From the NCBI RefSeq assembly GCF_009914755.1, contig NC_060935.1: a stretch of 64,000 bases of DNA, one strand, 5' to 3'. Source of the DNA: the human T2T-CHM13v2.0 reference genome, Homo sapiens. A program made the translations under genes and the position numbers. The notes under the pieces are model-generated. The model was not told the DNA's origin, did not search any database, and was given only the letters and a program-made list of their open reading frames with translations. Shown here piece by piece: positions 1 through 64,000 of this stretch. Numbering within the stretch: the stretch's first letter is position 1; each line of letters starts with the position of its first letter.

Positions 1-780
1 AATGTTTACAGGCAGTATGCCTGGTAAAAGTCATTGCCATTCTCTAGTCTCGATAAACCAGAGGCACAATGCACTGCGAAAAGCTGCAGGGACCTCTGCT
101 CTGGAAAGCCAGGTATTGTCCAAGGTTTCTCCCCACGTGATAGTCTGAAATATGGCTTCGTGGCATGGGAAAGATATGACCATCCCCCAGGCTGACACCA
201 GTAAGGGTCTGTGCTGAGGAGGATCAGTAAAAGAGGAAAGTCTCTTGCAGTTGAGATAGAGGAAGGCCACCGTCTCTTGCCTGTCCCTGGGAACCGAATG
301 TCTCGGTATAAAACCCGATTGCACCTTTGTTCTATTCTGAGATAGGAGAAAAACCGCCCTGTGGCAGGAGGCGAGACATGTTGGCAGCAATGCTGCTTTG
401 TTATTCTTTACTCCATTGAGATGTTTGGGTGGAGAGAAACATAAATCTGGCCTATGTGCACATCCAGGTATAGTACCTCCCCTTGAACTTAATTATGACA
501 CAGATTCTTTTGCTCACATGTTTTTTTGCTGACCTTCTCCCTATTATCACCCTGCTCTCCTACCACATTCCTCTTGCTGAGATAGTGAAAGTAATAATCA
601 ATAAAAACTGAAGGGAACTCAAAGACCGGTGCCGGTGCAGGTCCTTGGTATTCTGAGTGCCGGTCTCCTGGGCCCACTGTTCTTTCTCTGTGCTTTGTTT
701 CTGTGTCTTATTTCTTTTCTCAGTCTCTTGTCCCACCTGACGAGATACACCCACAGGTGTGGTGGGGCTGGCCCCCTTCA
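1..780 (+). mobile_element. HERV-K(HML-2) LTR5 (LTR5A/5B-like), running off the window start; solo or 3' LTR
   Basis: Typical LTR5 text (GTATTGTCCAAGGTTTCTCCCCA, CGGTATAAAACCCGATTG), AATAAA near 600, ends GGGGCTGGCCCCCTTCA at 780; no primer-binding site follows. Confidence 0.9.
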
Positions 781-996
781 CATAACTATAACTGCTTTCA
801 GTTTAACATTCAGTTAAACAGCTTAGAAAATTATTGCCATTATTCCAGGAACTCAATCGATCACATTAAATCTCAAATCCATGGTGAATATGCCCATGTC
901 AATCAACTTGGCCATATGAAACTTAGTATATTTTTCTCTTTGGTCTCATGTCTAAGAATCCATTCCTGAACTTGTTCCCCAGACACTTGCCAGTAG

Positions 997-1328
<332 letters not shown>

Positions 1329-1708
1329 TACCAGATCAGATTTGATATCTCACTGTCTGGGCTATGATGATTTTTAAGTTTCATCAGGAACCCAGAAGTA
1401 ATGTGGAATAATGGGACTGGGCATTGAGGAGAATGGTAACAGCATGTGATCTCCTCTTTCAGGTGCAGTCAGTAAAATGCATTCATCCAGGGAAAGTCCT
1501 TGTTCTCTCAGGTTCTGGGGGGAAAAAACCCATTTTTAAAAAGAGGCTCAAGAGAATTTGAGGTTCAGAATTCTCACACTTGTCTTTCTCGGCCTAAATG
1601 CTCTCAATCCTATGTCTCAGGACATCACACCTTTCTCATTAAATACTTGCCGACATTAAGCATTTATTTGGGCTACATCTTTGCAATGCCAGCAATCAGG
1701 ACATAGCA

Positions 1709-1989
1709 TTTTTTTTCTGGGGACACGGTGTTGCTCTGTCACTCAGGCTGGAGTGATGTGGTGCAATCATAGCTCACTGCAGCCTCACATCCTCAGGCTC
1801 ACATGATCCTCTCAGCTCAGCATTCTGAGTGGCTGAGACTACAGGTGCACACCACATGCAGCTAATTTTTTATTTTTTATAGAGACGAAGGTCTCACTAT
1901 GTTGCCCAGGCTAGTCTGGCCTCAAGTGATTCTCCTGCCTTGTCCTCCCAAAGCACTGGGATTACAGGCATGTGCCACCACGCCTGGCC
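1709..1989 (-). mobile_element. Alu (AluJ-type)
   Basis: Diverged reverse Alu dimer; CATAGCA on both flanks. Confidence 0.9.
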
Positions 1990-2491
1990 CATAGCACTTG
2001 TTTTTCACTATATTTTCCCAAGGACTACAGAAGATAAGAATCATTTTGACTTCCTGTTTGTTTTTTCAGTTGGATGGTAACAGATTTTAATTTCAGCAAA
2101 TCCAGCTCACCACATAAGATTTATAATCACTATATTCATGCCTTTGTCACAGTAAATTTATCTCTCAATGCCTTGCCCTTGATCTGCCCTTCATACTTTG
2201 ATGCCACTGGTGATCATTTATGTAAATTTGATGTCACAGGATTTCATACATTATTAATGTCTCATTTCTTCCATCACATATTTCTCCACCTAATCTTCAA
2301 ATACGTAAACAACCCAATCCCTTGTGAATATTTATCTTCTTGGACTACTTCTAGGACCAGTGGTAGTCACAAATCTTGCAAGTAAAGATGGCCATTAAAA
2401 TTGGTTCATTTGAGCAGGGTTTAATAAAGAGATTACTACAAAGAAACATTTGTGATGTAGGTAATTCCAAGGAAATTCTGGGAATAAGCCT

Positions 2492-2968
2492 ATTTAATGG
2501 TTAATTTTAGGTATCAACTTGACTGGATTAAGGCATACCTAGAGAAATAATAAAACATCATTTTAAGGTATGTCTGTGAGGGTGTTTCCAGAGAAAATTG
2601 GCATGTGAAATGGAATGGATTAAATGAGGAAGATCTGCAATTAATGCAGGTTGACACCATCCAATCAACTGGGGGCCCAGAGAGAATAAAAACAGAGGAC
2701 ATGTGAATTGGTTTGTCTCTATTCTGGAGCTGGGATATACTCCTCCTCCTGTCCTTGGATATCAGAACTCCAGGCTGTTTAGCTTTTTAACTCCAGGATT
2801 TACACCACAAGCCTCTTGGGTTCTCAGCCCTTTGAACTTGGACTGAACCACACTACTGGAATTCTAGGGTCTCCGGTATATAGTCTGCCTTTTGTCGGAC
2901 TTCTCAGCCTCCTTAATCACGTGAGCCAATTTTCCTAATAAACCCCCTCTTGTAAACCTCTATGTCTG

Positions 2969-3015
<47 letters not shown>

Positions 3016-3063
3016 CTCTATCTCCTATTGGTTCTGTCTCTCTGGAGAACGCTTACTAATACA
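2492..3063 (+). mobile_element. MLT2-family (ERVL) LTR containing a (TCTA)n microsatellite at about 2965-3015
   Basis: Starts ATGGTTAATTTTAGGTATCAACTTGACTGG, AATAAA near 2937, ends CTAATACA. Confidence 0.8.
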
Positions 3064-3912
3064 CCCTAGAACTAATAACTTCTGAGCACTGTTACCACCT
3101 CTATCCTTAATCATACAAGAAGAGAGAGAGGTTATGGGCACTGAAGAAAGAGTTTTGAAAAAGGGTCACCTGTTAGTAGCTATGGTCTAAGGCCATGGAT
3201 ACACCAGTTGTGCCATGTCTGTAGATAAGGAGCCTGGGGGAAACTCTCTGCCTTCACTGTCCTCCCTGCCATTGATAACCATTGGGTAAAGCTATTAAAT
3301 AGTAAGCAAAGATCCCACTGATGCAAATTAATACAGGTGAACATCCTGGAGCAAAAAAAGGAGTTTAGAAGGATGGAGAATGGATTTGGAGGGAAAAATG
3401 AGATACATCCAACATACAACAGAAATATTAGTAAGGAAGTTCGTATGTGTTTTAATATGCAAATATAAACATATGAATATTAATAACACACATAATATAT
3501 GTGTATACATATTATAGTTAAGCTTCTGCACAACTCAAGGGAGAATGAGAATAAAAATTATAACTAATTACATTTTTCACAAGGGAATCATAGTCTCCAA
3601 AATTTTTCCTCCTTTCTCAGTAATAATCCCCAATTCATCAATACAAAATTTAGTTTAATTGCCTTGTTAGCTATTCTCCAAATTGTGAAACCCTGAGGGG
3701 TTTCAGGAATCCGTAACCCTGGGAATTCATACTCTGACATAAAAGAATCTGGGAAAGGCAAACTTAAATTCTATTGAGATGATGGTGTTGCTGAGAATTT
3801 TAGGTAAGTTGCTTAATTCAAATGTTAAATGTAGATGGAAAATTTTTCTTCTTCCTCATAACCAGTCCAATAACCATTTACATAGTAATATATGATAAGT
3901 GCTAAAGAAAGC

Positions 3913-4194
3913 TTTTCTTTTTTTCTTGAGACAGAGTCTCACTCTGTTGCCCAGGCTGGAGTGCAATGGAGGTGCCTTCATGGCTCACTGCAACCTCAAT
4001 CTCCCAAGATCAAGCAATCTTCCCACCTCAGCTTCTGGAGGAGCATGGACTACAGGTACACCCTATCACATCTGGCTAATTTTTTTTTTTTATTTTTTGT
4101 AGAAACAAGATTTCACCTTGTCACCCAGTCTCGTTTTGAACTCCTACACTCAGCCTCCCAAAGTGCTGGGATTGCAGGTGTGAGCCACTGCCCC
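3913..4194 (-). mobile_element. Alu (AluJ-type)
   Basis: Diverged reverse Alu sequence. Confidence 0.9.
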
Positions 4195-4804
4195 TGTTTT
4201 GAAATATATTCATCATCTTCCTGTTTTAATTTCTAAAACTGCTGGCAGCTCACACACAGAAGTAGAATTTCACACTATTAGATTCAAAAAAAAGAGCAAT
4301 TAACAACACAGAAAATTGCAAGGGAAGAAAAAAAAACAAATGCACAAACAGGCAACGATTAGGAGCCACTAACAAAAGAGATAGTCTTGTTAATATCTCA
4401 AGAGCAAGAATGAGAAGAAAGAATTAAATAGAAGATATTATCAGTCTAACGGCCAAAAGACATCAAGAAAAGCTTAACATGTTGCTTTTAAAGTTTGATA
4501 TTCTTTAAGAAAGTGTGAAGGCATATGGTAATTTTAAGGAAACCTCTAACAATAGAAGCATATCTCTAAATACAAAAAGTTGTATTTTAATAATTTTGGA
4601 TGAAGAATGCACTTTTAGCTTTTAATATAAAAATATAATATTAGTTAGGAAGGATAGTATGTTAGCTGGTTAGTACTTCCTGCCAGCTATTATAGTCTTC
4701 TTGTTCTGATTAAGAAATACAGATGTTGGCTTGTCAAACCATCCTCTCTACCAGTGTACATAAGTAAGTATCCAGGGAAACACAAAGGAAATGTGTGTTT
4801 TACC

Positions 4805-4809
<5 letters not shown>

Positions 4810-4836
<27 letters not shown>
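4810..4836. repeat. (TG)n microsatellite
   Basis: Direct reading. Confidence 0.95.
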
Positions 4837-5175
4837 CCCAGGGTGTATTATGAGCATTGTTTTTTCCAGTGAGAAGAATTATATACTTTTCTTAACAGTC
4901 TCAGAGGTAGCTGAGCTCAATAAAACTCAATTATCTTTTCTGAGTAATGAACCTCAGAGCAAAATATGTGAACGAAGGGATGGAAGAGTCAAAGGGAAAG
5001 AGCATCACCCTGGGCTCCCTAAGAATAGTTAGACCTGTGAACTATTGAGCAAAGGCTACTGGTGATGGGATGGAGAAGAGAATGCTGATAGGAGAAGAAA
5101 GTACATCAAACTGTCAGTAGGTGATAATATATAAAAATTTAATACATTGAAATATTTTACATAAAAAAGCAATCC

Positions 5176-5455
5176 ATCCCAGCATTTTGGAAGGCTGAAG
5201 CAGGCAGATCACTTGAGGTCAGCAGTTTGAGACCAACCTGGCCATCATGGTTAAACCTTGTCTCTACTAAAAATACAAAAAAAGTAGCCGAGTGTGGTGG
5301 CACATGCCTGTAATCCCAGCTACTGGGGAGGCTGATGCAGGAGAGTCACTTGAGCCTGGGAGGCAGAGGTCTCAGTGAGCTGCCGAGATCGCACCACTGC
5401 ACTCCAGACTGGGCAACAGAGCGAGACTCTGTCTCAAAAAAAAAAAAAAAAAAAA
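5176..5455 (+). mobile_element. 5'-truncated Alu (AluS-type)
   Basis: Alu body with poly(A); TSD AAAAAAGCAATCCAT on both sides. Confidence 0.92.
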
Positions 5456-5660
5456 AGCAATCCATTGCTTTACAACACTGTAACATCATTAGTTACGATA
5501 TACTAAGCACATTATTTTTCTACCATCATATGAGGAAATTATTATCCCATTTAATAGATAAGAAATAAAATTAAAGCAATTTAAATGAGTTTTCCAAGGT
5601 CCCTATTATAGAAATTGTTGCCATTAGGATTCAAATGTAGATCTGTTTATAGATCATCTT

Positions 5661-5768
5661 ATAAAATTTGTAACTTTAAAATTAAAAAGAATAAAATTTA
5701 TGACTTTAAAATTAAAAAGAATAAAATTTATAACTTTAAAATTAAAAAGAATAAAATTTATAACTTTA
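5661..5768. repeat. 30-bp AT-rich tandem repeat, about 3.6 copies
   Basis: Unit TAACTTTAAAATTAAAAAGAATAAAATTTA repeated nearly perfectly. Confidence 0.95.
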
Positions 5769-5845
5769 TGCAGCAAATCTTTACATTTGTTAATTTCTTT
5801 TTTTTTTTTTTGCCAGCACTGTTCTTTATTGTGCTAGTGTGCCAC

Positions 5846-9231
<3,386 letters not shown>

Positions 9232-11469
9232 TGCAGAAATACTTTTTATGCAAGGTTGTGATGGACTTGGTGCAAGCCTGTTATTTTTTGCAGAATCTTT
9301 TGTGATGGTTTTGTTCTCAGGCATACAATCTTGAGAACCCTCTCTTCATGCTTTCCCCAGCTCGCTTTGTGAGTTTTTTTTTTTTTTTTATATTAGTGAC
9401 TCCATTTTGATTCTGACAACTTTCATATTTTCTCCCTTTTGATCAAGACTTTCTCCAAAGGCATCACTGAACAATAATCATGTAGCTAGATTTTGATATC
9501 CCTTCGTGCTGGAATGGACCTATGCCTGGGCTGGTCTCATCCCACCTTAGGGGGAGAGTTTGGTGACTAGCAGTCAGTGTTAAAACCTCTTTAGCCACAC
9601 TGAGCAACAAGGGAAGTTTGAAGGGAGTGGGACACAGACTGAGTCTACCTGGAGTTTATTATTAAGTTGAATTTTCTCTGTTCTGTAGTCTTTTGCAACC
9701 ATACCAAAGTGCTGGGCCAACATTATATCCTTAGGAGTTGTACTTCCACACATATTTAAGAAGTAACAGCTACAAAGTTTAAAAAAGGAAAATACAAAGT
9801 AAAATTAATAGTAATATCACAATTCCAGTTTATATAATAGTTTTCAGTCATAAACCCAGGCTTAAAGGCAACCAACTGAATAAAGCAAATGACATTAGAG
9901 AATTAGGTGAGATCTGTTGTAATCAGATGGCCTGTTTTCTTATTTTGCATATGTGGGTCCCAACTTCCCCGGAGGAGTTTATCCAAGTACATAATGTAAT
10001 ATTAGCAATAGCACAGACATTTTCTTATTTAACCAGTGGATAATAAATAATTTCTTGTATTAGGTTTTGTTAAGATACCAGCATAAACTACTGATTGTAA
10101 AACTTTAATTACACTATTATTTCGCCAAGTAAGAAAGGTAGCATTAAGAGGAGTAAGAGTCTTATTATGACATGGAGTCATTCTGATTTCTTTAGGAAAG
10201 CTGTATACAGTGACCAAAAAAAAAAAAAAATGTGAATTTCTCCTCCTGGTTAGAATGTCTCTGGTCATGACATCATGTAGCTTGGTAAACTTTTTGGGTG
10301 GCCCACACATCAGACACAATTCTTGTCCCTTAAAATTCATCTCATTTCAGCTTATAAGGCTTTAGGAAAAAATCAGGTTTTGTTGTTAATTGTAGCCAAA
10401 TATTGGAGGAGAATTCAGGTTCTAATCCTGTCTATAGATACGTAATAAGAACTTAAAAGTAATGCACAGAACCACAATCTAATAACAAGTGTATTATAAT
10501 TTTCTTTAGAAACAATTTTTCTCTATACATTCAGGATCTAATCTAGTTAACAGGTGGATAACAAGAACTTGAAAGCAATGCATATGACTATAATCTAATG
10601 TTTATTATAGCTTTTTTTTTTAGAATCATAATGTTTTCTTTCTGTATTGATGACATAAAAATCTCCAAGTTGAAACCTTATTGAGGCTAGGAAGCCAAAC
10701 CAAGGTAGGCTTTACATTTTACTTCCATTCTTAAGGTTCCTAGGCCTGCCAGGAAGTGACAATTATTATTTATTTACTGTAAGGATGAAAACCCTATGAG
10801 GCCAAGCATTTAAAGTTCATTCTCAAATATTTTACTTTAGTCAAAACCTTGACAATATAACCAATGTTTCCAATTTTATTCTCTTAAAAAGAGGAAACAA
10901 AATTTTATTGAATGTATGTTAACAATCCTATTGTTATAAAGCAATAAGTATACTCATGAATAGTTTCCAAATATTGGAGGAATCAAGTACGGAGAAAAAT
11001 CAAATGCTTCCACCTTTGTTCACAAAAATATACTTTACCGAATTGTTACAAACTATAGATAGTGTATGAAAGAAAATGTCCTTAAACCCAGAAAACAAAT
11101 TGTTTAAGTAAAGAATCAACAATTATTTAAATAAGTTCTGAAAACATTACCATCGATTATTTAATTTTATATAATTAATTTTTTGTTTTGCTTCATCTTG
11201 ATTAACTGCTTCATGAACTCATCCGTTTCTTTGTTAGAGCTCTGAACATTTTGATTTTTGTCTTTCAATCATAAGGGTATCAGAAATCTATGTTCAAGAG
11301 TACTCGTTATAGTCTTTTCCATGAAAAGCAATATAGGTGACTACAAATGATTTTACAGAAGATTCAAAACAACTGTGGATGACAAAAACTTAGAATATCC
11401 ATGGTTAAAAATGTAATGAGAATTCACAATTGACAAGGGATTTTAATTTAGTTATTTGTATTTATGTAC

Positions 11470-11770
<301 letters not shown>

Positions 11771-14645
11771 TATTTATGTACATTTTAAGATGACAACAAG
11801 AACCATAACTGATAGCATCACATCAGAACTCGTAGACTTTTATAAATTTTATATAATCTTTAGAACACTCACATTAATAACATATCACACACACATAACT
11901 TTAGAAAAGATTTAACATAACAAACAAAATTATGACTCATAACATTAAATGTAGCATGTATATAATTTTTGAAAAAATTAGACAATAATATATCTATAAA
12001 TGTAACTGAAAGAAAATCTAGTATCATTTATCATTTGACAGTTCTTTAATTTACCAAATAAGCCTAATCATTTAATATTTCTACAAAATGAGAGATACAT
12101 TCTTTAAGTCTCTCCAAGGACTTAACTGAAAATCTCTAAGTTAATTCTAGGTCAAAAGATTTAATTTAGGATTTTGACCTGAGGGAAGCCTACCAGATGT
12201 CAAAGGTTCAAAAGACTTGATCAAAACAGAATCACAGGTCTCTGTAAAATATCAGTCATTAACCAGAGTAATAATCAAAAGACTTCAAAATAAATGCAGA
12301 AAGTTACATGGGTGTAAGAACCTTAACCCTGTTAAAGCTCAGTTTTTCTAAGTAATCAAAAATTTAATAAAGACAACACAGGAAATTATCTTTATAAAAT
12401 TTTAAATCTTTATTTTTTATAAAGCCAGTTATTAAAAAGGTAAAGATAAACGTACTGCAGTTTCATTGTTTTTCCTTAAGGGAAGCTCATTTAGATAACC
12501 GGGAAGTCAAACCTGATGAAAAGGGCACCTGAATTTAACCAGACACAGGAGGAGTGTGTCCAGGTTGTAAGGTTATGCTATATTATAGAGGAATGTAAAC
12601 AAGAAAACTAATATCTTGAACAGAGGAATACCTGGCTCTTAGTAACAACGTGGAAAGTTTCCTGGTCACAATTCACACACAGCAAGAAAAACCTAAAGTA
12701 TAAAATCAAATTATACTGAGGGAAAACATTGGTTTTCTAGGCCTTTAAGATAAGTATTTCAGCATCAGGCTATAACAGTGTTAGAACCAGGAAGAAAAAG
12801 AGTTGATGAAAAGGTTGAAAGAAAGAGCTATCACTCCAGCCAAGCAAAAAAACAAACAACAACAACAACAACAACAAACCCACACATTTTTAAGGGAAGA
12901 AAGAGAGCTGAAGACAATGATTCAGGACCTGCCAATTATATGCAGCAAGATACAGCAAAAGTTAAACTTCTGAGACATAAATCTGAAATGTTTCCAGAAA
13001 AAATTTACCTCCAAAAATAAAAGTACAATTCTGGATGAAAAAGACAGCATTTCAAAACTAAAACTAGAGAAATTAAATAGATCTCAGGAAGAAATATGGC
13101 AGAAATAGAAATTGTCTGTAGTTTAGAATATCACCATTAAGAAAAACATGTTTCAGAATTAAAAATCAAAAATTTTTGCAGTCTTACTAAGAGCAAATCA
13201 ATATATTAAGAAAATCTTTTTCTAACATAGGGGACCAAATTTTTTAGTTTAATGTTAGTATATTTTCAATGTTAAGTCTCATTTTATAGACAGTCATAAT
13301 TTTTTTTAAATTATAGCCAACTTGATCACATACAAAATTTCTTTTATAAATTCCCCCTTTCACAAACACCATACCTACTCAGACCATTTACAGCATGCTT
13401 AAACTTTCTGTTATGTCTTATACTTAATCTTTCTTAAATAACCAGTCATTTTACTTTAGAACAAAAAGTTACCACAAAATATTTTTTCTCATACAAAATT
13501 ATCTTCTTTTCAACTTGTTTTGCAAAAATATATTTTCATACCCATAACTTTTTTCCTATCTCTGTCTCTCTCCTACTTACTGGTACTTTTCCATCACATT
13601 GTAGCCTATTGTTTTATACTTGTTAAATTTATATTTTGCAAAAAAAACCTTTAAGTAACTCTAAATTATGCAAAATTATTCTTTTTTTCTTGATAAAGAA
13701 TATGCTTTTATGCCTTTCTTATAATTTTTTATTAAAACACGTCTTACTTTTTTGAGAGATTTTATATTATAGTTCTAGAGGTATTAATTAGTATTTTTAA
13801 TTTAATAACCTTAAATTTAGTGAAAACCTAGGAAGCCAGAAATCTTGAATTATCTGTCATATCAGTATTTTATATATGAAAATCTTTATAATTTTTAAAA
13901 ACATGTTTTTCTATAACAGAATTTTACGTATATTCATGGAACCAAATCTATTTAGTCTTTCTATATTATTTTAGAATCCAAGAAAAGAAACTTATATTTA
14001 TGGTCAGAATTTTGTTTTATGATATTATTTGGAAATGACTCAGACATTTAATGAATATCATTTAAATCAATATAATATAACTTTAAGATTTCAAATTACA
14101 TGAAAACTATATTTACAGACATTTACCTCATTTCTATTATCTAATTTATTCAATTTTTTACAGTTTACATAGATTAGTTATGAAAATTGAGATATGAAAT
14201 AAAGCTAATCATCATTTCTAGTTATTTTCCTATTTGTATAACTTATGAATATCAGGCATGCACCTAAGTAGAAATCTTAAATTATATGAATATTTTGCTT
14301 ATAACTTAGAAGATATAGCTATTTTTACTAAACAAACATTATTAAACTAGCCTTAATTATCAAAGAGTTGACAAAGATTATTCTGTTTTAGGCTGAGTTT
14401 ATAGTTTTATAACCTTTGGGTCAAACCCCAACACCCTAAAACATCTAGCAAAGACAAATATAAAATTCTACCAGTACACCTGGGCAAAAACATATGTTGA
14501 CAATTTCCTGATAATTTTAAAACCAGCTTATTTATTAAAGACGTACTTAAGTCACATGAACTAAAAAGCATTTGGGTTATTATACATTTTTTATGAGTGC
14601 TCATTTATCTAAGATATGTGAATAGAATTCCTTAAGAAATTTTTT

Positions 14646-15083
<438 letters not shown>

Positions 15084-16914
15084 TCAATATGTAATCTAAT
15101 GAAGGCTGCAGACCAAAATTTGGGTGAAGCAATTTATATAGTAGCTTGGGTTTTATTGTTGTTTGTTGGTTTGTTTGTTTTTCTTAGCCTCTTTAACATT
15201 TATATTTTATTTATTCAGTCTCAAATGAGTTTAGAGTTAAATTTTCAATTGTTTACATTGTAGCTAGGACTGGTTGAATTGTATTATAAAAACAAAATCT
15301 CCAGTGTTGAACTAGTAACAAATCTATCTTTTTTTATTTTATTTTAATTTTTTTTGCAGGTCTGTTTTGCTTGATTAACAAATGGAGACAAGAAAGAATT
15401 TTAGCAGGATTTGTTGTTTTTTTCGCAGGGGCTGGGGGGTTAGTCTTTGTGTGGCAGAAAAAGCAAATTTTTTATGCCAGACAAAGATGATTTATATTGT
15501 TTAGAGTTCAAGATTTTGACCTGTTAGACCTGAGAGCCTAACATTTATACATATTTATCTAGCTCTTTTTATAGATTATTAATTTTTCAATAAATTATTT
15601 CATCACCATAAACAAATTTTAGTCAGGTAAACCTAAATTTACATTTTCTAATGGTGTCTAGGTTGTTGGTTACCATGGAGCTCTTGTAATTTGTGAAGCT
15701 ATTAATTTAAAAGCCCTTTAATACTTTTAAAAAAGTCTTGACTAGAATGCCACAAGCGGTGAGTTTTATGTCAACCCCAGTAGAAAAGTCAGCAGATTCA
15801 AAGTAGGCAGTAAGAAAAAACAAGAAAGAGAGACAGTGAACTTAGAAGTCTCTACATGCTTAGCATGGTAGTTGCAGATCTCTAAAAGAGTTTAAATAAT
15901 GAACATTTGAGCTCTGAATTTTTCTTGATGTAACATTGCTTGTCAATTTTAAAATGTGCATAAGCATGAGCCATAAAATGTGGCTAGCTGGAGTCCCAAA
16001 AACCTGTCATGCCTTTATGTTTAAAAAACCCATTCTGTTTCTTACTCATCTCTTGAGAGCAAAGAAAATATTATCATTCCTATCAGGAAATGTCAGGAGT
16101 TTAGAGCAGTGTTTTAGATGGTAGCAATTGCACTAATGGCTTTTAATTAACCTTTCTGCACCCAACATTTGGAATATATTTTTGCTTTCAGAATAATTTT
16201 TTAAAAAGCAAGGGAAAAGAATCAAACCAAATCAAAAGAAACCAAGATAAGAGCATTCATAAAAATTTCAACCTCGGCGTAGAGATCAAACAAAATATTC
16301 AACTAAGCACAGAGACCAAAAGTGAATTCACCGCAAAAGACATGCCTTCTAGATAGAATGTAAATTCTGTAGAACCAGAGTACTCAATCCAGAAAGACAC
16401 ATGTCTTTACACCAGAAAAGATATACCACAAAAGACAAAAAGTATTTTATCACCCCAGGAGGGATGCATAGTCCCTTATTAGGTGACTTTATAAAAAAAA
16501 AAAGATCCTGACTAATATAAAAAAGCCTCTACTAAAAGAGGCAGGCTCAGCCTAAGAGAAGACTCATCAGGGCAGAAAAGTGAGCCAAGGAAGTGGAGGA
16601 AAGCACAAGGGCCTCAAGTGAGCACTGCACATCAGTTCAAGAATCACCAGTTTCTTTGGATCATTATCTTTTTCGGGTTCTATTTGTGACACCATATATG
16701 TCAACCTAAATAACAAACACAGAGAGGCTATCTAAAAGAAAAATAGGTTTATCTGAGAATAGAGTGTTGCTGTGGGAATACAAATGCCACAGTAAACCGT
16801 ATGCATATTCGGGGAGGTAATGGAAGACAAAGATTTTTTTAAAAATGAGAATTATGTGATTATTTTGAAATAATAATCTTTGGCTACATAGATTGATGAC
16901 AAGGGTGATGCCTG

Positions 16915-17568
16915 TTTTTTGTTGTTGTTGTTGTTGTTTTGTTGTTTGTTGGTTTTGCTGAAACATGCAGAGAATTTTTATTTATCACAAATGTTAATAC
17001 TTATATTTACTTGCAGAACAGAGTCACAGAGAGATATGCAGGCAAGGTATTAGTGGGGTTCAAGGGTTTCGCACAACATTTAGTACACAGTAGGTTGCTC
17101 ACTAAGGACTTGTCATATTTTGCTCAAATGCCAACTTTTGGTACCTTAGATTGTCAATTAGTCATTTCTTATATAGATGATTTTTTGGATAATTGTCATA
17201 CTACATTTTTACCAATTAAGGATTTCAGTCCATTTTTTATTACTTTTTTCAATCATAATTCAAGGTCAGGAAGTAGGAGCCCCATCCCCGCTCCCTTCCA
17301 GACAACAGAATAGTATTCTTACTAGGAGTTCCTAAGACCTAGCAATTCCAGCATGCGAATTGTGAGAGGACATAGCCAGGAAGATGAGAAACTGTAGCCA
17401 TCATCCAGGGGTAATATATTCCATCTCTGTTGCTCCTTGCAGCCTGCAGGTCCTCTTCAGTGCCCTCTCCATTAAACCCATTAACATGTAGGATCCTCAT
17501 CTGCTTCACATTGGTGCCTTTACCAGATTCTCCAGCACCCAGGAGTAGCAGGCGGTCCATGGCACGGT
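16915..17568 (-). pseudogene. 5'-truncated processed pseudogene of GNAS (Gs-alpha exon 1 end, exon 2, exon 3, alternative terminal exon, poly(A))
   Basis: Peptide [45 protein letters not shown] matches Gs-alpha long form; intronless; AATAAA (minus 16977-16982) 20 nt before an A-rich tail at 16915-16956; candidate TSD GATGCCTG/GATGCTTG. Confidence 0.9.
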
Positions 17569-17739
17569 CGATGCTTGGCTGGACAGGCAGTTTCTGGGCA
17601 GGTGTCCTTGCAGAAGTACTCTTTTTCTGTAAAGTTGTGATGACCTTTGTGCAAGGTGTAGTTTTTGCAGTCTTTTATGATAGTTTTATCAGGAATACAA
17701 GCATGAGAAACCTCTCTTAATTCCCTCCGCTGGCTCTTT

Positions 17740-17917
<178 letters not shown>

Positions 17918-19304
17918 TAACACTAGTGACTTCATTTTGATTCCGGAAACTTTTATAAATGCAACCGATATTCATTTTAGTATTTCTCAACATAATCTAC
18001 AAACAACCCACATTACAAGCGCTTGGGCTGCTTTAATGAAAGCAGATTCCTGGGGGCTGACCTGCAACCTCCTAAGTTAGAAACACTGGGGCGCTCTTAG
18101 GTGCAAAGAATTTGAGAACAATTTGTTACTTGAGTGTTTATAACATGCTAGGCACTGTATGTAGTCCTTACTTGAGTAAACTCCTTTAAACAACCCTAAA
18201 AAGAGATGAATTATCCCTATCTTACATATGAAGAAATTGAGGCTTTACATTGTTGACTAGTGATGGAGAACTTGAATCCTTCTTAGTTGTTGAAAGACAA
18301 ATGCTTTTTCAAGGATATCCCATCTGTCTCTAGTGTGAGCAGTCAGCTCTGATTTCTTAGGCATGCTTCCTAAACGTCATGACATATAATGACAGGCAAT
18401 CTGTTGCTCAGATGAAAAACAATTTCTTCACAGACACTCCTTTTGGGAAAACAAATATTTGTTTAGGCTGACTATATTGTGGACTGATTTCTTTGTTTGT
18501 CCCTGCATCTGTCTGCAAAATACACAAATGACCTGGGATTGCTGGTGCTGGGAAATGAATGTGGAATACCAAACAATTCTGTAGTGGTTTTAGGGTATAA
18601 TGACATCATTAGAGGACACCCAGAATATCAATTCTCTTGACTTGTTTGTCTTCTGAGTCGGGGTTACCCATTTGTTTATTCCGTAAATATTTATTGTACA
18701 TCTATTATGTGCCAGGTACTATTCTAAGAAGTGGAGATATGTAACATGCAACAGAAACAAAAATCCTTGCTCTACACTATGGGCTTCTATCTCCGCTTTA
18801 CCCCAGTGACCCAGTAAAAAAAAGTAAATAGAGAGCTGTACGTACTGCCACAGGTAATTTGACCATTTAGCAACATTTTCCAGTTATTTTGCATTTCTTT
18901 ACACAATTCCTGGAAAAGCCTATGAAGATGCATAAAGTAAAATGCAAAGTTTTGAAGTAGTGGAGTCTCAATAAATGAAAACATCCTTTAAAGAGTGGTT
19001 CTTTCTTTATTTTATATTCAATATGTTTTATTCAATTATGGTCATTATACTTTTAATATGAAATTGTCTAAAATGCACCCAGTGGAAACTTCTTCAAGCT
19101 AGCTTCTGGGTCATTTAAACATGTCCCTATAATTTTTGAATATTTTCTTAGTTTCTGCCACAAGATGTCCCAGACTCATCTTATGCAATCCTTGACCAAA
19201 ACTTGGGAGTTTCAAGGAGTTCTGGGTCCTTCCAGTGGAAAAATGGTATTTAGTTACCAAAACTTGTGTTTTGTGTGTGCTTATAGCTGCTGGATTTTCT
19301 TTTC

Positions 19305-19742
19305 CTTTCTTTTTTTTTCTTTATTTTACTTTAAGTTCTGGGATACATGTGCAGAACGTGCAGGTTTGTCTTACCTAGGAATACATGTGCCGTGGTGGTT
19401 TGCTGCACCTATCAACCCGTCATCTAGGTTTTAAGCCCCACATGCATTAGGTATTTGTCCTAATGCTCTCCCTCCCCTTGCCCTCCAACCCCCAACAGGC
19501 CCCAGTGTGTGATGTTCCCCTTTCTGTGTCCATGTGTTCTCGTTGTTCAACTCCCACTTATGAGTGAGAACATGTGGTGTTTGATTTTCTCTTCCTGTGT
19601 TAGTCTACCAACAATGATGGCTTCCAGCTTCATCCATGTCCCTGCAAAGAACATGAGCTCATTCTTTTTTATGGATACATAGTATTCCATGGTGTATATG
19701 TGTCACATTTGCTTTATCCAGTCTATCATTGAAGGGCATTTC
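19305..19742 (-). mobile_element. L1PA 3' end fragment (older, about L1PA7-type)
   Basis: TTTTACTTTAAGTTCTGGGATACATGTGCAGAACGTGCAGG and downstream L1 3'UTR. Confidence 0.9.
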
Positions 19743-21282
19743 TTAAGTGTGTGGTTGGATTTATTATTATCACAAAGATAAGAGGACTACTGGATATTTA
19801 GTATTTAGTAGACAAGTATGAACACATCCTGCATCCATAGGGACAGCCTTATGCAAAGAAAAATGTTGCACTCACTACATCCAGACTCCCAATGCGTATT
19901 TGTGCATTAGAAAATATTGTTATAATTACATCAGTTTGAAATCTACTCTGCTCTACAGACAAAGAAAACATATTTTGCAAGGTTCTCCTATATAACAATT
20001 TAATAAAACCAAGGAAAGATTGTCATTTATTTTGTTTGAAACTTCATCAAGACTTGACCAACTTGTCAGGAAAACATCACCAATGTCAATGTGACTCCTG
20101 ATATTTGAGTCACCAACACATTAATGATGATTCTACGTGTGTTGATTTTACTATCTATGTCCCACCAAGTGATCCAGCATTTATATATTGAATATTCAAA
20201 TTATTTTATAATAAATCCTATATTATAATTATTTCATATAATAATTGTATTATGAATTATTTTTCTTTCATATCTCTTTTACATTAGACTTAGGATAGTT
20301 TACATACACATATATACATGTTTATACTTAGGTTACATTAACTACACATATTATTTCAAGAATCTAAAGGAAGCATTTCTAAATGTTTGTTTGACAAGAA
20401 GATTTTTCCAATGTGATAGCATTCAGAACTATTGCTATAGACAATATCGACTTGGGCTAACTGTCCTTTTAAGTACTATGTTCATGGCTAGTTATAGAGG
20501 CTGAGAGATAATGCTGAGTCTCAACATTTTATACCCCAAATACCCATAAAAACATCACACATTTTTTACTTGGCAGAAACAGATAAATTCATTGGTCTTT
20601 ACCTGAGCTTCGCACTAATTCTCAACCTGATTCCTTCCCTGGAATTTATGATAAATGTACCAAAGACTCCTACAGAGTAACTAAGCAGATAATTTTTTCT
20701 GTGGTTGTGGAAAAATACAGTGTTACCACCTTCTAAACCATAGGGTCCTTCCCAGTTTTCATAGGCTCTGAATAATTTGTCCATCCATAGCTGGGAACAG
20801 GAAAAGGATTTTTTTTCTCTCTCAGTGTCTACATTAGTTGAGCTCTTTCCTAGTTTGTTTTTATCCCATCATCTAGTTTTATTTTGTTATTAGCATTTAA
20901 CATTAATTGACACTGTACCTATTTGTTTTTTTATGTAACTCTCCCTTCTAGAATAAAAGCTCAGTAGGATAGGAGTCAGCCCTATCATCTTCACCGCTAT
21001 ATCCCACTGTCTGGAATAGCACACAGGGCTCAATAAATATTTTGTTTTTCAAGAAAAAATTAATAAACATTTCAATTAAGGCTTTTCTGTTATTAAATGC
21101 ATTTTATTGCAATAAATATATTGAAGCTCAGAAAACTCCCATCACCTGCCCAAGGCAGCCAAAATTTATGCTTAGTGTTGATTATATGTCAGGTGCTTAG
21201 CATAGAAAATGCCATCATTTGGTATCGGTTGAGGCAATTAAACTCTTTTCTACTCTATTTGTAGGCGTGGTATCCATAAGCC

Positions 21283-22203
21283 ATGCAGAGGAGCAATCAC
21301 ACAGTGACTGAGTTCATCCTGCTGGGCTTCACCACAGATCCAGGGATGCAACTGGGCCTCTTTGTGGTGTTCCTGGGTGTGTACTGTCTGACTGTGGTAG
21401 GAAGTAGCACCCTCATCGTGTTGATCTGTAATGACTCCCGCCTACACACACCCATGTATTTTGTCATTGGAAATCTGTCATTTCTGGATCTCTGGTATTC
21501 TTCTGTCTACACCCCAAAGATCCTAGTGACCTGCATCTCTGAAGACAAAAGCATCTCCTTTGCTGGCTGCCTGTGTCAGTTCTTCTCTGCCAGGCTGGCC
21601 TATAGTGAGTGCTACCTACTGGCTGCCATGGCTTATGACCACTACGTGGCCATCTCCAAGCCCCTGCTTTATGCTCAGACCATGCCAAGGAGATTGTGCA
21701 TCTGTTTGGTTTTATATTCCTATACTGGGGGTTTTGTCAATGCAATAATATTAACCAGCAACACATTCACATTGGATTTTTGTGGTGACAATGTCATTGA
21801 TGACTTTTTCTGTGATGTCCCACCCCTCGTGAAGCTGGCATGCAGTGTGAGAGAGAGCTACCAGGCTGTGCTGCACTTCCTTCTGGCCTCCAATGTCATC
21901 TCCCCTACTGTGCTCATCCTTGCCTCTTACCTCTCCATCATCACCACCATCCTGAGGATCCACTCTACCCAGGGCCGCATCAAAGTCTTCTCCACATGCT
22001 CCTCCCACCTGATCTCCGTTACCTTATACTATGGCTCCATTCTCTACAACTACTCCCGGCCAAGTTCCAGCTACTCCCTCAAGAGGGACAAAATGGTTTC
22101 TACCTTTTATACTATGCTGTTCCCCATGTTGAATCCCATGATCTACAGTCTGAGGAATAAAGACATGAAAGATGCTCTGAAAAAATTCTTCAAGTCAGCA
22201 TAA
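21283..22203 (+). pseudogene. OR9G3P: Olfactory receptor family 9G, uninterrupted 306-aa ORF with damaged conserved motifs (probable pseudogene)
   Basis: OR motifs LHTPMYF, KVFSTCSSH, PMLNPMIYSLRN; MAYDH instead of MAYDR and GS instead of GN in TM1; intact acceptor TCTTTTCTACTCTATTTGTAG ending at 21264; symbol from recalled gene order next to OR9G4. Confidence 0.8.
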
Positions 22204-22954
22204 TCCAAAGTCTGAATTGCCATAATGTTCTCAAATCAATGCTAAGTGATGACAAACTGCTCAGAGAGGTTACAGAACTGGATTTTTATTTCTTTTTTAC
22301 CATTGAACAAAATTCAATAAGAAAAATTGTGTTTCTTTGTGTTTCGTTTGTTTGTTATGATTTTGAGATCAGACTATAATATATACTACAGTATTGTAGA
22401 TTCAATTGAATACTGATACAGTTTTTAAAATTCAGTATCTCCGATTAATGCAAAATGGAAAAGTAATTATTCTGATATCCTAAAGTGAAATTAAATTTTT
22501 ACGATGTTCTTTCCCATAATATTGACCCAATTATTTTTCCTACATAGTGACTATTATGGAGATGAAAAGAAAACATAATATGGATCATTGATATTTGCGG
22601 GATACACCCCAAATCCTTCTAGTCAAGTACTCAAACAGCTTCCTTTGTGATAGAGGAATAAGAATGTTAAGATTATTTTGATGGAAAGAGGTAGGATGTG
22701 TTGGAAAATAAATGCAGCTGAAGAGAAAGATGAGAAATGTCAAGTAAAGACAAATGAAATGGCTACAACTATTTGTCCTAAATTTTCAAAATTTAATTAA
22801 TTTTTTAAATGTGCTAATTCCAGCAAATGTTATAACCTTTCCTCAACAAAGTTGCTAACCTCTGAGCTGCAAGCTTGTGATTTGAAAATTGTAACCATTA
22901 ATCCTTAACTTGCCATCTTCTAAAGGCTACTAAATGAAATATCAACCCAACCTG

Positions 22955-23197
22955 CCATCACAAGGGGGTTCAGTTATGGAGTTTATATCAGGGTTTAGGG
23001 AATTGGGCTCGAGGCCAAGGCTAGTTTCCATGTGGTTAGCAACATGTTTGATTTTTCAGGGTTTCAGGCATCGATCTAAACAAGTTTACCAGTTCTTAGG
23101 AATGTTCAAGGCCCAGGCTAGGTTCAGGCCAGGGACAAACATGCAGCTTATGTCTTTTGGTCAGGACAAAGGAAAGAGAAAGGTAACTAGGGAACAG
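22955..23197. mobile_element. Old LTR fragment (ERVL, MER73/74-like)
   Basis: Similar to 48600-48828 in this window (GGCTAGTTTC...CTAAACAAGT...TTTTGGTCAnGACAAAG); family name tentative. Confidence 0.5.
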
Positions 23198-23935
23198 TGG
23201 TTACTATTGTTGTTCATTTGTTTTATTTCGTTTGATGTTGTCACATCGCTGTGTGACCTGAGAGAGAGTACTGCGGAGTACTCACTCCTTGTAAGAGAGA
23301 AGACTGTTAGGATGATATGCAATTCTAAAGACACATATTTATTCATTAATTTTGAGATAGTTTTTTGTTGTCATTGTTGTTTGTAATCTGAACAACTCTT
23401 AAACATCTTCCTAATATTCTCTTTATGTAGAAGGCATGAGTTTTACAAAGATACTCCCTATATGCTCAATTAGAGCTTTCTGAAGAAATTTTGAGGAAAT
23501 GATTTTCTTAAAATAAATATTTGTAAAATCTTGAGCATATTTCCAGAAGCCTCACCCTTTCAGATATTCTTGTCACCTAGTAAAGATTGCTTACCAAACT
23601 TCAAAGTCAAACTATATTCATTAACCCACGTAATTTATTTTGTTCCCCAAGATCTCCCAAAGGGAGCAAACACAATGAAATCTATGAAAGATTTAATACT
23701 GCCAAGGCAAAATACCATATTGCAGAATGCCAAACAACCCAATATTATAAGTTTTAAATATTACTTTGTTTTGTTTACATCATAACAAACGAATAACAAG
23801 GAGTCATGTGGTCAATATTTTAATGTTTTAAATATGACTTATTGAACTTAATTGAACTACAGAAATGCAAATGAACACATTTATAAGCCAATAATCTGGA
23901 AAATTCAATAACAGCATTTGCAAAGAGAATAACCT

Positions 23936-24874
23936 TCATGTTTGTGGTTGTATAGTCTGTGTTGCTTTCCTGAAGGCCTCTTTGATATCTTTGTTTCTCA
24001 GGCTATAGATGAGAGGGTTGAGCAGTGGGTTGATCACGGTGTAGAACAGAGCAGCTACTTTGTCCCTCTCTAGGGAGTAGGTGGAACTAGGCCTTGAATA
24101 CATAAACAACAATGATCCATAGAAGAGCATGACTGAGATGAGGTGGGAAGCACAGGTGGAGAATGCCTTGTGTCTTCCTGAAGCTGAGTGGATTCTCAGG
24201 ATAGCCAGGAGGATGTTGACATAGGAAATCAGGATAGCAAGAATGCTGGAGAGTACTGTGAAGCCCACCACACCAAGCAGGACTTTTTCGTAGACCCTGG
24301 TGTCTGTACAGGACATTTTTACCAATGGTGGTGCATCACAGAAAAAGTGGTCAATGATATTTTTACCACAAAAATGCAGGCGGAATGTATTGGCAGTATG
24401 GGCTATGGCATTCAAAAATCCTCCTATGTAGGAGCCAGCAACAAGCCCAGTACAGAGGGCGGTGGACATGGTACCTGAATAAAGCAATGGGTTACAAATT
24501 GCTGCATGGCGGTCATATGCCATGGCTGCCAGGAGATAGCATTCAGTGTAGGCTACAACACAGGAAAAAAACAGCTGAGCCCCACATCCAGCCAAGGAAA
24601 TGCGCTTATCTTCTGAGACACAACTGGCCAGGATTTTGGGGGTATACACAGAGGTATACCAGAAATCCAAAAAAGACAGATTGCCAATGAAAAAGTACAT
24701 AGGTGTATGCAAGTGGGAATCAGTTCGGATTAAGATAACCAAGGTCATGTTTCCTGACAAGGTTATCAAATAGAGCATCAGAAACACTCCAGATAGAATC
24801 GGCTGCCACTGGGAATCTGCTGAGAAACCCAACAAGATGAATTCAGTCAGGATGGTGCAATTTCCCACTTCCAT
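23936..24874 (-). CDS. OR9G4: Olfactory receptor 9G4; 312 aa from MEVGNCT, or 327 aa if the ATG at 24919 is used
   Basis: Intact 7TM OR (N-glycosylation site [47 protein letters not shown]); recognised termini [11 protein letters not shown] and ATQTIQPQT. Confidence 0.95.
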
Positions 24875-24980
24875 GTCCACGGAGGTGAAAGCCTGACTAT
24901 CATGAGAAGGGAAAATCATCACTTAGTGTTTTTTCTATTCACACAAGTTGACAAGGGTATCAATTAAATCAACAATTACT

Positions 24981-25089
24981 AAGAAGCTTGTAGATTTTTC
25001 TCCCTTACTATCTAGAATTATAGGACTTCAGTCCATGATTTGGAAAAATTACTGGAATTGGAGTCAAAAATAATTTGAAAATTAGGAAT
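24981..25089 (+). ncRNA. MIR6128: MIR6128 precursor hairpin, antisense to the region upstream of the OR9G4 CDS
   Basis: Recalled mature sequence ACTGGAATTGGAGTCAAAA at 25051-25069; arm pairs with GACTTCAGTCCA at 25024-25035. Confidence 0.75.
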
Positions 25090-25169
25090 TTTATTTATTA
25101 ACTATTTAATGCAGGACAAGACCCATATTCTCATCAAACATGAAAAAAAAATGAAACTCACAAGGATAA

Positions 25170-25461
<292 letters not shown>

Positions 25462-25704
25462 GACTAGTAACTTCTTGACAGACTGTCTGATTGAATAAAT
25501 AAAACATACATAAAAATAACACAGCCCAATATTGGGTACATTAGTGGGCACTCAAAAAATTTCACTATCTTTCTATAAGTTATTGAAAACTTCTTACGTG
25601 TCAAGTATTTGTATTGTTAAGTATTAGATTATTAAAGTTGCTATTTATATTACAAATATAAATACATTATGACCATGTACCAGTTACTATTCTAAGTCTT
25701 ATAC

Positions 25705-26050
25705 CTAACCCCTTGAGTCTTGGATGGCTTGGTGGTTTGCTTTGGCCAATAGATTGAAAGATAGGCAGCTCCATGTGGATTCAAAGCCTGGATTTCAAGA
25801 AGCTTTTTATGTTTCTCTTCTCACTTTTAAAATCCTACCACCACCATGTAAATAAGCCTGGGTTAGTTTGCTGGATAAGACATCTGGCTGCGCTCACTCT
25901 GTCACCCCAGCTGACTGCAAGTTGTCCCCCAAACATGCAGGTGGGGCCCTTCTATATGATCCAGCCTACAGTGGCGCTAAGAGCTACCCACAGACATGAG
26001 CACACCCAGGTGAGAAAAGACAGGTCTGGCATAGGCAGAATTGCCCAAGT
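25705..26050. mobile_element. MLT1-family MaLR LTR remnant
   Basis: CCCTTGAGTCTTGG...GCTTTGGCCAATAGA...CACCATGTAAATAAGCCTGGG motifs. Confidence 0.55.
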
Positions 26051-26606
26051 GATATGGCATCTGAGTTCAAACCCAGACCTTCTTACTTGGTAGTTCCATA
26101 ATCTTGGAAAAGTATCTTAACAATTCCCCACCTACGTGTATTTACCTCCAAAAGGGCGAGAAAACATCCATGTTAAGAAAACAGCCCATTTTCTGGACAG
26201 AACATCAATCTACAAAATTTTAACTATCATTATTCTGAATGGGAGGATAATTATCTAACTTAATTATAAATTCTGAGCTTGCAAAACATAAATAAATAGA
26301 CTAAGTTTATACAAATAAGCAATTTCAGCCAGAATAGTGGTATCGTCCAGTATCTTGCTAAAATCCTAGAATTTAATATTTTTGTCAACTATTTCCATGT
26401 AACTTGGCAAAGGAGTTATAGGGTTTAGGATTGTGGGGTCCAATATTTGGTACATATCCCTGACACTAATCACTGTATGATTTAGGAAAGTAATACCTCA
26501 TCTCAGGAACACAATTCACCCATCTGAAAATTTTGGTTGATCCTATTCTCAGCACCAAACTTCCATGATTCCAATTTGCTAAAATCTCTTATAGAAATTG
26601 TTACGT

Positions 26607-26962
<356 letters not shown>

Positions 26963-27119
26963 TTAACAGTCCTTACATACACACGTATCTTGGGATACAC
27001 AGGACATTACCACTGTCTTGGTTGAAGTGAGAAATAAAATTTGCTGAAGACAACTGCACCCTTCTTTTCATCTCAAGATTTGCATACACATTCTTGTGTC
27101 CTTAAAATACAATCCTATG

Positions 27120-27469
<350 letters not shown>

Positions 27470-27739
27470 TTAATTTCTTTATCTGCAAATAATTAATGGC
27501 TCAAATTTTTTGACTCATGAAGCTCTTTGAGAACTTGATAAACTCAGCAATGATAATTCTCAAATATGAATATGTACATATGTAAAAACACGCAAAATTT
27601 TAATGGGTTCACAAACTCCCAAAAATCTATTAGTTTGCCGGTTATTATTTCAGATTTAAAAATTCTACTAATGGAAGATGACTAAGTTTGGTCGGGTGCT
27701 AATATGCTGTAATAAGAGAGGAGTAATAGGTAATTAAAA

Positions 27740-28288
27740 CTAATCATGTTTAAAGTTGAATTCCTAATCTGCAGTTCCAAAAATTGATTTTTTCATTCCC
27801 CATATTGGTTAATAAGATTCTACTCTTCCAGGATCTGAAGTCAAAAATTTGGAATCAGTCTACCCTGTTTCTTTCCTATCTACTTTTCCAAATTTCAGAA
27901 AATTGCAATTTTCCTACCTTCAAAATGTATCCTGAATCTGACCACTTCTCCCCACCTCCACTGCTACCACTCTGTTCAAACCACTATGATCTACTGCCAA
28001 GAATATTGCCATCACTTTCTAACTCATCTACACCCTTGTTCCCTATGGTATATTTTCAATACAACAGCCAGTGTAGGCCATTAAACAAATAAATAAGTTG
28101 CTTCTGTATTTAAAACCCTGTAAAGGCTCCCAATTTATTCCAAGTTAAAACCCGTAATCTGTCTCTCCCTTACCTAAAGAACCTTATCTCCTAACACTCA
28201 CCACACTGACCTCCTCCTTCCTTCTGCCCTAGCCTCAATGGCTTTCTCACTTTTTCTCAAATGTGCCGTCTCTGTCCCAGCATCAAAG

Positions 28289-28328
<40 letters not shown>

Positions 28329-28725
28329 CTTTAAGTTCTAGGGTGCATGACTGTCTGTTCCCTCTGCCTGGAACACTATACTCCAGATGTTTTCATGGCT
28401 CACTCCTTCATCTTCTTTAAGTTCCTTTCAAACGTCACATTCTGACAAAGGTGAATGTGACATTTTAAATTCCATGCCCCTTTTAAATTCCATGCCCCTT
28501 TCCTTCCGACAATCTTCACCCTTATTACTCTACTCCAATTCTACTGTGTTATCCCCCTCATCTATTGTCATCCTCTAACTCCTGTTTATTAAATCTATTG
28601 CCTGCTTCTTCTCACCAGAATGCAACATCTATACAGCAAAATATTTCTCTGTCTTGTTTATTGCTGTATTCCAGCACAAAGAACAGTTCCTAGTCATGAA
28701 TTAGCACTCAGTAAATATTTCTAGA
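27740..28725. mobile_element. L2 remnant, interrupted by a (TTA)n run plus a tiny L1 3' end at 28290-28349
   Basis: L2 phrases (TCTGACCACTTCTC, CTGTTCCCTCTGCCTGGAAC, GCACTCAGTAAATATTT); L1 terminus TTATACTTTAAGTTCTAGGG. Confidence 0.65.
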
Positions 28726-28758
28726 GTGAGTAATTGGTTAATTACCTTCATATCTTGA

Positions 28759-29083
<325 letters not shown>

Positions 29084-30209
29084 AGTACAGTCTATTTCTA
29101 ACCTGGTTCAAAATATTCAGAACAAGATCTATCCTCAAGTGGACTTTCCCAGCACAGTGTACTGTATCAAAATAAGAAAGAAGAGTAAATAAAAGAGAAG
29201 TCTCACTTCCGAGACCTAATTTGAAACAAGTTACCAAGTATCTGTGAATGTGAAATAAAAGGCACAGAAAATGTCTGAGCCAATCATGCTAAAGAATCTT
29301 CTATAGAAATGGCCTATCAAGATGCATCTTCCCCTGCAGCAGCCCAGATCTCTGATCCCTTCACTAGAGCAAGAAAAACTCTTTGGTAGGAATGTGCCTT
29401 CCTGGCATCTCAAAATTAGTACCAAGAAGTGAAAATGCCATACACTAGTAGTTTAGAGTAGCACAATCACTGGGGTCAAAAAAGCAAGTCACATTTTTTT
29501 GTCCTCTTGATTTTTTCACTGTGTGAGTGAATATATGATGGCCCAGCATAGATACAAGACTGAGTTTCAAATTCTACGTGAGAGCAGGATGTATCACTGA
29601 ATGGAATTTGATTTACTAGGGAGTCTGCACGTGCACCTGTGTGCATGTGTGGTGCAGCAGTAAATCGTTTGACAGCCGTGCCAGATTCTGTATCCCCCTT
29701 CTGATTTGCAGCTGAGGTCAGAGAAAGGCCAGACTTCCTATTTGCCCCTGATCCCAGGTGCTTACCCTTGGTTTGGAAGGCCAGCTCTTGGAAGTCACAC
29801 TTTTCCCTCTCTTCTGGTGTTTAATGTGCCTTTGTTGCACTCAATATATGTATGTCCTCAACAGCCCTTTGAGACACCTCCCTCACACCAGCACAGAAAT
29901 ACGTACCTCTGTCTCCAAAGACTCAATTAGAGTTCATCTGGAGTTTGGGGATGTTAAACAAATTAGAAAATGATGAAATGAGGAATATTTCATTAAAAGT
30001 TGACTCTCTTAATGGATCTAACTCATAATATAATCCTGTTATGTTGGGTCTGTCTTATAATTGAATTTTTCCAAATTGTACTAATTAGACTTTTCTAAAA
30101 AGTATCATGTGGTCTATATTTTTTTTCCATGTCACACGCTCTTTTCTCTGTCCAGGCTACTCGCTCTTGTCTCCTCCACCGGCAATCTACTACCTATCCC
30201 ACACATGCA

Positions 30210-30521
30210 CAATGGTCTGAATTGTGTCTTTTGGAAATCCATTTGTTGAAGCCCTAACTTACTGTACCTTAGAATCTGACTATATTTGAAGATGAGATCT
30301 TTAAACAAGTGATGAAGTTAAAATGAGGCAGTTAAAGTAGGCTCAATCCAATCTGACTGGTGTCTTTATAAAAAGGAAAGTTGAACATACACAAGAAACC
30401 AATCCTGCCAGCACCTTCAACTTGGGCTTTTAGCCCTCAGAACTGTGGGAGAGTAAATTTCTGTTTTGTAAGCCATCCAGGCTGCACTATTTTGTTATAG
30501 CAACACTTGCAAACTGATACA
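30210..30521. mobile_element. MLT1A/B-type MaLR LTR
   Basis: TGGTCTGAATTGTGTC...TGTTGAAGCCCTAAC...CAGAACTGTG...ACTGATACA. Confidence 0.75.
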
Positions 30522-31032
30522 CTCAATTACCAACACTATTTTGGTAAAACCTCATGTTTTATTTGTAAAAAGACTACTATAACCAGGAAATTTGATATGT
30601 CATGGTGAAATTGTCTCTAATTTTTAATTAATTTATAACATAACATTAAAAAAAACATACAAAAATTCATATATACTTGATTGTTATCAGTCATTGTTTT
30701 CCTGGTAAAGATTTTCATTCTAAATCTTCCCTCGGATATAAAATTTTCTGAAATCTCTCTCTGGCCCTACTTCTCGATCTGTTTCTATGTCCTACCTACA
30801 TCTCCCTTTCTGCCTGTCTCATACAACTGCTGCACTACTGTCCTTAATTCTTTCATTGTTAAGGAAAATACTCTTTTATTGAAAGTGCATGGTGGTTCTA
30901 AGTATTGATATTCATTCTCTATTTTGTCTATTGCTAAGGAAATCTGTCATCTTTGCATCATGCAAGCTAAAAAATGAGAACCAGAAACGAAAAAAACAAA
31001 CTTGTTTCTAGGAGAACTTTATGGTAGATACT

Positions 31033-31422
31033 CTTTTTTTTTTCTTTTCATTTTTGTTTTTTAATTTTAAATTCTGGTCTACATGTGCAGGATGTGCAGG
31101 TTTGTTATATAGGTAAACATGTGCCATGGCTGTTTGCTGCACCTATCAACCCATCACCTAGGTATACATATACACCAGGGAATACTATGCAGCCATAAAA
31201 AGGAATGAGATCATGTCCTTTGCAGGGACACGGATGAAGCTGGAAGCCATTATCTTCAGCAAACTAATGCAGGGACAGAAAACCAAACACCACATGTTCT
31301 CACTTATAAGTGGGAGCTGAACAATGAGAATCCATGGACACAGGGAGGGGAACAACACACACTGGGGCCTGTCGGGGTAGGGCAGCGAGGGGAGCACACC
31401 AAGACAAACAGCTAATTCATAC
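31033..31422 (-). mobile_element. Short L1PA 3'UTR insertion with 5' inversion (minus 31033-31165, plus 31166-31422)
   Basis: Poly(T) and reverse L1 end, then forward GGAATACTATGCAGCCATAAAAAGGAATGAG. Confidence 0.85.
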
Positions 31423-31431
31423 AGTAGATGT

Positions 31432-31567
31432 CGCAACAAGAAGCTGCAACAAGACTGGCACATAACTCTGTAGACGTGGCTTGGGATTAAAGCAGGGGCT
31501 TGGAGATTGCCTCATAGCAGTCATAACCCATGGCAGCCAGGAGGTAGCGCTCACTACAGGCCAGCCC
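31432..31567 (-). pseudogene. Isolated OR9G-family fragment (TM3 to TM4)
   Basis: Translates GLACSERYLLAAMGYDCYEAISKPLL*SQATSTELCASLVAAS; 24-nt exact match 31447-31470 = 32613-32636. Confidence 0.85.
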
Positions 31568-32100
31568 ATATCTACTATAGGGCAGTAGATACTTTTTGTG
31601 TGACTTCCTAACTCACTCTCTCATCTAACAAGTGAGGTAAATACCTTTGTTTTTTGTTTTCATTGTTATTTTTTGTAAGTTCTGGGTTTGCATTCTTTTT
31701 TCAAACCAATGACCCTCATTATTTCAAGTAAATCACTTAATCTATTTAATCTTAACAATGATTACATAACAAGTTATATTATTCTCATTTATTGTATAAA
31801 ATGCTATAGACGTAGGCAACTTATGAAATGTCAAATGAAAAAAAATTTTAATCTGCTTTCTTTCAATATTCTCAGACCCCTTAACAATTTTATAGATTCC
31901 GTTCCAAGCTACCATGCATAGTAGCTTTTGCAAATGCCCCAGCCTCATTTATTTAAAAAATACATTCCAATACCTTAGCTCCAACTTAAAAACAAAAATG
32001 CAGACTTCCGTTTCCAAGTTATAAAATTATTTTATCTTTTATTTATTTCTGAGAATATAAGCTGAAAACAATGACGTGGAGATAATCTGTTAAAAATTGT

Positions 32101-33015
32101 TTACCAATATTTTTCTTTAAGAAACTGAAGTCTATCTAACATTTTCTTCAAGGCATCTTTGACATCCTTATTTCTTAAGCTATAGATCAAGGGGTTTAGC
32201 ATTGGAATCACCACAGTATAGAACACTGACCCCAATTTATCCATTTTTAAGGCATAGCTAGTTCTTGGTTGGGAGTAAATAAAGAAGATTGCACCATAGT
32301 ACAAGGTGAGAGCCGTCAGGGGAGACCCACAAGTGGAGAAGACCTGGAGGCGGCCCTTAATGGAACGGATCTTCGAGATGGCTGCAATGATGAAGAGATG
32401 GACGCAAGAATAAGTGCAGTGGGAGTGATGATTGGAGGCAAGCATAAAATGCAGCACAGCCTGGTAGCGCTCCTTCACATCACACACCAACTTTACAAGT
32501 GGGGGCAGATCACAGAAGAAATCATCAATGATATTGCTGCCACAGAAGCTCAAGGTAGGTGTCTCACTGGTGATGATGGTTGAGTTTACAAAGCCGCCAA
32601 GGTGTGAAGCCTCAACAAGACTGGCACATAACTCTGGGAATGTGGCCCGGGAATAAAGCAGGGACTTGGAGATTGCCATGTAGCGGTCATAAGCCATGGA
32701 AGCCATCATATAGCACTCATTTTAGGCCAACACAGCAGAGAAGAACTGAGCAAGGCAGCCAGGAAAGGAGATGGTTTTGTCATCAGAAATGCAAGTCAGC
32801 AGGATATCGGGGATGTGGACAGAGGAATACCAGAGATCCAGAAGGAACCGGTTTCCAGTGAAGAAATACATGGGTGTGTAGGGCCAAGAATCAGCACAGA
32901 TGAGAGAATTCAGAATGATGTTGCCTGAGAGGCTGATGACATAAATGATGAGAAAGATGAAAAAGAGCACTTGCTGTAACCCCAAATCTTCTGTGAACTC
33001 TAAAAGGATAAACAG
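32101..33015 (-). pseudogene. OR9G2P: OR9G-family pseudogene
   Basis: OR motifs in two ORFs of the same frame separated by TAA at 32722-32724; out-of-frame patch at about 32398-32431; no recognisable N-terminus or start codon; symbol from recalled gene order. Confidence 0.85.
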
Positions 33016-33370
33016 TAAAAAAAGTAATCTTATTATGCTAACCACATTTTATAATATCATTGGAAGTACATTATTCTATAATTTCTTTGGAGTAAATAAT
33101 TGTATTTCATTCAAATTTTTGTTCACAAAACTAAGAATACAAGTTTGCATAAAGTAGAACATATGTAATTTGAATAAAAAGAACAGATGTGCTTACAAAA
33201 TGGTATTTTCAAACCACAGCTACCTTCGTGACCCTAAAATGTGTCTGGAAATGAAATAAAAGTATTAATCATTGGAAAATTGTGTTCATAATTTGGGTTG
33301 AATTTCCTACAGAATTAATAGGTTTTTTTTAAAAAGAATGAAACTACCTAAAATGAATTGTTTGTGAAAG

Positions 33371-33842
33371 TATGATAGAAGGAATAATGACCCACAAATA
33401 TACTCATTTTCTAATTCCAGGAACCTGGGAATATTACTTTACATGGGGAAAGGGTCTTTCCATATGTTATTAAGAGAATTGAGATGGGGATATTATCAGG
33501 GTGGGCACAAAATGTAATTACAAATATCCTTACAAGAGGGAGGCAGAGGGAGACTTGACTCAGAAAAGGAGGAGGTAGTGAGTGTGATCATGGGAGAAGA
33601 GGTTGGAGTAATGCAACCACAAGCCAAGTCATGCCAGCAGCCACAAGGAGCTGAAATAGAAAAGGAATGGATTCTCCTTTAGAACATCTGGACAGAGCAC
33701 GACCCTGCCGACACCTTGATTTTGGCCCAGTGGTACTGACTTCAAACTTCTGAACTACAGAACTGTAGAAAACAGATTTTTGTTGTTTGAAGCCAGGAAG
33801 TTTGTGGTTATTTGTTACGGCAGTAATAGGAAACTAAATAGA
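33371..33842. mobile_element. MLT1C/D-type MaLR LTR
   Basis: GAATAATGACCC...GAGGGAGGCAGAGGGAGA...CTGCCGACACCTTGATTTTGGCCCAGTG...GGAAACTAA. Confidence 0.8.
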
Positions 33843-35159
33843 AAGTTATGGAAACAACCCCAGAGTCTTCTTTCCCTCAGAGGTGGGAGCTGGAGAGGAC
33901 TGTTGCCAGTCATGAGGGACACAATGTCACTTAGAGGGCCCCTACTACCACCTACCACAATCAAAGAAGGGTGACATTATGATTGCCAGTGTTCTGGGTT
34001 GGCAAGAGCTGTTAAATTTCTGCTAGAAGAGCCAAGGCTTTACAAGTCTCCATTTCTAGGAAAAGAAAACACAACAACCTAGTCTTGGCTATTTTGCTAA
34101 GACATGGACTTAACATTGAGCTAGAAAAATAAAAAATAAAAAGCGTTTTCTTGGAACTGTACTTATATGATGAAAGACAATTTATTTTCACTAGGCTTTT
34201 AAGAATCTATTTTTTATTTAAACAAATATCAATGCTACATTTATTGTCAAAGTACAAGTTATTCATATAAACAAAGAGGATTGGATTAAATAATATTTGG
34301 GTTGTCTTTGTGTATCAAGGAGGTAAAGTTCTAAGGTTGTTTTTAACAAAGCGTGTTCCTAGAAACAGCTTAGTACCAAGAATCAGGAGACCTGGATTCT
34401 GAATTTAGTGAGCTGCTGCCAATATTGAAGAAACTGGACACTTCCAGAACTCTTTTTTTCTTACCTGCCTTTCTTAGTTCAACAGGACTTTATGACATTA
34501 CAGATGTGAGAAAGCACTTTGAAAATTAGAAGTTAAACCTACGTATTGCATTCCCTAAACTATGTGATTTGTTCATCTCAGCGATCCATCCCTCAGATAC
34601 ATTTGCTTTACCTCCCAAGGATCTCCAGTTGCTCCCACGCTATGAGTGCCTAGATTTTCATGTGTTCTCCTGCAGAAACTACACTTTCTGTGGCTTTTAG
34701 AAAAGCTGGGTAATTCATTTCTGGACCTGTTCTCAAAATTCCGATTGAGAATGAAAGTTGTAAGAGGCATTTCTTCTCTAGCCTCTCATTTTCATCTATG
34801 GTTGGTTATTAATGTATAAAATAAGCATAAGTATAAATGTATGCACATATTCATATATAATTCAATGATTTTACAAATAAAAATGGTTGAAGGTGGCTGA
34901 GTGTGACACATAAGACACATTAAGCCATCTTCCATATTTACATAGGTAAATAAATCGAGAAGATGCAAACAGAAAAAAAATAGAACTAAACGTAAAATTC
35001 AGGCAGGGATAAAACGTATTGCACATGAACATGTCATATTCACTGCTCTGTGTAGACCACAAATTCGACTCAACATTTCTCATAGTTCATATAAACAATT
35101 AGTAGTATCCAAAGACAAGCAAAATGAATCAAAATTTCAGCAAACACTGCCATTTTTAA

Positions 35160-35475
35160 TTCTTTTTTTTTTTTTTTTTTTTTTTGAGACAGAGTCTCAC
35201 TCAGTTGCCCAGGCTGGAGTGCACTGACATGATCTTGGCTCCCTGCAACCTCCACTTCCTGGGTTCAAGCGATTCTCATGCCTTAACCCCCCATGTAGCT
35301 GGGACTACAGGCATGTGCCACAAGACCTGGCTAGTTTTTGCCTTTTTAGTATTTTTTGCCTGGCTGTATTTTGCTATGTTGGCCAGGCTTGTCCTAAACT
35401 CCTGGCATCAAGTGATCTACCAGCCTTACCCTCCCAAAGTGCCAAGATTACAGGCGTGAGCCACCACACCTGGCC
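35160..35475 (-). mobile_element. Alu (AluJ/S-type)
   Basis: Reverse dimer; CTGCCATTTT on both flanks. Confidence 0.9.
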
Positions 35476-36130
35476 CATTCTGCCATTTTCGATATTAACT
35501 TTGAAATCATTCTTCCAAAGATTCCTTGTAAAGAGAATGATTAAATGCAATGCATAACACATTGAATAAATACATACACACACACACACACGAAAGAGTT
35601 TTCTTAAGCTAAACTTACTTGTCATTCATTCATAGACTTAAAGCTGGCTGCATCCATTGCTGAAATCAAGGCATGCTTAGAAAACTTCTTCCCACAAATC
35701 ATCTCTCTCATCTTCAACTATCTGACAGCTTCTTTCATCAGGAGGATTTTTTAAGTAAATAACTCTGGGAGTGGTCACACCAAAAGGAGCTGAACTCTTA
35801 GTGATTGCTCAGTCCTCTCCAGGCTTAATGCACCTGCAGTCTGTGCAATTCAGTTTGGTACTTTTTCAGATGCTGCTTTAGCTATATATTAATTATAAAT
35901 GTAAATGTATAGTATGTTTCCCAAAAAACATATATATATAAATATAAAGAAAAAGAAATACTTGAAAGTCATGACAATATTGACCTCTTGTAAAAAAAAA
36001 TCTGTCAAATAACCATTTAACTACCTGTTTCACTGAAAGAGAAAATAAAGTCTGAATAAAAGACATTTGAGGACACTTCAGCTGTCTTCATCAAATAATA
36101 TATATTATACATAGTTTTCTCACCCCTCTT

Positions 36131-37902
<1,772 letters not shown>

Positions 37903-39747
37903 CTACCTGCTCACTGAAAGAGAAAATGAAGTCTGAATAAAAGACATTTGAGGACACTTTAGCTTTCTTCCTCAAATATAATTATAAGAAAGAAAATCTT
38001 ATTCTATTTCACAAAGTAGATTTAAGTCGTGGTTTACTTATATTAAGAATCATTTTGTTTTTTGTCTATATTGTGATTTACTGACCTTCCTGTTTTGGTT
38101 AATTAACTACAACACTTACTTTTATGAGAATGTCATTTGAATTTTAACTGAAGTTCAGAATTTCCCATATTACCATAGAATACAAAATGTCATTTATTCA
38201 CTCTACAGGAATTTTCTCACCAGTGATTACAATACTGGGAGGCCATATAATCCTGAGCATCCTTTTGGGATTTGCTGAAGAAAAAAAAAAAGACGATATT
38301 GATTCATATTTATGGAGCAATTCCTATGTGCCTGGCACTGAGCTAAATGCTGGAAGAAATACAATTACGAGGCAAAGTAACATCTTAGGTGAGCTTAGTA
38401 ATGGCTAATTGGCAAACTAAAGATGGAGAAGGTGTAAGTATTAATCCCATGTCTACAATTCACTAATTGTGAGACCCAGAGAAGTGTATTTAAACTCACC
38501 AAAGCTCAGTTTTTTAACATATAAAATGGAAATAACTTGTCTTCATCATAAAGTTGTAGTGAAGATTAAACTAGGTTTTATACATACATAAAGGTTTTTC
38601 AATACATGCCAATTGAAAGTATTAAAAAATCAGAAAAAGCAAAAAGAATTAAAAATTAAAGTACATATGTATATACATATATACATATGCATACTTATAT
38701 ACATATGTACTTTATGGGTGGGAAAGGAGATAAAGGACTTGTTCTTTTCTATTTGTTTCTTCCTGTTTCTATCAGTGACATCCTAGAAGTGCTTCTTCAC
38801 ACAGACTAGCAATTTTGCTCAAGTAGTAGCAGTTGACCCCAGTTTGCAGTTTTTTCCAACGTTTGTTAAATCAGCCTTATTAAACCACCTCAAAGATACC
38901 AGCCCTGGCTGGGCAGAAAGCTGGAGAGGAAATACGACAACTGATAAAACCCCTTCAATCCTTTCTAAGAATCTGTATCTTTTTGTCCATTTACCCCAGG
39001 AACCATTTACCCCAGGATACCACGTATGTGTATCCAAAGACCATCTTTCTAGATACCTGTGCCTTAAGTCTTTTGCCAACAGCTACTCTCTCAGCTGCAA
39101 GATGAAGGCAGTTGCAGGAGGACTTTCTCAGTTTTCATTGATGAGTGACTGAACAAGAAAAATTATCTTAACCTAATTTACTATATTTTTTCATGATGCT
39201 GATTTTGGATGAGCTCAGAAATAAAATCAAAGAGAAATAATTCAGGTCCCATTTAGGTTAATAAACATTAAACCTCGACTATGGACAATTTATCAATTAT
39301 GTGCTGATCACTAGAGATATAGCAGAGAACAAAGTAGAAATAGTCCTTGTCCTTGTGCTGCTTATAGTTCAGGTGATCATGACTACAGTAAAGCAATTAT
39401 ATATTGTGATTATGAGACTGAAATGGCTTGCCCCAAACCATGAGAGAGTTAATGGCAGAACCAGTTTAATCAGAACTTCTCACAATGCATTTAGTAATCT
39501 GAGATACTCTAGCACTTAATCCTGTATCTCCTTTATTAGACTGAATATTTTCTCTACCACTGCTAAAGCAAAAGTTCTTAATTTGGGTTCATTGATCACT
39601 GGGGAGAGCATAGATGGGCTTCAAGGACTCCAAAATTCCCTCTGAGAATGTGACTGGGAAGTTTTGATTGTGTCCCTATCTGTTCAAGAGAGCCTGTTGG
39701 ATTCTCATTAGGATCCATTGTTCAGAGCCATTGTGCTACCTATTTCA

Positions 39748-41887
<2,140 letters not shown>

Positions 41888-44800
41888 AAAAGAATTTGTT
41901 TAGCAAAGTGTAGCCTAGATGAAATCTCCTTTAGAATATATATTTCTTACCTTCTATACTTGACTGCTGAAAATAGTTGTCAGTGAAACATTAACATCTT
42001 TTAACATTATATAAGTTCAACTTGGCAGAAGAGAAAACCTAGATGAAATAGTATGAAAACATTCCTAAGAAGTGGAATGAAAGAAGAATATACTGTGACA
42101 TTTAGCTTTAGATGTTAAGAGGGAAAAAAAGGTCAAGTCCTAAATGAAGGATTACTGTTATTCATATGAAAGAATTTCAAGTAAGAGCAGAGTGATTGAG
42201 ACTCATAAGTGTGAATGATAGGACAATGGTTCATCTTCTGATTTATTTTATTTAACTTTTTTAATGTCCCTGTTCTTAAGGTGTTTATCTTGTACTGAAT
42301 GACACAGGTAAGATACTCACCAAGCCCATCTGCTCTTTCTGAACGCATAAAAAAACTACATTTCCCTGAATGCTTTGTAGTTATGCCAGGATCATGTGAT
42401 TACATTCTGGCTAATGAGATATGGATAAAAGCGTAGTCCACAATTTCTGTTTCTGGCCATTAAACTCCATACACCATCATCCATCTACTCTCTTCTCCTT
42501 CTGCCAAACTGTGATCATCATGTATTATTGATGGTGGCCTCAAAAGAGGGAAGAAACCTGCATCTCAGTCACTGCTTAGTGGAAAAATGAGTCTCAAGAA
42601 CTTACCTGTATGATGGTCTAGCCTACCCCTAGTAAAATAGTTTTGATTATTCATTTAAATATCAAACAAATACTAAAAACCCAACAAGTAAACAAACAAA
42701 CATTGTAATTGCCAACAATCGAAACCAAATAGAAAGGTAGTCCCTTTAAGGAAGATAATTTAGTTATGGAAAAATGTTAATTCAAGCAAGATTTTAAAAT
42801 AAGTGCTGCAAACAAATGTAAAGAAAAAATCTGTTAAAAGGGATTATCTTCTGTACTTTCCATTCAACTTTTCTGTGACTATAAAACTCCTTTAAAATAA
42901 TAATATCTATTTAACAAAAGTTTGGGGTGGGTGGATATACCATGGGAAGAAAGTTGAATTTCAAGGCAGCTGGATATGAAGTAGAAGGTTGTAGGGGCTT
43001 TTCATCATTTTCCTCTATATATTTCTGTGTTTCACTTTTTTTAGTAACATGCATGCAGTTGTATACCACGTAATATAACTAATAAAGAACAAAAAATTGG
43101 TTTGAGTAGTATTTATAAATATAATTAAGAAAATTAGTATTTTTGTTATGAATAATATATAAATATTTGCATTTTCATATAATTATGAATCCATATATGG
43201 ACAGCAAAAAACCCATTCCAACTTCGGTTTAGCAGGGCAAGTCATTTTCTTAGAGAATATGTGCCATCTTGTAGTGAGTCAAAGCAATGTTCCATGTTTA
43301 GTACATCCATTCATGTGCTGGACAAGAGGTAGCACTTTCCAGTAGCCAGACTCTGTTGCTCTAAATACTTTTACAGAATTCTACTCTTTACAGTATCCAT
43401 GTCCAAGAATATCTACTTTGTAGCGCTTGTTATGTTGTAAAAATTTAAAGTATTTTGTGAATGCAATTTTTTCTATATCCTCCCTAAGCCATAAGTCTCA
43501 AGAAGGCTGAGTCCATGTCTGTTTTTGTTCACCAGTGTATATGTCTCTGCATAACCTCCTTTATAGCACTGGTAAAGTAGCACTTAATAAATATTTGTTC
43601 AGTTAGGTAATTAACTGATTAATATACAGATACATGATCTTCTCAAGATATTTATTAAATTGAGAAAAAGGAAAGCTCAGAACCATGCGCACAATATCTG
43701 CCCATCTGCCTTGGTGTGCATGTTAAAAATTTATTCACATATATGCTTGACAACAGATGAAAATCCTCTGGATGAAAACACAAGGAACTATTAAAGATGA
43801 GCACTGTTAGAGAGGGAAGCTGGAGGTCTGGGCTGGGACAGTTGCTGAGTTCTTCTTGTGTATTCTTGTAATCTGCATACCTTATTGGAACATTTACCAT
43901 GAACATACAATATTTTTCAATATAAAAGTATAACGTCAAACAATAGATACTATAAGTATTTCCAAACTTATACATATGTAAAGTATACCAAATTGCTTAT
44001 ATTTCTTTTGATTTGTAAAAGAGAGAAAACAAAATTCCACATGTCTCAGATTATCTTAAACATTAGCACTATAATATCTAACTAAACTAATCATTTCATC
44101 ATGTTCAAACCTCCTCTGATGGTAGTATACTTTTTCTATGATATATTTGCTTTGATCTATATGTATGTGTGTGTCTATGCATGCACATGCCCTTGCATAA
44201 TATATATATTTGTAAGGTTCACAAAGTTTACAAATGTAAGAAATAAAATATAATCACATAAAAATACATAAAATATACTTCACAGCTAATATTCATTCAG
44301 TTTATATCAAATACCTGTAGATGAAAGATCTAGGAAAAATTTTCTAAAAAGTTTGCCAACAAAGAGAACAAAGTAGAAAACATCGAGAACATACACTATT
44401 ATTTCTGAGTGGTCAACGTTATTTTCCTTTTTTGTTGGCATCATCAGAAAGTACCAGAAAGCAGTGACTCTCTTTGAAAAAAAATTGCCAATTGCCATAT
44501 CACAGTATTCTAAAATTCCACAAGAACACAATTGTCTTATTTGTCTTCTTTTTAAATGGTTTCAGGAAGAGTCATCAGTTAATCATAAAATGTTTAATAT
44601 TCCCCTTCCAGCAAGACCACTATTTGAGCTTGCCTACCTGACTGCCTGCTTTCCTGTCTTCCTTCCTGCCTGCCTTCTTTCTTTTCTTTATTTCTTTATT
44701 CCTTCCTCCCTTCTTTCCTTCTGTCTTTATGAGGTACCATGATACCCTAGAAATAGTCATTGCCCAAAATATCAAGAGGACTCAATTTTAGATCAGGCTG

Positions 44801-45744
44801 TGTTTCCAATTCTGTGACCTGGAACAGATTGATTTTCCATTCCCCTTACTAATTCCCTCACTTAACAAAGAAATAGCTCAGCCCAAATTTTCTCTAAGGT
44901 GGTTTTTAATTCTAACATTAATGCAACCCAAAAGAACTACACAAGAATTTAGGGTCTGAGTGAAGAGTAGTTAACACTTCAGGGAACCTATTACAGAAAA
45001 ATACTGATGATTTTTCCAAGGTGATACTGAGGCTCCAAGGCCATCAATTGCTCCATGTTCCCTCTCTAACAAAATGCCTTGGGCATCATTAAGACTGATT
45101 GGGTGCTCAGAAATGGGCAATTACCAAACTTGAAAATAACTATTTGCCTTAATACTAAATAAGTTTCAGAGGAACTAATTAATCAAAACAATGTTAAATA
45201 AGAAAACTTCCTGGGTGATGATTGCTATCCAGCTCTGAAAGTTACTCCTGGGACCATGCAGATTGAGCAGCAAATAGGGACTAGCAATAGGAAATGCCTT
45301 TGTAAATTGATGTGGTCGGGAGGGCCAGTTTCTAACATTATTGGTTCGTTAGTTGCTATCTTGTCTTCTTGGGTCTTGTTCCCTTGCCCTGGAAAAAACA
45401 AAATTATATTCCAATTCAGCAAACCCCAGCAAGCCTAAGGGATTAAATTAATTTATAAACATTGGAAGCTGTAAGAAAGGCTGTAATTCACACCCTGATT
45501 ATGTTGAAGAGCATGGGTCTTTCCATCTCTGGGTTGGAACACCAGCTCTCGATCTCCTGTGAGTTATTTAAAATTCTTGAGTTTCAGTTCCCTCAAATGT
45601 AAAAGAAGGTTAAATAATAGTATGTACAATGGGAAACCAAGTGAAATTATGCATTTAATGTGCCTGGGGCATAGAAAGAGTTCAACATATGTCCATTGAT
45701 ATTATAGTTTAGCCCACTGTCACTCTCACCCAGTTTGTGTGTGT

Positions 45745-46270
45745 AATAAAATATTCATAACATAAAATTTACCATTTTAACCATTACAAGAGTTAATTCA
45801 GTGTTAATTCAAAGTTAACTATTTTAAGTGTCAATTCATTTTTAATTCAGTGGCATTACATACATTGACATTGTGTGCAGCCATCACCACCATCTAATCT
45901 CCAGGAATTTTTCATCTTCCCAAACTGAAACTTTCTCTGCTCTTTAAACAATTACTCCACATTGTCCCCTACTTTCAGACCCTGGTAACCACTATTCTAT
46001 TTTCTGACTCTATGAATATGACTACTCTAGGTACCTCATACAAATGGAATTATATAATATTTCTTCTTTTGTGTCTGGTTTATTTCACTTGGTACAGTGT
46101 TTTTAAAGTTTATCCGTGTTGTGGAATATGTGTCTGAATTTCTTCTTAAGACTGAACACTATTCCATTGCACATATATAGTATTACATTTTTTATCTACT
46201 CATCCCTGAATGGATATTTGCATTGTTTCTACATTTTAGCTATGACAAACAATGCTGCTATGAATGTGAG
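45745..46270 (-). mobile_element. Old L1M (L1MA/MB) 3' end
   Basis: AAATTTACCATTTTAACCA...GGTAACCACTATTCTA...AATGCTGCTATGAA. Confidence 0.75.
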
Positions 46271-47394
46271 TCAGCTTTTTAACCACACAAAGAGAAATCA
46301 AAGATTTTCTTTTGAGATAAGGATGAATATGGTCATGTAAGATACTGGCCAGTTTATAAACATTCGCTCAACAAATCTTACTAAGTGCCTACTCCGTAGC
46401 AGGCATTCTGCTAGAGGAATAGTGATGAACAAAAAGAGCTTTCCATCAGCATACAAATTATAGGTGCCCCAAGAAATATCGGAACTAAAATGGAGCAGCT
46501 GGCCACCTGGTGTGGAAAGCTCTGGCCGTGGCAGCTTCCTCAGGCACTCCAGAAAGACAACAGAGAAGGTCTGATGCTGAGCTGATGGTCCCCATAGAGG
46601 CTAATCCAGCATCCATGGCTCTGCTCTCTGCTTTGCTACAATGTGCATGTTGCAGAAAAGCAATTACCCCGATGGCCCCATTGTGATAAGGGACCATGAC
46701 GCTGCAGGACATGTACATGTTCCGAGTGTCGGTGGAGATACAGCCAGGCAAAAATTGGTTGATAGGTGGAGCTGATAGTGTCTCCTGGCAAATGCAGCTC
46801 CACCTGGACTCCCAAATTCATCTTCATTGTTATTAGATATGTTTGTACCTTTCTTCTGATGTGTCACTTTACTGATGTCTAGGCTGCAGCATGACTAACA
46901 ACTAGTGAACATTCAGCAAATTAGACATTCATCTGATTTTTAAATACATAATATGTAAGCATTAGATTGCATTTTAAATCCATTTTCATTATAACAAGAA
47001 ATCTCAACTTTCATTTATCAAAAAGAGAAAATGAAGATTGTTTTTATTTTAGACACATTAAATACATATAAACTAAAGATCATACATATTTATTGTGTAC
47101 AACTTGATATTTTTATATGCCTATACATTGTGAAATAACACAGTCAAGATAAGTGAAGAACAGCTTTAAATATCATTTCTTTAAGTTGAGTTTCAGCTCC
47201 CTTAAAAATTTGAATTCCATAAAACTTAATTTTTAAATTGTGATTAAAAATTATTCATCCAGAATTGTTCATAGTCATTTCAATCATAAAACCTAAGGTA
47301 AAAACTGTTGTACTTATGGAAGAAAACTCAAATTTCTCCTTCAAAAATTGGAGAAAATTTGTTTCTAATTTGTATATGAATTAAAATCATCTGA

Positions 47395-47700
<306 letters not shown>

Positions 47701-48257
47701 AATAGATAAATAAAATCATCTTCCTAATCATTTTATATTTTATATTTTTTGTTACATTATATGTTAAAATTAATGAAATGTCTGAACTAGCTCCATTTAG
47801 ACACCCTAGTTCTCTCCTAATTCCTCCAGTGTTATGTTCATATATTAAAAATGCTCTTCATTATTTTACCATAACATGAAATATGTTAAGCACCAATAAT
47901 AATAGCAAACCACTAGTGCTCATTATGTACCAAAGCACTGTGCTAGACCTTTTACAAAAATTAACTGCTTAACTACTATTATTATCACCTTCTCTCTACA
48001 TAGGAGGTTATGGAAGCTCAGAGAGGTTAAGTAATCTGCCCATCTCCACACAGCTATCAAGTAGCACAGTCAAGATTTGATATATGTGGCTCTAAGGCAC
48101 ATGCTCTTATCCAATACTTAGTATACTGTCTCTCTAAAGCTACATAGAAATAGAATTTCTCAAGCTGCAGTTTGAGTTCTATTACCGGGAAATGAAATCA
48201 TCTTAGTAGGTTATGACTAGCATTATTTAAAGGAATGCGATACAATAAATACATAAA

Positions 48258-49270
48258 ACATGGTTGTCAAGCTTTTCTATAAAGGCCCATATAGAAAGCA
48301 TTTTAGGCTTTGCTGGCATACTGTTTATGTGACAACTACTCAGCTCTATTTGTTTCATCCATCCAAACCTGAGGCTAGAGTAACCCCAAAAGTGACTGCA
48401 GGGGAGGTCTCAAAAAGGAGTGCCCAAAACCCTCCCAAGATGGGGCCAATTGGGATTCCAAAGATAGAAACACTAAACACCAGGGTGATCCATCCAAAGC
48501 ATTTATTAGAGAAATTTACAAAGTGCTGCAGCAATCCTCATGACAGATGGCAAGAGAAAGGGAGGTTCTGCTGGGCATATGCCCAATGAATGTGTTGGGT
48601 TATGGAATTTATAGGACAGTTTAAAGAATTCATCTCAGGACCAGGGCTAGTTTCTTTTCGTATCTGAGACAACAACCTAAACAAGTGTATCAGTGCCTGG
48701 AAATGTCCAAGCTTGAGTTCAAGTATGCAGGGAAAAACATGGAGCTGGTAAGGTCACAAGAGCAATCAAGATACTCCATATTTTTTGGTCAAGACAAAGA
48801 AAAAATGGGAAAAATAGAGGAACCCCACACTGCCCTTGTAGTCCCAAAGCATCCAAGGACTATTCATAAATCAGTAGTTGTGGTTTATATATTATTACCT
48901 TACATGTGGATACATTTTTGGTTATCACACCTGGAATGAGGGGTGTTAAAGGCATCTAATGCAGAGGGCAGAATGTGGTTAAATGTCTTACAATGCAAAG
49001 GATATCCCCACAATTAAGAGTTATCCAGGCCAAAATGTCAGTAGAACTGTTGTTGAGAGATTCTAATATAAAGATGGTTGTGTTCCAGCAAAACTTTTTT
49101 TATGGATGCTAAAATCTAAATTACAAATAATTTTCATGAGTCATAAAATATTCTCCTTTTGACTGTTTCCAATCATTTAAGAATGTAAAAACCATTCCTG
49201 ACTTGCAAGTTGTACAAACACAGGTGTCAAGCTGGATTTGATACACAAATCATAGTCTGCTGATTTCTGA
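48258..49270. mobile_element. Nested set: MER58-like DNA transposon split by an ERVL-type LTR (about 48351-48828) and a MER20-like element (about 48870-49065)
   Basis: MER58 ends (TTTTAGGCTTTGC...ACAACTACTCAGCTCT; GCTGGATTTG...CATAGT); MER20 motif GGCCAAAATGTCAGTAG. Confidence 0.6.
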
Positions 49271-52007
49271 AGCAGAATATTTAAAGTGTATTGAAGGAGT
49301 AAAACTAAGTATATTTTGTGGAACTCTTCTTCCAGTTGTATATTTGTATGACTCTACTGGGTCTTTCTATATTTCCTTCTGTGGGACATGTTTGAAAGAT
49401 AGCGATTGGGAGAAATGATTCTTTTGTAAGAAAGAATTTAGATAGCAATATCCCTCTAAATTGTGGCCAATTCATTGTGTTCTCCTTGAATTAGATTCTT
49501 ATTTAAAAATTATGGTTTGAAACTCTACAGGAAGCACCTTTAAATGAAGACAAGACTGTACAGTTTGGCTGAACTCAACCAAGACTTGACTGTGGAGACC
49601 CACACGTAATGTTGTTCAAGACTAAATCACTAAACCTTTGGCAAAATAATCTATGAATTGACTCCTTTGTTCTGATGAGACTTGTCTTTCTGAAGCCCAT
49701 GGAGCAATCTACCTGTAGGCTCAGGGTAAGCCATGTCATAGCTCCAAAATGTTCCCAGAATTACATGTTTTTCTCTTATTATACCCAGTCTTTAATAAAG
49801 ACTCATTAGAAGTTGCAGACTGGCCTCAACTATGCTGTGGGTGGCTCTGGATAAGATAGGCTGGTTTGCAGGTTTGGGAAGAAATGGCAGAGGGAAGACT
49901 AGCCACAGCAGGGAAGCAGAAGAAACTTGCAGCAATTAGTCCTGGAGCCTGTCAGTGGAGCAGAAGCAGCCAGAGGCAATCAAGGAGGCAGGAGAGCACC
50001 AGCACTCATTGTTTCCCCTGGAATACCCTGAACTCCATGGAGAAGAGACACTGGTACAGTTGCATTTCTTGCAGCCCAGAAGAATGAGAACTGGAGTCCA
50101 TTATAATTTGACATTAAAGGAAAAAGCATGTCATTTTAAGCTATAAGCTAAAATATCCAGGGGATGCTTGGGTTATGCACAGACTCAGCAACAAACACGT
50201 CCCTGAATAAGAGGTGCCACCCCATCTTACTCCCCATTTGGAGTTCTTTCCATTGGACAAGTTATTTGTAATGAAATTACTGAGTCCAACTACAGAAGCA
50301 TTTTAAAGCCTCTTGATAGATATTTACAAATTTATTTTGCCATTTACAAGAACAAAGTGCATTTTACTTACCAAGCTGTGAGATATTTTCCAATGTTTGG
50401 TTTAAGCATTTTCTCTTGACATTTTAGTCAGAACTGTTCTCATATATCTATGAGCCCTTTGCAAAAATAGTAAGAAAACTTCCAGGTATGTATTTTCTAC
50501 AAATATTTTCCCACATTTTAAATTGATTTTTAATTTTTTGACCATGGAAGTTTTATGATATATGGTCAAACCTATCTAGCATGTTTTTTCTACACCCCTT
50601 TTAAGCCTAGAAAATACACCAGTACCCCCATATGTTTTGCTAGTATTATGCTTATCTTTACCATTGGTTATCTGAGTCATTTTTCAGAGCAAATATTGAC
50701 TAAATTCTTTCTTCCTCATGCCCTTCTCATTCCTTTTCTTTAAGAAACAAAAATTTTAAAGATCTATTTTTAAGTGGTAAAGCTTCTCTCTATCACTTCT
50801 CAAAACTCAATTTATTTTACCTTAAGTGACAGGAAAGATTTACATTCCTATCGTGTTCTTTCTTTCCCTACATAACATTGTTTTTCAAACTGTAATCCTG
50901 GGACAGAACTTCTGCCTATAACTCAGACAAAAGGTTCCATTGTCAAATAACACTGGTTCCATCAATATAAACAGATTTATTTAATGCCATAGTTCTGGAA
51001 ACACTTTCTATGCTAAAGTTCTTTTTGAGTCACCAAGGGGAGGGAAGGTGGAACATACAAGACACAGTCTTCTCCAAAATACTTTATTATGAATTTGTTT
51101 TCTATGTCTACCAGTAACTCACACAGTTGGAGAAGGGCTATCTGAGGCAGGCTACTTTGGGAAAATCCTCCAGTATTTGTGTTATCTTTCTCTCCCTCCA
51201 TCCCAGGCACTCAGGGGCCAAAGAACAAGGAAGGTTGAGATATAGCAAAAAGGACCTAATCCCAAACTAAGGCACTGACTACAGTGGAGTCCCACTTACT
51301 CATTAGTATATTTCCCACAGCTCGCTGGTTTCAAGTATTGGTAGACACAGGCAACATAACAGTTAAGTAAAGAGTGACCACCTCATTTAGCTGACTGCAT
51401 TCCATCTAAAGTCCATTTGGAGCATGTAAAAATGTCACAAGAAACCATCCATGACAAACATGAACCAAAAAAGAAAACACAATATATAAAAATGTAGAGT
51501 CTAGGATGGCAATGTGTGAGTCCAGCATGAGACAATGATTTTAGCGATATAGACCCATGTATTAAGTGCTTATTACATCCCAAAGGATATGTAACATGCT
51601 TAATGACCTATCACCTTGTTAAATTTTCACAGTCTCATCCCAGGTGTGTTTCCATTGTGGCATGTTGTTCTTCGCTTCAAAAGAATCTTTCATCAAGCAC
51701 CTTACTCTTAAACACTTTCCCATAATACCAGAAAAAAATCAACTTCTTATAAACAACATTCTAGGATAAATATTATCCTCAATTTACATACAAGAAGAGA
51801 TTTAAATTAAAACTCATACAGATAATTCACTAGGTATCTGTATTCTTATCTTCATCTTCTGATCCAAGATACAATGGAGAAAGGAGTTTTCATGTCCTAC
51901 ACCTCATTTACTTTTCTGCAAACTGAGAGCATTTGTTATAAAGGGCAGGATACAAATATGAGTTACATTCCGACAAAGAGTTGTTGAGTAAATCAACTTA
52001 AACAAGT

Positions 52008-52593
52008 TTTTTAATTTATCTTTTATTTCTATAGGTTTTTGGGGGAACAGATGGTGTTTGGTCACATGAATAAGTTCTTTTGTGGTGATTTCTGAAATTT
52101 TGGTGGGTGCACCCATCACCCAAGCAGTGTACACTGTACCCAGTGTGTAGTCTTTTATCCCTCGCCCCTTCCCACTCTTTCCCCAGAGTCCCCAAAGTCC
52201 ATTGTATCATTCTTATGCCTTTATGTCCTCACTGCTTAGCTCCCACTTGTGAGTGAGAACATACAAAGTTTGGTTTTCCATTCCTGAATTACTTCACTTA
52301 GAATAATAGCCTCCAATTCTATCCAGGTTGCTGCGAATGCCATTATTTCATTCCTTTTTATGGCTGAGTAGTATTTCATGGTATATAGATACCACATTTT
52401 CTTTATCCACTCATTGATTGATGGGCATTCTGGGTCCATATTTTTGCAATTGCAAATTGTGCTGCTACAAACATGTATCTTTTTTGTGTGATGACTTATT
52501 TTCCTCTGGGTAGATACCTAGTAGTGGGATTGCTGGATCAAATAGCAAATCTACTTTTAGTTCTTTAGGAATTTCTACACTGTTTTCCACAGT
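52008..52593 (-). mobile_element. L1PB 3' end
   Basis: TTTTTGGGGGAACAGATGGTGTTTGG...TGCACCCATCACCCAAGCAGTGTACACTG; ORF2 tail peptide. Confidence 0.88.
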
Positions 52594-55500
52594 CCCTGAA
52601 TGTGTCCCATCTCATCTGATTGCAAAACAGTATTTCTAACAGTTTTGTTATTTGTGGAAAGAAAAATAAAGGTCTTTATTTTTCAACTCATTACTATAGG
52701 AATATAAAACAGAATTCCATATTTATGTACATTTTCTTTTCTCTGTTATGGGAAATCTCAAAGTAAACTAAGAAGTTATAAAGGTATCTTTATAAGTGTT
52801 GGTGATGAAGTGCCTGCTAATAACACAGAAATCAAATTAGTTTACATGCAGCAACATTTAGAGATTGTCATGTGTCAAAAATAATAAATGTTGCAATGAT
52901 AAAATTATTATTGAGCATTTATTATATCTAGGCAAAAAACTAGATACCTACTATTTATTATCTGATTTAAATTATAACAGGATAATAAATGTTGTCTCTG
53001 ATTTTCAGCACAGGTCCCCAAATCAAGGGCAAACTGCTGAGTGTCTGAAGTCAGTGAATTCTAAAGCTAGTATATGGACATCTGCTTGCTAAGGGGATGG
53101 GAGCATCCCATACTGGTTCCTCCACCATTAGTAGATTTGATCATTCACCTCTGAACTCTCTAAGCCTAGAGGAAAAGAATTTGGGAAGAGGAAGTGAAGA
53201 GAACTGGGGGAGAATTTCCTTGGAGAGAATTGTCAATGGCCATTCTTTTCCTTCTACCTAAATCAAGTGACAGAGCCTGCAAAAGGTCCACATTTGGTGG
53301 AAGAGCCTACTCTTCCAGAGCATGGAGGGAACAGGAGGCATCTGTGTCCCCATTAGCCAGATATGGGTCTCATTGAAGTGGGAAGATTCTGTATCATCTT
53401 AAAAAGGAACTCTTTCAAGGCAATCTCCTGGGGGGTGAGATGATCATGGTATAGAAGTCAATGCCAAAAGCTAAGGAACTGCTGGAGGAACCGTAAATGT
53501 CCAGCCCGAGAAGGCACTGGCCTCACAAAAAACTAAAGGGCTGAATTAAGAGGTCAAGCCTTCAGGGGTCGCAGGGGAAGCAGGGACTCTTGTTCTGAGG
53601 AAGCTATGAAAGCATCTCCCAAGAGAAAGAACTAGCAATCATGCATACATTGTTAGAATGTGCTAACACCAGATTCCTACTACTCCAGTCATCTATTTTT
53701 GCTCTCTTTTGCCTCTTCTTTCAATCCTGGCATTCGATCTTGGGCTAGTCACACAGCAACTACATAGTCAGAAATGAAGAACAGCATTAAATGGGGAATC
53801 TGATTTGCCTCCTTTCTCTACTAAAGTCTCCAGAGCCTGAGATGGGGTAGTGAGGGTGATTAATTGCGATAGGGTATACAGCTTGATGTTACAGTGGACT
53901 CAACTTTTTTTTTAATACTTTAAAGAAAATCACTTGTTTCTTACTTCTGAGTGAAAGAAAAAACTATTAGAGCTAGCTATCTACAATGCCAGTAAGTGGA
54001 AGGAAGGTTTAAGATAATAATACCATTTTAAAGGGCCAATTACAAAAAATAATAAAGCTTCTGCTTCAGCTCCTTTGTACTTCAGCTCCTTCAAAAAACT
54101 CAGCGAATTTGGTATTATCCCAAGGTTATAGGTAGAATTAAAAGACAGCCCTAAAACCACAAACTTCAAGTGACAAAATGAGGATTAGAATTCAGTTAGA
54201 CCTAGACTGTCTCAAAACCCAAGCTCTTTCCACACCCATGCTGCCTCCATCTCCCCTTCCGTTATTACATGTTAAAATCTTGCAATGGAACAAATATTGG
54301 GGAATCTGGCACACTTAGGGAAACAATCTAGTTCCAAAATTTTGCTGTTTCATTGAATAAGTTTCATTAGGAAGCAGCAAAATGTGTTTATAGTTTATGT
54401 AGTAATTCCACATCTATTACCTAATTTAATCTTCATAGAAGCCCTATGATGTGGTGGATATTGTCATTACTTCCATTTATCTCATCCTGGACTTGACTGA
54501 CACATCAAAAGTGTAATTACCAGAAATGTATCTTAGATCCACTATCCTGTAAATTCCATGGATGCAGGAGTGATATTCATAGTTTTCACTATCACATGTA
54601 GCACCAGGGTCAGTGCTTGACACATAGAAGCAGCTCGATAATTATTTGTTAAAATAAATTAATGTATGAAGTCTTCCGATTTTAAATCCTATAATTATTT
54701 TTACTATATCACACTTCTTCTCTACCATATCCAACAAATATTCTACTATCTGGGGTAGAAACTTTATGTTACCTAGGAAATTTATTTTCACCCAGGTTCC
54801 AGAAGTCCAAGTGGAACTACCATAAGTACATTTTATGGCAAGCCACATTTTGGATTTTTATAAATGACAAGATAATAAAAAAGATTTTTCCCAAGCCTCC
54901 GTAACTGGCCAATAATCTGGCTAGAATAAATTGATCTCTAAGGCCCTTCCAGCTAAACACGTTATAATTATGTGGGCACTCATTGAGCAATTGTCTGTTT
55001 TCAGAAATTGTGCATTCTGGAATAATCAATAAAAATAGCTCATAATACTTTGTACGTATAATGCACTCTAAAATATAGAAACTTTATTTATTTACCTAGC
55101 CAGTAGAATATGACCTTCAGTGAAAACATTTTAATTATCCTTGCCGGATTCATTTTGGGCAAATAGGTGGAACTAAAAGTCCCTTAAAAACCTTAGGATA
55201 TTTCTGTAACAATTTGGCTATGATTTTAATGTCATCTAGGAAGCTGATTTATTCCTCAGTGAAGCTCTCTCTTTTTTGTCTCTTCATTACAAAATCAAGA
55301 GGTAAAGCTAGGTTGGGAGAGACAAGATAGAATTGGGTAACCATCGTAGGACTCTAAGAGGACATGGAACCCCTGGCATGGGTGCCCACTCTCCTCATGC
55401 TGTGGTGACACATCACTGGGCTACAGACCACAGGGATGCTCAGTACTCATCATGCCCAGGAGTCATGCCAGTCAAATTGAGCTGCATGCATGTGGTCCTT

Positions 55501-56372
55501 TATGATGCTGGAAATCTACTAATCTCACTAGAGCCAGCAGATCTATAAAGGGCCTACTTTCTACTATAACATTTCTCCATACATTCTTGGCTGGGCCATT
55601 ACCAGGTTATAGAAGACATTATCATACACAAGACCAAACCACAAGCTATCAAAGTTCAAAACATCCTCTAAACATCTATCAGAAAATTGAATCATGAGAA
55701 AATACAGAACCGATTTTTTCAGAAGCTCTTTTAGGTATGAAATTCATTAGAGATGCATGCAAGTCTCTTTATTGCCATAAGTAGGCCCAGTGGCCTGCCT
55801 CATTTGTCATACAGTTCAAAAGAGATCTGTCGTCATTCCCAGAGATATGCATAGTTCTTTGTGTCAAGGCCACCCTAAAATCCTGGTGCATACAGCCAAG
55901 AGTTTCATTCCATTCATGAGGCCAACCACAAAATCCCCACATCATTTTTTTTTACAAATTCCTATTGATGGGAGTTAGACATGAGTACAAAACTTATAGC
56001 ACTAAATTTTTATATTCTAATGCCAGGGATTCATCAAAAAAATACATTAGCAGAGTGATTTAAAAATAACAAAAAATAAATAATAAAGTAAAGCTTTTTT
56101 GAAAATAATTGGACCATGAGATGTCTGAGGGAAGTAAAATTAAATGGACCACGAGTTTGAACTGTAATATTGGTATGTTATAGGGAAAAGATTACATATA
56201 GGGCCAAATAAATCCACATGGATTGACTAAATAAGTGAATAATTGGATGGTTGAATGGATAAAGGGATGCTAAACAGCCCCCAAACACTTGCAAGTGTTT
56301 TGGAATCTTAGGAAGCCACACAATTACTCTGTTCTTTTAAATTTTCCTCCCTAATTCCTTCTGGATAAGAAT

Positions 56373-57317
56373 TTAGGCCTTGCAAAACTTCCTCTGAGTG
56401 ACAGTCCTGTGGATGGCATCTTTGACTTCCTTGTTTCTCAAGCTGTAGATAAGTGGGTTCAACATAGGAATCACTGCTGTGTAAAACACAGACACTACTT
56501 TATTGAGATCCAGGGAGAAGGTTGCACTGGGATGTACATAAATAAAGAAAAGGGTACCATACGAGATGAAAACAGCTGTCAGGTGAGAAGAGCAAGTAGA
56601 AAAGGTTTTGCACCTCCCATCAGCAGAGCGGATCCTCAGGATGGCCATGAGGATGTAAATGTAGGAAATCAGGATAGTCAGACCACTGAAGACTCCCACA
56701 GCTCCAGCCACGATGAAAACTGCCAACTTATTGAGCCTGGTATCAGCACATACAAGGGAAAGTAAGGGGGACATATCACAGAAGAAAGGATTGATGACAT
56801 TAGGGCCACAAAAAGGGAGACAAAATGCATTTGTTGTGTGAGTCATGGTATTCATGAGTCCAATGACATAGGGACCCACCACTAGCTGGATGCAGAGCCT
56901 CTGGGACATAGCAACTGAGTATAACAATGGGTTACAGATGGCCACATAGCAGTCATAGGCCATGGACTCCAAGAGGAAACAGTCTGCTGCCACAAAGAAC
57001 CCAAAGAACCACTGCTGCAAAGCACAGCCAAGGAAAGAAATGGCTTTCCTCTTCACAAAGAAGTCAGTGAGCATCTTGGGGCTCACAACTGAGGAGAAGC
57101 AGGTGTCCACAAAGGACAGGTGGCTGAGGAAAAAGTACATGGGTGTGTGAAGGCGGGAATCAATTCGGATGAGGACAATCATTCCCAAGTTTCCAGTTAC
57201 ATTGATGACATAGAAAGTTGTCAGAAAGAGTAGGAAAAGGAAGACCTGCAACTGAGGATTGTAATTCAAGCCTGTGAAAATGAATTAGGTGACCTTTGTG
57301 TAGTTTTCATTAGCCAT
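56373..57317 (-). pseudogene. OR5G1P: OR5G-family pseudogene, full length with a nonsense codon at position 11
   Basis: Reads [20 protein letters not shown] with TAA at 57285-57287; also MAYDC for MAYDR; the rest is open to the stop at 56373; symbol from recalled gene order. Confidence 0.85.
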
Positions 57318-59227
57318 TGACTGGTTCTGCTTTCTACTAGAAGAAGAGCAAAGAATTCACAACAGACTTGATAAATGTGACTTCAAAAATGAGACACAGC
57401 AAAAATATGCCACGAACTTGGTCAAAGTCAAGAATGATATAAATTAGTTACACCATGCAGTCAAACAAAAGTGAGATATACACCAGTGCAAAACAGCAGA
57501 CCTGAAGCTATGACATCTTAAGACTCCATGAAAATCCATCTGTACATAGATGAGAAAACAGAAGAAGCAGCTTTCTCAAGGTCCCATAACTAATTATTGG
57601 CAGAGTTGATTCCTGAATACTTGCCTAATGACTTCTACTTCAGTGACCCTTACCTGAGTCCACCAGGTAGACACACACCTGGTGAAGGGATGCAGGAGGG
57701 TGGGAGTGAGCAAGCTAGAGAGGAAATGAACAGCCACTCATTTCTAGGCCATATGCTGTGCACTTTATGATTACAACCTAAGGCTAAATGCATGTTTTCC
57801 AAGTGCACTGGAGTCCACCTCTTCTGACCCTGAAAAAGTAACTTATCTTCAACTCTGTCATGGGAATAACAATACCTACCATGTAAGTGTTGTGAGGTTT
57901 AAATGAGATGATGCATGCAAAATATCTAGAAGAGTCTTACTAAACATCTAGATAAGTGCTCAATAATTACTACTCATATTATCACATTAGTTAATCCCTC
58001 TAGAAAGCCTGCAAGCTAAATATTTTTTTTAATTTCAAGGAGAAACACTGAAGCTCAACCCTCATTCATAAATCTTGTGACTGGCAGAGGTGAACTTTGA
58101 ACACAGGTCTGTCAAACTTCAAACATGGACCCCATATTTGGACTTCATCCAAAAGGACTATACTCCTTCCTTTTTCACACTTTTTCAATGCTTCCTGTGC
58201 CTTCACAGTTCCTTTGCTCTTAAGAGATCCAAAAGAAAAGAAAAGAATCTGGAAAAAGAGCCCAAATTCTGTATCCTCTGTATATTCTTTTGTCATCCAC
58301 TATAAGGGTGATCTTCAGCTGATCTCTCCAAATCTTAGCTGCTTGATTTATTAAATATAGCAAAAACTCTTGCTCTTTGATCTCTGAGAATTATCATCCA
58401 CTTAAAATGAGAGGATCAAGGTACAAGTGCTCAGAAAACTATTTTATTAGCCTCGAATATTGCAGTTCAATATCATACTTACGATAGGAACTTTTCTTTC
58501 ATTTTTCTAACATGAGATTTATTATTTGACTTTAATAGACCTCCTTTAAGGCCAATAATATACACACTTGGCATGATATCATTTGTTTCAGAGGAATTAA
58601 AAAGACAGATTAGGTGGCCAGTCTAAGTGTTCAACCATCACATTCACCTCTTGCTTAAGCTCCTCCAGGAACACGCTACATTTCAGCCTTTGACTTGAAA
58701 ATCGTCCAGAGCTCTTCACCCTTTCTTTGTCAATCTTCGTTTCTACAACTGCCCAATCCTTCTATCCCTCTAGACACATTTTGGCTTCTCCATTTCTGTT
58801 TTATTCAGTGCTTAGAATAGAATACAGTGGTCCGTAGAGATCAAACCACACAGAGTGAGAGACACAATTGGCTCTCATATTCAGGGCACTAAGGTACCAG
58901 CAACACAACCTACAACAGCTTTCCCTTAGCAAGGAAATCACCTGGGTGTTTTAGGCATCGAATGGGTGGGATTCAGTGCTGTCTTGTCCCATTATAGTAC
59001 TGCTAAAGCATCTCTGTCCCACTTTATAATTATGTGATTATAGTTTGATCTGGTTGCAGAACCTTATCTCTACACACATCATCTCTTCTTAGCTCTTGCT
59101 GAATCATTCGTCAATGACAAGGGTAATGCTGATCTTGCCATGAACCAAATATGTAATCTAGTTGAATTCCACTTGAAAAAATTTACGTTTTCTTGAGCTT
59201 GTTAATAAGCAGATAATTAAAAAGCAG

Positions 59228-59350
59228 AAAATTATTTAAAAGTTCTCAACTCACTTTTTAATGAGTTCCTCCTTATTTAACGATGACGAAAAGAAATTAT
59301 TTAAAAGTTCTCAACTTACATTCTAATGGGCTCCCTCTACTTCAACAACA
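59228..59350. repeat. Diverged tandem duplication, about 65 bp x2
   Basis: AAATTATTTAAAAGTTCTCAACT occurs twice with similar continuation. Confidence 0.8.
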
Positions 59351-60660
59351 AAAGGAACTAAAGTAAAACTAAGCCCTGTCTCAAGTTACAACCCTCCCCT
59401 TCACACAGCTACCTTGACATAGAGAATGGGTCAGAATTTACTTTTGTCATTTGATTTTATTCTTTATCTTCTTCCAAATAAACGTGGAAGACATCAGTGT
59501 AAAACATAATCAGATTCTTTTTCAATTAGATAAATGTTCCCTGAACTAGTTGCATCATTTTTTTTCTTGCTGTTGTTATTGAAGGCACTCTGTCCCCAGA
59601 GTGTGCCATAACTTGGGAATGAGGCTGCTTAAGGGAAAGTGCAATTAAAGTTGTTTTATATTCTAAATAAGTCCAGTAAGATGTTTCTTGATAATTTTGT
59701 GTTTTGTTTCTAACTGGATATAGTGACTCCACTTCTCTCTAGTTCCATACTAAGCAAGGAAACTCCATTTACAAGGTATGTTTTTTAAATTGACATAGCA
59801 CAAGAGAGGGAGGGCCACCAAAGAACCTTAGCTATCTCTGCCCCCCCTCTGTTTTGCATTCATGTCTTGGGAACATGAGCAAAATCTGTAGAAAATGGAT
59901 TTTCCTTAGAAGTAGCATTTAACACATGTTGCTGAAGAAGTTAATTTTCCCACAACTTTGACCAAAACACGTAAAGAGTTTAATTATTGTAAGCTGGAAG
60001 ATGACTTCTGATGATGTATTAATTGATCATTAAACTTCAGCAGATTATATCTAAACAGTTGAAGTATGGTAAAGAATACACATTTCTTGTTGCCAAGAAA
60101 AGAATAAAAACCAGTTCAACAAAACACTTCATGGTTAAGTTTTACCTCCACTGCAAATAGCATTAACCTGACAAAAAAGTCAAAATAGAATTCTGAATTT
60201 TGATTCTAGACAACTACAAGTCTTTCAGCATACAACAGAATGTCCCTACTCTGAGAATTTTGTTTTTGATTTCTTTACATGCTGCCATGTTCTTTAAAGC
60301 ATTTTTTATGAGAGCTAAATTTTTGATGAGTCTGTTGACTATATGCATGCAAAACAAATTTACCTCTCCCCTGAAAACCCTTTAGGTATCACAGCTTAAT
60401 TTTTTTATGTCTAAAATAGTATTAACAGTCATTATTACTAATGATATTAATTTTTACTATGTTTAATATTGTTAAGGATACTGATAATTATTTGACTTTT
60501 CCCCCTTTGGGGGTAGCAGGTTTGATTGTCTTCATACATAAATAATTATTTTATTAACCTTACAATAAAACCATCTCTTCTAGGACTTGTCTAGGTGTGA
60601 GCTTCTTTTTCTTGATTTTTGTCCAGATGTAGTAAAAAATTTAAATCTAAATACGTGACT

Positions 60661-60973
<313 letters not shown>

Positions 60974-61095
60974 TAAATATGTGACCCTTTATTAGCCCAG
61001 GAAACATTCTGTAGCCTTGATCATCCTTTCTGCCCTGATTGTTCTGATTTATCCTAAAAATACACATATTATCTGTTAGGTGAATCTCTATTCTA

Positions 61096-61422
<327 letters not shown>

Positions 61423-62028
61423 TTAAAGCCTCCATGTGGCTTTTATTTCTGCAGCTGCATTGTAATTTCCTTAAAGTTCACAAATCCTCTTCATTATTAC
61501 TTTACTATGATTTTGCCTATAATATTTTGCCTCTTCTTCATGGAAACAAATACATCTGAGATGTTACTAGAATTCTGACTCTATTTACCCTCTCTCTAAT
61601 GGTTGCTTAAAGCACTTTTATTTGAAGAACAGGTAAATGTTTATTCCATGAGGGTATTTGTATTTTCTAACTGTTTTGAAATTGTATTTACTGATTTAAA
61701 TAAGAATCAATATTAATATTTTAATTCTTCCTATGTTGCTTATCACATAATTATTTTAAATTTCTTTATGTACATCTGTGCTGAATAATCTTTATAATCT
61801 ATATTTCTAAGTTTTTGTAAAAATGTATTTTCTGTAGCCACAAAGACAATTTCTAGATAGTGCTTTTCTAGAAGTAAGGGGATAATTACTCATGATTAAA
61901 GTTAAGATGTTAAACTTACAAAACAAACCCATATGTCAAAGAAAAGGCAGATGATTGGCTTTATTTTCAATGTATATGTCTGTGCTTTTAAAAAGTATTT
62001 TCTTCCTTTACCTAAATGATTTTCTGGG

Positions 62029-62385
62029 TGTATCAGTTGGTTTTCACACTGCTGATAAAGACATACCCGAGACTGGATGATTTATAAAGAAAAAGAGGTT
62101 TAATGGACTCACAGTTCCACGTAGCTAAGGAGGCCTCACAATCATTGCAGAAGACAAAAGTCTACATGGCAGCAGGCAAAAGAGCAAATGAGAGAAAAGT
62201 GAAAAGGAAAATGCCTTATAAAACCATCAGATCTTGTGAGACTTATTCACTACCATGAGAACCATATGGGGGAACTTGCCCCCATGATCCAATTACTGCC
62301 ACTGGGTCTCTCCCACAACATATGGGAATTATGGAAGCTACAATTCAATATGAGATTTGGGTGGGGACACAGCCAAACCATATCA
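62029..62385. mobile_element. THE1-family MaLR solo LTR
   Basis: TG...CTGCTGATAAAGACATACCCGAGACTGG...CAGCCAAACCATATCA; 5-bp TSD-like CTGGG/TTGGG. Confidence 0.92.
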
Positions 62386-63604
62386 TTGGGCAAGAAACAG
62401 CTGGCAAAAGAAGGAAAGGTACAAACTATGCCAGGCCTTACCACAGAATATTCACCTTATGCCATCATAGATTTGCACATTTTTAGTTGAAAATGAGGGT
62501 AAAATCAGAAAAAAAGTTATGTTATTAGTTGTTTATGGTAGTATCAGATTGATTCTGAAAACTGTGTTTCAAATTCATGCAATCAATAGCTATAGCAAAA
62601 ATGCTTTATACAATAGCAGATTTTATATTTTACCATCAACATTATATTTGAGAATCAATAAGATAAAACAAGCAGAAAATAATATGAACAGACAAATTGA
62701 CAATATACCTGTTAAGATGGAGATAACTCTAATTCAAAATATTATTATATCAAAATTGCTTCCTTATAGTGGTTGAGGAATCTATAGACATTAATAACAG
62801 AGAAGAGTTAATAGCTCTAGTTACTCTCTGAAGATGAAGGCTTGAGCTGCAAATATGTCCCAAACAAACTAATGAAGATCTATCATTCATAGTCTAAATG
62901 AATATGTGATATGCCTATCCCCTTGATATCTCAGCATTACAAATTATTGCTTTCCCTCACTCCATTGGAAGTAGGCATAGCCGTAAAACTTCCTTTGATC
63001 ATTGCAATTTGAACAGAAGAGGTATGTGTTACTCTTGGGAAGATGCAAAGAAGAGTCCCTATATTCTCTTTCCTCCCAAACTGAGGAGGAAAGTTCCACA
63101 TGATGGAGTGTTCAACTACCTGAAGTCTTTGTGCACGGAATACACCAACATGAAATGAGAATGTACTGTGAGGAAAAAATAAATGTATTTCTTTATTAAA
63201 GTCTCAGAAATTGGAAGATGGTTGGTCATTACGAATAACCTAGAATATTCCAACAGATATCAGATATTTTGAAAATGTTACGGAAACAATATGTAAATCT
63301 GAACTCACTGAAAACACATCACCTCAAGAGTCCATTGTGAAAATACTGAGATTAAAGAAAGACATACCTTTCATTACATGAAAGCTCTGGTTTTTAAAAA
63401 CTTGCCCGTATTTGATTACAGATCTCAATGAAAGTGTAAAGAGGAACTAGGATGCTGACTTTGAGAGTTCCTCAATGAAGTGGCCCAGTGAGTCACTCTA
63501 CCGTGAAACCTAAAATGTACAATCTTCACTCAGATACCCATTCTTTCTAAACAGCCTTAAGTTGCCCCAATATTAAATACAAGCTGACAATTAAGAAGCA
63601 CTAG

Positions 63605-63840
63605 ATTCCCAGGCAAGACGGATGAATAGGAACAGTTCTGGTCTGCAGCTCCCAGCGAGACCAATGCAGAAGGCGGGTGATTTCTGCAATTCCAACTGAG
63701 GTACCCGGCTCATCTCATTGGGACTGGTTAGACAGTGGGTGCAGCCCAGGGAGGGCGATCAGAAACAGGGTGGGGTGTCGCCACACCTGGGAAGCGAAAG
63801 GGGTTGGGGAACTCCCTCCCCTAGCCAAGGAAAGCTGTGA
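63605..63840 (+). mobile_element. Isolated L1PA 5'UTR start (about L1PA7-8 type)
   Basis: GAATAGGAACAG..CTGCAGCTCCCAGCGAGA..GCAGAAGGCGGGTGATTTCTGCA..CCAACTGAGGTACC. Confidence 0.85.
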
Positions 63841-64000
63841 ACATTTCAATAAAGAGAAAGAAGAGCTTGGGAACCAAGCAGAATTTAATTTGACATCTGT
63901 GTCTGCCATTTCCTCCCATGTAGCTTCAGGAAAGTCACTCCACTATTATGAACCTCAGGATTTCTTATCTCTTGAATGAGAATAATTTCTACTTTGCAAA

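What the first reader, a model, noticed from the sequence alone, without database searches (positions are those of the whole stretch)
16915..17568. GNAS retrocopy of a truncated isoform (exon 3 joined to an alternative terminal exon) inside an ERV LTR
Seen: spliced Gs-alpha sequence whose blocks fit the end of exon 1 (17539-17568), a 73-nt exon 2 (17466-17538) and a 45-nt exon 3 (17421-17465). Homology to the canonical mRNA stops exactly at the exon 3 end; instead of exon 4 (EKATKVQ) about 465 nt of other sequence run to AATAAA and an A-rich tail. Known: GNAS has a neural-enriched transcript in which exon 3 splices to terminal exon N1 in intron 3. Inference: this is a fossil of the N1 mRNA, implying germline or early-embryo expression of that isoform in ancestral primates. 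The exon 3 peptide excludes GNAL.
Basis: partly seen in the sequence, partly recalled or inferred. Interest (0 to 1): 0.7.

Follow-up and report, generated by a model that had tools for sequence, protein, structure and literature searches.

The report
Dead GNAS N1-isoform retrocopy on chr11
This is an old, dead, intron-less copy of a short brain-type messenger RNA of the GNAS gene that landed inside a retroviral repeat on chromosome 11; it is an ordinary processed pseudogene that is very probably already annotated.

Summary
Both the observation and the interpretation hold. On the minus strand, 17577-16955 aligns in order to GNAS on chr20 of the same assembly: the last 41 nt of Gs-alpha exon 1, exon 2 (73 nt), exon 3 (45 nt), then 462 nt lying 963 nt into intron 3.

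That intronic block has the features of exon N1. It follows a pyrimidine tract and AG, has a stop after two codons, and carries AATAAA. It ends exactly where the retrocopy's A-rich tail starts. All three introns are removed at the parent's splice sites.

The 5' piece fits exon 1, not the XL exon. No other copy was found in the genome.

The copy sits in a TG..CA solo LTR that also holds an Alu monomer. No target-site duplication is visible. Divergence is about 8.5-9%.

The locus is very probably GENCODE pseudogene RP11-100N3.2. That gene is listed in a published survey of G-alpha retrogenes and is named as partner in a reported "RP11-100N3.2-GNAS fusion", whose breakpoints fall on this copy and on GNAS exon 4. 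I found the N1 origin in none of the papers I searched or read. Low interest.

The parts
17539..17577 (-). 3' end of GNAS Gs-alpha exon 1 (39 nt covering the last 41 parental nt). This is the 5'-truncation point of the retrocopy.
   Evidence: Aligns to chr20:60674955-60674995, 33 of 39 identical with one 2-nt gap. Local alignment score is 24 against exon 1 and 12 against the XL exon end.
17466..17538 (-). GNAS exon 2 (73 nt), joined to exon 1 with no intron.
   Evidence: 70 of 73 identical to chr20:60678743-60678815. The parent has AG before and GT after this block.
17421..17465 (-). GNAS exon 3 (45 nt).
   Evidence: 40 of 45 identical to chr20:60682073-60682117. The parent has a GT donor after it.
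16955..17420 (-). GNAS terminal exon N1 (466 nt here, 462 nt in the parent), up to its poly(A) site.
   Evidence: 420 of 459 aligned bases identical to chr20:60683081-60683542, with 5 gap events. The parent block starts right after a pyrimidine tract and AG. It ends where parental genomic sequence and the retrocopy part ways.
16977..16982 (-). AATAAA poly(A) signal, inherited from N1.
   Evidence: Identical in parent and copy, 22 nt before the end of homology.
16914..16954 (-). Decayed poly(A) tail (41 nt: 29 A, 12 C, partly a CAA repeat).
   Evidence: Absent from the parent, which continues with unrelated T/GT-rich sequence.
17578..17741 (-). Host LTR, the part upstream of the retrocopy.
   Evidence: 80-83% identical to 8 of 8 fetched copies of a dispersed repeat. 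The genome search gave 551 first-look candidates, 40 of them scored.
16699..16913 (-). Host LTR, the part downstream of the retrocopy, ending in CA.
   Evidence: In 7 of 8 fetched copies it follows within 0-11 nt of the upstream part; the eighth gave no match on this side. The common end of homology is at 16698/16699.
17907..17957 (-). Host LTR, 5' end (decayed TG start), separated from the rest by the Alu monomer.
   Evidence: Matches the start of the repeat in 2 of the 8 copies by BLAST, and by eye against the alignment. Boundaries are good to about 15 nt.
17742..17895 (-). Alu-type monomer with an A-rich tail, a separate insertion into the same LTR.
   Evidence: Sub-threshold Rfam Metazoa_SRP match at 17778-17894 (45 bits against a gathering score of 70, E 6e-10). 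Many Alu-like hits in the GNAS locus.

Best explanation
A polyadenylated Gs-alpha-N1 messenger RNA of GNAS (exon 1, 2, 3, then the alternative terminal exon N1) was reverse-transcribed and inserted into a pre-existing solo ERV LTR on chromosome 11, in a cell of the germ line or early embryo of an ancestral primate. Reverse transcription started at the poly(A) tail and stopped, or the cDNA was joined, 41 nt before the end of exon 1. The copy therefore has no start codon, no promoter of its own and none of the exon 4-13 domains. It has since decayed as neutral DNA, about 8.5-9% from the parent, with P-loop residues changed and the N1 stop lost. It does nothing as a gene. Its practical effect is that its exon 2-3 stretch can attract GNAS reads.

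Shown: the exon order, the exact splice joints, the poly(A) site, the tail, the position inside the LTR, and that this is the only such copy found. Inferred: that LINE-1 did the work, the cell type, and the age (roughly 25-70 million years).
For: - **Colinear hits to GNAS.** Exon 1 end, exon 2, exon 3 and N1 match on one strand, with E-values from 1.6e-4 to 1e-177.
- **Exact splice joints.** Block ends coincide with GT donors after exons 1, 2 and 3 and with AG acceptors before exon 2, exon 3 and N1. Introns of 3747, 3257 and 963 nt are cleanly absent.
- **Poly(A) site.** Homology ends 22 nt after AATAAA, and a 41-nt A-rich tail absent from the parent follows.
- **N1 frame.** The parent frame through exon 3 into N1 gives ...SNSDGI then stop. 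This fits the printed description of Gs-alpha-N1 (PMC2671723).
- **First exon.** Exon 1 scores 24 and the XL exon 12.
- **Copy number.** The whole-genome search with the GNAS-derived part gave 8 of 8 scored candidates: the locus itself, three GNAS exon blocks, and four exon-2 paralogue hits. There was no second copy.
- **Host LTR.** The flanks are adjacent in other LTR copies.
- **Decay.** 14 of 157 coding positions differ, most of them amino-acid changing (S to G in the GAGESGK motif, T to M, H to D, I to N, G to T, P to L, S to R).
- **Minimum age.** A published survey lists RP11-100N3.2 as a human G-alpha retrogene expressed in human and macaque (PMC5896119). If that is this locus, the insertion is at least as old as the catarrhine ancestor.
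Against: - No target-site duplication is present. None of the 9 direct-repeat families spans the two junctions.
- About four LTR positions that the 8 other copies carry at this point are missing.
- The target shows no T-rich LINE-1 nicking site. The classic LINE-1 signature is therefore incomplete.
- The exon 1 assignment rests on only 39 nt at 85% identity.
- The age estimate has no outgroup and wide binomial limits: coding 5.0-14.5%, N1 6.1-11.4%.
- The identification with RP11-100N3.2 depends on two coordinate offsets and assumes no indels between assemblies. It misses the exon 2 end by 4 nt.
Confidence: 0.96

Rival explanations
1. Same retrocopy, different insertion route. The cDNA was captured at a DNA break (endonuclease-independent LINE-1 insertion or RNA-templated break repair) rather than by canonical LINE-1 nicking and target-primed reverse transcription.
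For: No target-site duplication. About 4 LTR positions are lost at the site. The target has no T-run. A few bases at the 5' joint fit both the LTR copies and exon 1, which looks like a microhomology join. PMC12065846 raises break repair as a possible source of processed pseudogenes (discussion passage).
Against: A full A-tail starting exactly at the mRNA poly(A) site is what priming on a nicked T-run gives, and break-capture events often lack tails (general knowledge, recalled). The pre-insertion sequence of this particular LTR copy is unknown. A short duplication or a private deletion therefore cannot be excluded.
Confidence: 0.2
2. The source RNA was XL-alpha-s-N1 (or another alternative first exon spliced to exon 2), not Gs-alpha-N1.
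For: The XL exon ends in a sequence similar to the end of exon 1 (PMC5896119 passage). XLN1 is the better-studied neural N1 form (PMC3256176).
Against: A local alignment of the 62 nt upstream of exon 2 gives 41 aligned nt with exon 1 (score 24) and only 16 nt with the XL exon (score 12). The copy keeps the exon-1-type R-A codons where XL has M-C.
Confidence: 0.03
3. The copy is alive. It is transcribed, perhaps from the LTR upstream on the same strand, and encodes a short peptide or forms real chimeric RNAs with GNAS.
For: A 111-codon stop-to-stop frame runs from the LTR through exons 1-3 into N1. A new ATG (T to M) opens a 73-codon ORF because the N1 stop was lost. PMC5896119 says RP11-100N3.2 is transcribed in human and macaque. 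PMC6487730 reports RT-PCR of a RP11-100N3.2-GNAS product.
Against: PMC5896119 found no conserved ORF and no upstream promoter. Most coding differences change amino acids, and divergence is equal in coding and non-coding parts (8.9% against 8.5%, Fisher p 0.87), as expected without selection. The 'fusion' breakpoints sit at the normal exon 2 to exon 4 joint, and the product was seen in normal as well as tumour samples. Reads from the abundant parent can mimic expression.
Confidence: 0.04
4. Chance junction or chimera of two unrelated RNAs.
For: None found.
Against: The 3' block comes from the same gene, same strand, 963 nt downstream of exon 3, and starts at a proper acceptor. The isoform is described in print.
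Confidence: 0.005

Closest known systems
LINE-1-mediated processed pseudogenes (retrocopies) of human genes
   Same: Intron-less copy of a spliced, polyadenylated mRNA. It has an A-tail at the mRNA's own poly(A) site, is 5'-truncated, lies on another chromosome, has no promoter and has decayed at a neutral-like rate.
   Different: No target-site duplication and no T-rich nick site. About 4 host positions are lost. The template is a minor, terminal-exon isoform rather than the main mRNA.
GNAS Gs-alpha-N1 / XLN1 transcripts (exon 3 or 2 spliced to terminal exon N1; PMC2671723, PMC3256176, PMC4319783)
   Same: Exon 3 joined to N1, N1's early stop in the parent, and N1's own poly(A) signal. The exon 3-containing (long) form was the template.
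   Different: This is a DNA fossil, not a transcript. It lacks most of exon 1, and in the copy the stop is mutated (TAA to TAT).
RP11-100N3.2, GENCODE/Ensembl pseudogene on chr11 (PMC5896119; PMC6487730)
   Same: Chr11, minus strand, and paired with GNAS by similarity. Its reported breakpoint, hg19 chr11:56503838, maps to about window 17470, inside the exon 2 part of this copy. This is also the only GNAS-derived copy found in the genome.
   Different: I could not see the annotation record itself, its coordinates or its biotype. The identity is inferred. The passages I read from these two papers do not mention N1.
Other primate G-alpha retrocopies (GNAI2P1, GNAI2P2, GNAQP1, GS1-124K5.9, AC010975.2; PMC5896119)
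   Same: Same gene family and same process in primate evolution.
   Different: GNAQP1 and GS1-124K5.9 keep long ORFs and are argued there to be functional. This copy holds only 157 coding nt and cannot make a G-alpha domain.

Membership tests
Processed pseudogene (retrocopy) | Exons joined exactly at the parent's splice sites, with introns absent | tested here: met
   Three joints (exon 1/2, 2/3, 3/N1) fall on GT..AG boundaries of the chr20 parent. Introns of 3747, 3257 and 963 nt are missing.
Processed pseudogene (retrocopy) | Poly(A) tail at the mRNA's cleavage site, not encoded in the parent gene | tested here: met
   A 41-nt A-rich tail starts 22 nt after AATAAA. The parent continues with unrelated sequence.
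Processed pseudogene (retrocopy) | Flanking target-site duplication of about 7-20 nt and a T-rich LINE-1 nick site | tested here: not met
   No direct repeat spans the junctions. Compared with 8 other LTR copies, the site shows a loss of about 4 positions and no duplication.
Processed pseudogene (retrocopy) | Lies away from the parent gene and lacks its promoter | tested here: met
   Chr11 against chr20. The copy begins 41 nt before the end of exon 1, inside an LTR.
GNAS Gs-alpha-N1 isoform as template | Exon 3 spliced to a terminal exon lying between exons 3 and 4 | tested here: met
   The block is at chr20:60683081-60683542. Exon 3 ends at 60682117 and exon 4 starts at 60686655/8. Definition taken from PMC2671723.
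GNAS Gs-alpha-N1 isoform as template | In-frame stop codon in N1 and N1's own polyadenylation signal | tested here: met
   The parent reads GGA ATA TAA. AATAAA lies near the end, with a T/GT-rich stretch downstream.
GNAS Gs-alpha-N1 isoform as template | First exon is Gs-alpha exon 1 (not XL, NESP55 or A/B) | tested here: met
   Score 24 over 41 nt for exon 1 and 12 over 16 nt for XL. No other hit in the 80-kb locus. The piece is short, so support is moderate.
GNAS Gs-alpha-N1 isoform as template | The chr20 block is the exon that the literature and transcript catalogues call N1 | not testable with these tools
   No transcript annotation of GNAS and no printed N1 sequence was available. The match is by position and signals only.
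Solo ERV LTR (host element) | TG..CA ends, a few hundred nt long, many dispersed copies | tested here: met
   Six aligned copies start with TG and end with CA in 5 of the 6; L008 ends differently. The element is about 430-500 nt. There were 551 first-look candidates genome-wide, 40 scored.
Solo ERV LTR (host element) | Short (4-6 nt) target duplications, and copies that flank retroviral internal sequence | tested here: inconclusive
   By eye, 1 of 6 copies shows a clean 4-nt flank repeat and 3 show 3 of 4 bases. The two same-strand pairs examined are not proviruses. The chr6 pair looks like a 3-kb tandem duplication, and the chr11 pair is only 72% alike. The family could not be named, because no repeat library is held.

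The most novel reading that the evidence does not exclude
The copy can serve as a frozen sample of the N1 exon. The almost entirely non-coding N1 block differs from its retrocopy no more than the coding exons do (8.5% against 8.9%). If most coding differences arose on the dead copy's side, the living N1 exon has hardly changed since the insertion. That would mean purifying selection on about 460 nt of RNA that encodes a single extra residue, and so an RNA-level role for a transcript whose function is still called unknown in print (PMC2671723). The present counts (14 of 157, 39 of 459, no outgroup, CpG-rich coding part) cannot separate this from neutral change on both sides.
Probability: 0.3. 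Interest if true: 0.35.

Novelty: already known. Interest (0 to 1): 0.13.

Why it matters
It matters little for biology. It is one more processed pseudogene in an olfactory-receptor cluster.

There are three modest points:

- **Age of the N1 splice.** The exon 3 to N1 splice and the N1 poly(A) site were in use, and the RNA reached heritable cells, in an ancestor of catarrhine primates. This is consistent with the isoform being shared by rodents and humans, though it is described as neural.
- **False fusion calls.** The copy's exon 2-3 stretch is close enough to GNAS to mislead read mapping; the last 23 nt of exon 2 are identical. A published 'recurrent RP11-100N3.2-GNAS fusion', seen in normal and tumour liver, has breakpoints that fit the ordinary exon 2 to exon 4 joint of short Gs-alpha. 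GNAS-based assays and fusion callers should mask this locus.
- **Use as a reference.** With primate orthologues it would give a dated reference point for measuring constraint on N1.

Tried and rejected
- **Provirus pairs to prove the ERV nature of the LTR.** The chr6 pair (L008/L009) is 95% alike over 449 nt, but a second block with an Alu repeats at nearly the same spacing, so it is a tandem duplication. ORF lists there were not pursued. The chr11 pair is 72% alike, which means two separate solo LTRs. The family name stays open.
- **Supplement of PMC5896119.** Table S4 and Fig. S1 would give parent genes and primate distribution of the retrogenes. Only one 145-character file was readable and the terms were not found. 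What those files say about RP11-100N3.2 is unseen.
- **Fig. S5 of PMC6487730.** The Sanger trace of the 'fusion' is a picture and not readable.
- **'GNASP1' as a gene symbol.** 0 papers.
- **Direction of change from CpG decay.** Differences fall at 7 parental CpG sites against 3 retrocopy CpG sites in N1, too few to decide.
- **Exact lift-over of the chr11 breakpoint.** The offset from two OR9G4 variants puts it 4 nt from the exon 2 end. An indel between assemblies or a shifted call cannot be told apart.
- **Dating by primate presence or absence.** No other primate genome is held.

Full report
**What is there.** Read on the minus strand, the window holds a frame that contains ...[46 protein letters not shown]... 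This is a recognisable but mutated stretch of Gs-alpha.

The window's own assembly (T2T-CHM13) could be searched. The 806-nt query matched itself, one place on chr20 at 90% identity over the 3' 467 nt, and dozens of dispersed places for its first 142 nt.

**Alignment to GNAS.** I fetched 80 kb of chr20 around that hit and ran BLAST against it. Four colinear, same-strand hits came out:

| Window (minus strand) | chr20 (T2T) | Identity (BLAST) | Part |
|---|---|---|---|
| 17577-17537 | 60674955-60674997 | 81% | exon 1 end |
| 17542-17465 | 60678739-60678816 | 95% | exon 2 |
| 17458-17421 | 60682080-60682117 | 95% | exon 3 |
| 17421-16955 | 60683080-60683542 | 89.6% | N1 |

The remaining hits in that search were mostly Alu-like or A-rich tail sequence and short chance matches.

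**Exact anatomy.** The parental blocks have the following context.
- Exon 1 ends in ...CTGCTGG followed by GTAAG.
- Exon 2 (73 nt) has AG before it and GTAAG after it.
- Exon 3 (45 nt) has AG before it and GTAGG after it.
- The fourth block starts immediately after a pyrimidine tract and AG. It ends 22 nt after AATAAA and is followed by T/GT-rich sequence.

An alignment against the four parental blocks runs without a break from window 17577 to 16955. The scores per block are:

| Block | Identical / aligned | Gaps |
|---|---|---|
| Exon 1 end | 33 / 39 | one 2-nt gap |
| Exon 2 | 70 / 73 | none |
| Exon 3 | 40 / 45 | none |
| Terminal block | 420 / 459 | 5 gap events |

After 16955 the copy continues with a 41-nt A-rich tail (29 A, 12 C). 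The parent continues with unrelated sequence.

**Is the terminal block exon N1?**
- It lies 963 nt after exon 3 and 3115 nt before exon 4, which I located by its peptide.
- In the exon 3 frame the parent reads GGA ATA TAA. The predicted protein ends ...SNSDGI.
- Two mouse papers call the N1 forms neural (PMC3256176; PMC4319783).

Position, acceptor, stop and poly(A) signal all fit. I could not see a transcript annotation or a printed N1 sequence, so the name rests on these features.

**Which first exon?** The XL exon ends in a sequence similar to that of exon 1 (PMC5896119). The 62 nt upstream of exon 2 in the copy align to exon 1 over 41 nt (score 24) but to the XL exon over only 16 nt (score 12). 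The template was therefore Gs-alpha-N1, not XLN1, although the evidence is short.

GNAL is excluded. Exon 2 is 95% identical to GNAS and 81% to the chr18 paralogue.

A whole-genome search with only the GNAS-derived 623 nt scored 8 of 8 candidates. These were the locus itself, three GNAS blocks and four exon-2 paralogue hits on chr18, chr1, chr16 and chr7. No second N1 retrocopy was found.

**The host element.**
- The 5' flank (17741-17578) matches 8 of 8 fetched copies of a dispersed repeat at 80-83%.
- The 3' flank (16913-16699) matches 7 of the 8, and there the two flanks are adjacent or 6-11 nt apart.
- An alignment of six copies shows an element of about 430-500 nt. All six start with TG and five of the six end with CA; L008 ends differently. 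An A-rich variable stretch lies near the start.
- In the window the element runs from about 17957 to 16699. It is interrupted twice: by an Alu-type monomer (sub-threshold Rfam SRP match at 17778-17894) and by the GNAS copy.

This is the anatomy of a solo LTR. I could not name the family or find a provirus. The two same-strand pairs that I examined are a tandem duplication and two unrelated solo copies.

**The junctions.** No direct repeat spans the two ends of the insertion. Compared with the 8 other LTR copies, about four positions are missing at the site. A few bases at the 5' joint could belong either to the LTR or to exon 1.

The usual LINE-1 hallmarks, a target duplication and a T-rich nick site, are therefore absent. 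Either the event was a break-capture type of insertion, or this LTR copy differed from its relatives before the insertion. Only an empty orthologous site can tell.

**State and age.**
- The copy has no start of the parental reading frame. It carries amino-acid changes in the GAGESGK motif and elsewhere, and it has lost the N1 stop.
- Divergence is 14 of 157 (8.9%, 95% limits 5.0-14.5%) in the coding part and 39 of 459 (8.5%, limits 6.1-11.4%; K2P 0.091) in N1. The two do not differ (Fisher p 0.87).
- Using recalled primate neutral rates of about 1-2.2 per 10^9 per year, the age is roughly 20-45 million years if both sides drift, and up to about 90 million if the parent stood still.
- PMC5896119 reports RP11-100N3.2 as transcribed in human and macaque. 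If that is this locus, the insertion predates their split.

**Already annotated?** RefSeq has no row here (hub table).

PMC5896119 lists seven Ensembl-annotated human G-alpha retrogenes, including RP11-100N3.2.

PMC6487730 reports a 'recurrent fusion' RP11-100N3.2-GNAS, chr11-chr20, supported in 9 normal and 8 tumour samples (main-text table). Its breakpoints are hg19 chr11:56503838 (minus) and chr20:57478583 (plus) (Table S6).

I mapped both breakpoints onto this assembly, assuming no indels between assemblies.
- **chr11 side.** I derived the hg19-to-T2T offset from two OR9G4 variants printed with hg19 positions (PMC4673451). I found their codons in the window. The chr11 breakpoint lands at about window 17470, inside the exon 2 part and 4 nt from its end.
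- **chr20 side.** The offset from R201C (PMC7400786; codon found) puts the breakpoint on the first base of exon 4 in its CAG-including form.

So the annotated pseudogene very probably is this retrocopy.

The 'fusion' looks like the normal exon 2 to exon 4 joint of short Gs-alpha with its exon 2 side placed on chr11. The last 23 nt of exon 2 are identical in copy and parent. That last step is my inference.

My literature searches and the passages I read turned up no mention of the pseudogene's N1 origin. The supplements of PMC5896119 were not readable.

**Verdict.** The object is an ordinary, dead, 5'-truncated processed pseudogene of a minor GNAS isoform. It is very probably already in gene catalogues. 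Its only unusual traits are the terminal-exon isoform it records and the missing target duplication.

Noticed in passing
window 17466-17538 (exon 2 part of the copy) and T2T chr20:60686655: A published 'recurrent fusion' RP11-100N3.2-GNAS in liver tumours and normal liver (PMC6487730) has breakpoints that map to about 4 nt from the copy's exon 2 end and to the first base of GNAS exon 4. It is most simply the normal exon 2 to exon 4 joint of short Gs-alpha, mis-assigned to the pseudogene.
   Followed up: partly
window 17742-17895, minus strand: An Alu-type single monomer with an A-rich tail sits in the A-rich part of the same LTR. It has a sub-threshold Rfam Metazoa_SRP match (45 bits, E 6e-10). 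It is an independent insertion, and its order relative to the GNAS copy is unknown.
   Followed up: partly
window 17339-17560, minus strand: An ACG to ATG change in the exon 1 piece, together with loss of the N1 stop (TAA to TAT), gives a 73-codon ATG-started ORF within a 111-codon stop-to-stop frame. There is no evidence that it is used.
   Followed up: no
window 17574-17578 and 16911-16915 (the two junctions): There is no target-site duplication. About four LTR positions seen in 8 other copies are missing, and a few bases at the 5' joint are shared by the LTR copies and exon 1.
   Followed up: partly
L009/L008 (T2T chr6:131924485-131930638): Two copies of the same LTR lie 3012 nt apart and are 95% alike over 449 nt. 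A second repeated block holding an Alu lies at nearly the same spacing. This looks like a local tandem duplication of about 3 kb, not a provirus.
   Followed up: partly
T2T chr20:60683081-60683542 (parent N1, in L016): In this assembly the N1 exon adds a single codon (Ile) before the stop. Nearly all of its 462 nt is 3' untranslated, yet it differs from the old retrocopy no more than the coding exons do.
   Followed up: partly
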